From a virus: a stretch of 52,990 bases of DNA. Under the pieces are notes generated by a model, which was given only the letters and a program-made list of their open reading frames with translations, did no database searches and was not told where the DNA came from. Numbering within the stretch: position 1 is the stretch's first letter; each line of letters opens with the position of its first letter. Shown here in pieces: positions 1 to 52,990 of this stretch. The translations under genes were made by a program, and so were the position numbers. The stretch lies in the IMG/VR virus record IMGVR_UViG_3300045988_169541, positions 1 through 52,990 of that record. One strand, written 5' to 3'.

Positions 1-85
1 AATAGTACTTGAAGATGGAGAAGATAATGAAGACACTGGAGATGGTATTATTGAATATTTGAGGGCGGTAGACGAAAAAAAAAAG
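1..85. repeat. Terminal direct repeat, left copy (identical to 52906..52990); overlap of a circular or terminally redundant genome
   Basis: aatagtacttgaagatgg...gacgaaaaaaaaaag occurs base-for-base at both ends of the window. Confidence 0.95.
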
Positions 86-3000
86 ATAATACGCAAATCT
101 TCTGAGAACGATTTACGAGTTTATTTAGAAGATACCGGTATTGATACTGCAAAGATGATTCGCGAATTGGAATTAATAGGCGAATTATCAATGAATTATA
201 CCATAGAAATTGATGACAATCTATCAGGATCAACAAATAAGACAACATTGCAGTCTTTGATTCAGTTTATTTCGAAAGATTTTGTTACAAATAATAAGTT
301 CAAGGAATATATTGATCAACCTGTCCGTACTACTGACGATGTTAAATTTAACTCTGTAGTAGCCAAAGAGAGTATAAAGACGGGGAAAGTCACTGCTGAA
401 GAAGTAGTATCCGAAAACTTTACTTCCGGCTTATTAGGTGTCGGCCACAGGCTTTGGAATGGAGTTTTGGAGGTAAGCGAACTCATAGTCCGCAAGACAA
501 TGCATGTTTTTGAAATAATCGTCCAAAAAATTACTTCTGTGAACGGTAGTATGCTTACGACACCAGGTGGAGGAATAAGGATATCAGAAGTAGAGGAATT
601 GGAAGATGGTTACAAATGTTTCTTTAACAATGATGACGGGACAATACCGAATCCTTTTGTGGTAGGAGACCAGGCCTTACATCAGGTATTTACCGGAAAA
701 AATATTAGCAGATACTGGCGTCTTGTAACGGAAGTCGGTGATAATCATTTCGTTTTGAGCAAAACGGATTGTGAATCAGGAAGTGATATCCCAAAAGTAG
801 AAGATGAAATAATCCAGTTCGGCAACAGAACCGACAGAAGCCGACAGAATGCAGTCCTTACTACCTCTTATGGTTTGGATGCTCCCTATACGGCATATTA
901 TTCCAACGTAAACAGTTATTCTCTCGAAGGGAAAGAAGACGTCCGTGAGGGTAATTTGAGAGGCATCAATGACCCTGATTTCGGACAACTTTCAGGTAGT
1001 GGATTTTACGGTAAGAATGTTTATTTAAAAGGTATCTTTAGGTTGTTGTCCGGCAAAACGGTGGAAGAGTCCATCGGAGACGTGCAGAGTAACCTGGACA
1101 ACCTCCAAGTAGGAGAAACCAACCTTCTTGACAATAGTAACAAGGGATGGAAGAATAGTTATTATCTAACAGCGACAATTTACTTAGGAGATTACAAACC
1201 CAAAGAAGGAGAAGAATGTACAATTGTTATTAAAGGGAAATTAGGAACTGATAAAACATATTTTCGCATATTTAATTCAGGTGGTTCGGTTGTATTAACT
1301 GGATTATTCCGAAATATGTTTAATGCAGATAATATTGCAACAAGAACCTTTAAATGGAAATTAGAACAATCATCGGTCGTTGCTGATAATAAATTCATTA
1401 ATATATATGCATACGAATCAAGTGTAGTTGCAGAATCTGAAATAGAGTGGGTAAAACTAGTATTAGGCAATAAAACTTCGCTATTGTGGACCCCCTCTAT
1501 CAACGATCAGAGGCAGATTGCAATAGATGAAGCGGGAAAGGTTGTTGATGGGATACAGATCGGTTCCCAGAACCTTATATCCAAAAAAATGATGTTGAAG
1601 TGGAATGAGAAGAACAAGAATATTGCGGTCTGGGGGCAGGATGCAGACGGGGTGTATCTCAGGATAAATGAAGGACTACTGCATAAAAATTGGGCGGGCA
1701 GCAATGAAATTGCTAATCCGGTATTTGATTTGCAATTCAAACCCGATACACAGTATGTATTATCTGTTGAATGGAAACTTGCAGCAGTACAAAATTACGA
1801 TGGACTTGCTTTCAGGATATTTTACACTGATGGAACGGCAGAATGGCATGGATTAACAGGAACAATAATCACAAAAACAATCGCCAGATTAATTACGAAA
1901 GCCGGGAAAACAGTGCAGAAAATATCTGCGTCATACGGAAGCAGTAAAGCCAATACACTAATCTACAATATCTCCCTAATCGAAGGCAATAAACCCTTGC
2001 AAGGCTTCCCCGTTGCAGAAGAAGACCAGGTCGGAGCAAATAATGTGAATCTGGCGGAGGGGACAAAAGGGCCGTTTACGGTTGAAGGGGGGACAAATAC
2101 TTATGCATATAAAGCTCTGTATATTCCTGTAATCAAGCCGAATACAGTTTATTATGTGAATGCCCAAAATATAGAATTCTTATCAGGCAATATTAGCAAG
2201 TGTGATTTCATTTTATTTGATAAATCTATTAAATCTTATCTAACAACTACTTACCATCACCTTTATGACAAAAACGGTGGTATTATAATTACCAGAAGCG
2301 ATTTTGAAGCTCAGGAAGGGTATTTACTTTGTTACGCCGGAGAATCAGGGCATACCGCTGGGAATTCGGTCCGGTTTACCGAAGTCATGCTAGTCGAAGG
2401 CTTTCTTCCGGCCCCTGTTTGGGCTCCTTCTTTCTCCGAGCAGCAAGCAGAAATAAAAACGATAACGAAAACCCTGACCGAAATTAAAGCCGAAAACGGA
2501 GAAATAAGTTTAAGGGTTAACGAAGTTTCTGAGAGAGTGGAAGAGGCTAAACAAGAGGCAATTGATGAAGCAAAAGAATACACAACTATTCAAACATATC
2601 GTGAAACAGATATCGACTTAAGGGCTGAAAAGTGGGATCAGGACACATATTATCCGGTAACTATTAAATTATCAAACTCAGAAACAAGGATAGAAGTTGT
2701 TTCGCCACTTAATGGTGATTTTGGAATACCAAAATGGTCAACGCATGAATTAGGTTTTTCAATGAACTGTGTATGGCGTAGTAACGGGAGTGGATGGGGG
2801 GCAAATGTTGTTAATAGAATAATTGAGGTTTTCGAATGTAAATTTACCAAGGAAATACCCGATACTACCCCAGTGCAATATATACTCCCTGCCGGATGGA
2901 TTCGGCAACTAACCAGTAGCAGCGAAGAACTTATTTATCTTCGTGGAGGTGGTAGGTACCTATTTAAAATCGGGAACAATTGTGTAGCAGTAGTACACGA

Positions 3001-3976
3001 TAGTCGTTATACGGCTCCAGATGGGTCATCTGTTGCTCCTACTGCTTCGGTAATCAGGCCTGTTCTTACGAATGCAACAAAGGAAGAACTTAATGCTGAA
3101 ATAAATATAACAAAAGGATTGATCGAAAATAAAGTATCTCTAGATGTCTATAATGAAAATGATCAATTAATAAAATCAGATATTAGCAATTTACAAGTTA
3201 GTTACAACCAAATTTCTTCTACAGTATCTAAAATTATAAATGGTACCCAAGAAATATCTGGTGTTGTAACACAAAGTAATTTCGTTACAATTTTTTCTTC
3301 AAATAAAAATGCATTAGGGCAAGAAGTTATTGAATCTATTAATGTTGGCGGAGGAGGCGTTACAATTGATGCAAGTAGGATTAATCTTAATGGAGCTATT
3401 AGTGCAAACGGGAATGTTCAGATTACAACAGATGGAAAACTTATTGCAGTTAACGGACAGTTTACAGGAAAGATTACAGCGACAGAAGGAGAAATTGCCG
3501 GACTGAAATTAAGCAATAATGGATTGAGATCATCTGATTTCAATGAGAGTTCGAAAGTAGGCTCTTGTTATGCTAAAGATGGTTTTTCTGTATATGCATC
3601 AGGGAATGGTGTACTTACCCCTTCAACAGGTGGAATGCAAGCCGGAATAATAACAGCAGTAGGAGATTTTATAAGTCATATAACTGGATTGGAAATAATT
3701 GCCAAGGAAACATCGTATAATAATGGATCATCTTCAATAGTTACTGCCTTAAGAATACAAGCTGAGAACAGATATTACGGTACTCCATTTGATCCACCTC
3801 TTGCGATAGAGGTAGTTTCTGGAGATGTATTATTCGGTGGTAAAATGACAGTTAATAATACATCTATCTTTAGAGGTCAAATATATTTAAATCTTAATAA
3901 CATACCAAATATTTCAGGGGCTTCGAATTATTACCTATGTATAAATAGATCAACCGGACAATTAAGTTACAGATAA
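2..3976 (+). CDS. Tail fiber / receptor-binding protein, distal part; the 5' part is 52190..52905 across the circular junction
   Basis: The frame is open from nt 2, with no stop before the track's TTG at 59. It is in phase with 52190..52990 through the repeat. It has three tandem jelly-roll-like modules, a heptad-rich stretch (AEIKTITKTLTEIKAENGE..) and a G/N/T-rich distal end. It follows the tape measure and tail protein. Confidence 0.8.
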   Translation: MVLEDGEDNEDTGDGIIEYLRAVDEKKKIIRKSSENDLRVYLEDTGIDTAKMIRELELIGELSMNYTIEIDDNLSGSTNKTTLQSLIQFISKDFVTNNKFKEYIDQPVRTTDDVKFNSVVAKESIKTGKVTAEEVVSENFTSGLLGVGHRLWNGVLEVSELIVRKTMHVFEIIVQKITSVNGSMLTTPGGGIRISEVEELEDGYKCFFNNDDGTIPNPFVVGDQALHQVFTGKNISRYWRLVTEVGDNHFVLSKTDCESGSDIPKVEDEIIQFGNRTDRSRQNAVLTTSYGLDAPYTAYYSNVNSYSLEGKEDVREGNLRGINDPDFGQLSGSGFYGKNVYLKGIFRLLSGKTVEESIGDVQSNLDNLQVGETNLLDNSNKGWKNSYYLTATIYLGDYKPKEGEECTIVIKGKLGTDKTYFRIFNSGGSVVLTGLFRNMFNADNIATRTFKWKLEQSSVVADNKFINIYAYESSVVAESEIEWVKLVLGNKTSLLWTPSINDQRQIAIDEAGKVVDGIQIGSQNLISKKMMLKWNEKNKNIAVWGQDADGVYLRINEGLLHKNWAGSNEIANPVFDLQFKPDTQYVLSVEWKLAAVQNYDGLAFRIFYTDGTAEWHGLTGTIITKTIARLITKAGKTVQKISASYGSSKANTLIYNISLIEGNKPLQGFPVAEEDQVGANNVNLAEGTKGPFTVEGGTNTYAYKALYIPVIKPNTVYYVNAQNIEFLSGNISKCDFILFDKSIKSYLTTTYHHLYDKNGGIIITRSDFEAQEGYLLCYAGESGHTAGNSVRFTEVMLVEGFLPAPVWAPSFSEQQAEIKTITKTLTEIKAENGEISLRVNEVSERVEEAKQEAIDEAKEYTTIQTYRETDIDLRAEKWDQDTYYPVTIKLSNSETRIEVVSPLNGDFGIPKWSTHELGFSMNCVWRSNGSGWGANVVNRIIEVFECKFTKEIPDTTPVQYILPAGWIRQLTSSSEELIYLRGGGRYLFKIGNNCVAVVHDSRYTAPDGSSVAPTASVIRPVLTNATKEELNAEINITKGLIENKVSLDVYNENDQLIKSDISNLQVSYNQISSTVSKIINGTQEISGVVTQSNFVTIFSSNKNALGQEVIESINVGGGGVTIDASRINLNGAISANGNVQITTDGKLIAVNGQFTGKITATEGEIAGLKLSNNGLRSSDFNESSKVGSCYAKDGFSVYASGNGVLTPSTGGMQAGIITAVGDFISHITGLEIIAKETSYNNGSSSIVTALRIQAENRYYGTPFDPPLAIEVVSGDVLFGGKMTVNNTSIFRGQIYLNLNNIPNISGASNYYLCINRSTGQLSYR

Positions 3977-3988
3977 ATTATAAAAAAC

Positions 3989-4282
3989 ATGGAAATTAAC
4001 TATTTTATTTCAGCAAAAGCAACGGCAACGGTACAGAATATAAATGTATCGCTGAGTGCAGAGTATCAAAAAGAGCAAGCACCGGAAGTTATCTCCGTAG
4101 TAGCAAACGGATACTTGGACGACGGGAAGAAATTCATGAATGCAACCCTTAAATACAATCCTAAGTCCGAGGATTTCAATTCGATTAACGGATCAAATGT
4201 TGACTTGGGTATTATTCAGGGGATTGTTCCATTAATTACGGAATTTTATAGAAAGATTACTGAAACATTCACTAACTACTAA
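3989..4282 (+). CDS. Hypothetical protein (97 aa) downstream of the fiber gene
   Basis: Tightly packed ATG ORF 13 nt after the fiber stop. No motif recognised. Position is compatible with a fiber accessory or chaperone protein. Confidence 0.55.
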   Translation: MEINYFISAKATATVQNINVSLSAEYQKEQAPEVISVVANGYLDDGKKFMNATLKYNPKSEDFNSINGSNVDLGIIQGIVPLITEFYRKITETFTNY

Positions 4283-4286
4283 CAAA

Positions 4287-4577
4287 ATGAAATATAGTTT
4301 TGACGTAAAAGATGTATCAGCAATTGATTTGTTAGGTAATAATTATATCCAATTGCTGGAAGAGAATCAAAATAAAGGCATTCATCAACTTGTCGGAAAT
4401 GCCGTGTATGTGTGCACAAACACAATTGAAATGCATGAAATTGCCAAAAAGATATTCAACGGGGAAGCTGTGGATATGAATGAAAATGAGACAGAATTAT
4501 TCAAAGCCTCAATAATGGATTCAACCTGGCATGTTTTTATTAAAAACGCTATTATCTCTGCAATCAAAAACAAATAA
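4287..4577 (+). CDS. Hypothetical protein (96 aa)
   Basis: ATG ORF 5 nt after the previous stop, followed by a GC-rich hairpin. No motif recognised. Confidence 0.55.
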   Translation: MKYSFDVKDVSAIDLLGNNYIQLLEENQNKGIHQLVGNAVYVCTNTIEMHEIAKKIFNGEAVDMNENETELFKASIMDSTWHVFIKNAIISAIKNK

Positions 4578-4580
4578 AAA

Positions 4581-4602
4581 AGAGGCCGCCCTCGCGACCT
4601 CT
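4581..4602 (+). terminator. GC-rich hairpin after the fiber operon (terminator candidate)
   Basis: agagg-ccgccctcgcg-acctct: 5 bp plus 3 bp with one mismatch and a 4-nt loop. An A-tract precedes it and only a weak T-tract follows. Confidence 0.45.
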
Positions 4603-4700
4603 ATAAATATTTCCCAAGCAACCCCAAGTCAATCTTATGTTGCAAATTTACAAAGTTTTTTTTGAGAATACAAAAGAATAATTTAGAAATATAAAACAAT

Positions 4701-5159
4701 ATGAACAAAGAGGAATGGAGAAGGTTAATAACCGAAACGCTGAAAGAAACAGGCTTGTACTCTGACAATGCAAGAGATCTTATCATGGGGACGTTTGCTC
4801 AGGAAAGCAATTTTAAGTACACCCGGCAAATTGGCGGTGGTCCGGCTTTAGGATATGGGCAGATGGAGCCGGCAACCTTCAATGATATTGTGGTTAATTT
4901 TCTCCGGCATAAACCGGAACTAATGGGGAAAGTAATGAAAGCATCCGGTGTTGTCACTTTGGAGCCTGAGATGCTTGTAGATAACAAAAAGCTGATGATC
5001 TGTATGGCCCGCATACATTATTTGCGTGTAAAGGAGGCATTACCTTCGAATAAGGATGTTTGGGCGATGGGTGAATACTGGAAACAATATTACAATACGC
5101 CATTAGGCAGAGGGACCGTAAAGGAGTTTGTCGAGAACTATAAAAAATATTGTTTATAA
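4701..5159 (+). CDS. Endolysin, lytic transglycosylase (SLT-like)
   Basis: FAQESNF (catalytic Glu-Ser) and LGYGQM motifs typical of SLT domains. It is the first gene of a lysin-holin-spanin cluster. Confidence 0.75.
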   Translation: MNKEEWRRLITETLKETGLYSDNARDLIMGTFAQESNFKYTRQIGGGPALGYGQMEPATFNDIVVNFLRHKPELMGKVMKASGVVTLEPEMLVDNKKLMICMARIHYLRVKEALPSNKDVWAMGEYWKQYYNTPLGRGTVKEFVENYKKYCL

Positions 5160-5204
5160 CAATGTTTCGGGAGGGGATAGAAGTACCACATTTAAATTAA
5201 GATT

Positions 5205-5639
5205 ATGAGTGAAAGAAACACAATTTCGGCAATGGTATCAGTATTCATGAGTGGTTTTATGGATTTTATCGAACCTTTAAAATGGTTCATGTTGCTTGCA
5301 CTGATATTAATTATCGTAGACCTGAGGTTTGGGATAGCGGCATCCAAGAAAAGGGGTGAAAGAATCCGGTTTTCACGGGCTGGGAGAAGGACTATCAACA
5401 AAATGGTAGATTACTTATGCTGGATTCTTCTTGCCGGAGCTATAGGGAAGACATTTGGAGAACCTTTTGACATTCCGCTGCTTCCTTCTATTGTCCTGTT
5501 GGTCATATACGGGTTTGAGATAAATTCCTGTTATGGGAATTACTTTGAAGCTCACGGTCGGCATGTAAAGGTCGATATTTTTAAATTTTTCAGGCGGAAG
5601 TCTGATATTATTGACATAGAAGAAAAAACAGAAAAATGA
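5205..5639 (+). CDS. Holin (LL-H / holin_4-like, 3 predicted TM segments)
   Basis: Hydrophobic segments, with an IVDLRFGIAASKKRG..GRRTINKMVDY pattern resembling LL-H type holins. A charged C-terminus. Lies between lysin and spanin. Confidence 0.6.
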   Translation: MSERNTISAMVSVFMSGFMDFIEPLKWFMLLALILIIVDLRFGIAASKKRGERIRFSRAGRRTINKMVDYLCWILLAGAIGKTFGEPFDIPLLPSIVLLVIYGFEINSCYGNYFEAHGRHVKVDIFKFFRRKSDIIDIEEKTEK

Positions 5640-6013
5640 GGATAATAATTATACTGATAGCCCTTTCTATATTCTCCTGCCGGAGTATTCAGTACGTGCC
5701 GGTAGAGACAGTAAAGACAGAGAAAGAATACATTGACAAGATAAAGCGGGATAGTATCTATGTACGCGACAGTGTATTTGTTCTTGTTAAAGGCGATACA
5801 GTTTTCAGGGACAAATATCATATTGTGTATCGTGATAGGCTTATGCATGATACGGTAAATATAAGCAAAACAGATAGCATCGCGGTCCCCTATCCGGTTG
5901 AAGTTGTAAAAAACAAAGTACCAAGCATTATGTGGTGGCTTATCATTTTACTGGCAGCATTCAGTATACCGTCTGTATTAAAGATTATCCGGTTTATCCG
6001 GGGCAAAATATAA
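5636..6013 (+). CDS. Unimolecular spanin-like lipoprotein
   Basis: N-terminal lipoprotein signal (LIALSIFSC) plus a C-terminal TM (IMWWLIILLAAFSIPSVL). ATGA overlap with the holin stop. Confidence 0.5.
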   Translation: MRIIIILIALSIFSCRSIQYVPVETVKTEKEYIDKIKRDSIYVRDSVFVLVKGDTVFRDKYHIVYRDRLMHDTVNISKTDSIAVPYPVEVVKNKVPSIMWWLIILLAAFSIPSVLKIIRFIRGKI

Positions 6014-6053
6014 AAAGAAGCCCCACTTCAAAAATATAGCGTACCACCACTAC

Positions 6054-6103
6054 ATCCTGTCTGTAAGACTTCTTTCGGGGAGTTTTACGGACAGGATTTT
6101 TAT
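6054..6103 (+). terminator. Rho-independent terminator of the late/lysis transcript
   Basis: 13-bp stem atcctgtctgtaa / ttacggacaggat (one G-U pair), 18-nt loop, then ttttatt. Confidence 0.75.
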
Positions 6104-6130
6104 TGGTTGCACTTTTTTGAGAAAAAATTT

Positions 6131-6334
6131 ATGAAAAAATTACAAAGGCCGAGTACGATGGTGCGTAACAAACAAGTTATCAGCATATATGAAGAATTAA
6201 AAAATTCAGAAAAATATTCAGATTTTTTCCATTTGCTCCCACGCTCTTTCATATATGATAAAATAAAGGAACAGACCGGGCTGTGTCACAAGACAATTGC
6301 TGACATACTAAATCACCGCGAAAAAGAAGAGTGA
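6131..6334 (+). CDS. Small HTH-like protein (Mor/sigma-region-4-like pattern), 67 aa from ATG 6131
   Basis: RNKQVISIYEEL...GLCHKTIADILN resembles small phage activator HTH proteins. The track start at 6107 is TTG and an ATG lies at 6131. Its 3' end overlaps the convergent ORF 6249..6623. Confidence 0.4.
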   Translation: MKKLQRPSTMVRNKQVISIYEELKNSEKYSDFFHLLPRSFIYDKIKEQTGLCHKTIADILNHREKEE

Positions 6335-6623
6335 ATATATATTCAAGACATGATACTGAAATAAAATAGTCTATTTTAGGATTTGGGTTAATCCATTGAG
6401 AATCAGGTTGCGGATTTTGCCGGAGCGATACGAAATCTTCCTTCTCAATAAAATCTCTTCTTAATGCCTCAACTGCGTCGGATTTCTTTGTGTAAACCAA
6501 TGGCCAAACATCTTCCAAGTTTACCGGAAATTCTTCTTTTGATTTTGCTAACTTTAGAACAGCCTTGAAATAATCTTTAACTTCATTTTCGCTACTTTGT
6601 TTTGTTAATTGTATTGTTTTCAT
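6249..6623 (-). CDS. Hypothetical protein (124 aa from ATG 6623)
   Basis: Downstream of the Ant-like gene on the same strand. ATG at 6621..6623. No family recognised. Confidence 0.5.
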   Translation of the reverse strand: MKTIQLTKQSSENEVKDYFKAVLKLAKSKEEFPVNLEDVWPLVYTKKSDAVEALRRDFIEKEDFVSLRQNPQPDSQWINPNPKIDYFISVSCLEYIFTLLFRGDLVCQQLSCDTARSVPLFYHI

Positions 6624-6744
6624 ATCTTTGAATGTTTTTTGCAAAGACTGGGACGGCCAAATCACAAGTCAATGCAGTTAAAAGGAAAGGGCAAAGGAAT
6701 GACTGCCTAATGTGAGAGCTTGCAGTTACTCCGATGCCCTTATT

Positions 6745-7365
6745 TTAGTTAATTGGCATATCAAATACCTGCTTTAAAACATTTTCGGGATAGGTTTTGA
6801 CTTTCCCGAATCGCGGATCTGGTATTTCCTCCGGTTCAATGCCAAGTTGTCTGCAAAGATTACATGCCTTCCTTCCCAAACTTGCTGCCAGTTTTATTCC
6901 GACCTGTATTTTAAGAAGTGTTCCATATCCGGCAATGGTAAACCAGTTTTGGTGTGTAGTCTGTTTTGCCTCAATAACTTTAACTCGATCATCTATCTCT
7001 GAAATACGTTTTTCCTGTGCTTGCAGGATTTGGATTGACTGAGCTAAAATGTCAAGCTGACTTAATGGTTTGGTTGCACGTTTTTCTATTTCGATAAAAT
7101 AATTACGTATTTGTTCACCGGTTTCGGTACGTGCCATCATGGAAAGGCGTTTAGCAAAGTCGATAGAGAGGGCAAAATCAATTGTTCTCCCACTTAGTGG
7201 GAGTTGTGCATAATCTTCATTTTCAACAGCAAAAGAATTATTAGTAATATTCTTTTTATACCAATTAGCCCAATGCTGAGGCGCAAACCCTAATTTTTCG
7301 TAAAGCTCCCGTGCAGAAACGGCTTTCTTACCGTCATTCTCCACAATCTTAATCAACTCATTCAT
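6745..7365 (-). CDS. Phage antirepressor-class protein (AntA/AntB-like N-terminus)
   Basis: N-terminus KAVSARELYEKLGFAPQHWANWYKKNI.. is the AntA/AntB-type pattern. 8-nt overlap with the upstream small paralog. Confidence 0.65.
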   Translation of the reverse strand: MNELIKIVENDGKKAVSARELYEKLGFAPQHWANWYKKNITNNSFAVENEDYAQLPLSGRTIDFALSIDFAKRLSMMARTETGEQIRNYFIEIEKRATKPLSQLDILAQSIQILQAQEKRISEIDDRVKVIEAKQTTHQNWFTIAGYGTLLKIQVGIKLAASLGRKACNLCRQLGIEPEEIPDPRFGKVKTYPENVLKQVFDMPIN

Positions 7366-7645
7366 GGTTTTCTCTTTTTAAATGTTGAAGTCTGAAAACA
7401 TCCACACACGCAGAATGATAATCTACATTTGTAGGATGCGTTTTGCAATATCCGCGGTATTCCTCAAAATGTCCGCATGAAAGAATGAAGAAATAAGCCT
7501 GATTCTTACAATTCTTTTCGATTTCAAACAGCCTTTTGTAGGTTTCAAGCTGCTGCTTTAGTGATAAGATTTCGCCCGTTTCGTGAGTGTGACGCACATT
7601 GTCTGTGCCTTTCCCATGGTTGGTGGTTTGATTTGTGTTTGTCAT
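7358..7645 (-). CDS. Small conserved protein, cassette paralog A (coiled coil plus C-terminal Cys/His motif)
   Basis: EIEKNCKNQAYFFILSCGHFEEYRGYCKTHPTNVDYHSA aligns with 15156..15503 and 22578..22871. ATG at 7645 (the track start at 7663 is GTG). Confidence 0.7.
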   Translation of the reverse strand: MTNTNQTTNHGKGTDNVRHTHETGEILSLKQQLETYKRLFEIEKNCKNQAYFFILSCGHFEEYRGYCKTHPTNVDYHSACVDVFRLQHLKRENHE

Positions 7646-7670
7646 GATATATTTATTAAGCACTTAGGTA

Positions 7671-7761
7671 CAGAAAAACGGCGTACCTTTCCCGCTGCTT
7701 AATCACCTCATGACTGGCTAAAATCTGCCATTACAACAGATTTACGGGGGTATACGCCGTT
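7671..7761 (-). promoter_or_regulatory. Leader A: long hairpin plus U-tract (terminator/attenuator-like), 31 nt before the paralog A ATG
   Basis: 9-bp outer stem 7677..7685 / 7753..7761 (aacggcgta/tacgccgtt). Inner helices 7691..7694/7745..7748 and 7721..7727/7737..7743. Minus-strand 3' side reads cgccgtttttctg. Confidence 0.5.
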
Positions 7762-7886
7762 AGACAAATATTTTCCTTTCCAAACAACAAAATACAAAGT
7801 ATGGAAAATACAAATCAATAAGGCATAAAAAAACCGCCATACAGCGGGTACTCTTACTCCGCCAGTCATTAGAAGATTAAGCAAGA

Positions 7887-7894
7887 CAAATGTA
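7887..7894 (-). promoter_or_regulatory. Bacteroidota-type -7 box (TACATTTG on minus strand) for cassette A
   Basis: Plus strand caaatgta is the reverse complement of TAnnTTTG. It lies upstream of the leader. The motif alone is expected by chance in AT-rich DNA; its position is the support. Confidence 0.4.
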
Positions 7895-8075
7895 TGAAAT
7901 ATTTTTTGATATTCACAACATCTAAATAAAACTTTCTTTTTTATTGGAAATTTATTCTGTTTAAAGTCCTCAAACTTCTATTATATAGGAATGTAACTTT
8001 TTACAAAACATCTATTTATGTCGAATTTTGGGATATCCGGCAATAGTGCCGGAATAATCAAAATTCTTTAATTAT

Positions 8076-8840
8076 ATGGAAATTATCGAAAAGAAAGTGT
8101 ATGAGGAAGGCGGTGAAAATCGTCGCTCTACGAGAGAGCGGGCGAATGCCGGCCTTACCTTGGGTATTATCGGTACTGTCCTCGGCGCTGCCGCTCTTTG
8201 GGGACGTGGCAATGGTATTGGTTCAATCCTAGGCGGTGGAGCTGGTTTCTCCGGAGGTGCTAGTACTCCTGCAAATGTAAACATTAACGCATACGGCACT
8301 GGGGCCGGGAATGGTTGTGTTGCCCCTACTTCTTTCCAAGCATGGGAAAAAGGATGTGAAGATGCTTTGGAATTGACAAATGCAATGTGGGGATTAAAAC
8401 TGGGCTCTATGCAGGCTATTGCAGCAAACCGTGAAACAGACATTGCTGAAAAATTCAGCTTGTACAAGACGATGGTAGACGCCGATTTTGGGTTGTATAA
8501 AAACAACCGGGACAATATCGACGCGGTTAATAACCGTCTGAATTCTGAATTGTTCGGCCTGTACAAGTATACCCGTGATAAAGACGATGAAACCCGGAAG
8601 GAACTGTGTGATCTGAAAGCACAAGTAGCGATTAGCAATGCCGTCCGTCCCTATCAGGATAAACTGATTCAGTGTGAAATTGAAAAAGCATTCACCGCCG
8701 GAATTAACTATGTAGACCGCAAGACCTGCAAAATGGTTGAAGGTGTAGTAGTAGTACCTACCGAACCTACTATTACGGGTATCGGAAGTTATTGCTGCTT
8801 TCGCAACCAGACAAGTGGAGGATCAACTCCGGCAGCCTAA
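8076..8840 (+). CDS. Gly-rich membrane protein, unknown function (254 aa)
   Basis: TM-like GLTLGIIGTVLGAAALWG followed by a Gly-rich stretch, then a helical C-terminal domain. First gene of the plus-strand island. Confidence 0.6.
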   Translation: MEIIEKKVYEEGGENRRSTRERANAGLTLGIIGTVLGAAALWGRGNGIGSILGGGAGFSGGASTPANVNINAYGTGAGNGCVAPTSFQAWEKGCEDALELTNAMWGLKLGSMQAIAANRETDIAEKFSLYKTMVDADFGLYKNNRDNIDAVNNRLNSELFGLYKYTRDKDDETRKELCDLKAQVAISNAVRPYQDKLIQCEIEKAFTAGINYVDRKTCKMVEGVVVVPTEPTITGIGSYCCFRNQTSGGSTPAA

Positions 8841-8894
8841 AATGCTCACCCAAAAGAGAGCTTATAAACGTAGAAAACAAAAAACTAAATAGCC

Positions 8895-9410
8895 ATGCCA
8901 GGAAATAACTTTTTCTTTAACGGAAGCAGCGATCCCCTTTTAAACCAATCTTCCTATAACATGGAAGAACGATATCAGGAGATAGAGCGGATGCAGGCCG
9001 CTTTGGAGCAGAAAAAACAAGCGATGCAAAGAGCAAAAAATCAGATGGTCCAGCAACCACAACAAAGCCAGACTCCTATATGGGACGAAATCGAAAGCAT
9101 TGTATCAGCAATGACTGACAAGGAATTTGAAATCGTAACAAACAATGAAGAATTTATTGAAAGTCAGAATATGATAATGTCTATTCTTCAAGCTAAATAC
9201 ATGCAAATGATGCGCCCGGTGGTAGAAGGCTCAAAAGAAGGTAAGGATGCCCTAGAGAATCATCTGACGCTTGTAAAAAGGCTTAGAAAATCCGCTGCTA
9301 CTGAGGTTGACAAGGAGATCAACGATTTCCAGGAATATAAGGAAAAGTATTCTGATATTCCCTATTCTGAGTATCAGAAAATGAAACGACAGAAAGGAGG
9401 CAAGAAATGA
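8895..9410 (+). CDS. Hypothetical coiled-coil/Gln-rich protein (171 aa)
   Basis: ATG ORF in the same operon. No motif recognised. Confidence 0.55.
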   Translation: MPGNNFFFNGSSDPLLNQSSYNMEERYQEIERMQAALEQKKQAMQRAKNQMVQQPQQSQTPIWDEIESIVSAMTDKEFEIVTNNEEFIESQNMIMSILQAKYMQMMRPVVEGSKEGKDALENHLTLVKRLRKSAATEVDKEINDFQEYKEKYSDIPYSEYQKMKRQKGGKK

Positions 9411-9835
9411 AAAAAGAGGATTTGAACCAGTTTAAAGGTGAAATTAAAACCGCAGTACAATCCTGGGGAAATAGTAAAATAGATTCTCTTTTTCCGGATA
9501 AAGCACATACGCGCACTTTCTTTAAAAATGGGTTAAGTAATTTACTAGCCAGGAAGGATGCACTTATCAACAGATGGCTTGATACCGGATTTTTGTTTAT
9601 TGCCGGAGAAGACGGAACAATAGACAGCGATGTTATGGTTGATAATCTTGTCTCTTTATTTGAAGAAATGGACGTTAGGGAGTATCAATTAGGGATGGTT
9701 AAAGTTACAGTAGGAAAAGGCCAGGCCATCGTAGATATGCCTCATAATTTCTTGTTAGATATGTTTATAGGTAGCTTGGGTTGTATTAAGTTCACGTCGG
9801 AAGACCTAGGGGAGTTGAAAGAACTCCTCAATTAA
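9407..9835 (+). CDS. Hypothetical protein (142 aa)
   Basis: ATGA overlap with the previous gene. No motif recognised. Confidence 0.55.
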   Translation: MKKEDLNQFKGEIKTAVQSWGNSKIDSLFPDKAHTRTFFKNGLSNLLARKDALINRWLDTGFLFIAGEDGTIDSDVMVDNLVSLFEEMDVREYQLGMVKVTVGKGQAIVDMPHNFLLDMFIGSLGCIKFTSEDLGELKELLN

Positions 9836-9857
9836 TTAACTTTAAAATTATCATGTT

Positions 9858-10094
9858 ATGAATGAAGAAATAAGAGAATTCGCAGAAGAATTACAGGATT
9901 TCCTGAAAAAAGGACATAAACTGCTCAATAAAATGGGGCAGGGAATGGGCCAAAGAAGCGGCAATCAGGGATATGGTCAAAATTCTGGACAAGGCATGGG
10001 CCAGAATATGGGCCAAGGTGGTTACGGCGAAAATGTCGGACAATGGTTCCGGAATAATTTCGGCGGACAGGGATTTGATCCCCGGTTTATGTAA
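9858..10094 (+). CDS. Low-complexity Gly/Gln/Met-repeat protein (78 aa)
   Basis: MGQGMGQRSGNQGYGQNSGQGMGQNMGQGGYGENVGQ: imperfect GQGMGQ repeats after a short helical N-terminus. Confidence 0.5.
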   Translation: MNEEIREFAEELQDFLKKGHKLLNKMGQGMGQRSGNQGYGQNSGQGMGQNMGQGGYGENVGQWFRNNFGGQGFDPRFM

Positions 10095-10144
10095 ACAGGT
10101 TCACCTGGAGGGGTGGAAACATCCCTCCTTAAATATTAAATAAT

Positions 10145-10570
10145 ATGTGTAAACAAGCATTAGATACATACGATTTTTACAGACCGATAGCAATGTCTCG
10201 GTATCTTAGTTTCAGGGGATGGCATTTTGATAAAAAGACATGCGATTATGCAATTTCTTTAATGAAGAAAAAAAATCCCGCAACTGGCAGGCTTGAACCA
10301 ATAGAACCAATGAGCAAAGATCAGGTTGACGAACTTCTCGCTAAGCACGGTGTGAAACTGGAAAATAATACACTTTATGATTATGTGTACGTTGCAAATA
10401 TGGCTAGAGCAGATTTTTATAAATCTAGTCTCCCAGACGATAAATCGCTTGCTTTATTTGTAAAAGATTCAATCGATGACCCTGATGCAGCTGATGGAAC
10501 TATTATGCGAAGATGGTACGCTACGATGGTAGCCAATGGATGCGGAGTAGAATGGAGTGATTTTCTATGA
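10145..10570 (+). CDS. Hypothetical protein (141 aa)
   Basis: ATG ORF. No motif recognised. Confidence 0.55.
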   Translation: MCKQALDTYDFYRPIAMSRYLSFRGWHFDKKTCDYAISLMKKKNPATGRLEPIEPMSKDQVDELLAKHGVKLENNTLYDYVYVANMARADFYKSSLPDDKSLALFVKDSIDDPDAADGTIMRRWYATMVANGCGVEWSDFL

Positions 10571-11007
10571 TCAGACAACGATTCCATATTTACGTAAAAG
10601 GTAAAAAATGGAATATAACCGCCTTTTATCCGGTTACAAGGTATCATGTTGAAGAAATAATAGATGCCTTGTACCAGATAAATTGTAATGAAGAAGATTT
10701 AAAAAAAGCATATATAAATATAACAAGCGATAATGTAAACAATGGACTTACATTTAGTAACTATTTTTACCGGGAATCGGTGATCATATTTGCAATTTCT
10801 ATTAGTCCGGCAAAGTACTTTAATCTGATCACGCATGAACTGCACCATCTGTCAGTTCATATTGCGGTAAGTAGTGGATTTAATTTACAAGGAGAGGAAA
10901 TTTGTTATATAAACGGAGATATTGCTGAAATGATGTTCCCGGTTGTAGTTTATTTATTGTGCAAGGGGTTCATTCGCAACTATGAAATAAAATACTATGT
11001 CCGATAA
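10567..11007 (+). CDS. Small HExxH metallopeptidase-like protein (146 aa)
   Basis: LITHELHHLSVH contains an HExxH zinc-peptidase motif, similar in size to ImmA/IrrE. ATGA overlap with the previous gene. Confidence 0.4.
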   Translation: MIRQRFHIYVKGKKWNITAFYPVTRYHVEEIIDALYQINCNEEDLKKAYINITSDNVNNGLTFSNYFYRESVIIFAISISPAKYFNLITHELHHLSVHIAVSSGFNLQGEEICYINGDIAEMMFPVVVYLLCKGFIRNYEIKYYVR

Positions 11008-11131
11008 ATTTGAAATATTGCTTGATATTGCCGACACAGCTTGCATAACATTTCTATGTGAAATGGCCTTACATGAATTAAGATGCTTGTAAAAGCTGAA
11101 AATATACGTCGTGAACATATCGGAAGGTGTG

Positions 11132-11158
11132 AGAGGGGAGTGTATCCCCTCTTTTTAT
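11132..11158 (+). terminator. Rho-independent terminator of the 8076..11007 operon
   Basis: agagggga-gtgta-tcccctct (8-bp stem) followed by ttttat. Confidence 0.8.
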
Positions 11159-11313
11159 AAACTTTTAATCTGTATAATTCGTAGAATCAGTATAAATTTC
11201 GTAAATTGTATAAATTCTCATTCTAAAAATTTTCAATAATGAAATTTAATTTCTTACTTGCATCTCCATTTAAGTATATATTCAAATATATGTCACTTAT
11301 TTTTCACGGCGAA

Positions 11314-11664
11314 ATGCATCATCGTCAAGCAGATATAAACGTAAATCTTGAAGTTTTACTTTTCAAGGAAGATGACGTATATATTGCATATTCTCCAGCT
11401 TTAGATATATCTGCATTTGGTAAAACGGAAGAAGATGCAAAGAAGGAATTTGGTAATAATATGCGTTCTTATATCACATACTGCATGAATAAGAAAACAT
11501 TATTTCAGGATTTACGAGCTCATGGATGGACTGTAAAAAGCCGGAATAGGATAAAAGCACCAACTGAAGAACAGCTTATAAAAATGAATGATACCTATAA
11601 TGATATCAGAAATAATAAGAGTTATAAAACGCTCAGGGAGGATATAGCTATTCCTGCCGTTTAA
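11314..11664 (+). CDS. hicB: HicB-like antitoxin (N-terminal HicB fold pattern)
   Basis: VLLFKEDDVYIAYSPALDISAFGKTEEDAKKEF matches the HicB N-terminal pattern. The ORF is open from 11239, with ATGs at 11239, 11290 and 11314, so the start is uncertain. Confidence 0.55.
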   Translation: MHHRQADINVNLEVLLFKEDDVYIAYSPALDISAFGKTEEDAKKEFGNNMRSYITYCMNKKTLFQDLRAHGWTVKSRNRIKAPTEEQLIKMNDTYNDIRNNKSYKTLREDIAIPAV

Positions 11665-11674
11665 AATAGTGAGC

Positions 11675-11920
11675 ATGTCTACTCATAAGTTGTCTAATGT
11701 TTCCCTGGATGATTATCGGGATTTTTTACGAAAAGTTGGATGTTGTAAAATAAGAACTGAAGGAGGACATGAAGTGTGGGCAAGAAAAGATTTATTACGC
11801 CCTATTATTGTACAAACACACGAATGTCCTGTACCAGAGTTTATTATTAAAAATGCCCTTAGAAATTTAGGATTGACACGAAAAGATTTTTTCAATATAC
11901 TTTTTGATTGTGATGAATAG
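11675..11920 (+). CDS. hicA: HicA-like mRNA interferase toxin
   Basis: FLRKVGCCKIRTEGGHEVWAR...VQTHECPVPEFIIKNALRNLGLTRKDF resembles HicA (the GSH...H..kel..gtl..il pattern). It starts 4-11 nt after the HicB-like gene. Confidence 0.6.
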   Translation: MSTHKLSNVSLDDYRDFLRKVGCCKIRTEGGHEVWARKDLLRPIIVQTHECPVPEFIIKNALRNLGLTRKDFFNILFDCDE

Positions 11921-11940
11921 CGAGGACTAACCTCGCTATT
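11916..11940. terminator. Bidirectional hairpin between convergent genes
   Basis: 10-bp perfect stem aatagcgagg / cctcgctatt with a 5-nt loop. It spans both stop codons. Confidence 0.65.
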
Positions 11941-12574
11941 AACTTGCTTTCTGGCAAATTTCAATTTTACACTCTCTTAATTCCTTGGAAAGGATTTCAA
12001 ATGCCATAGAAATTTCCTTATGATTTACATTGTCGCATGAGAAATCGGATAACTTGCAAAGGAGTTGGTTAGAAATATTTCTTATTGCAACAATACACTG
12101 GTCATATACAGGGTCCATTTTTACCCCGGATGCCTTCTGAACTTCTTCGGCATATTGTGTGGTGCGGCTGATTTCGAGTGATGAGATCATATAAATCATC
12201 GTAAGATGAGAAAGCGGTACCGATAGTGCCGGTACAGTTTTATCCAATTCTCTTTTTACTGAGTAGAACAGTGTTTTAATATGCCTTTCGAATTCGTCGT
12301 TGAAACGGTCTAGCATGTAAGGTGTGTACCGATATGCATATTCTCCCATTAGCCGGCGAATTTTATCACGGTAAAGGGTAATATTTATTTCCATGTTCCG
12401 GATCAGCTTTTTGTTTTCAAGCTTGTATAGTCCAACTTCTGTAATTGCCTTTTTTAACTCACAGATGTAGTTGTCGATAACGTCTGCCAGGAACATATTC
12501 CCGTAAACGTAGTTCATCCGTATTTCTTCCGAAAGGCTTTCGGTGGCTTGCTGTATTATTTGGGTTGGTTTCAT
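11939..12574 (-). CDS. Hypothetical all-helical protein (211 aa)
   Basis: Last gene of the minus-strand block. No motif recognised. Confidence 0.55.
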   Translation of the reverse strand: MKPTQIIQQATESLSEEIRMNYVYGNMFLADVIDNYICELKKAITEVGLYKLENKKLIRNMEINITLYRDKIRRLMGEYAYRYTPYMLDRFNDEFERHIKTLFYSVKRELDKTVPALSVPLSHLTMIYMISSLEISRTTQYAEEVQKASGVKMDPVYDQCIVAIRNISNQLLCKLSDFSCDNVNHKEISMAFEILSKELRECKIEICQKAS

Positions 12575-12637
12575 GATTTTCCTAATTTTTGATAGAAAAT
12601 AACGGAGAGGCTTTCACCTCTCTGTTAAAATATTATT

Positions 12638-12889
12638 CTATTTGCTCCCTACATTATCACCACCAAAATGTTCCTTTTCAACCAGGTATCTGATATTACC
12701 TAAGGCTTTACCACAAGGCAAATCAAGGGATCTGTCTGTCTCTGAATTTATACAATAGGCACAATTACACTGGCATTTATTTGTAACTACAATACTTAGG
12801 TAAGCATTGTCGGATACTAATCCTATATCAGTAGGATAGTACCTGTTTTGCTTGAATATTTCAAGTGAATCTATTTTGATTATACTCAT
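12638..12889 (-). CDS. Radical-SAM-like N-terminal fragment (83 aa)
   Basis: VVTNKCQCNCAYCIN contains a CxxxCxxC in the usual radical-SAM context, but the ORF stops about 45 aa later. ATGA overlap with the upstream gene, and a hairpin follows. Confidence 0.4.
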   Translation of the reverse strand: MSIIKIDSLEIFKQNRYYPTDIGLVSDNAYLSIVVTNKCQCNCAYCINSETDRSLDLPCGKALGNIRYLVEKEHFGGDNVGSK

Positions 12890-13407
12890 TTCTTTTCCTC
12901 CTTTTCTTTGATAAGTTTTTCCTTCAAAATCACAGATCTCATTGCTCCGAATCTTGCAACTTGCAATTGCTCTTCTAGGGATAGTTTTCGGTACGGCCGC
13001 ATTTCACGGATATGTACGTTTTTATCATATCCATGATGTCTGATTATTAAATCTTCATTGAATGTGATTATGCCGGAATATAATACATCTCTCTTTGATA
13101 GTTCACTACATACTTTGTCATATATCTTTTCAGGAACGCAGTAGTAGAAGTATTTTATAATTCCGGCCGATTCATGGTGATGCTTTTTCTTGAAGTCGGC
13201 AATAAAATCTGAGAAACTACGCTTTATCTCTATTTCCGTTAAGTATCCTGATTTTGATAAGACTAGCATATCACACTCATGCCCGATATAAAATTTACTT
13301 CCCCATCCATTTACATTGAAAGCGACGATATTTCGGATAAAATTAAAGCTATCGGATTTGGCCAATGCGACCTCTATTTCATATAAACTTCTTTCTGTAT
13401 TCATCAT
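12886..13407 (-). CDS. PD-(D/E)XK-fold protein (MmcB-like pattern)
   Basis: HECDMLVLSKSGYLTEIEIKRSFSDFIADFKKKHH: a D...E-x-K arrangement as in MmcB-like nucleases. Confidence 0.45.
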   Translation of the reverse strand: MMNTERSLYEIEVALAKSDSFNFIRNIVAFNVNGWGSKFYIGHECDMLVLSKSGYLTEIEIKRSFSDFIADFKKKHHHESAGIIKYFYYCVPEKIYDKVCSELSKRDVLYSGIITFNEDLIIRHHGYDKNVHIREMRPYRKLSLEEQLQVARFGAMRSVILKEKLIKEKEEKK

Positions 13408-13413
13408 TGCTTT

Positions 13414-13854
13414 TTATTGAATGTTTGTATATTTATAGCATTTTATCGGATGAAACTTACCGTCTATTTCGTCTCCTACATTGATAACTTTCCGCATGCT
13501 ATCTGTTTGAACAGATAAAAAACGAGAAATCAAATTATCAAACATATATATATTTTTACCGTCTGAAACTTGATTTATGCCTTTCCTGAAATAAACAATA
13601 CGATGAGATTTGTTTGAGACAGCATATACAAATACAGGTTTACCTATCCCATCCGTATTTTGAAGTTCTTTATGCTGCTTAAAACATATATGTTCTACTA
13701 TTTTCTTGAAATTATCTTCACTTTCATCATGTGATTCCATTTTAATCGTCCTGAATTTGACATACACTTTACTCCCTCTTTCTGTAAGGTCCACTTTGTC
13801 CATAATATCATGAACAAAAGGGATCTCGTGGATTAGAATTATATAAATTTTCAT
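13414..13854 (-). CDS. Hypothetical protein (146 aa)
   Basis: ATG ORF in the operon. No motif recognised. Confidence 0.5.
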   Translation of the reverse strand: MKIYIILIHEIPFVHDIMDKVDLTERGSKVYVKFRTIKMESHDESEDNFKKIVEHICFKQHKELQNTDGIGKPVFVYAVSNKSHRIVYFRKGINQVSDGKNIYMFDNLISRFLSVQTDSMRKVINVGDEIDGKFHPIKCYKYTNIQ

Positions 13855-13878
13855 GTCTATGAAATAAAGATTGGTCTT

Positions 13879-14142
13879 TCATAAATTTGGCTCTATGAAT
13901 TCAACATTGTATTTTTCACAGTAGTATTCAAAAGGTTTTTGACTGAAAGGGTATATGGTCATTGGGCCTATAAAATATCCGTCACAGTGTGTCATTTCTT
14001 TATATTTCTTTTCTGCTGTTTTGCGTATTTTATGCTCAGTTCCATACCCTGATTTATGCAAGAAAAATACAGTTATTTTTTCTCCTTTATCAAGCAGCTC
14101 CTTGAGCCGCTTGTAGTCTTTACTGGTTTTGTAGGGTATCAT
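13879..14142 (-). CDS. Hypothetical protein (87 aa)
   Basis: ATG ORF. No motif recognised. Confidence 0.5.
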   Translation of the reverse strand: MIPYKTSKDYKRLKELLDKGEKITVFFLHKSGYGTEHKIRKTAEKKYKEMTHCDGYFIGPMTIYPFSQKPFEYYCEKYNVEFIEPNL

Positions 14143-14217
14143 GGTTGTTTGAACTTATTAATTTTAGAGAGGGGCATTACACCCCTCTAGTTTGAGTTAT
14201 TGAATTGCTATTATATT

Positions 14218-14376
14218 CTATTTGTTTTGGATTTGTGGTCTTAGATTATATTTACTATCAATATCAGATAACATTTCCTTTAAATAATATGCTTGTTCTG
14301 CTGTTATTGTTAACTTCTTTTTCCCTGATTCAATCAGGATACTTTCCCCATTGTATGTAATTGAAATTTTACCCAT
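14218..14376 (-). CDS. Small hypothetical protein (52 aa from ATG 14376)
   Basis: ATG lies 3 nt after the KilA-N stop. The longer track ORF (to 14463) would overlap the KilA-N gene. Confidence 0.4.
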   Translation of the reverse strand: MGKISITYNGESILIESGKKKLTITAEQAYYLKEMLSDIDSKYNLRPQIQNK

Positions 14377-14378
14377 AT

Positions 14379-15149
14379 TTATATTGTTTGATTTATTTTC
14401 TGTCTGCTTTTTAAAACACAATCTTTTACCGCGTTTGAAGCAATAAAACTTGCTTTTGCACATTCATTGTTGCCTTGTAGATTATTGTTCTTAATATTTT
14501 CCGAAGCCAATTCTTCAGCAAATTTCACTGACATAAGTTCAAGCCGGGAAAGATTATCACGGATATTAGCTTTCTCCGGTAAGTTTTTCTTTTGTCTGAT
14601 TACATCAGTTTTACCGCCAAATAAAGGGGAGTAAATCGCATTCGTACATTGCCGGAAACCATCATGTTTTACACCATGTTTTGCAAGAGTAGAAGTAAAT
14701 GTATTACGTACTACTTTCCCTTCAAAACGTTCTTGAATCCATTTTTCATCCTTACCTCTCTTTTTGTAGGCTTTAATGTACCGATCTGCTATAAGGTCAG
14801 GATTTTTTTCTTCTTCGATACGCTGGAAGAAAACCTCGTTTATTAGAATATGGAGTTTGGGATCCAACCATTTTGCATAAGCAAGTGCTAAATTTTTATG
14901 CGCCCATGTTCCTCCATCTGATTTCCCTCGCTTAGATTTCAAAACCCCCATTTTTGGGGTATTTAAAAAATTGCACACTGTATCAATAAGTTCAATTGTT
15001 GATTCACGGCGTTGCCATGTAGATGGGTCTTTTTTATTTGGGCTATTAGCCGCTTTCCATAAATCTGTCAGACTAAGCATGTCGCCGTCCGATCTGACAT
15101 TACCCAAAATACTATTTTGAGTTTTGTCAAATAAAACTAATTCTTTCAT
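14379..15149 (-). CDS. KilA-N domain DNA-binding protein (antirepressor class)
   Basis: GGTWAHKNLALAYAKWLDPKLHILI is the KilA-N signature region. It starts 6 nt after paralog B. Confidence 0.7.
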   Translation of the reverse strand: MKELVLFDKTQNSILGNVRSDGDMLSLTDLWKAANSPNKKDPSTWQRRESTIELIDTVCNFLNTPKMGVLKSKRGKSDGGTWAHKNLALAYAKWLDPKLHILINEVFFQRIEEEKNPDLIADRYIKAYKKRGKDEKWIQERFEGKVVRNTFTSTLAKHGVKHDGFRQCTNAIYSPLFGGKTDVIRQKKNLPEKANIRDNLSRLELMSVKFAEELASENIKNNNLQGNNECAKASFIASNAVKDCVLKSRQKINQTI

Positions 15150-15155
15150 GGTGGG

Positions 15156-15503
15156 TTATTTTGTAGTAAATGAATCGAGATAAAGCTGCGCAAGATAAGC
15201 CCCGTGGTAGTCTAGGTTTGCCCGGTGTGTTTTATGGAACTCGGCGAACCTTTGGAAAGCACCATCGCTTAGGATAAAGTAATAGGCTCGATTCTTACAC
15301 CGTTTTTCTTCCTCTTTCTTCTGCTTTTCCAGAATGTTCTGCCTTTTCTGTTCAGCTAGTTCCGTTTTTAATTCTTGATTTTCGGATTTAAGCGTCTTGA
15401 TTTCACGCTCTAATTGCAGTAGTTTACCCTCGTTTCGTCGGGGTGGACGTGTTTTGACATTACTATACTTCGTGCCAATACAATTTTCTCTCGGTTTAGT
15501 CAT
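15156..15503 (-). CDS. Small conserved protein, cassette paralog B
   Basis: RPPRRNEGKLL, a coiled coil, then EKRCKNRAYYFILSDGAFQRFAEFHKTHRANLDYHGAYLAQLYLDSF. Close paralog of 22578..22871. Confidence 0.75.
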   Translation of the reverse strand: MTKPRENCIGTKYSNVKTRPPRRNEGKLLQLEREIKTLKSENQELKTELAEQKRQNILEKQKKEEEKRCKNRAYYFILSDGAFQRFAEFHKTHRANLDYHGAYLAQLYLDSFTTK

Positions 15504-15530
15504 ACCATAAAATTGTATTCAGTAGCAAAT

Positions 15531-15612
15531 AAAAAAAAACAGCGCTACCGACCTGTTGACTTACACCGAGAAGGCAGTGGGCGCATTAACGTTCCACACA
15601 GGAGTAGCACCG
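15531..15612 (-). promoter_or_regulatory. Leader B: long hairpin plus U9 tract (terminator/attenuator-like), 36 nt before the paralog B ATG
   Basis: Arms 15540..15556 and 15598..15612 (5 bp plus 9 bp with an internal loop), about 41-nt interior. Plus-strand A9 at 15531..15539 gives U9 on the minus strand. Confidence 0.55.
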
Positions 15613-15688
15613 TTAGGTACTATATAATAAGGCATTTAAATACCTTAAAAAAGGCAATTTATTCTGTCTTCTCGTATGTAAGTCGTCG

Positions 15689-15696
15689 CAAACATA
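15689..15696 (-). promoter_or_regulatory. -7 box (TATGTTTG on minus strand) for cassette B
   Basis: Plus strand caaacata, embedded in the inverted repeat cgtatgt(15672..15678)/acatacg(15692..15698). Confidence 0.4.
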
Positions 15697-16156
15697 CGGC
15701 ATTTTTCCGACAAATCAAAATCATTCTGCATAGGGATTATTTTTTAACGATTCAACACAAATAATCTTCATATATCACTTTCAGGCCATGTCCGCAATAA
15801 GGCAGAATTTTGTTTAGTAGTTCTTTATCCATTATTCTATTAATTTAAATTCAGGAATAATTCTTATATTTGCCATGCGCAAAGAGTTGCGCATATTGTT
15901 TTGTAATTGTTGTAGTTGAGTTTAGTACTTACCGAAAAGACCAAAATAAAAATACAGATACTAAGCTCGTTAGACTACGTATATACGTGTCTGCGAGTTT
16001 ATTTCTGTAAGGGTATTGGTCTACCTCGGTAAGAATAGATAAAGCAGACACGTTTCTTTGTGGTGTCTGTTGTAGTGGAGTTGGCAAGGACGTCATCATT
16101 TAGGTGGCGTCCATTTTATTTAATTAAAATATTCTTTACAATCCATATTTTCATAA

Positions 16157-16939
16157 TTATATCATTTCATCCCACCAAGGAAATTTTAATTGTTTCTTGT
16201 TTGCCAGATATTTTTTCTTTGATATTCCGGAGCACCACCAGTTAAAAGCATCTTCCGCACTCTCAAATTCCATGTATTTTCCATAAAGGATACGAAGTTT
16301 CTCAATAGTATTGATATATGCTCTTCTGAACATTGGAAACATCCTTAATCCATTGCGCTGGCTTTTACAATTCATCGGGCATCCGATACACCCGATTCGG
16401 TGTACTTTTTTGTATAAGTCGCAAACTTGAATGTTCCTACTTGACAGAAATCCAAAAACATCGCTTTCTGTCCAATCAAGAATCGGGGACAATAGAGGTT
16501 TATCACATCCTAACTTGCAGTCATTCGTAAAAACTTTTCTCTTCTTCCTGCGTGTGCTTTCCTCTTTCCTAATCCCAATAATTACAACTTCATTCAATCC
16601 ACGTCTTTCTTTCAAATATTCACAACAATATCGACGGTTCCGAAGTGGTAGCATCTTCTTTTGTAATATCATCTGAAACATTGTCTTTTCCGGTTTCAGC
16701 CAAATAACATCGGGATAATGCGAGCGAATAAACCTTAGTAATTCTGGTGGATCCACAGATGTTTTGTAGAAATATGCTTTGAATTTCACTCCTGCCATTT
16801 TTGCAAGTTCATAAATAACTTGTGAATCTTTACCTCCGGAGAATGCGACATGGAAACCATCTGGAGAGTATTTAAAAGCCATTTTCTCCATTTTTCGGAT
16901 GATTCTAATGGAGTCTTCTATCTTTTTGTTTAAGTCCAT
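16157..16939 (-). CDS. PP-loop ATP-pyrophosphatase, PAPS-reductase-like protein
   Basis: HVAFSGGKDSQVIYE (SGGKDS PP-loop) and a C-terminal Cys cluster CDLYKKVHRIGCIGCPMNC. ATG at 16939 (the track start is TTG at 16975). Confidence 0.7.
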   Translation of the reverse strand: MDLNKKIEDSIRIIRKMEKMAFKYSPDGFHVAFSGGKDSQVIYELAKMAGVKFKAYFYKTSVDPPELLRFIRSHYPDVIWLKPEKTMFQMILQKKMLPLRNRRYCCEYLKERRGLNEVVIIGIRKEESTRRKKRKVFTNDCKLGCDKPLLSPILDWTESDVFGFLSSRNIQVCDLYKKVHRIGCIGCPMNCKSQRNGLRMFPMFRRAYINTIEKLRILYGKYMEFESAEDAFNWWCSGISKKKYLANKKQLKFPWWDEMI

Positions 16940-17058
16940 AGGACAATAATATTTAACAGCACTCTCGTACTGCAATAGTTTTTATGTGATAAATTAACAA
17001 TCAGGAATGATACTCAAATTTTTATCAATAGGTTTCCCTCTAAATAATATTTCTCTAT

Positions 17059-17250
17059 TCATGATTTTGTTTTTAAATACCGTTTCCTGACTCCTTTGTA
17101 CTGTGTTCTTTCAATAATCACAGTACGTGATTTTTCATATTGTTTTTCTAGTTCTTTCATTTGTTTCAAAGCTTCTGTCGCCTTCTCCCTTTCATGTTTC
17201 TGATTTTCGGAAGAATACCAGTTCTGATCTATTGATCCATATTTGTCCAT
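17059..17250 (-). CDS. Small coiled-coil hypothetical protein (63 aa)
   Basis: ATG at 17250. No motif recognised. Confidence 0.4.
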   Translation of the reverse strand: MDKYGSIDQNWYSSENQKHEREKATEALKQMKELEKQYEKSRTVIIERTQYKGVRKRYLKTKS

Positions 17251-17318
17251 AGCACACACCGATAAATTAATTAAAGTTTTAAATATTCTCGGAACTCATT
17301 AAACATTCTGCACATCTT

Positions 17319-18344
17319 CTAAAATAATTCAAGTTGTGTATGTTTCTGTGCCTTGCCAATAATAAAGTCGCAGATAAAATTACGAGCATAGTCTTGTGAG
17401 ATTAGCGAACGTTCTTCTGAACAGATACCCGATTCTTTTCCTTGCTTACAATTCATTATTACTTTTGTTTCTTTAGGTTTCTGAAAACTCTTTCCATTTG
17501 TCGGTTCGCAATTAAAGAACCAATATACAGTAGGCTTTTTGAAGTAGTCGCCCCTTTTCCTCCTATCCATATCAACAAATGTGTACGGAATAAAGTTTGC
17601 AGGATACAACAGATAATGCGGTTGTGTGGCAGGATTCTCCAATATCATTCTTATCTGCCTGAAATCACAAACAGCAAAAAATTTATATAATAAAGAATAG
17701 AACTTCTCTCTTTTACCTATTCTCTCAAGTACTATTTCATATTGCTCATTTTTAGATTTACAATATAAGTTATTGCAACGCATTTGATAGTAATTTGCTT
17801 GCAAGGACTCAAAGTAAATGCACGGGAAGAAAGCCATTATCAAATCGTCTTTCGTAATACTATCAAACACGCTTCCTTTACCGTCATACGCTTTTTCAAT
17901 CTCCGCAAACAAGTCTACAACGTGGTCAGTTTGTCCAAAATTATTTTGGATATCATAATCTTCCGATGGTATTCCCAGCTTTATAAACTCATTCTTGAAA
18001 GTTCCACTTTGCTCGAACATTAAATGAACTTTTCCTTTTATTTCCATTACTTTATCAAATTGTTTTCTTTTAGTAATTTGATGACTTTCCTCTCTGCGTT
18101 TTTCATGTTTAGCGCTTGACTCCCAAAGTTGATAATTCGACCGCATTGTATGTATTTTGGGGTACATACACGCTCTTATGCAACTATTGCAAGGCGATAT
18201 GTTTTCACCTGATAAGTCTTGTTGGGTTTTACAGTCCGGGCAGCCTATTCCGAGCAAGAATTTATCTCTAAAATTTGTCGGTTTCCCAGCCTCTTTATGT
18301 CCGGAAAGAAACTGTTTTGATAGTGTTATTACGTATGTTTTCAT
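17319..18344 (-). CDS. Fusion protein: N-terminal ASCH/PUA-like region plus C-terminal divergent C5-cytosine methyltransferase-like domain
   Basis: KIHTMRSNYQLW (the K-x-HT-x-R pattern of ASCH-like domains). LMFEQSGTF (motif I-like), FFPCIYFES (PC motif IV-like), MILENPA (ENV-like). The assignment is tentative. Confidence 0.35.
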   Translation of the reverse strand: MKTYVITLSKQFLSGHKEAGKPTNFRDKFLLGIGCPDCKTQQDLSGENISPCNSCIRACMYPKIHTMRSNYQLWESSAKHEKRREESHQITKRKQFDKVMEIKGKVHLMFEQSGTFKNEFIKLGIPSEDYDIQNNFGQTDHVVDLFAEIEKAYDGKGSVFDSITKDDLIMAFFPCIYFESLQANYYQMRCNNLYCKSKNEQYEIVLERIGKREKFYSLLYKFFAVCDFRQIRMILENPATQPHYLLYPANFIPYTFVDMDRRKRGDYFKKPTVYWFFNCEPTNGKSFQKPKETKVIMNCKQGKESGICSEERSLISQDYARNFICDFIIGKAQKHTQLELF

Positions 18345-18362
18345 TGTTTCAGTGATTTTTTA

Positions 18363-19727
18363 TTAAAATGGTCTTCCGGATTCGTTTGTGTTGTGGTCGA
18401 ATATCTTCGTGAGACTTTCATTATACCTGAATTTCACGTCACCTACGGCTCCGTTGCGCTGTTTAGCCATTATGAGCGCACCTTCTCCGGTTATCGGGTT
18501 GTTATGAGGATCTTTCAGCTTGTAATATTCCGGACGATAAACGAATATAACCTTATCTGCATCTTGCTCGATGGCTCCTGATTCACGAAGGTCGGATAGC
18601 TGTGGCTTTTTATCCGCCCGTTCTTCACAAGCTCTGTTAAGCTGGGATAAAAGGATAAAAGGCACATTAAGCTCTTTCGCGATTATCTTTGCCTGTCTGC
18701 TCGCCTGTGCAACTTCCTGTTCCCGGTTTTTCCCCTTTTCGCCCATATCAGCGAGTTGTAAGTAATCTACGAGTATCAATCCGCATTTTCCCTGCTTTGA
18801 CATTCTCTTAGAGTGTGCACGGATGTAGCGCATGGATACTATCGGGTTGTCGTCAACGTATATCGGCAGTTCGGAAAGTCTTTTCTTTGCCGATGCGATT
18901 TGGTTGAACTCTTCGTTGGATATGTATCCGTTCCGGTATCTGTCCGCTTCGATGTCCGTCTCTGAAAGGATTAGCCTGTCGGCAAGGCTGATGCTGTCCA
19001 TTTCGAGGGAGTAGATGCACACCGGGACGCCATTTCTTGCGGCGACCTTGGCGAAGTGAAGCATCACGCTTGTCTTTCCTGACCCAGGGCGTCCTGCGAG
19101 TATTATCAGTTCGGACCCCTTGAATCCGGATGTCATTTTATCCAGGTCTTTCAGTCCGGATGTTACGCCTGACATTTTCCCTTGCCGTCTGTTTTCCGTC
19201 CTCAATATCGATTCGTCAGCCGCTTTTTCGACTGCCGACGATATATGTTCCATACGACTATTCAGGGAAATGATTTCGTTTATTTTCTGCAATTGCCTAT
19301 CAGCGAATGAAATGGTGTCTGAAACGTCGTTTGTTTCGTCAGACATCCGGATTATCTCGGTAGCCATAACTACCAGTTGTCGTTCTATCTGCATCTGAAC
19401 GAGCAGTTTGCAATAGTGATCCGTGCGAGCAAGTCCGAAACCGGACAGGTTCGTGAGTTCGGTTACGTAGGATGCGTTGCCTGCTTCAATTAGCTTGCCG
19501 GACTGGCGAAGGCATTCGACTACCGAAATCATGTCTACCGGTATGCTTTTGTCGTTCAGTCCCCGGATGGCATCGAAGATTATGCGGTTTCTGGGGTCAA
19601 AGAACGCATCTGTGCTTAGCTTTGACACCACATCGGTCACTGCTTCGTTAGATAGCATCATCGCCCCTAATACGGCTTTTTCCGTGTCTGGTGAGTTCTG
19701 TCTACCAACTTTCAAGTCTTCCGTCAT
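18363..19727 (-). CDS. dnaB: Replicative DNA helicase DnaB
   Basis: DnaB N-terminal pattern (EKAVLGAMM..), Walker A GRPGSGKTS, LILVDYLQL, SQLNR, ESGAIEQDAD. Confidence 0.9.
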   Translation of the reverse strand: MTEDLKVGRQNSPDTEKAVLGAMMLSNEAVTDVVSKLSTDAFFDPRNRIIFDAIRGLNDKSIPVDMISVVECLRQSGKLIEAGNASYVTELTNLSGFGLARTDHYCKLLVQMQIERQLVVMATEIIRMSDETNDVSDTISFADRQLQKINEIISLNSRMEHISSAVEKAADESILRTENRRQGKMSGVTSGLKDLDKMTSGFKGSELIILAGRPGSGKTSVMLHFAKVAARNGVPVCIYSLEMDSISLADRLILSETDIEADRYRNGYISNEEFNQIASAKKRLSELPIYVDDNPIVSMRYIRAHSKRMSKQGKCGLILVDYLQLADMGEKGKNREQEVAQASRQAKIIAKELNVPFILLSQLNRACEERADKKPQLSDLRESGAIEQDADKVIFVYRPEYYKLKDPHNNPITGEGALIMAKQRNGAVGDVKFRYNESLTKIFDHNTNESGRPF

Positions 19728-20460
19728 CTTTTTCCTCCTTTCTGTTTTTTAGTTGGATTTTAAGCCACCTGAAAAAGTGGGATTTGAAATCTTTTAGGCT
19801 TTTCATGTTTTCACCTATACACTCGAGTTCGTCAAAAAAATCGTTCACCCACTTAATTATTTCATCGGGTTTAAGCTGTTGCTTCATTGCTATGGTCTCA
19901 ATCCATGCCGTTTCTTCGGAAAATATTCTTTCCTTCAAATTTTCAATCGGGATTATTCCTTCCGACGAAAAATCCAAAAGGGGGATTATAGGGGGATTAT
20001 TTATTTTCTTTCCTTTCCTTTGTGTACTTTTGTATACATTTTTGTCATTTTTGCATACATTTATTGCATTATTGTCTACATTAATAAGTAAATAAGGATA
20101 TTCTTCCTTGGGCTTTCTTCTTTTAATGGCTTCAAAATATCGCTTCTGAATACCTTCACTAGTCAGAATCTTTACCGAGCTGAAGCAGGAGCTGTCAAAG
20201 AACCCCCACCTAACTAAGCGATTCACGATCTGGTCCAGTAATTCAGAGTTTATTCCTGGAAGGGATTTTAAAAGTTTCATTTTTAACGGCTCATTCCACA
20301 CAGCGAAGTATCCATTCCGGTATACCGCACATAGCAGCTTTATTGCTGTAATTTCTCCTTTTATCCCAAACTCTCCAGAAATTGCACCTATTTTCTCATC
20401 ATCAAAAAAATCAACATCAAAAGAAAAATATTTCAATCCTTCTTTTAATTGTCTCGCCAT
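19702..20460 (-). CDS. DUF4373 (Lin1244/Lin1753-like) replication initiation / helicase-loading protein
   Basis: YFSFDVDFFDDEKIGAISGEFGIKGEITAIKLLCAVY matches the DUF4373 N-terminal pattern. It lies immediately upstream of dnaB with a 26-nt overlap. Confidence 0.55.
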   Translation of the reverse strand: MARQLKEGLKYFSFDVDFFDDEKIGAISGEFGIKGEITAIKLLCAVYRNGYFAVWNEPLKMKLLKSLPGINSELLDQIVNRLVRWGFFDSSCFSSVKILTSEGIQKRYFEAIKRRKPKEEYPYLLINVDNNAINVCKNDKNVYKSTQRKGKKINNPPIIPLLDFSSEGIIPIENLKERIFSEETAWIETIAMKQQLKPDEIIKWVNDFFDELECIGENMKSLKDFKSHFFRWLKIQLKNRKEEKDDGRLESW

Positions 20461-20461
20461 A

Positions 20462-20746
20462 TCATATTGCTGATTTTAATAGTTCAGAAATGTTTATAAG
20501 CATATTAGCCATTATTTTAGTTTTAGTAACATCACGATGATATTTGGCATGACAATCTTCACAAAGAGTGATTAAATCACTTGTATCATACTCCCATGGT
20601 GCCGCTCCCTGAATATATTTTTTATGATGTACATTTAATGGTTTATCAGCGTGAAAACACATCTGACAGGTAAATCGATCCGCTTGCATGGCTTCCAGTC
20701 GCTTTCTTTGCCAGCGAGGGTCTTTTAACAATTCTCCATATTCCAT
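20462..20746 (-). CDS. HNH endonuclease-like protein (94 aa from ATG 20746)
   Basis: CQMCFHADKPLNVHHKKY...LITLCEDCHAKYH. The upstream part of the track ORF overlaps 20748..21032. Confidence 0.6.
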   Translation of the reverse strand: MEYGELLKDPRWQRKRLEAMQADRFTCQMCFHADKPLNVHHKKYIQGAAPWEYDTSDLITLCEDCHAKYHRDVTKTKIMANMLINISELLKSAI

Positions 20747-20747
20747 A

Positions 20748-21032
20748 TCACAGCTTTTCAATTTCGTTTTTCTGGCACTCAATGAAATACCGATATTTAT
20801 TAACCTCTTCCATGAGTTTAATGTTTGACTTTTCCAATTCCTGATTTTGGGCTTTGAGTTTTTCGCATTCGTTAAATTTCGCATCATACGCCTGTGAAAG
20901 CATGTTGAACTGATGGATACTTACAACTTCATCGGATTCTTGATTTTTGTCTTGGTTTTGGAGTTGTTTTTCTACTTCTTCAGCAATACCGGAGTAGTCT
21001 CCTAATAAGGATGTGATAATTAGTGCTCTCAT
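20748..21032 (-). CDS. Coiled-coil hypothetical protein (94 aa)
   Basis: ATG ORF. No motif recognised. Confidence 0.5.
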   Translation of the reverse strand: MRALIITSLLGDYSGIAEEVEKQLQNQDKNQESDEVVSIHQFNMLSQAYDAKFNECEKLKAQNQELEKSNIKLMEEVNKYRYFIECQKNEIEKL

Positions 21033-21050
21033 GATTTTTTATTTAATTTT

Positions 21051-21356
21051 TTATACAAAATCCGCCTCTTTTACAAATATCCCGTTGATAAGTTTCCCCT
21101 TCCGGTCTTTGATTTCGTTGTATGCATATTCAACGCATTCACTGAAATCAATACCCAGTTGTTTTGATATACAGATGAGAGTGACAACCGTATCCCCGAT
21201 GCTGTCTGTCTGTTTTTCCCTATCGCCTTTGTTTATTGCCCGGGCTAGTTCTCCGAGTTCTTCAACTGTTTTACACATCTGTACTTTTGGATCCTGGGTA
21301 TGCAGGTTTCTGTCGACAACCCATTGCTCAATTTTTTTAATAGTATTTTCAATCAT
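21051..21356 (-). CDS. mazG: MazG-like nucleoside triphosphate pyrophosphohydrolase
   Basis: VEELGELARAINKGD...DSIGDTVVTLICISKQLGIDF is the EExGE...D.xGD MazG pattern. Confidence 0.75.
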   Translation of the reverse strand: MIENTIKKIEQWVVDRNLHTQDPKVQMCKTVEELGELARAINKGDREKQTDSIGDTVVTLICISKQLGIDFSECVEYAYNEIKDRKGKLINGIFVKEADFV

Positions 21357-21544
21357 GTTTTTTTATAATTTACACATTCAATTTTTCTGTCCACGCAGTT
21401 TTCATGCGGCACCACCGAAAACGGGCAATCAACCAATCCGAATTTCCACGGTTGGTAGTAGATACATTTCCGGCAGTCGGAATAGTTTGTTGACAGACGG
21501 GAAATGATCGGTTTTGGTTGTTTGGGTTTCGGGGTGCGGGGCAT
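21353..21544 (-). CDS. Small Cys-rich hypothetical protein (63 aa)
   Basis: ATGA overlap with mazG. Cysteines are spaced C..C...C...C..C. Confidence 0.45.
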   Translation of the reverse strand: MPRTPKPKQPKPIISRLSTNYSDCRKCIYYQPWKFGLVDCPFSVVPHENCVDRKIECVNYKKT

Positions 21545-21583
21545 ATATTTTATTATTAAAAAGGACAGATACTACAAAACAGT

Positions 21584-21591
21584 TAACTTTG
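21584..21591 (+). promoter_or_regulatory. -7 box TAACTTTG on the plus strand inside a minus-strand intergenic region
   Basis: Matches TAnnTTTG. It precedes a structured GC-rich segment and the micro-ORF. Confidence 0.35.
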
Positions 21592-21686
21592 TATCGGATT
21601 TTAGCCCGTACCGCAGCGAGATATGGCAAGGCTCAAAGCGGGCCGGGGAGTAAACCTCCTTTTTGTTTAACTTAAAAAGTAACATC

Positions 21687-21761
21687 ATGGCTAAAATCCA
21701 AGTTCGGGTTAGAACCCAAGTACGTACTACTGTAAGAACAACTGTAAGAGTACGGAAATAG
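21687..21761 (+). CDS. Micro-ORF, 24 codons: MAKIQVRVRTQVRTTVRTTVRVRK
   Basis: ATG..TAG read directly from the sequence. Periodic Val/Thr-Arg pattern. Tandem actgtaaga(a/g) units at the DNA level. Followed by a terminator hairpin. Coding status is unproven. Confidence 0.3.
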   Translation: MAKIQVRVRTQVRTTVRTTVRVRK

Positions 21762-21771
21762 TTCTAACCAT

Positions 21772-21803
21772 GGGTGGGTGTTAACGGCATCCACCCTTAA
21801 CTT
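21772..21803 (+). terminator. Plus-strand terminator hairpin after the micro-ORF
   Basis: gggtgggtg / catccaccc 9-bp stem (one G-U), 7-nt loop, then ttaactttat. Confidence 0.5.
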
Positions 21804-21848
21804 TATCTGTCCTTTTATATTCATGCTGATTCTTTATTAAAGAGGAAT

Positions 21849-22562
21849 TTATGCTACTAATCCGTTTTGCCTTGATAGGTTTGAAATAATTGCGTACATT
21901 TTATCCAATGCGCCTACACGTTCAGCTACATCAATAAGACTCTCATTTTTCTTTCTGGCGTAGGAACGCAGTGCAATATGATAATTGTAATAAAGGGTTT
22001 GGTAAATATGGTCCCACACATTCTTTTGAGGAACATTGAAGTGCATGGAATATTTGTTTACCAAAGCACGGACTTTATCTCTCATGCTTAATTCAGGAAC
22101 AGCATCAGTAGAAAGAGGGAGTGATAACATGTCTTTCTGCGCTTCTTCCCGAATAGCTAATACCTCATTAACTTTCTGCTCAACGGTTGACAATCTCTTT
22201 TCATGTTCTACCATGATCTGACATTGTTTGAGAAGCATTTCAGCCGGGGAAAGATTGCTTTGTTCTGTTCGCTTTTCTATTTCTAATTGTTCCCAACGTA
22301 AAACCAATTTAGCCCTTGCTTCGTCATTGAATTTTGTTGCGACATATAAACATTCGGTTTTTGTCAGATAATAGCATGGTCTATCTTGCTTATTAGCATC
22401 TTTATACGTGCCCAGCGCAAAATTGCGCCCGGCTATTTTTAACCAAGATTCTTCCATGTTTCGAATTGAACGCATGACATCTTTGTGTTCTCTTTCGGTA
22501 ATCTGTGCAATTTCTAACGATGACATTCTACCATCGTTAGAAGTAATAATCAATTCTTCCAT
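21849..22562 (-). CDS. Phage regulatory protein Rha family (antirepressor class)
   Basis: SSLEIAQITEREHKDVMRSIRNM...CYYLTKTECLYVATKFNDEARAKLVLRWEQLE is the Rha (Phage_pRha) pattern. Confidence 0.7.
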   Translation of the reverse strand: MEELIITSNDGRMSSLEIAQITEREHKDVMRSIRNMEESWLKIAGRNFALGTYKDANKQDRPCYYLTKTECLYVATKFNDEARAKLVLRWEQLEIEKRTEQSNLSPAEMLLKQCQIMVEHEKRLSTVEQKVNEVLAIREEAQKDMLSLPLSTDAVPELSMRDKVRALVNKYSMHFNVPQKNVWDHIYQTLYYNYHIALRSYARKKNESLIDVAERVGALDKMYAIISNLSRQNGLVA

Positions 22563-22577
22563 ATTTGTGTGGTTTAC

Positions 22578-22871
22578 TTATTTTTCAAACGAATCAAGAT
22601 AAAGCTGCGCCATGCAAGCTCCGTGATAATCAAGGCTTGCCTTATGCGTTTTGTGGAACTCAGCAAACTTTCTGAAGTTGCCGGAACTGAGAATAAAGTA
22701 ATACGCCTGATTCTTGCAGTTCTTTTCGATCTCTAATTTTTGTCTTACTTGGATTAGTTGTTGTTGCAACTCTTTTACTTCGGAAAGTAATTTACCCTCG
22801 TTTCGTCGGGGTGGACGTGCTGTAATGGTACTATGATTCACATTACTTACAGATTCACTTCGCTTTGCCAT
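22578..22871 (-). CDS. Small conserved protein, cassette paralog C
   Basis: ARPPRRNEGKLL, a coiled coil, then EKNCKNQAYYFILSSGNFRKFAEFHKTHKASLDYHGACMAQLYLDSF. Confidence 0.75.
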   Translation of the reverse strand: MAKRSESVSNVNHSTITARPPRRNEGKLLSEVKELQQQLIQVRQKLEIEKNCKNQAYYFILSSGNFRKFAEFHKTHKASLDYHGACMAQLYLDSFEK

Positions 22872-22892
22872 ACGTTGATGAATTATAAGTTA

Positions 22893-22986
22893 ATAAAAAT
22901 AAGAAAGTCGCCGACTTCCTGTTCTTTTGGCAAAGCGAACATAACACTTACAAAGAAGGCTATGCAACTCAGGACTTCGACGACTT
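22893..22986 (-). promoter_or_regulatory. Leader C: long hairpin plus U-rich tract (terminator/attenuator-like), 33 nt before the paralog C ATG
   Basis: Arms 22905..22921 / 22970..22986 pair at 14 of 17 positions, with a 48-nt interior. Minus-strand 3' side reads ttcttatttttatt. Confidence 0.5.
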
Positions 22987-23075
22987 ATAATTTACTTATG
23001 GATATAAGTCACGATATGGTATAAAAAATACCTTCATTTGTAATTTGTGGTGCTCGCTTTGCCAATTGAGCACCA

Positions 23076-23083
23076 CAAATATA
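23076..23083 (-). promoter_or_regulatory. -7 box (TATATTTG on minus strand) for cassette C, overlapping a 12-bp perfect inverted repeat
   Basis: Plus strand caaatata. The inverted repeat tttgtggtgctc(23044..23055)/gagcaccacaaa(23068..23079) overlaps the box. Confidence 0.4.
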
Positions 23084-23186
23084 CGGCTATTATCCATAAT
23101 TGCAAAATTTAATGTAAGATTTTATTTCCTGTCTTCATCGGGCTGAATATTCAGAAATCCCAGGCTTCCATCATCATTATTTTCCA

Positions 23187-23663
23187 TTATCCAAAATAAT
23201 CGTTATATAAATCTTCAAATTTTTTTCCGATGTATTCTGCATCATCAGATGTACCGCAGCAAAGCCGAGAGCTGGCGCTCGCGTACGTACGCGAGTAGCT
23301 CGCATCGTCGTAACGAAAACCGGAGGAACGCCAAACAAAATACGGATAATATTTATACTGGCTTGAATTGGAGTAATCTGCTTTCCAATCGTTGTTCATT
23401 TTATTTGCAGCTTTGAAGATTGTTTTCAATTTCATGAATGCGATTTCCGACTTTCCGAGTCCACAGTCCATTAAATGCTGTTCGTCAATCGGCTTTTCTC
23501 CTATGATTTCACAAGCATCATAGTATGTCTTTACTGCGTCTTGAAAGTTTTTCAGAAATGTTGTCTTCCCGAAGTTCGATTCAAGTACTTCTTTGAAGTT
23601 TTCGGATGCTTCAAAGTAGAGTTTCTTTGCTTGTTCTTCCGTTATCTCTAATGTCTTCTTCAT
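23187..23663 (-). CDS. Hypothetical protein, tandem paralog 2 (SSGFRY...SRLC family)
   Basis: Shares KYYP.F....SSGFRY.D......A..SRLC.....AEY....F..LY..Y with 23674..24063. ATG at 23663. Confidence 0.6.
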   Translation of the reverse strand: MKKTLEITEEQAKKLYFEASENFKEVLESNFGKTTFLKNFQDAVKTYYDACEIIGEKPIDEQHLMDCGLGKSEIAFMKLKTIFKAANKMNNDWKADYSNSSQYKYYPYFVWRSSGFRYDDASYSRTYASASSRLCCGTSDDAEYIGKKFEDLYNDYFG

Positions 23664-23673
23664 GTTTTTTCTT

Positions 23674-24063
23674 TTAAAGAATGAGTAAATATTCACGATA
23701 TAGTTTTTTGAATTGTTCTGCGGCGTATTCGGCTAATTCTCTATTCTTAAAGCAAAGCCGAGAGCCGGTGCTCGCGTTCGCATGCGTGCAGCACGTATCG
23801 TGGTAACGAAAACCGGAGGAACGCTGGTCTTCTCCTTTTTCAACGTAAAACCAGTTGTAATACTTACATTCATCCCAATTTGACCAATCTGGTTCCCAAC
23901 CTTCATTCAATGCTCTGATAATAATTGTAAGCTTGTAGAATGCGATAATTGATTTCCTATCTTTCTCCGGAAGCATATCTACAACCGGCAGGTCGTTAGG
24001 GTTAAGTCTGAGATGCTTGCAAGCATCCTCGAAGGATTTAATTTTGTCTGTGATTTTTTCCAT
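23674..24063 (-). CDS. Hypothetical protein, tandem paralog 1 (SSGFRY...SRLC family)
   Basis: WEPDWSNWDECKYYNWF...RSSGFRYHD...GSRLCFKNRELAEYAAEQFKKLYREY. Confidence 0.6.
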   Translation of the reverse strand: MEKITDKIKSFEDACKHLRLNPNDLPVVDMLPEKDRKSIIAFYKLTIIIRALNEGWEPDWSNWDECKYYNWFYVEKGEDQRSSGFRYHDTCCTHANASTGSRLCFKNRELAEYAAEQFKKLYREYLLIL

Positions 24064-24081
24064 GATATTATAGTTTTAGTG

Positions 24082-24558
24082 TTATTGTTGTGGTTTTAAA
24101 TTGTCCGGTATGCGTTCTTTGTCGTCCGGTATGTAGGGGATCACTTCTACAAACTTCGTATCTTCGATTTTTACTATCTCATAGGGTATTACAAATGTTG
24201 ACAGTGATTTTTCGAGGTTATCCAATGCCCGGTTGATGTTTGATGCGGCAACTAGATAATGAATTGAGGATTCTTTCTCTTTGCCGAAGTTATCGCTATC
24301 GGTTATTTTAACTGTTGCTTTGTAGAGTCGGTCATCGTTTTCGTCATTTGATTCAATGTATTCTGTTATTTTTGACCGTTTCAGGGATTGAATGAGGTAA
24401 TCCCCCTGAACTATTTCGGATAACTGCCTGCAACTCCTTTCTTCTGTTTCCGAAAAGCTCATTGCATCTATGAGGTATAATTCAGTCACTTTCTTTGCTT
24501 TGCCATCCTCATTTACTTTTTCGTATTTTACTGTGGATTCAAAATAGGTTGCTGTCAT
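24082..24558 (-). CDS. DUF4494-like protein
   Basis: YFESTVKYEKVNEDGKAKKVTELYLIDAMSFSETEER... matches my memory of the Bacteroidota DUF4494 pattern. Confidence 0.5.
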   Translation of the reverse strand: MTATYFESTVKYEKVNEDGKAKKVTELYLIDAMSFSETEERSCRQLSEIVQGDYLIQSLKRSKITEYIESNDENDDRLYKATVKITDSDNFGKEKESSIHYLVAASNINRALDNLEKSLSTFVIPYEIVKIEDTKFVEVIPYIPDDKERIPDNLKPQQ

Positions 24559-24562
24559 AATT

Positions 24563-24745
24563 TTAATGTTTCAATTTTTCAAGTTTCTTAACCAGTATCC
24601 CCGCCTTCCTTTGTCTTTCCCTCCCTTTTACATCCGAAAAAGAAACCGGGCTATCTTGTATCTCTTTGAGATGCCTGATTAGTCCGGCTTTATCCTTAAA
24701 TAGAAAGGAAAGGATTTGAGCAGAAAGGGTAGATGGGATTTTCAT
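24563..24745 (-). CDS. Small hypothetical protein (60 aa)
   Basis: ATG ORF with ATGA-type coupling to the upstream HNH gene. Confidence 0.45.
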   Translation of the reverse strand: MKIPSTLSAQILSFLFKDKAGLIRHLKEIQDSPVSFSDVKGRERQRKAGILVKKLEKLKH

Positions 24746-25047
24746 GGAAAACTAAATTGTGATTGATGATCATGTTTGTGGTGGCATTCCCGGCACCTGA
24801 TTGTAATGTTATTTACATCCCAGGCTAATTCCGATTGGCCTCTTTTTTGACATTCACTTACTGGAATATCGTGTGAACAATCAAGTGGAATACCTGCAGC
24901 CTCATTTCTATGACATTCCTCACAGAAAAGATAGCCATATTTTTCAATCATCTGGGCTATCTTCTTTTCTTTGGCTGCTCTAATCCGGCGGTCTATGACC
25001 GATTTAAGAACATATTCGCCGGAGCTGGTCATGTATGAGTTCATCAA
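24742..25047 (-). CDS. HNH endonuclease-like protein
   Basis: CEECHRNEAAGIPLDCSHDIPVSEC...IRCRECHHKHD. Confidence 0.6.
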   Translation of the reverse strand: MMNSYMTSSGEYVLKSVIDRRIRAAKEKKIAQMIEKYGYLFCEECHRNEAAGIPLDCSHDIPVSECQKRGQSELAWDVNNITIRCRECHHKHDHQSQFSFP

Positions 25048-25478
25048 AAATTAATAAGGTTCTTTTCAAATTCTTCAACTGAAATGTTTTTGAGGAAGTA
25101 TTTAAATAATACGTCCTTTACACGTTCGTATAGGTTTTGAAATTCGTCTTCGTCCATTTTATCGAAAGCAATAGACTTCGGAACTTCAATCCACTCTTTC
25201 CGGGCAATCGAGTATATCGGCTCACACCATCCGGCTGCCATTTCTACCGTTTTTCTGAATAGTTCGATGCTGTGCTTGAAATGCTCTACCGCTATCTCAT
25301 TCTGATATTCCCAGGCAAGGTTAATGAGTCCGAAATATTTTCGGTGAAAGGAAAGGTTTCGAGGCCGCTTGATAGTGGCCTCGTAAACCTCTCCGATTTT
25401 CAACTTTTTCTTTTCCTCGAAATCTTCATCGAAGAGTGGTTTCAGACCAACGGAAGTGTTAAGGAGTTTGATTTTCAT
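25044..25478 (-). CDS. DUF1367-like protein
   Basis: PRNLSFHRKYFGLINLAWEYQ...SIAFDKMDEDEFQNLYERV resembles DUF1367 phage proteins. Confidence 0.45.
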   Translation of the reverse strand: MKIKLLNTSVGLKPLFDEDFEEKKKLKIGEVYEATIKRPRNLSFHRKYFGLINLAWEYQNEIAVEHFKHSIELFRKTVEMAAGWCEPIYSIARKEWIEVPKSIAFDKMDEDEFQNLYERVKDVLFKYFLKNISVEEFEKNLINF

Positions 25479-25480
25479 GG

Positions 25481-25873
25481 TTAGAATGGCAGACTGTCGT
25501 CATCGTCTGCCTGTGACGGGGAATTATTTACTTCGGATTGTCTTTCTGTTTGCTGGTTCTGCTTTTCTCCGGAAGAACAGAACACGAGTTTATCAGCCCA
25601 GATAGTTATGTCCGGGATGGCTTCACCTGTGTTTTTACTGACATAAGCAGAAAAGTAGGGATTGCCACGTACCCAAACCTTTTTCCCCTTTGTAAGGTAT
25701 GCGGTCAACTTACCTTCGCTGTCGTATTTCATTACCCGGAGCCATGTTGTCCTATCTTTCCCATCTGATGTTTTTTCTGTTACACCGATTGAAAATGAGG
25801 CGTATGCCTTGCCCCCTATTGTTTTCTGCTCGGCATCCTTGCCGATGTTACCTATGGCTTGTAGTTCTATCAT
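25481..25873 (-). CDS. ssb: Single-stranded DNA-binding protein
   Basis: OB-fold pattern (GNIGKDAE...TTWLRV...GKKVWVRG) and an acidic C-terminal tip DDDDSLPF. Confidence 0.85.
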   Translation of the reverse strand: MIELQAIGNIGKDAEQKTIGGKAYASFSIGVTEKTSDGKDRTTWLRVMKYDSEGKLTAYLTKGKKVWVRGNPYFSAYVSKNTGEAIPDITIWADKLVFCSSGEKQNQQTERQSEVNNSPSQADDDDSLPF

Positions 25874-25932
25874 TTTAATATAGTTCTATAAAAATTTCAT
25901 TTAAAAACCGATAGTATTAGCTTATCAATAGT

Positions 25933-27597
25933 TCATTTGATATTTATGTTCTTTATTAATAAGTCAAACTCTGATTCCTGTTCAATAGCTTCATTAATCC
26001 CTCCAGTTATTATATTCGATATTTCCCGTTTATATTGGATTATTTTATAGATATCTTCGTCTATTGTGTTTTCCCCAAGAAAATAGATGCAGTTTACGGA
26101 ATCTTTCTGCCCGATACGATGGCATCGATCCTCACACTGGTCTGTATCAGCGGCTGTCCACGGAAGCTCCACAAATATCACATTAGAGGATGCAGTAAGC
26201 GTCAATCCGACCCCGGCCGCTTTAATGGAACAGACAATCAACTTTACAGATGGATCGTTTTGAAAGGCGTCGATATTTTTCTGCCGTGTTATCATGTCGT
26301 CGTTTCCAGTGATTGTTACTGCATCAGGGAATGCCTGTGTAAGGAATCCGGCGATTTCCTTCTGATGGATGAATACGACTATTTTTTCATCGGATTTCAG
26401 CATGTCATTGATATAATCCCTTACTGCATTTAATTTTCCCCTTGCGGAGATGTTTTTAAGGACGCCGATTCTTACCATCGTTTCACCGCGCATCGACCTT
26501 CTGACTTGCTCGTCGGTTGCTGCCCGGTATTCTTTCAGATAATCGGCAAGGTCTGAAAGTGCCGCATTATATTCGCTTTGGTTGTCTATTTCACAAGGAA
26601 CAACGGTTCTGATTTTATCGGGCAATTCTTTCAATACCTCTTTTTTGTTCCGGCTGTAAAAACAGGTCGTATTGAGTTTGTAGTTCAATTCTTCCATGTT
26701 GTCATTGAATCCGTATTCAGCTACAAACTTTGTGTATCCTCCGAATTTGTCCACCTGGTTAATGATTGCAAGCATGGAGGCGAGATCTTTTGCCTTGTTC
26801 ACTACCGGGGTCCCGGAAATAGCGAATATTACCTCCTTTCCGGACGTTAATCCCTTGGTGAACTTGCTTTGTTGGGACGAAGGGTCTTTTATCCGGTGGG
26901 CCTCGTCAATTATGACAGATTTAAACAGGTTGATGTTTGGAGTAAAAATAACATCTTTAAGTTTAAAAGCGTGTCCCGGTTTGGTGATAATGTTCTGTAC
27001 AAAGTATTTTTTAAGGCTTTCGTAGTTGCAGATGAATACATCGTTTTTTACACTTTCCCCGAATAATGATTTTCCGGAAGCAAACAAATGCCACGTGTTG
27101 ATGTTGGTATTGTTCAATATGCATGCTTTCTTATCTGTCCACATGTGCCATTCCCTTTGCCAATTTATCTTTAGAGAAGAGGGGCAGATAACCAAACAAG
27201 GAAAAGCATTCAAAGCAAGCACGGAAGCAATCGCCTGGCAGGTTTTCCCAAGTCCCATCTTATCACCGATGATTGTTCGTTTGTGGATGATGTTGTAGGC
27301 GACACCCTGTTTCTGATAGGGGTATAATTCCATTTTTAAGGGAATGTCTTGTGTCAGTTCCGGAAGTTTCGGTATTTCCCAATCCGCTTTCGCATGTTCC
27401 TTGGTAAATACGAAGCCGTACTTTTGTCCGAACATATAGACTTGCGGGGCGTATATTTTGGGAAAGAAAAATGATTTCCTTCTTGGGTCATATTCGGCAC
27501 CCGGACACACTCCCATCAGTTTTTTTATCGCCCACGTGAGATTGCGGTTGTATTCAAACGTAATCTCGAAGCTGTCGTTAGATTCCTTTATCCTCAT
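25933..27597 (-). CDS. SNF2/DEAD-like superfamily-2 helicase
   Basis: LYPYQKQGVAY, DKMGLGKTCQAI (motif I), IIDEAHRIKD (motif II), QCEDRCHRIGQKD (motif VI). Confidence 0.85.
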   Translation of the reverse strand: MRIKESNDSFEITFEYNRNLTWAIKKLMGVCPGAEYDPRRKSFFFPKIYAPQVYMFGQKYGFVFTKEHAKADWEIPKLPELTQDIPLKMELYPYQKQGVAYNIIHKRTIIGDKMGLGKTCQAIASVLALNAFPCLVICPSSLKINWQREWHMWTDKKACILNNTNINTWHLFASGKSLFGESVKNDVFICNYESLKKYFVQNIITKPGHAFKLKDVIFTPNINLFKSVIIDEAHRIKDPSSQQSKFTKGLTSGKEVIFAISGTPVVNKAKDLASMLAIINQVDKFGGYTKFVAEYGFNDNMEELNYKLNTTCFYSRNKKEVLKELPDKIRTVVPCEIDNQSEYNAALSDLADYLKEYRAATDEQVRRSMRGETMVRIGVLKNISARGKLNAVRDYINDMLKSDEKIVVFIHQKEIAGFLTQAFPDAVTITGNDDMITRQKNIDAFQNDPSVKLIVCSIKAAGVGLTLTASSNVIFVELPWTAADTDQCEDRCHRIGQKDSVNCIYFLGENTIDEDIYKIIQYKREISNIITGGINEAIEQESEFDLLIKNINIK

Positions 27598-28036
27598 GGA
27601 GTTGCTTTACTTTTTGTGTGTATAGGTCGATTAAAACTTTATAATCAAAGTCGGACAGGTGGGAGTGTTGGTGTTTGAGGATTTCAAGCTCCTCGATAAC
27701 TGCTTGTCCGTATTTCTTGATTAATCCGCGCATGTATCCGATGTTGTTCCCCTCGTCGAAGCGGTTGCAGCTCCGGCATTGGCTATTGCAGTTCTTTTCG
27801 TTGAATCGGGTGGCCATGTGGCTCCGGTTGATGAAATGACCACAATCCGATTCTTTCCAAGGGACTATCTTTCCGCATGAAATACAAACTGTATATCCCT
27901 GCGGGTTTGCATCCCGAAGTCGGATATATTCGGAAAATATGCGGTCTAATTTGGCTTTTAAGTCGGGTCTTTTCTTTACAACTACCTTGTTGTCGAATAG
28001 GGGTTGTTTCTTGGGTTTGCGTTTTATGTATGCCAT
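27578..28036 (-). CDS. ninG: NinG-like recombination protein
   Basis: LDRIFSEYIRLRDA...CISCGK...CGHFINRSHMATRFNEKNCNSQCRSCNRF is the lambda NinG pattern. Confidence 0.75.
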   Translation of the reverse strand: MAYIKRKPKKQPLFDNKVVVKKRPDLKAKLDRIFSEYIRLRDANPQGYTVCISCGKIVPWKESDCGHFINRSHMATRFNEKNCNSQCRSCNRFDEGNNIGYMRGLIKKYGQAVIEELEILKHQHSHLSDFDYKVLIDLYTQKVKQLHEDKGI

Positions 28037-28052
28037 AATGTTGATTTTTGTG

Positions 28053-28076
28053 GCCTACATCAGGATTCGAACCTGA
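28053..28076 (-). other. Isolated tRNA-like fragment (T-arm plus 3' acceptor strand only)
   Basis: Minus strand tcagg-ttcgaat-cctga followed by tgtaggc. No matching 5' acceptor, D arm or anticodon arm within about 100 nt. Confidence 0.5.
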
Positions 28077-28133
28077 ATTTTAAGTCTGATAGCCACCGGA
28101 TAATATCTTCGGCGGTTTTATTGGAGATTGTTT

Positions 28134-28529
28134 TCATTTTTGGCTAATTCCGTTTGAGTTTCTCATTTCTTCTTTTGCCATACTTACTACCGTCCGGAGC
28201 CAATCTAACTGATGGGTGGCAGCACGGTTTAGGCGTTCGATTGTGTTTACCAATAGATTTTCACGCTGACAGGATGCTTCTACAAGTTGCTTTAGAACCG
28301 ATGCAGGGCAACCAGCTTGTTTCCCGAGGTTGTAAACGATGCTTTCTGATAGTGCCTTGTCCTGATAAAACCTTGCATCTGCAAGCATCTTCCCGGTGCG
28401 GGCGATATATACCGAAAGCTCGTTTCCTCTCTCTATGGCTAAATTTGCATCCTCTGGCGGTAAGGTGGATAGATAAGCTTCTATATCTTCCACCTCTTTT
28501 TCTAAATCTTCTATGGGTGTGATTGTCAT
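28134..28529 (-). CDS. Hypothetical protein (131 aa)
   Basis: ATGA overlap with the upstream exonuclease gene. No motif recognised. Confidence 0.55.
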   Translation of the reverse strand: MTITPIEDLEKEVEDIEAYLSTLPPEDANLAIERGNELSVYIARTGKMLADARFYQDKALSESIVYNLGKQAGCPASVLKQLVEASCQRENLLVNTIERLNRAATHQLDWLRTVVSMAKEEMRNSNGISQK

Positions 28530-29173
28530 GCTGTATTTTTTAAGTCTCCGAACATAGTCCAGTATTTAAATGCGAGTTCCATACACTTGTGATGGCCGGA
28601 TTCCCATAATTCATCTCCTCTTTTTATGAATACCTTGAAGACGCGGAAGTTTTCTTTGGAAATTCCGATTAAGACGTCTTTCTCGGAGCCTGCTATATTC
28701 ATGTAGAAGAATCTTTGCCTGTCGTAGTCGAATTGCCTTACAGCGGATTCAAATTGTTCCTGTGTCGTCGCGGAGGTGCTTTTTATATCGCCTCCCCATC
28801 CCATTGACGGCATCCACAAGTCCCATTTGCATCGGACGGGCAGTGTAAAAGGGATGTCGTAGTCGAATTTCTGACAGGGATTAATCATGACTTTCTGTGT
28901 GTCTGATAGTGGAAGTATCCGGCTGGCAAACTCATCGCGCATGAATGCCTTTTTCATTTCTTCTGCTTTTTTGAAATCACCTTCTGTCATTTGTTCGCCG
29001 GCACAAGTCAGTTTGAAATAGTTGACTTTTTCCGGTTCTGTAATCATGTGATCGATTAGGTTTCCAAATTTTGCATGAACGGGGTCGATTTCCATTCCTC
29101 CGTAGAGCTGTCTTTTTAATTCAGACAGGTCGGAGTTGGATATTTCCGACCTGTCATAGTATGGGTCTTTCAT
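28526..29173 (-). CDS. PD-(D/E)XK exonuclease-like protein (recombination partner of the annealase)
   Basis: CKWDLW...WGGDIKSTSATTQEQF...YDRQRFFY: a D-x-K-(S/T) core as in Cas4/YqaJ/DUF3799-type nucleases. It lies in the RecT operon. Confidence 0.6.
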   Translation of the reverse strand: MKDPYYDRSEISNSDLSELKRQLYGGMEIDPVHAKFGNLIDHMITEPEKVNYFKLTCAGEQMTEGDFKKAEEMKKAFMRDEFASRILPLSDTQKVMINPCQKFDYDIPFTLPVRCKWDLWMPSMGWGGDIKSTSATTQEQFESAVRQFDYDRQRFFYMNIAGSEKDVLIGISKENFRVFKVFIKRGDELWESGHHKCMELAFKYWTMFGDLKNTA

Positions 29174-30339
29174 TTTGCCGTAACGACTTCTTTGTAAGTA
29201 ATAAAGTTTGACGTGATGATTTCTCCATCCTTGTTTGCGATATCCTCGCAGAATTTCTTCATCTGTGCGATGGATTTCTTTTCAATCTTTTCGTTCGGGA
29301 GATTCTTTCCTTCACGCTCGAACCAGAATATGAATATCTGTCCGTATCCGGCAGGATTGCTTACTTCGATGGAAAGCGTTTTCTTTACATTCGCCGCAGG
29401 GGCAGAATAATTTTGGTCGAATAGGGTATTGAGGGATGCTTCAGTTTTCTCTGCCTCGATGGATGTCTGTTGTTTCTGTGTGAAGTTCAACAGTTCTTGT
29501 CTTTTTTCTTCCGCTTCCCGTTTTGCCCTTTCTTCCGCTTCTTTCGCAAGCCGTTCTTTTTCCGCGGCATTTGCTTGCGCGATCTCTAACAATTCTTGTT
29601 TCTTTGAATCAACGCGATCAAGGTAGTACCGGATTTTTTCGGTGATTTTTTCATTGTATTCCAGTTCATTTTTGGCAGATTTGGAAGAAGCTATTTCTTC
29701 ATAGATTGCGATCTCTTCTTCTTTTGTAATGTAATTCCTGTATGGATATGAGAAAGTGGCCGGTTTGTATTCGGATGAGAAGTTTTTCAATTCATCTTTT
29801 TTTAGCTCGCAGTTTTGCAGCGTGATGGAGTTGAATATTTCTTTAAGCGAATCGTATGCAAGGCTTAATGTGTTTACCAGGTCGTTGGTAAAGGCTTGTT
29901 TGAAATAAGCACGCATTTCGATGCGCTCCTGTTCTGTGGCAGCCTTGATACGCCGAGACTCTTCCTCTTTTGCGGCGATTTCCGCGATATGCCGGGCAAA
30001 TGCGTTTCTGAAATTTTGTATTGCCTGTATTTCTTCCCCTGTTTTCAGTTCGTTTTCCAGTTCGGTGAAATGTTTCCGGATTTGGTCGAATGCCTGTGTG
30101 ATTGGTTTCCGGCGGTCGGTCATGGCCGAAATGGTCTTGCTTATCTTTCCGAGGAATGTTTTACACTCTTCGTCTAGGAACCGGACTTCCGGAGTGTCTG
30201 AGATAGGGGTGTTTTCTATTTTAGCGAGCAGGATTTTTGCGACTTCTTTTGCTTTTTCATTACTTGCAATGTTTTGCGCAATGATGTCTTTTGCCTGTAA
30301 TAATGCTTCCTGTGTTGTTGAGAGTGCTGTTGTTTCCAT
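29170..30339 (-). CDS. Long coiled-coil protein, unknown function (389 aa)
   Basis: Glu/Lys-rich heptad-like sequence throughout. It sits between the annealase and the exonuclease. Confidence 0.55.
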   Translation of the reverse strand: METTALSTTQEALLQAKDIIAQNIASNEKAKEVAKILLAKIENTPISDTPEVRFLDEECKTFLGKISKTISAMTDRRKPITQAFDQIRKHFTELENELKTGEEIQAIQNFRNAFARHIAEIAAKEEESRRIKAATEQERIEMRAYFKQAFTNDLVNTLSLAYDSLKEIFNSITLQNCELKKDELKNFSSEYKPATFSYPYRNYITKEEEIAIYEEIASSKSAKNELEYNEKITEKIRYYLDRVDSKKQELLEIAQANAAEKERLAKEAEERAKREAEEKRQELLNFTQKQQTSIEAEKTEASLNTLFDQNYSAPAANVKKTLSIEVSNPAGYGQIFIFWFEREGKNLPNEKIEKKSIAQMKKFCEDIANKDGEIITSNFITYKEVVTAK

Positions 30340-30341
30340 GA

Positions 30342-31301
30342 TTAAAAGGGTTCTTCTGGGTTTTCTACTATGTTTACACCGCCCTGTTGCTTGGCGATTT
30401 CCTGTACATCTGTCTCTTCGGCTTCTTCTTCGGTTTCTTTTTGCGGGACTTGGTTGTATACTGGCTCATCCAACCCATAGTCGGAGGCCTGGACTTGTTC
30501 GTCTTGCTGTAAAGCGGAGAATTGTCCTAACCTTAATTTCGGAAATGTCTTGAAAGCGTGCTTGATTACTTTCGCTTCAAGGAATCCGGTGTCGATTTGA
30601 CCTTCATTTGAATGGTAGAGGGCATTGGCGTCTCCATATACATTCCCGTCTTTGTCTTTCCGTTGATTTTTCTTTAAGGAATATCCTTTCAGACGGTCGA
30701 TGTCTTCTGGAAGCATCCAAAAGAAGTCAAAGGAACGATCGGGGCGGGTCAGCTTGATAAAAGCTCCGATGATTGTTTTGCTTTGCCGTGGAATGGCTGC
30801 CGAATAGACTACCACTTTCTGTCCGGTTTCGGTTACCTTGGGCTTAAATTCATCCCCCTCGAATACGATTACAGGACGGTCGGCATATAATAGCTGTCCA
30901 GCTTGGATTCTTAAATCGAGCTCTCCATATGGAGAAATTTCAATGGACATCCGTTGTTCCCATGTTTGTTTTTCTTTTGTTCCTACATTCACGGAACCGG
31001 GGATGATGTAAATAAGGGGCCGGGATGCGTTTTCAAGGGTAAGTCCCATGCTTGCGATGTCAAGGAGTACTCCATATGTGGAGAAACCTGTACATTTTGC
31101 TAGGTTTGGGGAGGCTTGTATGATTCTCTGTAGGTTGTATTTTTCTTTTTCAAAGAATAATTCGCCCTGCTCAGAGTTGTGGATGTTATTGTAGAGTGTA
31201 ACGAATCGCTCTCTTACTCTCGTATCCTCTAAAATCTGAAACGGAGACATGGATTTAAGCTCCGTGATCGTCAGCTTTTTTGTTTCTGAATTATTTTCCA
31301 T
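30342..31301 (-). CDS. RecT-like single-strand annealing protein (319 aa from ATG 31301)
   Basis: LLDIASMGLTLENASRPLIYIIPG...ISPYGELDLRIQAGQL resembles the RecT core. Acidic tail ending ENPEEPF. The track's 52-codon N-terminal extension runs through structured, tRNA-like DNA. Confidence 0.6.
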   Translation of the reverse strand: MENNSETKKLTITELKSMSPFQILEDTRVRERFVTLYNNIHNSEQGELFFEKEKYNLQRIIQASPNLAKCTGFSTYGVLLDIASMGLTLENASRPLIYIIPGSVNVGTKEKQTWEQRMSIEISPYGELDLRIQAGQLLYADRPVIVFEGDEFKPKVTETGQKVVVYSAAIPRQSKTIIGAFIKLTRPDRSFDFFWMLPEDIDRLKGYSLKKNQRKDKDGNVYGDANALYHSNEGQIDTGFLEAKVIKHAFKTFPKLRLGQFSALQQDEQVQASDYGLDEPVYNQVPQKETEEEAEETDVQEIAKQQGGVNIVENPEEPF

Positions 31302-31327
31302 ACTTTTGTTTTGTTGTTTGAAATGTG

Positions 31328-31445
31328 ACGGGTAAGAGGAATCGAACCTCTTTCTAAGTACTCCAGTACAACCCGTTGCTGGCTTAATGCGCCTTTGACA
31401 CGCGACTTTCGCCACTACCGGAGTATTGCCCGGTAGTTCACCAGC
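31328..31445 (-). ncRNA. GC-rich structured element with a tRNA-like 3' domain (unclassified)
   Basis: Minus-strand helices: 31441..31445/31378..31382 (5 bp), 31430..31436/31415..31421 (7 bp), gcga-aag-tcgc, gtac-tgga-gtac. T-arm agagg-ttcgatt-cctct (31335..31351). Acceptor-like acgggtt/tacccgt pairs 6 of 7. Confidence 0.4.
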
Positions 31446-31508
31446 CCGCAGCGACAAACTGCGTGTTTTTTATTGTCTGTCAACATGTCAAAGAGCTTGG
31501 AGTTTTTT

Positions 31509-31544
31509 GTAAGGCCGTCACGTCATCAAACTAAACGGCCTTAC
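31509..31544. other. 10-bp perfect hairpin next to tRNA-Thr
   Basis: gtaaggccgt / acggccttac with a 16-nt loop. T-tracts flank it on the plus strand only, so it is terminator-like for antisense transcription. Confidence 0.5.
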
Positions 31545-31550
31545 TTTTGA

Positions 31551-31622
31551 GCCTACTGTCTGGTTCGAACGGATGACCTTCGGAGTACAAAACCGATGCT
31601 CTACCAACTGAGCTAAGTAGGC
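31551..31622 (-). tRNA. tRNA-Thr(UGU)-like, 72 nt, with a weak T-stem
   Basis: GCCTACT-TA-GCTC-AGTTGGTA-GAGC-A-TCGGT-TTTGTAC-TCCGA-AGGTC-ATCCG-TTCGAAC-CAGAC-AGTAGGC. Perfect acceptor and D arms. One U-U at 31:39. Only 3 of 5 T-stem pairs. Confidence 0.55.
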
Positions 31623-31649
31623 GGGTTGCCCGTCTTCCCGGGCTGCCAG

Positions 31650-31970
31650 TTATTTTTTCTTTTTGTCTTCCTCTTTTAATTCAACCTCTGATTCCAAATC
31701 GTCTTTGATTGCCTTCACGGCTTCAATTGTTTCTTTTGCCCGGCGGATGATGTCTTTTTGCTCCAACATCTGATTGATTGTTGTCGTGTAGTTGACTTCC
31801 TTTTCTCCCAATTTTTTACAAAGTTCCTCGTATCGGATTTCGGCTTCCGTCATTTGTCTTTCTGCGTCATCGCTCGCGGATTCTAAAGAACGTTTAACAT
31901 CTCTTTCCCTCAGATCGAATAATCTGTCGATAAAATTAGCTCCGGATAAAATTGCTTTCAGTTTTTTCAT
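31650..31970 (-). CDS. Coiled-coil hypothetical protein (106 aa)
   Basis: ATGA overlap with the upstream gene. No motif recognised. Confidence 0.5.
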   Translation of the reverse strand: MKKLKAILSGANFIDRLFDLRERDVKRSLESASDDAERQMTEAEIRYEELCKKLGEKEVNYTTTINQMLEQKDIIRRAKETIEAVKAIKDDLESEVELKEEDKKKK

Positions 31971-32308
31971 GATTCCACTTTTAAGGTTAAAAATTTATGT
32001 TCGCCTATTAGGTCTATAGAATGTGTTTTTTTATTCGATTCTGTCATGGAGAATGTCCCAGAAAAATAAGCTTGTGGAAATCCTCTTAGTTCCCCATACA
32101 TTCCTACATTATTATCTTCAAGCATATCATCGTACCAATTCCAACGTCCTCCATCTATATCTATTCTATAATAATCAAAAGCTTGGGATACAATAACAGC
32201 CGCTCTCCCACAATATATGTCCATGGATCCATGTGGATTTCGATGTTTAGAATGTACAAACTCTTCTTTTGGTTTAATTATTACTTTGTCTCCTACTTTG
32301 TATTTCAT
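31967..32308 (-). CDS. Hypothetical protein (113 aa)
   Basis: ATG ORF downstream of tRNA-Cys. No motif recognised. Confidence 0.5.
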   Translation of the reverse strand: MKYKVGDKVIIKPKEEFVHSKHRNPHGSMDIYCGRAAVIVSQAFDYYRIDIDGGRWNWYDDMLEDNNVGMYGELRGFPQAYFSGTFSMTESNKKTHSIDLIGEHKFLTLKVES

Positions 32309-32331
32309 TTTTGTTAAAATTTAAATTCTGA

Positions 32332-32401
32332 GGTCGGTGCGGGATTCGAACCCGCGTACCCAGTTTTGCGGACTGGCTCCTGACCACTCGGACAACCGAC
32401 C
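32332..32401 (-). tRNA. tRNA-Cys(GCA), 70 nt, CCA not encoded
   Basis: GGTCGGT-TG-TCCG-AGTGGTC-AGGA-G-CCAGT-CCGCAAA-ACTGG-GTAC-GCGGG-TTCGAAT-CCCGC-ACCGACC. Discriminator U. The 13:22 mismatch is typical of tRNA-Cys. C instead of U at position 33. Confidence 0.75.
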
Positions 32402-32458
32402 CTTTGCCGGAGCAACCTATATATATGGCCACAGTTACAATTGGCTGCCCCGGACTGA

Positions 32459-32647
32459 TTAATTGTTGTTAATAATGGCACTCTGTACTTTTACCAGCTC
32501 TTTGTACCTTAATAGTTCCTGTTTAAGGGTTTCACATTCCTTAAAATATTTTGTCCAAGATGCATTTGCAGCATCGAGCTGCTTTTTTAAGTTTTCAATT
32601 TCTTTATCCTTTTTGTCACTTACATTTACATTTGCATTGTCGTTCAT
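32459..32647 (-). CDS. Small coiled-coil hypothetical protein (62 aa)
   Basis: ATG ORF upstream of tRNA-Cys. Confidence 0.45.
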   Translation of the reverse strand: MNDNANVNVSDKKDKEIENLKKQLDAANASWTKYFKECETLKQELLRYKELVKVQSAIINNN

Positions 32648-32724
32648 AACTTTTCCCTTTTAAAATTTTGCCTTTCGTGCTATCTCCCGACAGGACTAGG
32701 GCTACAATGTACTTTATATGTCAC

Positions 32725-32787
32725 TTAAAAAAAGGTCCGGTGTGAAATGGAGATGTTGTGGTGTAAAGAAAAGAATGTCACCGGACC
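32725..32787 (-). terminator. Terminator of the SPFH operon (large-loop hairpin plus U7)
   Basis: ggtccggtg (32734..32742) / caccggacc (32779..32787), 36-nt loop. Plus-strand A7 (32727..32733) gives U7 on the minus strand. Confidence 0.6.
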
Positions 32788-32917
32788 AAAGAACTCACGA
32801 CATATTTTTATACAGGTTCCGCACCCTGTTCCCCCTTACTTTCACCCGGGGCGGTGTTAGGTTTACTTTGTTTAAGCCGGACCAAACCTTGCTAAATTCC
32901 TCCGCCATTACGTATCT

Positions 32918-33745
32918 TTATTTCAAATTGACAATAGAAGCACCGCTCCCCTGTACCTGTGGTAGAATCCCATTCCATTGCTTAATCTTTTCGTATTCGA
33001 CTAGAGTTGGGGTTAAGGAATTTGAAATAATTCGGTTGGCCTCTGCCTCTGCTTTTGCTTTTGTCAATAAGCTCTTAGCTTCGCCTTCTGCTTTTGCGAT
33101 ATCTTTCTTGGCCTGAGCTTCTGCGCCCCGGATTTCATTCTCCCTCTGTTCTGCCTCCTGCATAGCTTTAATTTTATTATTCAAGGCGATCGTAACACTT
33201 TCCGGAACTCCTACATTTCCGAGTAAATAGATATCATTCAGTTTTATATATTTTTCGGCTGCCTTCTCTGTTGCTATCTTCTTTACTTCTTCAATAAAAC
33301 TGATCTTACCTTCACCATACATTTGTTCTGCTGTTCGGGTGGAAGATGCTTTGTTAAATGCATCACGGACGGCATTCCTAAGAACGATGTTAGATATTTC
33401 TTCGCATCCTTTTTTGTACATTTCAAATACCCGGGGAACGTTAACTTCTTCGATTTGGTACTCGATACCGACATTTGCCGATAATTTCATTCCTTCCTTG
33501 CTCTGGAATTCAAAGCCCCGGTTACCTTCTTCATCGTCACTCCATACCTTGTTTTGACGTTGGGTGGGAAATAAAAACAATTCTTCATTAATACCGATCC
33601 AATAACGGCCGGGACCAAGTGCCTCGTAGTCGACACCCTTGTCTTTACCAAGGAGATAAAATTTAATACCTACATTCCCGGCCGGAACTTTAGAGCAAGA
33701 AACAAACAAGGCTCCTAATAAAATTGCAAATAATAGTTTTTTCAT
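32918..33745 (-). CDS. SPFH / Band-7 (prohibitin-HflC-like) lipoprotein
   Basis: Lipoprotein signal LGALFVSC. SPFH-type core, then an Ala/Glu/Lys-rich coiled coil (RGAEAQAKKDIAKAEGEAKSLLTKAKAEAEAN). Confidence 0.75.
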   Translation of the reverse strand: MKKLLFAILLGALFVSCSKVPAGNVGIKFYLLGKDKGVDYEALGPGRYWIGINEELFLFPTQRQNKVWSDDEEGNRGFEFQSKEGMKLSANVGIEYQIEEVNVPRVFEMYKKGCEEISNIVLRNAVRDAFNKASSTRTAEQMYGEGKISFIEEVKKIATEKAAEKYIKLNDIYLLGNVGVPESVTIALNNKIKAMQEAEQRENEIRGAEAQAKKDIAKAEGEAKSLLTKAKAEAEANRIISNSLTPTLVEYEKIKQWNGILPQVQGSGASIVNLK

Positions 33746-33942
33746 TTCAGTTTTTTGATTAGTTTATAAATAATGGGGAAATAGAAAATTACATATACAC
33801 CAAGTGTAAATGCTCCCAGCATAGGAAGTTCGTTCGATTCGTGGCTGATACTGAATGGCAGCCAAAATCCAAAGAATACGATCGCTATAATTAAATGGAT
33901 CGCTATAATTAAAATTTGTTTTCTGATTTTTTTTGTTTCCAT
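33742..33942 (-). CDS. Small membrane protein (66 aa, 2 TM)
   Basis: ILIIAIHLIIAIVFFGFWLPF and LGAFTLGVYVIFYFPIIY. ATGA overlap with the SPFH gene. Confidence 0.5.
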   Translation of the reverse strand: METKKIRKQILIIAIHLIIAIVFFGFWLPFSISHESNELPMLGAFTLGVYVIFYFPIIYKLIKKLK

Positions 33943-33952
33943 ATTATAAAAA

Positions 33953-34138
33953 TTATTCTTTCCAAGTTTTATTATTCCGAAGAGACTTACCGAAGTCCTG
34001 TTTCTTCTCCGGCCACATCGCCCAACCCAAAATACCGGACATTATTGCGAAAGGAAGACTATGGTACTGCCCTCCGTAAATACTGCATCCTAATATTCCA
34101 AGGGCAAGAAGAAAGGCTAATATTGAAAAAGTTCTCAT
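33953..34138 (-). CDS. Small membrane protein (61 aa, 2 TM)
   Basis: FSILAFLLALGILGC and AIMSGILGWAMW. Confidence 0.45.
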   Translation of the reverse strand: MRTFSILAFLLALGILGCSIYGGQYHSLPFAIMSGILGWAMWPEKKQDFGKSLRNNKTWKE

Positions 34139-34455
34139 AGTGTCTTGTTTTTAAAATATTCAGTTCTGTTTGGAGTTCCGGCAATCAAAATAAGCCGCGA
34201 CAAGTCATATCTTACCTGCCCATTTCCTTCTCTGTCCTTTATCCCTTTTATTAATCCCCATGACTCCCAATTCGTTATATTTTTCCTGCCAAAAACCTTG
34301 TAAGCCTTGCTCTGGTTTATAAAAGGAGATGCCGCCCCCTGCATGACAAGCGTTTCATGTACCGAAACCCTGATATCATTTATCCGGCTGTCTAACATCT
34401 GACGTATCCGGGAAATTTCATCCATAACAGCAAAATCACCTTTCATACTTTCCAA
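34135..34455 (-). CDS. Hypothetical protein, possible HTH (106 aa); first gene of the SPFH operon
   Basis: SKAYKVFGRKNITNWESWGLIKGI..VRYDLSRL loosely resembles excisionase/MerR-type HTH. Confidence 0.4.
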   Translation of the reverse strand: MESMKGDFAVMDEISRIRQMLDSRINDIRVSVHETLVMQGAASPFINQSKAYKVFGRKNITNWESWGLIKGIKDREGNGQVRYDLSRLILIAGTPNRTEYFKNKTL

Positions 34456-34583
34456 TTATTTTATATGCTTCAATTACTTCCCGAGTCTTCACTTTCCATT
34501 TCTTTACGGTTCAATTAAAATTTTTAAAAGGGACACTTTACCTCTTAAAAAACAAATTTCAATTCCGGTTACAGTGGACACCA

Positions 34584-34591
34584 CAAATATA
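34584..34591 (-). promoter_or_regulatory. -7 box (TATATTTG on minus strand) for the SPFH operon
   Basis: Plus strand caaatata within caccacaaatata (34579..34591). The same 13-mer occurs at the cassette C promoter (23071..23083). Confidence 0.45.
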
Positions 34592-34645
34592 TAAAATTGG
34601 AAGAAAATACACCAATAAAGGTAAAATAAATTATTTTTATGCCTC

Positions 34646-34684
34646 AAAAACTTATGCTAACAAACTGCCTGACATAAGTTTTTA
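34646..34684. terminator. Bidirectional terminator after 34736..35293
   Basis: aaaaa-acttatg-(16 nt)-cataagt-ttttt: a 7-bp stem flanked by A- and T-tracts. Confidence 0.65.
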
Positions 34685-34735
34685 GATTAACATATGCTCA
34701 GGCACCTAAACCCTAAGCAGGCAAATTCCTTTATT

Positions 34736-35293
34736 TTAGAGTTCAACAGTAGTCAGGAATGGATCACCTGGATACTGAGTCTTTAAGAACACAAAACCAT
34801 CCGACTCTACTTCACTCTTCCCAAATTTGTAATCAGGGAAAGTTACATTTTTGTACGCTGTAAGAACTTGCTCAGCAAGTTCTTGCTCTACCTTTTCGTA
34901 GTTAACGCTATAACCATTAGCGTCATCGTCTAAAATTACAGACCTCCAGTTATTTCCATCCCAGTAATTGTAGGCTAAGGCTTCTGTGTAAACCTCGTTT
35001 TCATCACGCCAGTTTTCGACAAACTCCTTGATGGAGTTGTCATCGCTCTCAACAAAATCTTCCCAAGATTTATTTTCTACCTCAAAACCGGCCGTCTGCA
35101 GGTCATTTAAAAATCTTTCCCGTAATTCAGTGCAATAACTATTCTCTAAGCAATAATCCTCGGCATTTTCTTTGCCGATCTTTTGTCCAAACTTGTCATA
35201 GCACTCCGATAGGCGAGTCGTTTCAAACTTATTTTCTTCGATAATATACATTATATTATCTTCTTCATTTCTTTTCAGTACGATTAAATCCAT
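34736..35293 (-). CDS. Strongly acidic early protein (185 aa), unknown function
   Basis: Asp/Glu clearly outnumber Lys/Arg along the whole sequence (e.g. WEDFVESDDNSIKEFVENWRDENEVYTE). Second gene after an early promoter. Confidence 0.6.
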   Translation of the reverse strand: MDLIVLKRNEEDNIMYIIEENKFETTRLSECYDKFGQKIGKENAEDYCLENSYCTELRERFLNDLQTAGFEVENKSWEDFVESDDNSIKEFVENWRDENEVYTEALAYNYWDGNNWRSVILDDDANGYSVNYEKVEQELAEQVLTAYKNVTFPDYKFGKSEVESDGFVFLKTQYPGDPFLTTVEL

Positions 35294-35296
35294 AGT

Positions 35297-35683
35297 TTAT
35301 TTGTTTGTGTTTTTAAATTCATTATAAACCTGATTCAGATCAAACTGTCTTAAACAGCTTGCATCCTGTCCCTCATATTCACCGTAAACTCCAAATACAA
35401 CCCCTTTGTAGAGCATAAAAGTAACATTAAAGTTATTTTCTCCATTACTTTCGAAATTTTCCACTTCGGTAGATTCTGCCATTTTTAATACGTCTCCATC
35501 CTTATCCTGTACAAACGGGCGTTTTTCAATACCCAAATCCTGATACATGTTTTCAGGAAACATAGTGTAGTTTTCCAAAATTTCAGCAACCTTATTACTA
35601 ATTTCTATTTTTTCGTTGTTTACGAAAACTGCCTTACCTGTTTTGTAGTTATAAATTTTCATAGCCTTATTTTTTAAAATCAT
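35297..35683 (-). CDS. Acidic early protein (128 aa; alternative ATG at 35662)
   Basis: First gene after the -7 box at 35701..35708. No motif recognised. Confidence 0.55.
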   Translation of the reverse strand: MILKNKAMKIYNYKTGKAVFVNNEKIEISNKVAEILENYTMFPENMYQDLGIEKRPFVQDKDGDVLKMAESTEVENFESNGENNFNVTFMLYKGVVFGVYGEYEGQDASCLRQFDLNQVYNEFKNTNK

Positions 35684-35700
35684 GTATTATTATTTCGATA

Positions 35701-35708
35701 CAAATATA
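35701..35708 (-). promoter_or_regulatory. -7 box (TATATTTG on minus strand), leftward early promoter
   Basis: Plus strand caaatata, within ttcgatacaaatata. The promoter at 36789..36796 shares ttcgatacaaa. Confidence 0.5.
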
Positions 35709-35802
35709 ACACATATATTAATATTACACAAGAAAAAACAAAAATATTTTTCACTTATGTATTGAAAAATATAAAATTCTTTCCGGATATACATTATTTA
35801 TC

Positions 35803-35810
35803 TATCTTTG
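35803..35810 (+). promoter_or_regulatory. -7 box TATCTTTG, rightward promoter of the XRE-type regulator
   Basis: Matches TAnnTTTG 25 nt upstream of ATG 35835. Divergent from the promoter at 35701..35708. Confidence 0.45.
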
Positions 35811-35834
35811 TCGATAATATTAAATATAACATAT

Positions 35835-36077
35835 ATGCTAAGAGTAAAAGAGATTGCAAAGGAGAAAGGAATAACCATGCAGGTGTTAGCCAAACGGATG
35901 GGAATAACACAGCCTGGTTTATCTATGCTGCTGAACCGGAATCTTACATTACAAAAGTTATACGAAATAGCTAAGGCTTTAGATGTACCGGTTCCTGAGT
36001 TATTTAAAGAAGAAAGTAGTAGTGTCCGTATTACCTGTCCGCACTGCGGGAAATCTGTAACTTTAAAAGTAGAATAG
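35835..36077 (+). CDS. XRE-family HTH transcriptional regulator (80 aa)
   Basis: LRVKEIAKEKGITMQVLAKRMGITQPGLSMLLN is a classic XRE HTH. C-terminal CPHCGK. The only plus-strand gene in this region. Confidence 0.7.
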   Translation: MLRVKEIAKEKGITMQVLAKRMGITQPGLSMLLNRNLTLQKLYEIAKALDVPVPELFKEESSSVRITCPHCGKSVTLKVE

Positions 36078-36103
36078 CTGGGCTTAACCTCGCTATTCTA
36101 CTT
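36067..36103. terminator. 12-bp perfect hairpin between convergent genes
   Basis: aagtagaatagc / gctattctactt with a 13-nt loop. It spans both stop codons and shares taacctcgctatt with the hairpin at 11916..11940. Confidence 0.6.
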
Positions 36104-36302
36104 CGTCCCCCTCTTTTGTAAAGGTCTCCATTTGCTCCAGCTTTTCCCGGATGGCGATGTTTACGAATCTATTTTTATTACCTACATCCTTAAGTTTTTG
36201 CAATATATTTTCTTCTATGCGAAAACTTATCGGTAGCATCGTCTTCCCTTTCTTTCTCCCTGCCCCTGGTCTGGCTCCGCCACGTTGCTTCTTTTCTTCC
36301 AT
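36093..36302 (-). CDS. Ribbon-helix-helix (CopG/Arc-like) DNA-binding protein (69 aa)
   Basis: A basic N-terminus (GGARPGAGRKKGK) followed by MLPISFRIEENILQKLK, a beta-strand/helix pattern typical of RHH proteins. Confidence 0.5.
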   Translation of the reverse strand: MEEKKQRGGARPGAGRKKGKTMLPISFRIEENILQKLKDVGNKNRFVNIAIREKLEQMETFTKEGDEVE

Positions 36303-36314
36303 TACTTCTTTTTT

Positions 36315-36512
36315 TTACAATTTGTCGTAAGCATCGTTTGCTATAAAAACAGCGTCTTCAATACTTCCATTTTCGATAGTATCTTCGACGATTCTATCAA
36401 CAAACTCGACGAAAGTTGCATAACCTTTGCCGACAGTCTTTTCTTCGTATTCTTCTTTCGTAAAATTGATGCCCTCGATTACATCGTATTTAATACTTTT
36501 AGCCTCTCTATA
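36315..36512 (-). CDS. Start-less 65-codon ORF in frame directly after the TAA of 36513..36746
   Basis: Translates to YREAKSIKYDVIEGINFTKEEYEEKTVGKGYATFVEFVDRIVEDTIENGSIEDAVFIANDAYDKL. It contains no ATG or GTG; the only TTG is the last codon. Otherwise this would be a 210-nt gap in a tightly packed operon. Confidence 0.35.
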   Translation of the reverse strand, partial: YREAKSIKYDVIEGINFTKEEYEEKTVGKGYATFVEFVDRIVEDTIENGSIEDAVFIANDAYDKL

Positions 36513-36746
36513 TTAGAATTCTTCTTCAAAACAGAAATTATTAAAAAAGTCTTTTTTAAAAGAATCGGTAGGTTCATCCGGCTTTTCGTCGCTTTCCCAA
36601 AATTCCTTTGTTACATCGTCGCTCCACGTTTCCCACGCTTCGTACAACATATCTGTGTATTTGTCGAAGATTTTGCATTGTTCTATATTCATACCAAAAT
36701 TGTTTTCTCTTCTACAGATGTCCTTAATTTGTTCTAAAGTTTCCAT
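36513..36746 (-). CDS. Small acidic early protein (77 aa)
   Basis: First ORF after the -7 box at 36789..36796. Trp/Asp/Glu-rich (EAWETWSDDVTKEFWESDEKPDEPTD). Confidence 0.55.
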   Translation of the reverse strand: METLEQIKDICRRENNFGMNIEQCKIFDKYTDMLYEAWETWSDDVTKEFWESDEKPDEPTDSFKKDFFNNFCFEEEF

Positions 36747-36788
36747 ATTTTTAAATTTTAAATTATTATTTATTCATTTTCTTCGATA

Positions 36789-36796
36789 CAAAGATA
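36789..36796 (-). promoter_or_regulatory. -7 box (TATCTTTG on minus strand), leftward early promoter
   Basis: Plus strand caaagata within ttcgatacaaagata, 43 nt upstream of ATG 36746. Confidence 0.5.
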
Positions 36797-36990
36797 AGAC
36801 ATTGTTTTGAACTATGCAATACTTTTTCAAAATATTTTCCATGAAATGCGTTATTTGGAATAAGTGTAAATAAAAACAACTATGTATTCGCAAGTTTTAA
36901 AGTTGTAATTTGCTTTGTTATTCTTACAAAGAAATTATCTGTTTATCGTTTTATTATATACATATTGTTTGTTTTATAAATAAAATCATA

Positions 36991-36998
36991 TAATTTTG
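36991..36998 (+). promoter_or_regulatory. -7 box TAATTTTG, promoter of the packaging/structural operon
   Basis: Matches TAnnTTTG 25 nt upstream of the terS ATG. Confidence 0.45.
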
Positions 36999-37022
36999 TT
37001 GTAAAATAAACAATATGTAAAA

Positions 37023-37523
37023 ATGGCTGCACCAAAAGGAAATCAGTTTTGGAAATTAAGAAGTAAACATGGACGAGACAAATTATTTGCCACGCCCGAT
37101 CTACTTTGGCAAGCAGCCTGTGAATATTTTGAATGGTGTGATAAACATCCCTGGTATAAGTCGGAAGCAATAAAAAATGGTAAGTCGGTCGGGAAGATTG
37201 TAAAAATACCCACAGAACGACCTTACTCGTTAATGGGTTTCTTGGTATATATCGGAACCTCGCCGTCGTATTGGTATGATTTTAAGGCTGCTAACCATAT
37301 AGATTTTTCCTGTGTCATTTCTGAAATTGAAAAAATTATAGAAACGCAACAATTTGAAGGTGCTGCAGTAGGTGCTTTTAATGCTAACATAATTTCCCGC
37401 AAACTGGGCCTTATTGATAAGCAGAATATTAGCACGCCGGAAGGAGAAGCTATTAATATTCGTTCGACAATAGATACACACAGAATTATATTCGAAAACT
37501 ACGACAACGAAAAGGAGGAATAA
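37023..37523 (+). CDS. terS: Terminase small subunit
   Basis: KGNQFWKLRSKHGRDKLFATPDLLWQAACEYFEWC...ERPYSLMGFLVYIG resembles small-terminase N-terminal HTH regions. It lies immediately upstream of terL. Confidence 0.65.
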   Translation: MAAPKGNQFWKLRSKHGRDKLFATPDLLWQAACEYFEWCDKHPWYKSEAIKNGKSVGKIVKIPTERPYSLMGFLVYIGTSPSYWYDFKAANHIDFSCVISEIEKIIETQQFEGAAVGAFNANIISRKLGLIDKQNISTPEGEAINIRSTIDTHRIIFENYDNEKEE

Positions 37524-37525
37524 TA

Positions 37526-38794
37526 ATGGACCTTGTTTTCCGCTTTAATCGTATTTATGCACCTGTTTTTAATACAGACAAGAGGTATATAGATATTTGG
37601 GGCGGACGTGGCCGGGGTGGTTCACATTTCGGGACAGATTATTTTCTAAATCTTATAACGCAACCTAAATATTTCCGTGGCTATTTTGTCCGGCAGGTTT
37701 TATCCGACGTCCGGGATAGTCTTTTCCGGGATTTTAAGGACCGGATTGAAGAAAATAAAAGTATTAATATCGACGATTTTCAGATACGCGATAATGACAT
37801 GCGTATAACTTACTTACCGACCGGCAATACAATTTTAGCAAAAGGAGTTAGTAAGGACGGAAGCAGAACAGCAAAAATGAAATCCTTGGCAGGTGCTACA
37901 CATGTCTTAATAGAAGAATGCGACGAAATTGGCGAGTCAGACTTTGATCAGCTTGATTTGTCGTTGCGTACGGTTAAAGCGGATAAAGTACAAATTATAA
38001 GGGTATTTAATCCGCCTTCGAAGCGGCATTGGATCTGGAGGGATTATAATTTAATAGAAAGTGATATTGAAGGATTCTTCCGTGCTATCCCAAAGGCAAC
38101 TTCCGATGTCCTTTCGGTATGGAGTACTTACAAAGACAATATATCTAATATTCAAAAGTCTACAATATCGAAATTCGAGTCTTTTTTAGAAAATAACCCT
38201 GATTACTATTATAACCAGGTTTGTGGATTAATAAGCGAAGGCTCTAAGGGTAGGATTTATTCCGGATGGCTCCCAATTCCGGATTCCGAATATAATAAAT
38301 TGGATTTACCTAAAGTATATGGACTTGATTTTGGATACAGTAATGATCCTAATGCGTTTGTAGAGATAAAATACGACGGGCAATATCGGTATGTAAATGA
38401 ACTACTTTACGAAACAGGATTGGATAATTTAGCTTTAGCACAGCGTCTGTATGCTTTAGGGATAAGAAAAAATAATCTGATTATTGCAGATACAGGGAAC
38501 GGAGGAGATCTTAGGATCGCAGAAATCCGGCGCGGGTGGAAAGAATTTCCTGAATTGAAGTTTAATATAGTCCCAGCAATAAAAGGCCCTGGTTCAATAA
38601 AATTCGGTATAAACAAGATAAAATCAGCCAAAATTTACCTGACTGAGTCTAGTGCTAATGGATGGAACGAATATCAGGAATACAAATGGCTCCTTGATGC
38701 CGATAAGCTCCCTACCGATCAGCCTGTAGATAAATTTAACCACATCATGGATGCAATACGTTATACAGAATTAGCCAAGGGATCTTATTTTTAA
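37526..38794 (+). CDS. terL: Terminase large subunit (PBSX/Terminase_3-like)
   Basis: IWGGRGRGGS (Walker A-like), VLIEECDE (Walker B), GLDFGYSNDP and FNHIMDAIRY nuclease motifs. Confidence 0.85.
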   Translation: MDLVFRFNRIYAPVFNTDKRYIDIWGGRGRGGSHFGTDYFLNLITQPKYFRGYFVRQVLSDVRDSLFRDFKDRIEENKSINIDDFQIRDNDMRITYLPTGNTILAKGVSKDGSRTAKMKSLAGATHVLIEECDEIGESDFDQLDLSLRTVKADKVQIIRVFNPPSKRHWIWRDYNLIESDIEGFFRAIPKATSDVLSVWSTYKDNISNIQKSTISKFESFLENNPDYYYNQVCGLISEGSKGRIYSGWLPIPDSEYNKLDLPKVYGLDFGYSNDPNAFVEIKYDGQYRYVNELLYETGLDNLALAQRLYALGIRKNNLIIADTGNGGDLRIAEIRRGWKEFPELKFNIVPAIKGPGSIKFGINKIKSAKIYLTESSANGWNEYQEYKWLLDADKLPTDQPVDKFNHIMDAIRYTELAKGSYF

Positions 38795-38886
38795 ATTCAA
38801 TACATTGTTATTATTTAAACATTTTGCATCAAAAATATTGCTTAAAATATTTTTTATATATATTTTTGTTTGAAATTAAACAAGCG

Positions 38887-40236
38887 ATGGGTTTCTTAAA
38901 TAAACTAAGGAATTTCAGTTTTAGGAGCAAACTAAATGTTGGGTCAGGGATAGATTCTATCGAAGAAGCTATCCGAAATTATTCTTTTATGGAATGGCGT
39001 CCCGGTAATGGCCTGCCTGATATCCACATCGATTTAGACTGTATAACAGGTATTACGGAAGCCTATAACAAGTGTTCTTCAATTGCTACAATTATAAACC
39101 GTAACTCTTCTGCGCTTGTTAATGGCAAATGGTGGTTAACGGATAAAAAAGACAATGATGTATTAAATAAATACAAAGGAATTGCCGCATTACTGGATAA
39201 ACCTAATCCAATTCAATCTTGGTCGGAGTTCTTAATGCTCGTGGATGTATACAGGCAATTGTATGGGGAAGCATTTGTTTATGCTGTAGTCCCGGATGGA
39301 TTTTCTATACAGGATGCTTCGGCACTTTGGGCGATAAATCCAAAGTACGTAAGTATAAAACTATCCGGTAAAATGTATTTGCAATCTAATGCCGACGAAA
39401 TAATAGAAGGATATATCTTAAGTGTTAATGGGACAGAAATTGAAGTAGATAGTAGGTATGTATTGCATATAAGGGATGTGAACCAAAACATTAACATGTC
39501 TCCTAACGATATCCGGGGACGTTCCCGTCTTGTCGGGCTAGATAAATCCGTAAGAAACATTATACAGGCAGAAGAAGCTATTTATGCACTTAACAAAAAC
39601 CGTGGAGCCCAAGGGATATTGGCAAACCGATCCAAAGATGCAATAGGACATCAGCAAATTGACGACGAAGAAAAAGACAGACTACAACGTAAATTTAATA
39701 CAAATTACGGACTTCGGTCTAATCAGGATACTGTAATTATTACTAATGCAGATTTAGCGTGGCAGCAAATGTCTTTTAATGTAAAAGACCTTATGTTGTT
39801 CGAGGGGATAGAAAATAATATAAAGAGGATTGCCGAAGCATTTAACTATCCGTTTGAACTTTTAAATACAACAAATATAGCTTATTCAAATAAAGTAGAG
39901 GCTAAACGCGAACTTTATCAGGGGAATATAATTCCTACTGCAAAAATATACGCAGAAAAATTCACTTCTTTTTTCCAGATCGATCGTGCATTTTTCGTCG
40001 TCGATTTTGCAGATGTAGAATGTCTTAAAAAGACAGAATCAGAGCGGGCTGACACTATATATAAGCAAAACCAGGCATTTAAAATTGCATACGAGCAAGG
40101 TGTAATAAGCCTTGCAGAATGGCGTTTAGCTATCGGCATGGATGAAGAAATATATAAACCGGATAAAACGGCAAAAAATATAACAGAAAATGAGCAAGAA
40201 ACAGGAGAAAATAGAAGCGAAGAAAGCAATGAATAG
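38887..40236 (+). CDS. Portal protein (449 aa from ATG 38887)
   Basis: Size and position between terL and the prohead protease. Acidic C-terminus. The track start at 38824 is TTG. Confidence 0.7.
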   Translation: MGFLNKLRNFSFRSKLNVGSGIDSIEEAIRNYSFMEWRPGNGLPDIHIDLDCITGITEAYNKCSSIATIINRNSSALVNGKWWLTDKKDNDVLNKYKGIAALLDKPNPIQSWSEFLMLVDVYRQLYGEAFVYAVVPDGFSIQDASALWAINPKYVSIKLSGKMYLQSNADEIIEGYILSVNGTEIEVDSRYVLHIRDVNQNINMSPNDIRGRSRLVGLDKSVRNIIQAEEAIYALNKNRGAQGILANRSKDAIGHQQIDDEEKDRLQRKFNTNYGLRSNQDTVIITNADLAWQQMSFNVKDLMLFEGIENNIKRIAEAFNYPFELLNTTNIAYSNKVEAKRELYQGNIIPTAKIYAEKFTSFFQIDRAFFVVDFADVECLKKTESERADTIYKQNQAFKIAYEQGVISLAEWRLAIGMDEEIYKPDKTAKNITENEQETGENRSEESNE

Positions 40237-40924
40237 CAATAAAGTATTGGTGAAATACTTTTCTGCTAAAGAAATGAAAGATGTGGACCCGGACAACCAT
40301 ATTATCGAAGTTAAATTTGCCGCTTATGGCATGCCTGACAGCGACCGGGATATCCTGATCAAAGGATGTTTTTCCAAATCAATTTCAGAACGAGGTCCTG
40401 AATCGTCGACGAACAGAAAAATAGCTTTTCTTTGGCAACATGACATGCACGATCCTATTGGGAAAATTATAAAAATTGAAGAAAAGGATGACGGTGCCTA
40501 TGCGACTGTACGCCTTAGCAATTTTGATGCTGTGCCTAATGCCAAGCGTGCTTATTTTCAGCTTAAAGATGGCGATATAAATCAGTTTTCTTTCGGCTTT
40601 AGCTATGTCTGGGATAAGATAGAGTACGATGAAGAAAGTGATACATTTATTGTCAAGGAAGTAAAATTGTATGAAATCTCCGTTGTTACCCTGGGTGCAA
40701 ATGAACTTACTGAATATATAGGGGAATTGGAAAATGAAGATGAAATAAAGAGTTATCTAAAAGAAATATTAATTAAAGACAAAAATAAGTTTAACAAGAT
40801 CAAACAGATCATCGTGGATATTGAAGCCGAGCCGGAGCAAGCGGGACAGCCACCACTCACTTTAAATCAGGGAAATATGTTTGAAAAACTAGCAAAATTA
40901 AGTGAAAATGAAAAGAATGATTAA
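40229..40924 (+). CDS. Prohead protease, HK97 family
   Basis: FAAYGMPDSDRDILIKGCFSKSI...AFLWQHDMHDPIGKI matches the HK97 protease pattern. ATGAATAG overlap with the portal stop. Confidence 0.75.
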   Translation: MNSNKVLVKYFSAKEMKDVDPDNHIIEVKFAAYGMPDSDRDILIKGCFSKSISERGPESSTNRKIAFLWQHDMHDPIGKIIKIEEKDDGAYATVRLSNFDAVPNAKRAYFQLKDGDINQFSFGFSYVWDKIEYDEESDTFIVKEVKLYEISVVTLGANELTEYIGELENEDEIKSYLKEILIKDKNKFNKIKQIIVDIEAEPEQAGQPPLTLNQGNMFEKLAKLSENEKND

Positions 40925-42353
40925 AGATTTGAGAAAAGGAGGTTTTGCGGGTGCAAAGGCCCGCTATAGCTTTCGATTAGTATGTATTTGTTTCGGATTA
41001 ATTGCCGTGGCTGCACTATTGTGTGTACTTTCCGGTGGAATTGGTTTAGGTGCAGGTGCAGTTTTAGCCGGGGTTGTCCCTGTTGGTTTTGCGTTACCGG
41101 ATGGGGTCGATTTCAATGAAAAGGAAAGAGCCGGATTAAAAGCGCTGGCAGATCATTTTAATGCTCAGTTTAAATCTTACGTTGATAATAAAATCAATGA
41201 GGAAAAACTGATGGAGAAAATGCAGGAAAAATTAAAGAGCTGGGCTGACGAAAACGGAATCTCGAAGGAGGCTTTTGAAAAAATGCAGAGTTCTTTGAAA
41301 GAACAGGGGAAAACAATTACCAGTTTGAAGGAGCAAGGAGTGCCGGTAAAAGGAGCACGAGGTTTAAAATCCGCGTTTGAAAAGAATTACGACAAATTTG
41401 TATCTGCGGTTAAAGATAATAAAGTCGGATTTTGTATAAAATCTGTAGATGAACATACTGCAGCAAACATTCAGACTACATCCAATAGCATAACCACTAC
41501 TTCCGGAGCAACTCTTGCGGAAGAAATAGGAGAGAATAACGAATTATTTATGAAACGGCGTGGCCGGGAATACATCCATGATATAGCCAATGTTACCGTT
41601 GTTGATGAAGTGCCTGAATCTTTTAACTTTTACGAAGAAGGAGACGAAAAAGGAGCTATTGCCGTTGTGTCTGAAAATGGATTAAAACCACAGGTACATT
41701 TAAGCCTGATTAAAAATAAAGTGGATGCAAAAAAAGCTGCTGGTTATATCGTTGTTACCGAGGAAATGCTAAAATGGCGTTCGCGTGCCTGGGCCCAAAT
41801 TCAGCGTCTTTTTAATGATAAAGTATGGAGAGACTATGAGAAACTATTGACAGAAGATTTGCTGTCTAATGCAACTGCTTACACTACCACAGCGCTCGAT
41901 GATACAATTGCTGCACCGACTGATTTTGATGCAATAGTTGCTTCAGTACTGCAACTTGAAAGCTTGGAATATAGACCGGACGTGCTGATTATTAATCCTG
42001 CGGATAAATGGAAACTTGCATTGACTCAGGCAAATAACGGCACTTTTATTCTGCCCTATATTCAGAATGGCGGAGAATTTTCTTTGCTTGGTCTTCGTGT
42101 AATTACTACTACCCGTATTGCATCCGGAACGTTCCTTATCGGAGAATCTGATACATGGTTTATTGAAGAAGAAGCACCACAAATAAGGACCGGGCTTGTT
42201 AACGACGATCTTATCCACAACCGGATGACAATTATCGGCGAATTATTCTTCCTATCCTATGTACCATCTAACAATGCCGGATCTTTTGTTAAGAGTACAT
42301 TCAGTACAGTAAAAGAAGCATTAAAAGCTCCTGAGGCAGGAGTTGGAGGATAG
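40902..42353 (+). CDS. Major capsid protein, HK97 fold, with N-terminal delta-like coiled coil
   Basis: Coiled-coil scaffold-like region, then AVVSENGLKPQVHLSL... typical of HK97-family capsids. Follows the protease. Has an unusual hydrophobic N-terminal segment. Confidence 0.8.
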   Translation: MKMKRMIKDLRKGGFAGAKARYSFRLVCICFGLIAVAALLCVLSGGIGLGAGAVLAGVVPVGFALPDGVDFNEKERAGLKALADHFNAQFKSYVDNKINEEKLMEKMQEKLKSWADENGISKEAFEKMQSSLKEQGKTITSLKEQGVPVKGARGLKSAFEKNYDKFVSAVKDNKVGFCIKSVDEHTAANIQTTSNSITTTSGATLAEEIGENNELFMKRRGREYIHDIANVTVVDEVPESFNFYEEGDEKGAIAVVSENGLKPQVHLSLIKNKVDAKKAAGYIVVTEEMLKWRSRAWAQIQRLFNDKVWRDYEKLLTEDLLSNATAYTTTALDDTIAAPTDFDAIVASVLQLESLEYRPDVLIINPADKWKLALTQANNGTFILPYIQNGGEFSLLGLRVITTTRIASGTFLIGESDTWFIEEEAPQIRTGLVNDDLIHNRMTIIGELFFLSYVPSNNAGSFVKSTFSTVKEALKAPEAGVGG

Positions 42354-42358
42354 ATAAC

Positions 42359-42379
42359 TCCGGGGCTTAGGTCCCCGGA
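42359..42379 (+). terminator. Hairpin after the capsid gene (partial terminator candidate)
   Basis: tccgggg-cttaggt-ccccgga. Weak T-tract. Confidence 0.45.
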
Positions 42380-42414
42380 TAGTTTAAATTAGTAACATAT
42401 TAAAAAATAATACA

Positions 42415-42588
42415 ATGGAAACAAAGGTAGAAAAAGAAGCAAGAGTTGTTTATAAGGACGATATGGTAAAGATTGTTTATACAAACAAAAGTGTATATCA
42501 CAAGGAAGGGGAAGAGGATTTTGTGCATCGGTTACAGGCCGAGAAGTTGGTAAAAAAAGGAGTTGCAAAAATGTCGCGCGGTAACTGA
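42415..42588 (+). CDS. Small protein (57 aa), not in the ORF track
   Basis: ATG..TGA read directly: METKVEKEARVVYKDDMVKIVYTNKSVYHKEGEEDFVHRLQAEKLVKKGVAKMSRGN. It fills the gap between the capsid gene and the next gene. Confidence 0.5.
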   Translation: METKVEKEARVVYKDDMVKIVYTNKSVYHKEGEEDFVHRLQAEKLVKKGVAKMSRGN

Positions 42589-42589
42589 T

Positions 42590-43108
42590 ATGTTTCTGGA
42601 TAACACATATTTTCAAGGAGAATTGTCGATCCCGAACCTGATATTCGTAGAACCGAAAGGAGTTGGAACGATGATCCAAGCCGTTAACGAACAGTCTTTC
42701 GATTGGTATTTGGGGAAATACGAAGTGAAATTCATGAATGAATTACTTGGTAGTGAGATGTATGCCAGAATGATGAAGGAGATAGAAGACGGGAATGAGT
42801 GGGGTAAGTTAAGGAATAAGATTTTTGTGTTTACAGGTTCGGGTAATAGCTATTCTCCTGCTGCAAACTATGTGTATTTTTACTCAATCCGGAGCATGCA
42901 GACACAGACATCACCCGAGGGAGAAGTTAGAGGCCGTAAAGATTATTCTTCTATCGTTTCTGTATCCCCAAAACTAGTAAGAGTATGGAACGATATGGTT
43001 GATATGATTGCGGATATCAGGGAATACGTAAATCAGAATGAAGTTCTGTACGGGAAATTGGGCGATGATGCAAGGTTGTTTAAATACATTAATACGTTTG
43101 GAATATGA
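42590..43108 (+). CDS. Head-tail connector/adaptor candidate (172 aa from ATG 42590)
   Basis: Assigned by position only. The ATG lies 2 nt after the previous stop. Confidence 0.45.
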   Translation: MFLDNTYFQGELSIPNLIFVEPKGVGTMIQAVNEQSFDWYLGKYEVKFMNELLGSEMYARMMKEIEDGNEWGKLRNKIFVFTGSGNSYSPAANYVYFYSIRSMQTQTSPEGEVRGRKDYSSIVSVSPKLVRVWNDMVDMIADIREYVNQNEVLYGKLGDDARLFKYINTFGI

Positions 43109-43752
43109 TTTCTCCTAATAAGCTTATCGGTAGCCTCGTTTTTCGTACTCGTAATGCGCTTGACTGGAATAAAGAGTTTAAGGACAATTTATTAAGTTAT
43201 CCTTACAGTAAAAATTGTTTGGTAAACAATCATTTTTTATTGTGGCATTATCCGGGTACAAATAACGAGATATCGAATGCATTACTTGAAATCGGTAAGC
43301 ATCCGAACGGAGCAAGACTAAAATTCCCTTCTTTTTTAAATTTTCAGCCAATCCGGCAAGAAAACAGGGGGAATGAGGTGACTATATTTTACAATATTGC
43401 AATTGTTGGTACTGTAAAAAGTACCTGGATGACTGAAAAACGGGAACACGAAGTATTTGAAAAGGTGCTCCGTCCTGTTTATGAAGAGTTTATTAGGCAA
43501 ATACAAGCTTGTAGATATTTCAAAACAGACTATGGGAAACCTGATCATACATACTATGAAATTTTTACTACTGGAGAGAGCGCCGGAGAAATAATAAAGA
43601 GATACGGAGATAATATTGATGCAATAGAAATACATGGTATGGCTTTAAAGCTTAATACGAATCTGTGCAAATCCGATTTCCTTACAATCGAACGCGAGAA
43701 TGCTGCAGTAACATCTGGTATTAAAGGAATTTTAAATTTTAGAGAAGAATGA
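43105..43752 (+). CDS. Head-tail joining / tail completion candidate (215 aa)
   Basis: Assigned by position only. ATGA overlaps on both sides. Confidence 0.45.
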   Translation: MISPNKLIGSLVFRTRNALDWNKEFKDNLLSYPYSKNCLVNNHFLLWHYPGTNNEISNALLEIGKHPNGARLKFPSFLNFQPIRQENRGNEVTIFYNIAIVGTVKSTWMTEKREHEVFEKVLRPVYEEFIRQIQACRYFKTDYGKPDHTYYEIFTTGESAGEIIKRYGDNIDAIEIHGMALKLNTNLCKSDFLTIERENAAVTSGIKGILNFREE

Positions 43753-44624
43753 GTATTGGACAAATTAAAAGTAATTGCAAAACAGCAACTCCCCTCACCG
43801 GGGCTGAAAGTTGTGCAAAACAGGAAGGGAAAGTATCAGCTTTGATTGTAACTGGCTTGAATGCGTACTTCCCTCTTGAAGATACGGATTTTACCGATGA
43901 ATTAGGAACCCATGTTTATGAATCCGGTCCTAACCGGATTTATCCGATTAAAAATATCGTTGGGATGACCATTTCCGGTGGGGATATCAATGCCCCGGAC
44001 CTCGGTACATACGGAGGCCCAGCACCGACAAACCTAAATGCGAAAAACGTGGCTTATCAGATTAATGCCGGCGATTGCATGTATAAAGAACTGGCAAAAT
44101 TTAATAAGCGGAAAGTACGTGTAATTAGAGTGGACGACGAAGGATATGCCTATGGTACAATAGTAAAAAGAGGAAGCGAATATTTTTTCGCAGGATATGA
44201 AGGAACTTTGTACACACAACGTACGCCGACAGATGGTTCAACTGCATATAATCTGTCTCTTTTCGTATATTATACTCCGAATAACGAAGATGAAGAAAAA
44301 ACCATGGCTGCAATAAATGTTGGTCTTGTGAATGTCCCTGACGGACTTTTAGGTGTTACTTTAAAAAAAGGGACAGCGAGTGGCTCGGCAACTGTAATTA
44401 CAGCATGCGGAGCAGAAGACATTACTTCGGAATATGGGGAGAAGTGGAAGGCAACGATGTTTTTAAATGCTTCAGGAGGATCCCCTACGACAGTTACATA
44501 TAATCAATCTACCGGTACTTTGACATTTGAACCCGCTGCAGCATACAGGATCGCGCCGGCGTCTGTATTAAATGCAGATATTCCCGGGATTGAAGGTATC
44601 AATGAACTAACCGATCTGTCATGA
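43749..44624 (+). CDS. Major tail (tube) protein with Ig-like C-terminal domain
   Basis: Position upstream of the chaperone and tape-measure genes. C-terminus GVTLKKGTASGSATVITACGAEDITSEY...TVTYNQSTGTLTFEP resembles Big/Ig-like decoration domains. Confidence 0.55.
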   Translation: MSIGQIKSNCKTATPLTGAESCAKQEGKVSALIVTGLNAYFPLEDTDFTDELGTHVYESGPNRIYPIKNIVGMTISGGDINAPDLGTYGGPAPTNLNAKNVAYQINAGDCMYKELAKFNKRKVRVIRVDDEGYAYGTIVKRGSEYFFAGYEGTLYTQRTPTDGSTAYNLSLFVYYTPNNEDEEKTMAAINVGLVNVPDGLLGVTLKKGTASGSATVITACGAEDITSEYGEKWKATMFLNASGGSPTTVTYNQSTGTLTFEPAAAYRIAPASVLNADIPGIEGINELTDLS

Positions 44625-44812
44625 AAGTTATAATGGGGAAATACGTGATAGACGTAAATGAAAGTGATATACGAAAGTCACGTAAAACATCATGGGTCAG
44701 CCAACGTGTGAAGGCTTTTGAGTGGACAGGAATTGACCGGGACGTACTTACGGAGAAATTTTCAGAAGTATTTGACAGTATTAAGGAATCTGATACCAAA
44801 GAGTCCGAATAG
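44621..44812 (+). CDS. Small hypothetical protein (63 aa)
   Basis: ATGA overlap with the tail tube gene. Followed by a strong terminator. Confidence 0.45.
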   Translation: MKVIMGKYVIDVNESDIRKSRKTSWVSQRVKAFEWTGIDRDVLTEKFSEVFDSIKESDTKESE

Positions 44813-44835
44813 TTTTATTTTGTTATTTTATCTGG

Positions 44836-44863
44836 AGGGGGTGGGTAGTTCCACCCCTTTATA
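44836..44863 (+). terminator. Rho-independent terminator after the tail tube module
   Basis: ggggtgg-gtagtt-ccacccc followed by tttatatt. Confidence 0.7.
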
Positions 44864-44865
44864 TT

Positions 44866-45372
44866 ATGGGGATAAGGGAATTAATAAGAAAATATACGAA
44901 AATTCAGGAAAATATAAAAAATATTCCTGCAGTAATTAACGGAATTGTAGCAAGGGATAAGGATATATTACTTTCCCTTAATAGAGATCAGATGTTGTTG
45001 GGACGTAATGCAGAAGGTGAAGTATTAACACCTTCATACCTTAACGATCCGTATTTTAAAAGCAATTTACAGGCTGAAGCATATGCCCGGATGAAATACA
45101 AACTCGAACAGGAGCATAAAGCGCGTATTGAAAATCCGACACTATATCCGGACAAAGACAAGGATACCCCCAATCTTATTGTGACCGGTCCGTTTCAGGA
45201 CAATATGTTTATTTTACCGGAAGGAGAAAGTTTTATTATTGGCTCATCATATCGAGATTCAAACGATATAGAGAATAAATATAACAATCTTGTATTTGGG
45301 ATATCTCCTGAATCAAAAGAATATTTCTATAAAAATTTTATCCATCCTGCTCTATTAAAACTATTACAATGA
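44866..45372 (+). CDS. Tail assembly chaperone candidate (G-like, 168 aa)
   Basis: Assigned by position between the tail tube and tape-measure genes. A slippery heptamer lies near its 3' end and the -1 frame is open downstream. Confidence 0.45.
   Translation: MGIRELIRKYTKIQENIKNIPAVINGIVARDKDILLSLNRDQMLLGRNAEGEVLTPSYLNDPYFKSNLQAEAYARMKYKLEQEHKARIENPTLYPDKDKDTPNLIVTGPFQDNMFILPEGESFIIGSSYRDSNDIENKYNNLVFGISPESKEYFYKNFIHPALLKLLQ
45333..45339 (+). promoter_or_regulatory. Candidate -1 programmed frameshift site A_AAT_TTT
   Basis: An X_XXY_YYZ heptamer in the zero frame of 44866..45372 (codons AAA AAT TTT). The last -1-frame stop (45330..45332) lies immediately upstream. The -1 frame stays open to 45566. 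Confidence 0.4.
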
Positions 45373-45566
45373 GTTGCGATTGTTTAAAGAAAAAGACTAC
45401 AGAGGCTGACAAAATAATGAATCAGGCACGTATTGAAAGTGAAATTGAAAAAAAAGATTATGTCGTATATGAAGAAGGGAACAAAACATTCTATGACCGG
45501 AAATCGTGTTGGCAAAAAGCGGGGAAACCCGGAAAAGTCAGAGGAATTATATTCTATTTACAGTAG
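45369..45566 (+). CDS. Candidate frameshift extension (T-like) or independent 65-aa ORF
   Basis: In the -1 frame relative to 44866..45372, with an ATGA overlap. It overlaps the start region of the next ORF. Confidence 0.35.
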   Translation: MSCDCLKKKTTEADKIMNQARIESEIEKKDYVVYEEGNKTFYDRKSCWQKAGKPGKVRGIIFYLQ

Positions 45567-46155
45567 TTGCTATGATTGTCCATTGAAGGTCTATATAGAA
45601 ATTGTATGTAATAATAATCTGGATGCTCTTATAATTTCTGGGAATCCACCAAAAACAGTATTAGAAGATGCGAATAATAAAATAATTTCCGGCTATGCGG
45701 AATTATCAGGGAGTAGTATATCAACGAGATATAATGTTCTGCTTAAAGATATTTATTCATACAGATCTCAGATTGTCGGACTGACATTATGTCTGCAAAT
45801 ACTTCCTATTACTCCGGATGCTGCAGTTGGAAATCTTTCTAAACTGGGAATGAGGTGTTCCATTCCTGAGAATAATGAAGATATGGATCGTTTAATCAGA
45901 AAAATTGATTCCCGCATAAAAGACAGATCAATCCGGCTGAAAAAGGCACAAAAGGAATTTGATAGTATCCAAAAAAGTAATAAAAGTAAAGCAATAACCC
46001 CTAAAGATTTTTATGATCAGCTTGCGATAATAAGCCGGTGGGCCGGATTCAGAATTTCAGTGGACATTACACTTGCAGAATATGCTGTATATATTAAGCA
46101 GATGTCGGAATATGTAGAACAGTCAAAATCAATGATCAATGGCAAGAAGTACTAA
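45460..46155 (+). CDS. Hypothetical tail-module protein (231 aa from ATG 45460)
   Basis: The ORF is open from 45433 (TTG), with ATGs at 45460, 45469 and 45493. It lies immediately upstream of the tape measure and overlaps it by 17 nt. Confidence 0.5.
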   Translation: MSYMKKGTKHSMTGNRVGKKRGNPEKSEELYSIYSSCYDCPLKVYIEIVCNNNLDALIISGNPPKTVLEDANNKIISGYAELSGSSISTRYNVLLKDIYSYRSQIVGLTLCLQILPITPDAAVGNLSKLGMRCSIPENNEDMDRLIRKIDSRIKDRSIRLKKAQKEFDSIQKSNKSKAITPKDFYDQLAIISRWAGFRISVDITLAEYAVYIKQMSEYVEQSKSMINGKKY

Positions 46156-49100
46156 AAATATGGAATTGGTACCACAGGAGGTACTAAATGAATTGATGGC
46201 ATTAGATGTCCAGTTAGACAAAACAAAATCTAATCTACTGGAAATTTTAAAACCGGTTGTTGATATTAATAATGAATTACAGAAATCAGCTACAAATTAC
46301 AAAACACTTACCGATTTAATCAATAAACAGAATCAGGTCGAAGCCAAAGCTATTGCCGAATTAGAAAAACATCGGGATACAATTAAACAAATTAAAATTC
46401 TTCAGGACAAACTAAGTTCTTATCAGAGTCAACAGACTAAAGATATAGAAATGTTACGGTCCGCAATTGAAGAACGTAAAAAATATAATGATGAAATTCA
46501 AAAGTCCGTAATAGCTAAACAAAAAGAATTTGAAGAGTCAACTAAAAGTGCAGATGGCATTAAACAGGAAGGGATTGCTTATAAAGAAATGGCCTCTGCA
46601 GCAAATAAAATCATAGGACTACGTAGTCAGAACATATCTTCCTTGATAAAAGAACAAGCTGCATTATCATCAGTGAAAGCAGAATTATCAAAGCTGAATA
46701 GAATAGAAAATGAAGGGAAAGAATTAACAGAAGAGCAAGTAGCTAGAAAACGAGAGTTGATAAATTCCGAGAAAGAGCATAAACAAATAATATCAGGTTT
46801 AAATCAGGTGATTCAAAACGATATTAAACTGAATCAGGCTGCTTCTGGATCAATGAATGAGATGGCTCAGTCTTTAAGTAAAGCAAGAATTGCATACCGA
46901 AATTTGACAGAAGAAGAAAGAAATTCACCATTTGGCCAAGAACTGTTAAAGTCAATACAAAAAACAGATTCGAAAATCAAAGAATTTGATGCATCTATTG
47001 GTAACCATCAACGTAATGTTGGTAATTATGCAGGAGGTTTTAATACTTTACAATATAGCGTCCAACAAGTTGCCAGAGAACTTCCATCATTGACAATGAG
47101 TCTTAGTCAATTTTTTCTGGCTATTTCAAATAACATACCGACCTTATCCGATGAAATAGTAAAAGCCAAGAATGCAAATGCAGCATTAAGAGCAGAAGGA
47201 AAGAAAGGGGTACCAGTTTGGAAACAGCTTATATCTTCCGTATTCTCCTGGCAAACAGCTTTAGTCGTTGGAATAACTGTAATTACTGCATACGGGAAAG
47301 AAATTAGTAATTTCTTTAAAGCATTGTTTGGAGCTAAGCAGGCATTAATTGAGGTAAGTGAAGTACAAAGGATATTTGGTGAAAATATAGCTAAAGATAC
47401 AATTGAGTTGGATGTAATGATTGACAAATTAAAAAATACGACAAAGGGGACAGAAGATTATAACAAAGCCCGGATGAAAATAATTGATAAATATGGTGAT
47501 TATCTGAAAGGGCAAAAAGATGAGATACGTAATCTAGAAGATTTGGATGCTGCATATAAGATATTAACTCAGTCGATAATTCAGAACTCTATTCAAAAAG
47601 GTTTACAAGAAGCTAATTCCAAAATGATAGAAGAATATAATAAAGGGATGGAATCTGCGTTAGGTGGTGTACTTGAAAAATTTGAGGAAAAATATGGTAA
47701 AGAAAAGGGAGCTGAAAAATTTATGACTTTTAAAATCGGTATTACATCCGATGATAAGGAGTTAAAGGATGCTGCAGAAAAAATATTTCACGAATTTGAT
47801 TTTGAGAATAGCATGTCTAATCCCATAGGAAAATCTTTCAAATATATTGAGAATCACATGCGTCCGGTTGTTAACAATATTATAAGAATAAATAATAATT
47901 TGAAGGACGCTCAGGAATCTTCATTAATCATGGAAAAAACTTTTCTAAAAGTTTTTGGGACTGATACGGTTAAGAAATCAGATTCATTGCTTGGGAAGCA
48001 GCAGGATTTAAGGAAAGAAGCAGAATTGTTGCCCGAAAGTACAGAAGAGGAACTCAAATTGAAAAATAAACGTTTAAAGCAAATAGATGATGAAATAAAA
48101 CGCCTTAAAGAGCTTGGTATAGAAACTGACAAACAAGCAAAGTCGAGAGAAAAAGAGGAAAGAAAAATTCATGATTATATTATAAAACTTCAGGAGAGGG
48201 AAAGAAATGCTTATAACCAAATGCTTTCTCTGAAAGAGAAAGAAGGTAGCGAAGCTAATAAAAGAATCGTTCAGGATGAAAGATTTTCTTATGAGGAACG
48301 CATCGAGGCCCTGAATAAATATAGTGAAGCTTTAAAAGCATCTGTAAAAACCAATGCATATGCTCAAATTGAGAAATTAATAAGAGAAACAACTATCGGA
48401 TTAGGTAAAGATCCGGATAACGAAAAAGACCGGGCTGAAGTTGCCCAGAAGGTTTCAAATCAGGTCCTTTTAATAAGACAAAAAGAGGCATTGGAAATAG
48501 AAAAGATTACAGAACAGAGTGCTAAAACCCAATTACAAATAGAGGAAGATAGAGTAAAAAAAATGCTTAAGTCTATTCAGGAAGAAGCAGATGCGCGAAG
48601 TAGGGCTATATCCGGGAAAGAATCAACAGAATACGATTATCTGGCCAAAGATTATAAAAAAGGTTTAATGTCCGAGGAAGTATATCAGTCTAAAAAAAAG
48701 GCTATTTCGGATAAATATGCTTTAATACGTTTTGATGAAGAACAAAAAATGTTGGAGCAACAATTAAATACTTTTGGTCTGAAAGAAGAAGAAAAGAATG
48801 ATATTGAAAGACGTTTGGCTGACAATCGCCTAGAATATGAAAAATGGGTAAATGAACAAGAGATTGCTGCAGCTGAGGCATTGGCAGAAAAGAAAAAAGA
48901 GCTTTTGCAGGATGTATTTAATTTCGGTCAACAGCTTATCGAGCAACGTTTCCAGAACCAACTTAATGCCCTTGAAGAAGAGTCTGAGGCAAATGATGAA
49001 TGGTCTGAGCGTGAGAAAGAACGTATTGACCGTTTGGAAGAAGCCGGTGCAATTTCAAAAGAGCAAGCGGATGCCAGAAAAGCAGTTGTGGATGATCAGG

Positions 49101-49711
49101 CTGCAGCCAGAGAAAATGAATTAGAGAATAAACGTGCTGAAATAAGGAAAAAACAAGCTGTATTTGAAAAAGCTATTGCAGTGGCAGATATTATGCGAGA
49201 GCTTGCTTCTGCGATTTTTAAAATTCAAGCAGAAGCTGCAGCAGCTGCTGCGATTCCTTTTGTTGGGGCTGCATTAGCAGCAGCAGCTTTAAGTCAAATA
49301 CCTTGGATAACTGCAATGGCTGGAGTACAAGCTGCAACAGTTCTAGCAACTCCTATCCCTGAATATGCACAAGGTACAGAAGATCACCCGGGAGGTCTGG
49401 CTATTGTTGGAGATGGTGGGAAATCTGAAATGATTATAGCAGGAGGAAAAGTTTTCCGCACTCCATCGACGGATACACTGGTCGATTTACCGCCTCATTC
49501 TGTCGTATTACCGGATTTTAATGCGGGAATGAATACATTGAAAGCTCCTGATATCCATATGAGTGATCGGGCTATTTCTTTTGAAGAACTTTCAGCTTTA
49601 TTAAAGGAGGGTAACCAAAAAACTGATACATTATTGAAAATGTTCCGTCAGAACATTAAAAATGAGTTGTATGCAAGAGAATTAAATAAAGTAAATCGTA
49701 TTACAAGATGA
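46139..49711 (+). CDS. Tape measure protein (1190 aa)
   Basis: Very long, coiled-coil rich. Internal hydrophobic segment (WQTALVVGITVITAYG) and an Ala-rich C-terminal segment (AAAAAAIPFVGAALAAAALSQIPW). Confidence 0.85.
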   Translation: MARSTKNMELVPQEVLNELMALDVQLDKTKSNLLEILKPVVDINNELQKSATNYKTLTDLINKQNQVEAKAIAELEKHRDTIKQIKILQDKLSSYQSQQTKDIEMLRSAIEERKKYNDEIQKSVIAKQKEFEESTKSADGIKQEGIAYKEMASAANKIIGLRSQNISSLIKEQAALSSVKAELSKLNRIENEGKELTEEQVARKRELINSEKEHKQIISGLNQVIQNDIKLNQAASGSMNEMAQSLSKARIAYRNLTEEERNSPFGQELLKSIQKTDSKIKEFDASIGNHQRNVGNYAGGFNTLQYSVQQVARELPSLTMSLSQFFLAISNNIPTLSDEIVKAKNANAALRAEGKKGVPVWKQLISSVFSWQTALVVGITVITAYGKEISNFFKALFGAKQALIEVSEVQRIFGENIAKDTIELDVMIDKLKNTTKGTEDYNKARMKIIDKYGDYLKGQKDEIRNLEDLDAAYKILTQSIIQNSIQKGLQEANSKMIEEYNKGMESALGGVLEKFEEKYGKEKGAEKFMTFKIGITSDDKELKDAAEKIFHEFDFENSMSNPIGKSFKYIENHMRPVVNNIIRINNNLKDAQESSLIMEKTFLKVFGTDTVKKSDSLLGKQQDLRKEAELLPESTEEELKLKNKRLKQIDDEIKRLKELGIETDKQAKSREKEERKIHDYIIKLQERERNAYNQMLSLKEKEGSEANKRIVQDERFSYEERIEALNKYSEALKASVKTNAYAQIEKLIRETTIGLGKDPDNEKDRAEVAQKVSNQVLLIRQKEALEIEKITEQSAKTQLQIEEDRVKKMLKSIQEEADARSRAISGKESTEYDYLAKDYKKGLMSEEVYQSKKKAISDKYALIRFDEEQKMLEQQLNTFGLKEEEKNDIERRLADNRLEYEKWVNEQEIAAAEALAEKKKELLQDVFNFGQQLIEQRFQNQLNALEEESEANDEWSEREKERIDRLEEAGAISKEQADARKAVVDDQAAARENELENKRAEIRKKQAVFEKAIAVADIMRELASAIFKIQAEAAAAAAIPFVGAALAAAALSQIPWITAMAGVQAATVLATPIPEYAQGTEDHPGGLAIVGDGGKSEMIIAGGKVFRTPSTDTLVDLPPHSVVLPDFNAGMNTLKAPDIHMSDRAISFEELSALLKEGNQKTDTLLKMFRQNIKNELYARELNKVNRITR

Positions 49712-52107
49712 AAATAGTAAGAGATTATATAAAATGTGTTGTTATAGAAGGGGGAGCATATGAAAGAGGGGAATTTGCCGGCAATATGTGGTGTAGAGTA
49801 AATGAAAATGGAGAATTTGAAACCCATCAATATAGTTTGTCAAGACTATATATATTAGATAATAGAAAAAAAGATGGGACGTTAGGGCTATATAAACAAG
49901 TTGAATACAATGGATATTTAAGGGATAGCGCTGAGATTGTAATGCTTGATTCCAATTTAAATGTTTTGGACCATATTAAAAATACGGGGGATGGGCCTAT
50001 AACTAACGTAACATTTAATATACCTGAAAATTGCAGGTATGTATATTTATCTTGTGCGTCAGATTACGAAAAGAACTACTACTTAAGAGTTTTTGAGGGA
50101 GATTTTATTGATGTAACTCAAAATATTGAAAATCTGGATTCTTTAGAGAATGTATTGTCGCGTGATGGTGTATCCGGTGTTATATCAGAGGTTTCTTTTG
50201 AAATAAGTTTTGTTTTATCTGCAAAAGATTTTGTAAAAGACATTTTCTTCCGTAAAGGACTTTATGGGAAAGCTTTGTTAAAAATTTATCGGAGAGGTAA
50301 TTTTGACAATGATTACAAACTAATAAAAGATATAAATCTTGATTTTAGTACATACCAAGAATATGCAGATCGGGTTACAGTGGAAGCAGCAAAATTTGAT
50401 TTACTTGAAATAATTAATTCAGAGGGGAAAACAAAATATGAAGTACCAGTATCAGAAATCTCTGATACTAAAAAGTGGAAGTATGAAAGAATGAATTTTA
50501 TTAATAACGGCGTTTATGAATTACCGACATCTCCGATAGAAACAATATCTTCAACATCCAGTATAATCCTCCCATTAAGTTTATCAAGTTCTGAACTAAT
50601 TCCTGGGGAAGAAATTGATTTTAAATCTCAATCTTTTGGCGGTAGTAGTAGTGATGATTATTTTGTCCTTAATGCAGGGAAAAAAGAAGTCAGTATTCAT
50701 GTTGAAATGAGTTATAAGTTTGAGTATGATGGGAAGTTAACATATGGTTTGCCGGGGACATTCGATTATAATAAATTACTTTATGTTCATCTGATAAAAA
50801 ATACAAATGACAATAAAAACCAAGAAATTATAAAAGAATGGGTTTTGACTCCAGAAGCAGGAACAAAAGAAGAAAATAAGTATATAATAGGTATGTTTAA
50901 AGCAGAAATGGTGCTTGATACTTATATAACTTTAAAAGAAAACGAGAGTTTGACACTTCGGCTAGACGTAGATAAGAATTATAACAAAGACCATATCCTG
51001 ATGATAAGTACAGGAGATATTACATTTGTTGAGAAAGATGATAAACTTACTTTTATTCTTTCGTATATAGAAAAGAGTGTAAAAGTATTATATATAGATT
51101 TAATTGACCCAACGACCCTTATGCAACATTATTTAAATGACATGTCTGGAGTTAACGGTCTTTTTTCTGTACAAATAAATTGGAGTGAGAGTAATTACAA
51201 AACAATGCTTATTGCAGCAGAAAGTATAAGACAAATTCCTGGAGCTAAATTATACGGATCACCAAATGATTTTTTTGACTGGATGAAAGTATTAGGGTAT
51301 GAATATGATATTGACGGGACAAAGTTGATTTTTAATTTTAGGGATGAGTATTTTAAAAGTTCATTTGCTGCGATGTCTATGCGAAAAGATGAAATTGCAG
51401 ACTTGATTATTAAGGCAGATAATACCTATGCTTATACTTCTGTTGAAATAGGATATGATAAGCAGGATTATGATACCATGAATGGCCGATGTGAACCCAA
51501 TGGAATGTTTTCTTACACAACCGGATATATAACACGTACAGATAATAAATTAAGTCTAATAAGTCCTTATCGGGCCGATTCCATAGGTATTGAAATGTTG
51601 TGTCAGGAAAGCGATAAACAGACGACAGACACAGATTCTGATAACGATGTTTTTTTTGTTGCCTTAAAAGAGAATAGCGAAGATTACTCTGAATACAAAG
51701 ATATCTATATTGAAGATAAGGATTTCTCTAGTCTGAAACTGTTTAATGCTCCGTTTAATCCGTATTATTTAATAAAAAGAAACCAAAGCCTGATAGGGAT
51801 AAATGCTGATAAGGTAAAATTTAAAGCTACAGATATGAGCCGGACGGCAATTATAATAGATAACGGGCAATCTGTTGATCCATATGCCGATCAGATAATT
51901 TCTAAAAAATTATTTGAACCAATTATATATAACTTTGCGGCAGGAAGCAATAAAGATTTACCTGATCATGCTGTCAGGAATGGGTTGGTTAAAATAAATT
52001 GGAAGGATGAAATTTACACTGGCTTTATTAAGGAAATCAGGAAGAATTATGCTTCCGATACAGAAACCACTTGGGAATTATGGGGATTTAAAGATAGGGC
52101 GGTGTAA
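49708..52107 (+). CDS. Tail tip / baseplate protein (Dit/Tal position, 799 aa)
   Basis: ATGA overlap with the tape measure. Assigned by position only. Confidence 0.55.
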   Translation: MKIVRDYIKCVVIEGGAYERGEFAGNMWCRVNENGEFETHQYSLSRLYILDNRKKDGTLGLYKQVEYNGYLRDSAEIVMLDSNLNVLDHIKNTGDGPITNVTFNIPENCRYVYLSCASDYEKNYYLRVFEGDFIDVTQNIENLDSLENVLSRDGVSGVISEVSFEISFVLSAKDFVKDIFFRKGLYGKALLKIYRRGNFDNDYKLIKDINLDFSTYQEYADRVTVEAAKFDLLEIINSEGKTKYEVPVSEISDTKKWKYERMNFINNGVYELPTSPIETISSTSSIILPLSLSSSELIPGEEIDFKSQSFGGSSSDDYFVLNAGKKEVSIHVEMSYKFEYDGKLTYGLPGTFDYNKLLYVHLIKNTNDNKNQEIIKEWVLTPEAGTKEENKYIIGMFKAEMVLDTYITLKENESLTLRLDVDKNYNKDHILMISTGDITFVEKDDKLTFILSYIEKSVKVLYIDLIDPTTLMQHYLNDMSGVNGLFSVQINWSESNYKTMLIAAESIRQIPGAKLYGSPNDFFDWMKVLGYEYDIDGTKLIFNFRDEYFKSSFAAMSMRKDEIADLIIKADNTYAYTSVEIGYDKQDYDTMNGRCEPNGMFSYTTGYITRTDNKLSLISPYRADSIGIEMLCQESDKQTTDTDSDNDVFFVALKENSEDYSEYKDIYIEDKDFSSLKLFNAPFNPYYLIKRNQSLIGINADKVKFKATDMSRTAIIIDNGQSVDPYADQIISKKLFEPIIYNFAAGSNKDLPDHAVRNGLVKINWKDEIYTGFIKEIRKNYASDTETTWELWGFKDRAV

Positions 52108-52162
52108 TTGTTTTAAATAAAACATTTCATGTATAATATTTTATTATTTGTATTGTTTTTTA

Positions 52163-52170
52163 TATTTTTG
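52163..52170 (+). promoter_or_regulatory. -7 box TATTTTTG upstream of the fiber gene
   Basis: Matches TAnnTTTG 20 nt upstream of ATG 52190. Confidence 0.35.
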
Positions 52171-52189
52171 TTGAAAATACAACAATAAT

Positions 52190-52990
52190 ATGTCTGCTAT
52201 TTTTATATCTGAATTTAGTTCTCTGAATTTTAGAAAAGACTGGAAATTGTCTTTTCAGCAAAATGTAGATTACATACCAAAATTTCTTCCTACTGATAAT
52301 ATTCAAGTTCAGTATGTTGTCAAAGATTTTACACTAACCCCTTATCTTAAAAATATATGTACTGGAGAAGTCCAACAACTTTCTCCGGTACTTTTACTTG
52401 AAACTGAATCGGAAAAATGTTATCAATTAACAATTAATAATTCTTCAATATCCTCAGATACAGAGTTTAATTTATACTTTGCTTCCGATCAGGATGGGGA
52501 GAAAATTAAAGATGCAAATTTTTGTGTTTGTACTGAACTGCCCGATACGATTCTTCTTGAATATACTAACCGAAAAAATGTTTACGAAACAATTTTTGAC
52601 GGTATAGACCGATTTTTATTCAGGGTAGAAGGGGCTTTTTTGCCTCAGGAAATATCCTTTGAAAATAATACAGAAGAATTTAGAGACCAACGATATGTAT
52701 CTAAAATTCTTTCTTCTACAGCATTTGAAAAGAAAACTTTGACACTTGGTGGCGGAATGGGAGTTCCTAACTGGGTAGCAAGGAAAATCAACTTGATTTT
52801 TTCCCTAAGCTCCGTACATGTTGAAGGGAATCCGATGGTGAGAAGTGAAGGCGGAGCTGTTGAATTAACTGAAATCGGTAAATATTATCCTCTTTATATT
52901 TATAAAATAGTACTTGAAGATGGAGAAGATAATGAAGACACTGGAGATGGTATTATTGAATATTTGAGGGCGGTAGACGAAAAAAAAAAG
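52190..52990 (+). CDS. Tail fiber protein, N-terminal part (no stop before the window end; continues at nt 2)
   Basis: ATG at 52190 with an open frame to the last base (MSAIFISEFSSLNFRKDW...IVLEDGEDNEDTGDGIIEYLRAVDEKKK). Absent from the ORF track because it has no stop. Its last 28 codons equal the first codons of the window. Confidence 0.8.
   Translation, partial: MSAIFISEFSSLNFRKDWKLSFQQNVDYIPKFLPTDNIQVQYVVKDFTLTPYLKNICTGEVQQLSPVLLLETESEKCYQLTINNSSISSDTEFNLYFASDQDGEKIKDANFCVCTELPDTILLEYTNRKNVYETIFDGIDRFLFRVEGAFLPQEISFENNTEEFRDQRYVSKILSSTAFEKKTLTLGGGMGVPNWVARKINLIFSLSSVHVEGNPMVRSEGGAVELTEIGKYYPLYIYKIVLEDGEDNEDTGDGIIEYLRAVDEKKK
52906..52990. repeat. Terminal direct repeat, right copy (identical to 1..85)
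   Basis: Exact 85-nt identity with the start of the window. Confidence 0.95.

Follow-up and report, generated by a model that had tools for sequence, protein, structure and literature searches.

A repeat-bracketed antisense unit with a 24-codon open reading frame in the early operon of a gut Bacteroidota phage

Results

Structure of the unit and its neighbourhood

The DNA analysed (hereafter, the window) is a stretch of 52,990 nt from the viral record IMGVR_UViG_3300045988_169541, and derives from a temperate phage or prophage of human-gut Bacteroidota. It contains a structured unit that is antisense within a long leftward early/replication operon, with Rha, MazG, HNH, a Lin1244_N replication protein and DnaB encoded in its neighbourhood. 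As proposed in a previous reading of the sequence alone (hereafter, the sequence-only reading), the unit sits between two minus-strand genes, coding for a Phage_pRha protein and for a 63-aa protein, and all the parts listed in that reading are present where it had placed them (Table 1). The list was correct, but two nested perfect repeats, P2 and P3, had been missed, and the outer inverted repeat, described as being of 12 bp (AAAAGGACAGAT, 21559-21570 and 21805-21816), is indeed present and perfect but has an actual length of 13 bp (P1).

Table 1. Features of the unit and of its immediate neighbours; positions are those of the window.
Feature	Position	Strand	Evidence or remarks
63-aa gene, downstream neighbour	start 21544	-	
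Exchangeable cassette, 274 bp	21546..21819	+	Occupies the slot flanked by the Rha and 63-aa genes
P1 left arm, AAAAGGACAGATA	21559..21571		Outer 13-bp inverted repeat; perfect complement of 21804-21816; invariant in 12/12 variant types
Candidate promoter box, TAACTTTG	21584..21591	+	Exact match to TAnnTTTG, the Bacteroidota -7 promoter consensus
P2 5' arm, GGATTTTAGCC	21596..21606	+	Pairs perfectly with 21689-21699 over 11 nt; would lie at the 5' end of the plus transcript
GC-rich leader hairpin region, agcccg...cgggc	21603..21643	+	Invariant flanks; variable apical loop
T1, GGGGAG-UAAAC-CUCCUU hairpin followed by U5, terminator-like, within the leader	21645..21664	+	Terminator scan
50-aa ORF annotated by gene callers	21672..21824	-	Judged a shadow ORF, not coding
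ORF, 24 codons plus stop, peptide MAKIQVRVRTQVRTTVRTTVRVRK	21687..21761	+	Substitution pattern
P2 3' arm, GGCTAAAATCC	21689..21699	+	Covers the G of the ATG and codons 2-4
P3	21707-21715 / 21761-21769	+	Perfect 9-nt repeat; encloses codons 8-24 and the stop codon
CGTACT/AGTACG stem, inside P3	21723-21728 / 21749-21754	+	Spared by all 12 substitutions of the second allele
Tandem ACTGTAAGA units in the ORF	21729-37 and 21741-49	+	
T2, GC-rich hairpin of 9-11 bp followed by TTAACTTTAT, candidate terminator of the unit	21772..21796	+	Terminator scan (11 pairs)
P1 right arm, TATCTGTCCTTTT	21804..21816		21810 T>C in three lineages
Phage_pRha gene, upstream neighbour	stop 21849	-	Pfam

The unit occupies an exchangeable slot

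The unit is conserved elsewhere, with nearly identical copies in ca. 190 public contigs, at a constant locus and in a constant orientation. Its orientation relative to the 63-aa gene was the same in every locus compared (>60 loci), and all the loci are collinear across the full 275 positions and in a single orientation in the assemblies, which represent the majority form only. The window contains one copy, as does each genome, and the public copies are all from the single locus. Some of them are located on contigs with lengths of 226 kb, 456 kb and 1.8 Mb, in keeping with a prophage status, and related prophages are present in the IMG isolate genomes 2839645069, 2814123184 and 2806310926. Scans of viral, metagenome and genome sequences retrieved either the same family or nothing, the unit being found in this phage lineage only, and the GC content of the unit (0.394) is not distinct from those of the window (0.375) and of its flanks (0.38-0.39).

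In the sister phages L007, L009 and L019, similarity to the window ends at 21545/21546 and at 21819/21820, and the slot contains a 183-bp gene for a 60-aa protein that is unrelated to the unit. The slot junctions, located at a conserved linker, are identical for both occupants and lie 14 nt and 3 nt beyond the 13-bp outer repeats. Among viral contigs, the slot was occupied by the unit in 16 out of 23 cases and by the unrelated 60-aa gene in 7/23; the slot normally holds a gene on the minus strand. The upstream neighbour, in turn, varies among phages, and can be Rha, AntA/ANT or an RT cassette. Because all the copies share one locus and orientation, and because this locus is taken up by an unrelated 60-aa gene in sister phages, these sequence comparisons indicate that the unit is an exchangeable cassette, rather than a MITE or an inverton. 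The earlier description of a discrete inserted unit is thus borne out, and that of a MITE-like element is not.

Indeed, an element acting at the DNA level, be it a MITE or transposon remnant or a Bacteroidales-type inverton flipped between the 13-bp repeats (whose junction, left flank-repeat-inverted interior, would read TTATTATTAAAAAGGACAGATAAAGTTAAGG), is very improbable. Perfect 13-bp inverted repeats around a segment of ca. 230 bp with a -7 box do reproduce the layout of Bacteroidales invertons, and the inverted T2 loop of two lineages (see below) indicates that small inversions do occur. However, the single orientation and the single locus, with one copy in the window, argue against such an element, as do its absence, outside this phage, from 185,579 representative genomes and the lack of a recombinase among the 18 window proteins scanned. 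Likewise, there is no target-site duplication at the unit, whose flanks read ...TTATTA and ATATTC..., the swap boundaries fall outside the repeats, and neither the MITE nor the inverton model needs internal nested perfect repeats.

Several other identities were considered and rejected. The flanking repeats would suit a retron msr-msd, but no RT adjoins the unit in the window; in sister phages there is an RVT_1 gene 0.4-1.5 kb upstream, as part of a cassette of its own, and the unit is found both in its presence and in its absence. A leader-peptide attenuator was discarded for having no plus-strand gene after T2, the next gene, Rha, being convergent; a replication origin, since iterons are absent and sister phages do without the unit; and a DGR template repeat, because the window contains no similar second copy.

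Nested repeats and folding on both strands

The nested repeats and the fold of the unit exceed chance. By simple arithmetic, ca. 0.001 perfect 13-nt inverted repeats are expected by chance in 300 nt, and the unit folds with -94.9 kcal/mol (z -5.8) as the plus strand and with -89.2 kcal/mol (z -5.1) as the minus strand, with 0/100 shuffled sequences folding as well in either case. In silico, the P2 pairing appears in all the minimum-energy folds computed, which leaves the G of the start codon occluded. The terminal repeats are not supported as a part of the plus-strand transcript: given the promoter and the terminator of the sequence-only reading, both arms of P1 would remain untranscribed on the plus strand. 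Since P1 lies outside the promoter-to-terminator span, it would therefore not act in the plus transcript.

The fold might belong, alternatively, to the leftward transcript, with the unit being a structured non-coding domain of the minus-strand operon RNA (a processing or stability element, or an excised stable RNA), P1 its closing stem, and the plus-strand ORF and boxes incidental. We consider this doubtful, although several observations point in its direction. In the window, the minus strand folds nearly as well as the plus strand, and in L028 it folds better (-95.4 versus -85.6 kcal/mol); P1 brackets the whole unit and survives in a deletion variant; and the slot normally holds a minus-strand gene. 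Also, the three independent variants in P1 and P2 (21810, 21599 and 21689; 3/3) leave G.U pairs on the minus strand and C.A mismatches on the plus strand, including the change in the right arm of P1 (21810 T>C; plus-strand A.C, minus-strand G.U) that is found in three lineages. By contrast, the G.U pairs of T1 (two to three in every variant, on the plus strand only) and those of T2 (in the window type) are plus-strand pairs and, overall, the strand evidence from wobble pairs is mixed (5 versus 3) and not significant. The third-position substitutions and stop-to-stop changes described below fit the plus-strand ORF, neither strand matches Rfam, and a 111-nt deletion that drops one arm of P2 and the whole leader recurs nevertheless in independent samples. 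Covariation was absent, with 43 of the 56 pairs invariant and shuffles scoring equally, in a test that is uninformative because the family is nearly invariant. The sequence-only reading had also contemplated that the inverted repeats were part of a minus-strand RNA structure conserved without the ORF; the repeats may well be part of a minus-strand RNA structure, yet the ORF is conserved along with them.

Candidate promoter, leader and terminators

The box TAACTTTG conforms to TAnnTTTG, the -7 promoter consensus of Bacteroidota (PMC7366714). Because this motif occurs at chance frequency in the window (66 observed versus 65.9 expected), the match alone carries little weight. The box is invariant while the nearby positions 21579-81 and 21594 vary, and the unit contains no TAnnTTTG on the minus strand. 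Further downstream, the apical loop of the leader (21621-21629) shows three versions among lineages, and the leader is invariant even where the ORF bears 12 changes. The stem of T2 is also kept while its loop differs: L028 has another loop in its place, L110 shows changes at three positions, and L030 and L031 carry its reverse complement. The proposal of a promoter-to-terminator module is in agreement with the two plus-strand terminator-like hairpins and the exact -7 match, but gains little from a box that appears at chance density.

Variant L098/L099, found in several independent samples, carries a deletion of 111 nt that eliminates the box, the leader, T1 and one arm of P2, and keeps the ORF and P1. 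Because the ORF is kept here without the box, TAACTTTG may not be the sole promoter, or may not be a promoter at all.

Alternatively, the unit may be a cis-antisense RNA regulator, with a plus-strand RNA of ca. 70 nt (to T1) or ca. 210 nt (to T2) as the active product and with the peptide as secondary, or the RNA as dual-function, a possibility to which we give limited credence. This RNA would pair with the complementary intercistronic mRNA of the operon, by loop-loop contacts of mirror-image hairpins, and would lower the expression of the downstream 63-aa, MazG, HNH, replication-initiator and DnaB genes, as P22 sar or lambda oop do. Consistent with it are a promoter box and two terminator-like hairpins inside an opposite-strand operon, and also the unchanged leader of lineages with a diverged ORF, the lineage in which everything but the ATG is intact (see below) and the many stable stem-loops, which suit antisense kissing. 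No other target is evident in the phage, where searches for trans targets of the plus-strand RNA gave chance-level matches of 9-16 nt only, the longest complementarity elsewhere being of 12-16 nt with chance E-values. On the other hand, a purely non-coding RNA leaves the coding-type substitutions of the ORF unexplained, and the deletion in L098/L099 takes exactly the short-RNA part and leaves the ORF. Besides, the start region of the next gene is uncovered, with 21545-21558 outside the predicted transcript, and the short leader RNA by itself is not unusually stable (z +0.5).

The 24-codon ORF shows a coding-type substitution pattern

The length of the plus-strand ORF and the position of its stop are kept across all variants, the stop codon being TAG, TAA or TAG depending on the lineage. 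A second peptide allele, MAKIQVRVRTTVRTTIRTRIRVRK, shows 12 substitutions relative to the window allele and four amino-acid replacements (Q>T, V>I, T>R and V>I), which retain the cationic/beta-branched alternation of the peptide; the plus frame takes the fewest amino-acid changes among the six frames. In a simulation with twelve random substitutions, the ORF remained intact with four or fewer changes in 0.4% of the trials (P about 0.004), a coding signal that comes essentially from two alleles. Likewise, the isolated substitutions in the ORF (21722, 21740, 21755, 21758 and 21761) are synonymous third positions in 5/5 cases. Together, these comparisons support a coding-type substitution pattern on the plus strand, as expected from the sequence-only reading. 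Because the in-frame stretch from a TTG to the ATG tolerates a frameshift and non-synonymous changes, the ATG is the start of the ORF. In a minor lineage (L032, L033 and L036; 5-8 contigs), the ATG reads ATA and the rest of the unit is intact, and so the peptide would be dispensable or lost there.

Gene callers appear to pick the wrong strand at the unit, and a 50-aa minus-strand ORF that we judge to be a shadow ORF is recorded in ca. 190 public contigs. It is highly unlikely that this is the true gene of the slot, even when it is predicted so often, it is open over 50 codons in every lineage and its start forms an ATGA overlap with the stop of the ANT gene upstream (L030, L031 and L110). Its ATG and upstream context, however, are shared, as a conserved junction, with the alternative 60-aa gene. 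Additionally, the 50-aa ORF takes six amino-acid changes where the overlapping plus ORF takes four, substitutions cluster at its first codon positions, and the flip of the T2 loop rewrites three to four of its residues; in diverged lineages its identity to the window copy falls to 72-78% at full length. It has no family match in Pfam (precomputed cluster annotation) or PHROGs.

The peptide has a charge of +8/+9, with 8-9 Arg/Lys and zero acidic residues, a GRAVY of -0.5 and a best 11-residue hydropathy window of 0.05-0.10, with no membrane-spanning stretch. Residues are beta-branched or hydrophobic at even positions (AIVVTVTVTVVK) and cationic or polar at odd positions (MKQRRQRTRTRR), an alternation that we did not find in other small ORFs among ca. 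110 loci compared. The peptide is predicted to be an amphipathic beta-strand, for which binding to nucleic acid or to an anionic surface is more likely than membrane spanning.

Database searches

Rfam covariance models retrieved nothing in 21545-21848 on either strand, with E values up to 10, and ARAGORN found no tRNA in the unit, the only ones being tRNA-Thr and tRNA-Cys elsewhere in the window. There were no matches in INPHARED phage records, using distant blastn with the unit and megablast with 15 kb, or in GTDB representative genomes, using a leader 21-mer and a back-translated peptide pattern; a metagenome pattern match (L084) was rejected as a chance match. A 32-aa, TTG-started version of the peptide gave 0 matches among 1.84 billion representative proteins, a negative of little weight because ORFs this short are rarely called. 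Searches of PHROGs and PADLOC with the peptide, the 50-aa shadow ORF, the neighbouring 63-aa protein and the 60-aa protein of the other cassette did not yield any match, nor did we find repeat-bracketed analogues downstream of distant Rha homologues. The peptide and the leader thus appear to match no described family in Rfam, PHROGs and representative-protein searches, in agreement with what had been anticipated for the peptide.

Discussion

A proposed moron-like cassette and its possible working

Our analysis confirms the observation of a repeat-bracketed unit and partly supports its earlier interpretation as a whole. The reading that we favour, with a probability of roughly one half, is that of a moron-like, self-contained small-gene cassette, antisense in the operon, whose peptide would be gated by the leader terminator and by the pairing of the start codon, and whose outer repeat would fold the read-through operon mRNA.

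In such a moron-like cassette, transcription of the plus strand would start at ca. 21597, driven by TAACTTTG as a -7 box of the host sigma-ABfr type. The first ca. 70 nt would constitute the conserved GC-rich leader, closing with T1; since the leader ends in this hairpin, many transcripts would end there and yield a short RNA. In those that read through, the very 5' end, GGAUUUUAGCC, is complementary to the AUG region, GGCUAAAAUCC, and would pair with it, while the complementary arms of P3 would hold the rest of the ORF, and translation would thus be gated twice. The ORF, as its substitution pattern supports, would then yield a 24-aa cationic peptide, and T2 would terminate the transcript before its antisense entry into Rha. 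P1, in turn, probably exerts its effect in the leftward mRNA of the operon, which extends through the unit. Together with the mirror images of P2 and P3, it would fold 260 untranslated nt of this mRNA into a closed domain; the Rha stop and the start codon after it would then lie within ca. 50 nt of each other, and this might limit polarity or the formation of a duplex with the antisense RNA.

More tentatively, the unit could have a two-strand design, combining a doubly gated plus-strand mRNA for an undescribed 24-aa peptide, cationic and forming an amphipathic beta-strand (a toxin, exclusion factor or regulator, with nucleic acid, the ribosome or the envelope as its target), with minus-strand helices that, closed by P1, loop the unit out of the operon mRNA, the downstream replication genes still being expressed.

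If the outer repeat does insulate the operon mRNA, the unit would show how antisense cargo can ride within an operon. Likewise, the peptide, if made, would represent, with its strict cationic/beta-branched alternation, a class of effector that is unusual among phage accessory genes. The ORF falls under the standard length cut-offs of gene callers, and is an example of the small-protein and small-RNA content that is missed in prophages of gut Bacteroidota. The natural variants, with the ATG lost, the leader deleted or the alternative 60-aa cassette, are ready-made experimental controls.

Comparison with known systems

Invertible promoters of Bacteroidales consist of inverted repeats around a segment with a TAnnTTTG box (PMC8748976, PMC4747536). 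The inverted repeats of the unit similarly flank 200-300 bp holding such a box; unlike invertible promoters, the unit appears in a single orientation in all assemblies, has no recombinase among the neighbours scanned, contains nested internal repeats, and its promoter box faces inward across the whole segment.

Candidate type I toxin-antitoxin loci are known in Bacteroides thetaiotaomicron (PMC7366714). As in hok/sok, tisB/istR or aapA1/IsoA1, the unit contains a very short ORF in what would be a highly folded mRNA, on a prophage, the 5' end of its RNA pairs in silico with the translation start, and the other strand would give a fully complementary RNA. However, type I toxins are small, hydrophobic and membrane-active, whereas the peptide is hydrophilic, strongly cationic and not membrane-spanning, and no TAnnTTTG box that might serve a dedicated antitoxin promoter is seen on the minus strand of the unit, the only foreseeable complementary RNA being operon read-through.

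P22 sar and lambda oop are short RNAs with their own promoter and intrinsic terminator, antisense to the early operon near antirepressor-type genes. The unit is also predicted to produce a short RNA against the early operon, near antirepressor-type genes; in contrast to sar and oop, it overlaps no ribosome-binding region or coding end of the operon genes, carries a conserved ORF, is far more structured and is bracketed by repeats.

Phage morons are independent promoter-gene-terminator units that are variably present between phage genes (PMC2920897). The unit departs from them in that it replaces a gene, whereas morons insert between genes that are adjacent elsewhere, in that its GC content is not distinct and it is confined to one phage lineage, and in that it carries, between the perfect 13-bp inverted repeats, no more than an ORF of 24 codons preceded by an elaborate RNA leader. 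Like morons, however, it is discrete between conserved phage genes and variably present among close relatives, in a slot of alternating cassettes, and it is prophage-borne and opposite to the operon, with what appear to be its own promoter box and terminators.

The unit is a sharply delimited cassette inside the early operon

The intergenic stretch between the minus-strand genes for a Phage_pRha protein (Rha) and a Cys-rich 63-aa protein holds a feature that is real, conserved and sharply delimited. Every part listed in the sequence-only reading was found in the window where it had been placed, and the outer inverted repeat (P1) is indeed present and perfect, with a length of 13 rather than 12 nucleotides. 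Further perfect repeats, overlooked in that reading, are nested inside P1: P2, P3, an inner stem and the T2 hairpin. The fold energy of the 304-nt intergenic stretch is -94.9 kcal/mol (z -5.8) for the plus strand and -89.2 kcal/mol (z -5.1) for the minus strand, energies matched by 0 of 100 dinucleotide shuffles for either strand. Beyond the 63-aa gene lie MazG, HNH, Lin1244_N replication protein and DnaB genes; the unit is therefore inside a long leftward early/replication operon.

Features of the unit and its flanking genes (window coordinates)
Feature	Position	Strand	Description
63-aa protein gene	start 21544	minus	Cys-rich; flanks unit
P1 arms	21559-21571 / 21804-21816		outer perfect repeat
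P2 arms	21596-21606 / 21689-21699		GGATTTTAGCC / GGCTAAAATCC; perfect repeat
T1	21645-21664	plus	within leader; terminator-like hairpin and T run
Minus-strand ORF	21672-21824	minus	50 aa
Plus-strand ORF	21687-21761	plus	24 codons
P3 arms	21707-21715 / 21761-21769		GGTTAGAAC / GTTCTAACC; perfect repeat
Inner stem			CGTACT / AGTACG
T2	21772-21796	plus	after ORF; terminator-like hairpin and T run
Phage_pRha protein gene	stop 21849	minus	flanks unit

Rfam, searched with E as high as 10, gave no match within the unit, and INPHARED phage records held nothing matching it or the 15 kb around it. ARAGORN found no tRNA in the unit and only two elsewhere, the phage-encoded tRNA-Thr(TGT) and tRNA-Cys(GCA) (31549-31622 and 32330-32401, minus strand). 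The sequence family is new, and its kind is already known: judged from its sequence, the unit is best read as a putative antisense-oriented small-gene cassette with a regulatory RNA structure.

Distribution and exchange in an accessory slot

Loci fetched via the Rha and 63-aa genes revealed nearly identical copies of the unit in 16 IMG/VR contigs, two of which encode a Rha protein just 67% identical to that of the window. Scanning metagenomes yielded 13 more true copies, in human-gut assemblies, and one chance match. Because gene callers predict the 50-aa minus-strand ORF, we used it as bait for a wider search; this retrieved four protein clusters (98, 86, 78 and 72% identity) and, after cluster look-up and contig fetching, about 190 contigs in total, so that the unit is conserved well beyond the window, a point the sequence-only reading had left to database searches. 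Three diverged lineages were apparent (L028/L029, L030/L031 and L110), and 185,579 representative genomes contained no copy. Unit-bearing contigs reach 226 kb, 456 kb and 1.8 Mb, indicating that the phage is a prophage, and related terminase genes occur in assemblies of Alistipes, Prevotellaceae and other Bacteroidota.

All copies lie upstream of the 63-aa gene, in one orientation. In 7 of 23 viral contigs the same slot is occupied by an unrelated gene of 183 bp; it encodes an acidic protein of 60 aa and has no match in Pfam, PHROG or PADLOC. The break points of the swap are identical (21545/21546 and 21819/21820, in the conserved junction ...AATAAAGAATCAGCATGAA), and the gene upstream of the unit can be Rha, AntA/ANT or a reverse-transcriptase cassette. 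Mosaic exchange of this kind is typical of accessory slots in phages. The evidence is against the MITE-like element considered at first reading: there is a single locus, with one copy in the window, no target-site duplication is present, and the break points lie beyond the repeats, by 14 and 3 nt. It is likewise against an inverton, since more than 60 loci share one collinear orientation and the neighbours scanned yielded no recombinase.

The reverse transcriptase of sister phages (RVT_1, 329-355 aa; L032 3442-4431, also L033, L034, L037, L102 and L106) lies 0.4-1.5 kb upstream of the unit, alongside 51-aa and 119-aa ORFs, with best matches to PADLOC generic RT, UG17 and Drt3a, and to phrog_1423. 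It replaces the Rha gene in L032-L034 and L037; L102 and L106 have Rha too. Some sister phages also encode a 693-aa DNA methylase with Hint/intein domains (L033 3303-5384, L036 1386-3467, L102 4077-6153), approximately where the window carries HNH and replication genes.

The plus-strand ORF is favoured over the overlapping minus-strand ORF

The plus-strand ORF, with two alleles (MAKIQVRVRTQVRTTVRTTVRVRK and MAKIQVRVRTTVRTTIRTRIRVRK), spans 24 codons in all lineages, with its stop (TAG, TAA or TAG) at an unchanged position. Five isolated nucleotide changes (21722, 21740, 21755, 21758 and 21761) are all third-position and synonymous, and the four replacements in the peptide (Q>T, V>I, T>R and V>I) keep a strict alternation of even (AIVVTVTVTVVK) and odd (MKQRRQRTRTRR) positions, which has no equal among other ORFs of 14-45 codons in about 110 loci. 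Among the six frames, this one accumulates the fewest amino-acid changes (4); with twelve random substitutions, the ORF stayed intact with four changes or fewer in 0.4% of 200,000 simulations. The ATG is taken as the start, since the sequence from an in-frame TTG (21663) up to it shows non-synonymous changes and the loss of 1 nt. One minor lineage (L032, L033 and L036) carries ATG>ATA, which speaks against the peptide.

The 50-aa minus-strand ORF appears merely to shadow the plus-strand unit. Its ATG is part of the shared junction, and it undergoes six changes where it overlaps the plus-strand ORF. Substitutions hit the first position of its codons, part of its sequence is rewritten by the flipped hairpin loop, and full-length identity is just 72-78% in diverged lineages. 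If so, about 190 public contigs (clusters P0001-P0008) would repeat the error of annotating it as a protein.

Transcription signals and a natural deletion variant

The TAACTTTG box fits the Bacteroidota -7 promoter consensus TAnnTTTG (PMC7366714), a motif found at chance density (66 observed, 65.9 expected); the box is invariant and neighbouring bases vary. The G.U pairs of T1 and T2 occur on the plus strand only. The T2 stem is kept despite differing loops (replaced in L028, altered at three positions in L110, and the exact reverse complement of the window's in L030/L031, TGTTAACGGCA against TGCCGTTAACA), which argues that selection acts on the stem. In one alignment of the loci (A3), L030/L031 differ from window 21779-21789 by a hairpin-mediated micro-inversion of the loop and two closing pairs. 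The transcript predicted from ca. 21597 has a 5' end, GGAUUUUAGCC, that pairs perfectly with the AUG region; RNA 21596-21806 has a z of -5.2, and the 70-nt leader by itself is not unusually stable. Another terminator-like hairpin lies antisense to Rha (22408-22441, plus strand; GCCCAGCGCAAAATTGCGCCCGGC then TATTTTTA), with a weak, sub-threshold Rfam match to VrrA (18.5 bits, gathering score 50).

Two loci from independent samples (L098 2255-2539 and L099 1442-1726) lack window 21575-21685 (111 nt), a deletion flanked by CA microhomology. They have lost the TAACTTTG box, the P2 5' arm, the leader and T1, and retain the ATG, the ORF, P3, T2 and both P1 arms; hence, the leader can be dispensed with, and it is the ORF part that these loci keep. 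In these loci the ORF is either silent or served by another promoter, for which a TTTG-N19-TATATTTT arrangement at 21521-21551, by our own reading and with an imperfect box, is a candidate.

Long-range helices and the operon mRNA

With a predicted start at ca. 21597 and termination a few bases past 21796, neither P1 arm would be in the plus-strand transcript; P1 is nonetheless conserved as a perfect repeat, also in the deletion variant. Three independent P1/P2 variants (21810 T>C, 21599 T>C and 21689 G>A) all give G.U pairs in minus-strand RNA and C.A in plus-strand RNA, a faint hint that the long-range helices may act in the leftward operon mRNA, where they would fold an untranslated 260 nt into a closed domain. 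Three of three would fall on one given strand by chance in 1 of 8 cases, and wobble pairs overall split 5 against 3. No covariation was detected in the unit (43 of its 56 pairs are invariant, and shuffles score as high as the real data), and strand preference by fold energy is not consistent.

Two more intergenic regions of the window, 22872-23186 and 7646-8075, are strongly structured (z about -5 to -6). Their long-range inverted repeats comprise TCGCTTTGCCA with its complement, a hairpin of 13 perfectly paired nt (23043-80) and a repeat of 23 nt (7696-7718 / 7861-7883). Each region also has a minus-strand TAnnTTTG box (23076-83; 7887-94). Both lie upstream of a gene pair for a small protein and an antirepressor-like protein, and are possibly operator and promoter regions. 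There are three such minus-strand pairs (22578-21849, 15503-14379 and 7645-6745), whose second proteins carry, respectively, Phage_pRha, KilA-N and AntA domains; the small proteins of at least two share the motif RPPRRNEGKLL.

Comparison with known systems

The distribution of the unit is narrow, and expression and function of the cassette are putative. The predicted RNA resembles type I toxin mRNAs: its start would be occluded, and RNA complementary to it would come from the opposite strand. The peptide, however, is hydrophilic and cationic (GRAVY -0.5) and thus lacks a defining feature of that group. The unit shares features with cis-antisense regulators of phage early operons too, and the main rival to a small-gene cassette is that it regulates the early operon in this way, possibly with the peptide as a dual-function RNA. 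Morons, as defined, have distinct GC content and occur in several phage classes (PMC2920897); the unit shows neither, and its putative own promoter and terminators are sequence motifs, but it shares with them the variable presence in a slot. The moron suggested by the sequence-only reading thus holds in part, and a phage moron with a small gene is the closest parallel to how the unit would work.

What the first reader, a model, noticed from the sequence alone, without database searches (positions are those of the whole stretch)
31328..31445. GC-rich ~120-nt structured element with a tRNA-like 3' domain, masked by an ORF-track extension of the RecT-like gene
Directly upstream of the RecT-like ATG (31301) the DNA becomes visibly GC-rich and folds, on the minus strand, into two parts.
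- A cloverleaf-like 5' domain: 5-bp closing helix 31441..31445/31378..31382, 7-bp helix 31430..31436/31415..31421 with an 8-nt loop, and gcga-aag-tcgc.
- A mini tRNA-like 3' domain: acgggtt ... gtac-tgga-gtac ... a canonical T-arm agagg-TTCGATT-cctct ... tacccgt.

It cannot be folded as a normal tRNA, because there is no D arm or 7-nt anticodon loop. The track ORF 30342..31457 translates through it, which is almost certainly wrong. It sits in a tRNA cluster.

Candidate identities, all inference: a tRNA-derived decoy or processing element, a degenerate tRNA, or a new phage ncRNA.
Basis: seen in the sequence. Interest (0 to 1): 0.65.

Follow-up and report, generated by a model that had tools for sequence, protein, structure and literature searches.

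The report
Phage leader RNA with tRNA-like tail
A gut Bacteroidales phage carries, just upstream of its recombination genes, a real and conserved ~140-nt folded RNA: a four-armed domain followed by a tRNA mimic that lacks the anticodon arm. The mimic probably lets the host's tRNA-trimming enzymes cut the transcript.

Summary
Minus strand 31463..31326 encodes a structured RNA with three parts:
- a 5' hairpin;
- a four-way junction (P1-P4);
- a tRNA "top-half" mimic: acceptor stem, 4-bp D-like hairpin with a GG loop, and T arm UUCGAUU, with no anticodon arm.

ARAGORN and Rfam do not call it.

About 60 human-gut viral and metagenome contigs carry it, in two diverged types. Across 13 distinct sequences, 95% of pair cells are paired, against 38-47% in slid controls, and 14 pairs change on both sides.

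The junction domain is 90% identical between types. The adjacent RecT-like gene is 69.5% identical and the tRNA-like part 52%.

The downstream gene is swapped among loci (RecT-like, Erf-like, three others), so the ORF extension to 31457 is not coding.

Related phages carry further mini acceptor/T-arm modules just upstream of ORF starts. Unrelated viral DNA (820 kb) has essentially none.

Best reading (inferred, ~0.45): its own promoter drives a small RNA, then a tRNA-like RNase P / RNase Z processing signal, then the recombination mRNA. This is analogous to MALAT1-mascRNA.

It is not a member of the tRNA, tmRNA, YrlA, mascRNA or DUF2693 RNA families. The function of the junction domain is unknown.

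The parts
31466..31493 (-). Promoter-like block CTTTG-N16-TAAAAAA. It lies inside the conserved TCTTTGACAT motif (31485-31494).
   Evidence: The same pattern occurs at only one other place in the window, 35806-35831(+), in front of an HTH (Cro/CI-like) gene. GTTCTTTGA[CA]AT precedes every variant RNA at this locus in relatives. It also precedes DUF2693 RNAs. Promoter function is inferred; no transcription start was mapped.
31447..31463 (-). 5' hairpin CGCAG-UUUGUCG-CUGCG.
   Evidence: It covaries: CACAG/CUGUG in L015 and CCGC/GCGG in type B. Three of its 5 pairs change on both sides.
31378..31445 (-). Four-way junction domain. P1 is 31441-31445/31378-31382. P2 is 31429-31437/31414-31422 (loop CAAUAC). 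P3 is GGC-GAAA-GUC at 31404-31413. P4 is GCGU-GUCAAAG-GCGC at 31389-31403. The junction strand AUUAAG is 31383-31388.
   Evidence: RNAalifold recovers all four helices independently. 63 of 70 nt are identical between types A and B, and 5 of the 7 differences keep pairing. The GNRA loop varies between GAAA and GGAA.
31326..31376 (-). Anticodon-less tRNA-like module. Acceptor is 31370-31376/31328-31334. The D-like hairpin GUAC-UGGA-GUAC is 31358-31369. The linker is 31352-31357. The T arm AGAGG-UUCGAUU-CCUCU is 31335-31351. It ends with C-A at 31327-31326.
   Evidence: Type B has entirely different stem sequences with the same architecture. L153 has 3 compensatory pairs in the D-like hairpin. 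L110 3781-3835 is a third version. Model R2 scores 72 bits here, against one 12.9-bit hit in 820 kb of unrelated viral DNA.
31302..31325 (-). A-rich unstructured leader before the start codon.
   Evidence: The ...AAACA(A/C)AAA(G)NAUGGAAA pattern is conserved across loci even where the downstream gene differs. There is no terminator between the RNA and the ATG.
30342..31301 (-). RecT-like ssDNA-annealing protein gene. The true start is the ATG at 31301, not the TTG at 31457.
   Evidence: It matches phrog_148 at E = 4e-7. Homologues start at MENNS.... In other loci the same upstream RNA is followed by unrelated genes that start at the same ATG.
31509..31544 (-). Upstream hairpin GUAAGGCCGU...ACGGCCUUAC between tRNA-Thr and the promoter-like block.
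   Evidence: Read from the sequence. The stem is conserved and the loop is variable among loci. A role as terminator or stabiliser is inferred.

Best explanation
The region encodes a non-coding RNA that forms the 5' end of the recombination-operon transcript.

**Proposed order of events**
1. Transcription starts at a promoter-like block (TCTTTGACAT...TAAAAAA).
2. The RNA begins with a protective 5' hairpin.
3. It folds into a sequence-constrained four-way junction (P1-P4).
4. It then folds into a tRNA 'top-half' mimic: a 7-bp acceptor stacked on a 5-bp T stem, a T loop UUCGAUU, and a mini D hairpin whose GG can form the elbow. There is no anticodon arm.

**Proposed mechanism (inferred)**
- This module presents the determinants that RNase P, RNase Z and the CCA-adding enzyme read on tRNAs.
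- The host tRNA-processing machinery would cut 5' of A31376 and just after the discriminator at about 31327.
- That would release the hairpin plus four-way-junction RNA (~90 nt) as a stable small RNA whose 3' end is closed by helix P1.
- It would also release a ~50-nt tRNA-like RNA.
- The downstream ssDNA-annealing-protein mRNA would be left with a defined A-rich leader.

**Status of each step**
- Shown: the structure, its conservation, its non-coding nature and its position.
- Inferred: the transcription start, the cleavages, and any trans function of the four-way junction.
For: **Structure**
- 13 distinct homologues give 95% paired cells, against 38-47% in slid controls. 14 pairs change on both sides.
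- RNAalifold recovers the helices independently.

**tRNA-likeness**
- The T loop and its G-C closing pair are conserved.
- The D-like loop always contains GG (UGGA, CGGG, CGGGA, UGGAA, UGGU).
- Acceptor plus T stem make a 12-bp stack in types A, B and D1.
- The type-B module gives a weak match to the mascRNA-menRNA model (22 bits, E = 0.37).

**Shared flanks with real tRNAs**
- The two real tRNAs of this phage lack an encoded CCA.
- They have the same N73-C-A 3' flank as the mimic.
- Each has a hairpin 4-5 nt upstream, comparable to P1 sitting just before the mimic.

**Placement**
- Related phages carry further mini acceptor/T-arm modules with a YGGUU linker and a 3' N-CA. Most end 13-40 nt upstream of an ATG.
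- 820 kb of unrelated viral DNA gives one 12.9-bit hit.
- There is no terminator or RBS-sequestering helix between the RNA and the ATG.

**Selection**
- The four-way junction is 90% identical between types. The RecT-like gene is 69.5% identical and the tRNA-like module 52%.
- So the junction is constrained in sequence, while the tRNA-like module is constrained only in shape.

**Background knowledge (mine, not tested here)**
- Acceptor/T-arm minihelices are sufficient substrates for bacterial RNase P, RNase Z and CCA-adding enzyme.
- A 7-bp acceptor stem made M. smegmatis YrlA an RNase P substrate (PMC4201824).
Against: - There are no transcript data: no mapped 5' or 3' ends and no cleavage assay.
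- The promoter assignment rests on a motif that occurs only twice in the window. That count is not significant on its own: 25 of 100 shuffles give at least 2 matches.
- Covariation comes mainly from two clades plus a few variants, so independent events are few.
- In type A the innermost acceptor pair is a U-U mismatch. L150 has an A-A mismatch at the base of the T stem.
- The second candidate module in this window (28046-28098) is weak (11.4 bits).
- Nothing explains why the four-way junction is so strongly conserved.
Confidence: 0.45

Rival explanations
1. tRNA-mimic decoy or sponge. The anticodon-less tRNA-like module, with or without the four-way junction, accumulates. It titrates or hijacks a host factor that reads the tRNA elbow or acceptor end. 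Candidates are an acceptor-targeting defence toxin, the CCA-adding enzyme, a modification enzyme or EF-Tu.
For: - The module keeps exactly the tRNA top-half features.
- It is apparently driven by its own promoter.
- Several different tRNA-like RNAs lacking anticodon arms occur in these phages, including one that replaces tRNA-Thr in type-B loci.
Against: - The lack of an anticodon arm excludes the best-known tRNA-targeting defences, the anticodon nucleases (my knowledge).
- Most mini modules sit directly in front of ORF starts inside operons. A decoy does not need that placement.
- No candidate partner was identified.
Confidence: 0.15
2. Cis-acting leader. The four-way junction acts on the transcribing RNA polymerase or the ribosome, either as processive antitermination of the HK022 put type or as a structural insulator or translation enhancer for the A-rich, SD-less start region. 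Any cleavage would be incidental.
For: - It lies immediately downstream of a promoter-like block, at the head of a minus-strand gene block that runs ~20 kb to about 11939; that this is one operon was not tested.
- The junction is under strong sequence constraint, as expected for a specific macromolecular contact.
- DUF2693 RNA, which shares the 5' block and layout, sits right after a cro-like gene, where lambdoid nut/put sites lie.
Against: - There is no expression platform.
- The four-way junction is absent in close relatives that keep the same downstream genes (L110, L117, L218). There only a mini tRNA-like module or other RNAs remain.
- No internal terminators were demonstrated.
Confidence: 0.15
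3. Non-functional relic: a decayed tRNA gene, or a tRNA 3' fragment left by integration (an attP/attB core).
For: It has a T arm and an acceptor 3' strand, and it lies near tRNA genes.
Against: - Both acceptor strands are present and covary.
- The 23-mer spanning the T arm and acceptor has no exact match in 185,579 representative genomes.
- No integrase was found among the ORFs scanned.
- The 5' domain is more conserved than the adjacent gene.
Confidence: 0.03
4. N-terminal coding extension of the RecT-like protein (ORF 30342..31457).
For: The frame is open from the TTG at 31457.
Against: - The same upstream sequence precedes five unrelated first genes.
- 1-2 nt indels occur within it (L015, type B).
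- Substitutions are pair-preserving rather than codon-patterned.
Confidence: 0.01

Closest known systems
MALAT1 / MEN-beta with mascRNA / menRNA (Rfam RF01684), vertebrates
   Same: - A tRNA-like structure with a reduced anticodon region is embedded in a longer transcript.
- There RNase P cleavage at its 5' side creates the mature, structure-protected 3' end of the upstream ncRNA, and RNase Z plus CCA addition release the small tRNA-like RNA (my knowledge).
- The layout here is the same: a structured RNA closed by helix P1, followed by the tRNA-like module.
- The type-B module is the best Rfam match to this model (22 bits).
   Different: - The score is far below the gathering threshold (42.5), and the window's own copy gives no match at E <= 10.
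- This is a bacterial virus, and the module is followed by an mRNA.
- There is no triple-helix element.
- Cleavage was not shown here.
- The resemblance is an analogy, not homology.
DUF2693 RNA motif (Rfam RF02956), Bacteroidota phages
   Same: - It shares the conserved unpaired 5' block UCUUUGACAU.
- It then has a 5' hairpin with a 7-nt loop, then GUGA, then a multi-stem cloverleaf-like domain ending in CAC, about 26 nt before an ATG.
- The host phylum and the early-region location are the same.
   Different: - The score is only 14.8 bits against a gathering score of 81.3, and only the 5' block aligns.
- Model R1 finds nothing in 37 DUF2693 loci.
- The junction topologies differ.
- DUF2693 RNA has no canonical T arm / acceptor module (no R2 hits in any of the 37 DUF2693-RNA loci).
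C4 antisense RNA of phages P1/P7 (my knowledge; listed among RNase P substrates in the papers found)
   Same: A small regulatory RNA is encoded in the leader of a phage operon and is cut out of the same transcript by host RNase P.
   Different: - C4 has no canonical T arm.
- It acts by base pairing to the downstream mRNA.
- No convincing complementarity to the leader was found here.
Bacterial Y RNAs (YrlA) (PMC4201824)
   Same: - They are bacterial and phage ncRNAs with a tRNA-like domain (T arm, D arm, acceptor-like stem) and no anticodon function.
- M. smegmatis YrlA is cut by RNase P and receives CCA.
   Different: - YrlA lies within 4 kb of an rsr (Ro60/TROVE) gene.
- Its 5' and 3' ends form the Ro-binding stem, and its acceptor-like stem is capped by a loop.
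- Here no TROVE protein was found in the ORFs scanned, the acceptor ends are open, and no terminal stem encloses the module.
tRNA punctuation of polycistronic transcripts (mitochondria) and the tRNA-like / pre-miRNA units (TMERs) of murine gammaherpesvirus 68 (my knowledge)
   Same: tRNA or tRNA-like folds are used as cleavage signals for RNase P / RNase Z, to separate functional RNAs from one primary transcript.
   Different: The organisms and polymerases differ. Those elements are full tRNAs or nearly complete tRNA-like folds. Processing was not shown here.

Membership tests
tRNA (Rfam RF00005 / ARAGORN) | Acceptor stem stacked on a T arm with a UUCRANY loop closed by G-C | tested here: met
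   Acceptor 31370-31376/31328-31334. T arm AGAGG-UUCGAUU-CCUCU at 31335-31351. Both covary.
tRNA (Rfam RF00005 / ARAGORN) | Anticodon arm with a 7-nt loop between the D arm and the T arm | tested here: not met
   Only a 6-nt linker (31352-31357) joins the D-like hairpin and the T arm. It is 4-5 nt in type B.
tRNA (Rfam RF00005 / ARAGORN) | Detected by ARAGORN, or by the Rfam tRNA model at 29 bits or more | tested here: not met
   There is no call at 31326-31465, even at E <= 10 in a 501-nt search.
tmRNA | tRNA-like domain formed by the 5' and 3' ends, plus a tag reading frame (standard or permuted) | tested here: not met
   ARAGORN finds no tmRNA. Both acceptor strands lie within 50 nt. The third acceptor pair is G-C, not G-U.
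mascRNA-menRNA (RF01684) | Model score at or above the gathering threshold of 42.5 bits | tested here: not met
   The window copy gives no hit at E <= 10. The type-B copy scores 22 bits, E = 0.37.
mascRNA-menRNA (RF01684) | Cleaved by RNase P at its 5' side and RNase Z at its 3' side, forming the 3' end of the upstream ncRNA | not testable with these tools
   This needs end mapping or enzyme assays.
DUF2693 RNA (RF02956) | Model score at or above the gathering threshold of 81.3 bits | tested here: not met
   14.8 bits, and only the 5' block aligns. Genuine members score 136-167 bits.
DUF2693 RNA (RF02956) | Conserved 5' block UCUUUGACAU followed by a hairpin with a 7-nt loop | tested here: met
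   31485-31494 and 31447-31463.
YrlA / bacterial Y RNA | Encoded within about 4 kb of, and on the same strand as, an rsr (Ro60, TROVE-domain) gene | tested here: not met
   Pfam scans of 28 ORFs of the window, including all neighbours within 4 kb, found no TROVE domain. The criterion comes from PMC4201824.
YrlA / bacterial Y RNA | Terminal stem formed by the 5' and 3' ends that carries the GNCGAAN0-1G Ro-binding motif | tested here: inconclusive
   GGCGAAAG occurs, but as the P3 hairpin loop rather than in a terminal stem. It reads GGCGGAAG in about half of the type-A copies.
RNase P / RNase Z minihelix substrates (functional class) | About 12 bp of coaxial acceptor + T stem, an intact T loop, and a single-stranded 3' tail | tested here: met
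   7 + 5 bp in types A, B and D1. The T loop is UUCGAYU. The 3' tail N-C-A is shared with the phage's real tRNAs.
RNase P / RNase Z minihelix substrates (functional class) | Actual cleavage at the predicted sites | not testable with these tools
   This needs in vitro cleavage or in vivo end mapping.

The most novel reading that the evidence does not exclude
- A group of Bacteroidales phages (hosts Odoribacteraceae / Marinifilaceae) uses a family of anticodon-less tRNA top-half mimics as punctuation marks inside its operons.
- At the head of the recombination module, one such mark releases a new, sequence-constrained four-way-junction RNA. That RNA would act in trans as a small RNA or as the RNA part of an RNP.
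- This would be a bacterial-virus counterpart of MALAT1-mascRNA processing.
Probability: 0.3. Interest if true: 0.75.

Novelty: new variant of a known kind. Interest (0 to 1): 0.62.

Why it matters
- tRNA-like folds used as RNA-processing signals are known from mitochondria, vertebrate lncRNAs and a herpesvirus. An organised use in phage operons has not, to my knowledge, been described, and the paper searches found nothing.
- If confirmed, it would show how SD-less Bacteroidales phages shape mRNA ends with host tRNA enzymes.
- It would add a new structured RNA, the four-way junction, that is more conserved than the neighbouring protein gene and has an unknown partner.
- It would explain why gene callers extend the first recombination gene over the RNA.
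- It also links to the uncharacterised DUF2693 RNA through a shared promoter-like block and layout.

Tried and rejected
- **GenBank phages:** no DNA similarity for the element or for 8 kb around it.
- **attP / tRNA-fragment idea:** the exact 23-mer is absent from representative genomes, and no integrase was found among the ORFs scanned.
- **Hammerhead-like reading** of CUGGUGA...GAAAGUC: rejected. It has G where the invariant A6 should be, it has extra nucleotides before GAAA, and no ribozyme family matches at E <= 10.
- **Promoter-block pattern scan of IMG/VR:** returned mostly chance matches in coding DNA and only one new homologue, L032.
- **The acceptor/T-loop pattern:** added only ordinary tRNAs.
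- **RecT-based locus expansion:** IMG/VR gave no new loci. The genome collection gave three.
- **Weinberg 2017:** neither the text nor held supplements mention DUF2693.
- **Loop-loop or loop-junction pseudoknots** (CAAUAC with AUUAAG): no covariation, so dropped.
- **Strict script scan for acceptor/T-arm modules in the window:** found only tRNA-Cys, the element itself and two probable chance hits in coding DNA.
- **5S rRNA, SRP, RNase P RNA or a permuted tRNA:** considered and dropped, for lack of any Rfam signal and because both acceptor strands are in normal order.

Full report
**What is in the sequence**

Read on the minus strand, the DNA between tRNA-Thr (31549-31622) and the RecT-like ATG (31301) contains, in order:
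- a hairpin (31509-31544);
- the block TCTTTGACAT...TAAAAAA (31466-31494);
- a 5-bp hairpin (31447-31463);
- a four-way junction (31378-31445);
- a tRNA-like module (31326-31376);
- an A-rich 24-nt leader.

GC rises to 0.51-0.55 here, against 0.36-0.42 in the flanks. ARAGORN and Rfam at gathering thresholds call only tRNA-Thr and tRNA-Cys. A permissive Rfam scan of 31200-31700 adds only a 14.8-bit partial match to DUF2693 RNA. The minimum-free-energy fold of the single sequence is not unusually stable (z = -1.6). The case therefore rests on comparison with other sequences.

**Homologues**

- GenBank phages have nothing similar.
- Exact and degenerate pattern scans found the element in about 35 IMG/VR contigs, about 29 human-gut metagenome contigs and two Butyricimonas MAG contigs.
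- They fall into type A (the window) and type B (e.g. L116), plus variants L015, L032, L131, L150 and L153.
- A covariance model built on 14 distinct sequences (R1) scores 137-170 bits on 13 of them.
- It finds nothing in 37 loci that carry genuine DUF2693 RNAs.

**Structure**

On the model-guided alignment of 13 distinct sequences, 95.0% of pair cells are standard pairs. Sliding the 3' partners by 1-3 columns gives 38-47%. Fourteen of 42 pairs show changes on both sides, and no shuffle out of 500 reaches the observed covariation score. RNAalifold, run without my structure, recovers the 5' hairpin, P1, P2, P3, P4, the acceptor stem and the T arm.

The alignment is fitted to the model, and most variation is between two clades, so independent events are few. 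They are still numerous in four places:
- the 5' hairpin: CGCAG/CUGCG, CACAG/CUGUG and CCGC/GCGG;
- the acceptor: ACGGGU/ACCCGU against ACAACCC/GGGUUGU;
- the small hairpin: GUAC/GUAC, GCGU/ACGC and GUGC/GCAC;
- the T stem: AGAGG/CCUCU against CCGGGG/CCCCGG.

The first is GGC-GAAA-GUC, whose loop stays GNRA in the GGAA variants. The second is GCGU-GUCAAAG-GCGC, whose G-C pair becomes A-U in L015, L131 and type B, and whose U-G pair becomes C-G.

**It is not coding**

The mechanical ORF 30342..31457 runs through the RNA. Three observations rule out translation upstream of 31301:
- the same upstream sequence is followed in other loci by an Erf-like gene, two PHROG families of unknown function and a 388-aa coiled-coil protein, all starting at the same ATG;
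- 1-2 nt indels occur within it;
- substitutions preserve base pairs.

**How tRNA-like is the 3' module?**

It has:
- a 7-position acceptor stem directly stacked on a 5-bp T stem;
- a T loop UUCGAYU closed by G-C;
- a 4-bp hairpin whose 4-5-nt loop always contains GG, as the D loop does;
- a 4-7-nt linker where the anticodon arm and variable loop would be.

A third version with unrelated stem sequences sits in L110 at 3781-3835. A model of the module alone (R2) scores 63-72 bits on these copies. It also picks up simpler acceptor/T-arm modules in related (pro)phages:
- L110 4967-5017;
- L116 6884-6933;
- L117 8957-9006;
- L006 8704-8750 and 13508-13562;
- L012 5337-5385;
- L220 1459-1507 and 2202-2261.

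These have a YGGUU-containing linker instead of the hairpin and a 3' N-C-A. Most end 13-40 nt before an ATG. In 820 kb of unrelated viral contigs R2 gives one 12.9-bit hit. In the window itself only one further, weak candidate exists (28046-28098, 11.4 bits, upstream of the NinG/Rap gene).

The phage's two real tRNAs lack an encoded CCA and share the N73-C-A flank. Each is preceded at 4-5 nt by a stable hairpin. This mirrors helix P1 lying two nucleotides before the mimic.

**Constraint**

Between the window and L116:

| Region | Identity |
|---|---|
| Four-way junction | 63/70 (90%) |
| RecT-like gene DNA | 69.5% |
| 389-aa gene | 61% |
| tRNA-like module | 52% |
| 5' hairpin | 57% |

Five of the seven differences in the junction preserve pairing. 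The junction is therefore constrained in sequence, which points to a specific partner or tertiary fold. The tRNA-like module is constrained only in shape.

**Context**

- The element heads a minus-strand block that encodes a RecT-like protein, a 389-aa protein with no family match, a PDDEXK exonuclease, NinG/Rap, a helicase, DnaB and a replication initiator.
- The window is a near-complete siphovirus-type genome with terminase, portal and an HK97-type capsid.
- No integrase was seen.
- The pattern CTTTG-N14-19-TAWAAMA occurs only here and in front of an HTH gene in the divergent regulatory region. This is suggestive but not significant.
- In relatives found through the RecT-like protein (Odoribacter and Marinifilaceae MAGs), GTTCTTTGA[CA]AT follows a terminator and precedes different RNAs before the same start region. 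L218 has a mini tRNA-like module, and L220 has another RNA with its own terminator.
- The site is therefore a hot spot for promoter-driven ncRNAs.

**Mechanism**

I commit to the processing model. The module presents the tRNA top half that RNase P, RNase Z and the CCA-adding enzyme recognise. It would be cut out of the transcript. That would leave the hairpin plus four-way-junction RNA with a helix-closed 3' end, and the recombination mRNA with a defined A-rich leader.

Four points support this: the preserved determinants, the 3' flank shared with real tRNAs, the placement of sister modules before ORF starts, and the absence of any expression platform. All cleavage steps are inferred. I put this model at about 0.45.

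The rivals are:
- a tRNA-mimic decoy (0.15);
- a cis-acting antitermination or translation leader (0.15);
- a relic tRNA or attP fragment (0.03; no genomic match to the 23-mer);
- a coding extension (0.01).

**Comparison with known families**

- The closest functional analogue is MALAT1/MEN-beta with mascRNA.
- The closest sequence relative, sharing only the 5' block and the general layout, is DUF2693 RNA. Genuine copies of that RNA sit after a cro-like gene next to a CI-like repressor.
- YrlA Y RNAs are tRNA mimics too. They require an adjacent rsr gene and a terminal Ro-binding stem (PMC4201824), and neither is present here.
- Membership of tRNA, tmRNA, mascRNA, DUF2693 RNA and YrlA fails on tested defining features.

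**Verdict**

This is a real, conserved, previously uncatalogued phage ncRNA. It combines a new four-way-junction domain with an anticodon-less tRNA mimic. It is a new variant of the known idea of tRNA-like processing signals.

Noticed in passing
window 28046-28098 (-): A weak second acceptor/T-arm candidate (GUGGCU...UCAGG-UUCGAAU-CCUGA...GGCCAC). It lies in the 98-nt gap before the NinG/Rap gene and ends 13 nt before its ATG. R2 scores it only 11.4 bits. Stronger modules occur downstream of the 389-aa gene homologue in L116 (6884-6933) and L117 (8957-9006); whether that is the same genomic position was not checked.
   Followed up: partly
window 31628-31643 (-) and 32407-32453 (-): Each real phage tRNA is preceded at 4-5 nt by a stable hairpin, right after the stop codon of the upstream ORF. 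For tRNA-Thr it is GCCCG-GGAAGA-CGGGC. For tRNA-Cys it is an 11-bp stem. Both tRNAs lack an encoded CCA and are followed by U-C-A. The hairpins could stabilise the upstream mRNA 3' end after RNase P cleavage.
   Followed up: no
L125 1596-1697; L117 4640-4755; L218 1-70; L220 2202-2261: In type-B and related loci the place of tRNA-Thr is taken by a hairpin plus a tRNA-like RNA (GGUGGG...GCUU-GGAG-AAGC...AAGGUG-UUCGAGU-CACCUU-CCCACC). It has a pyrimidine-rich linker instead of an anticodon arm and is followed by a terminator. ARAGORN and Rfam are silent on it.
   Followed up: partly
L123 6154-6310 (-): The Rfam tRNA model matches (31.2 bits) over 157 nt, with a 93-nt insertion in the anticodon region of an otherwise good tRNA (acceptor, D arm and T arm intact). 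It may be an intron-containing or otherwise interrupted phage tRNA.
   Followed up: no
window 31393-31399 versus 31487-31493 (-): The invariant P4 loop GUCAAAG is perfectly complementary to CUUUGAC in the conserved upstream block (6 of 7 in type B). In DUF2693 RNA the 5' hairpin loop UGCAAAG is likewise complementary to CUUUG. If the block is transcribed this could be a long-range pairing. If it is the -33 promoter element, the match is coincidence.
   Followed up: no
L117 4790-4990; L218 100-262; L220 2310-2500: At the same locus, after the same GTTCTTTGA[CA]AT block, other phages carry different, unclassified RNAs. L117 has ACGGGUU-GAUG-GUGA-CAUC...ACCCCGU plus CCCCGG...CCGGGG-ACA. L220 has a ~190-nt RNA with its own terminator.
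   Followed up: no
L165 5769-7060: A genuine DUF2693 RNA (166.8 bits) lies directly after a small cro-like ORF that diverges from a CI/LexA-like repressor gene. It ends 26 nt before the next ATG. This is the position where lambdoid phages have nutR.
   Followed up: partly
window 29170-30339 (-): The 389-aa protein between the RecT-like gene and the PDDEXK exonuclease has no Pfam or PHROG match. In L129 a 388-aa coiled-coil protein (phrog_6347) is the first gene after the RNA instead.
   Followed up: no
L110 3540-5040: A close relative (389-aa protein 99% identical) lacks the four-way junction. It has two extra ORFs (3918-4899) flanked by two separate tRNA-like modules (3781-3835 and 4967-5017). 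This suggests such modules mark the boundaries of exchangeable gene cassettes.
   Followed up: partly
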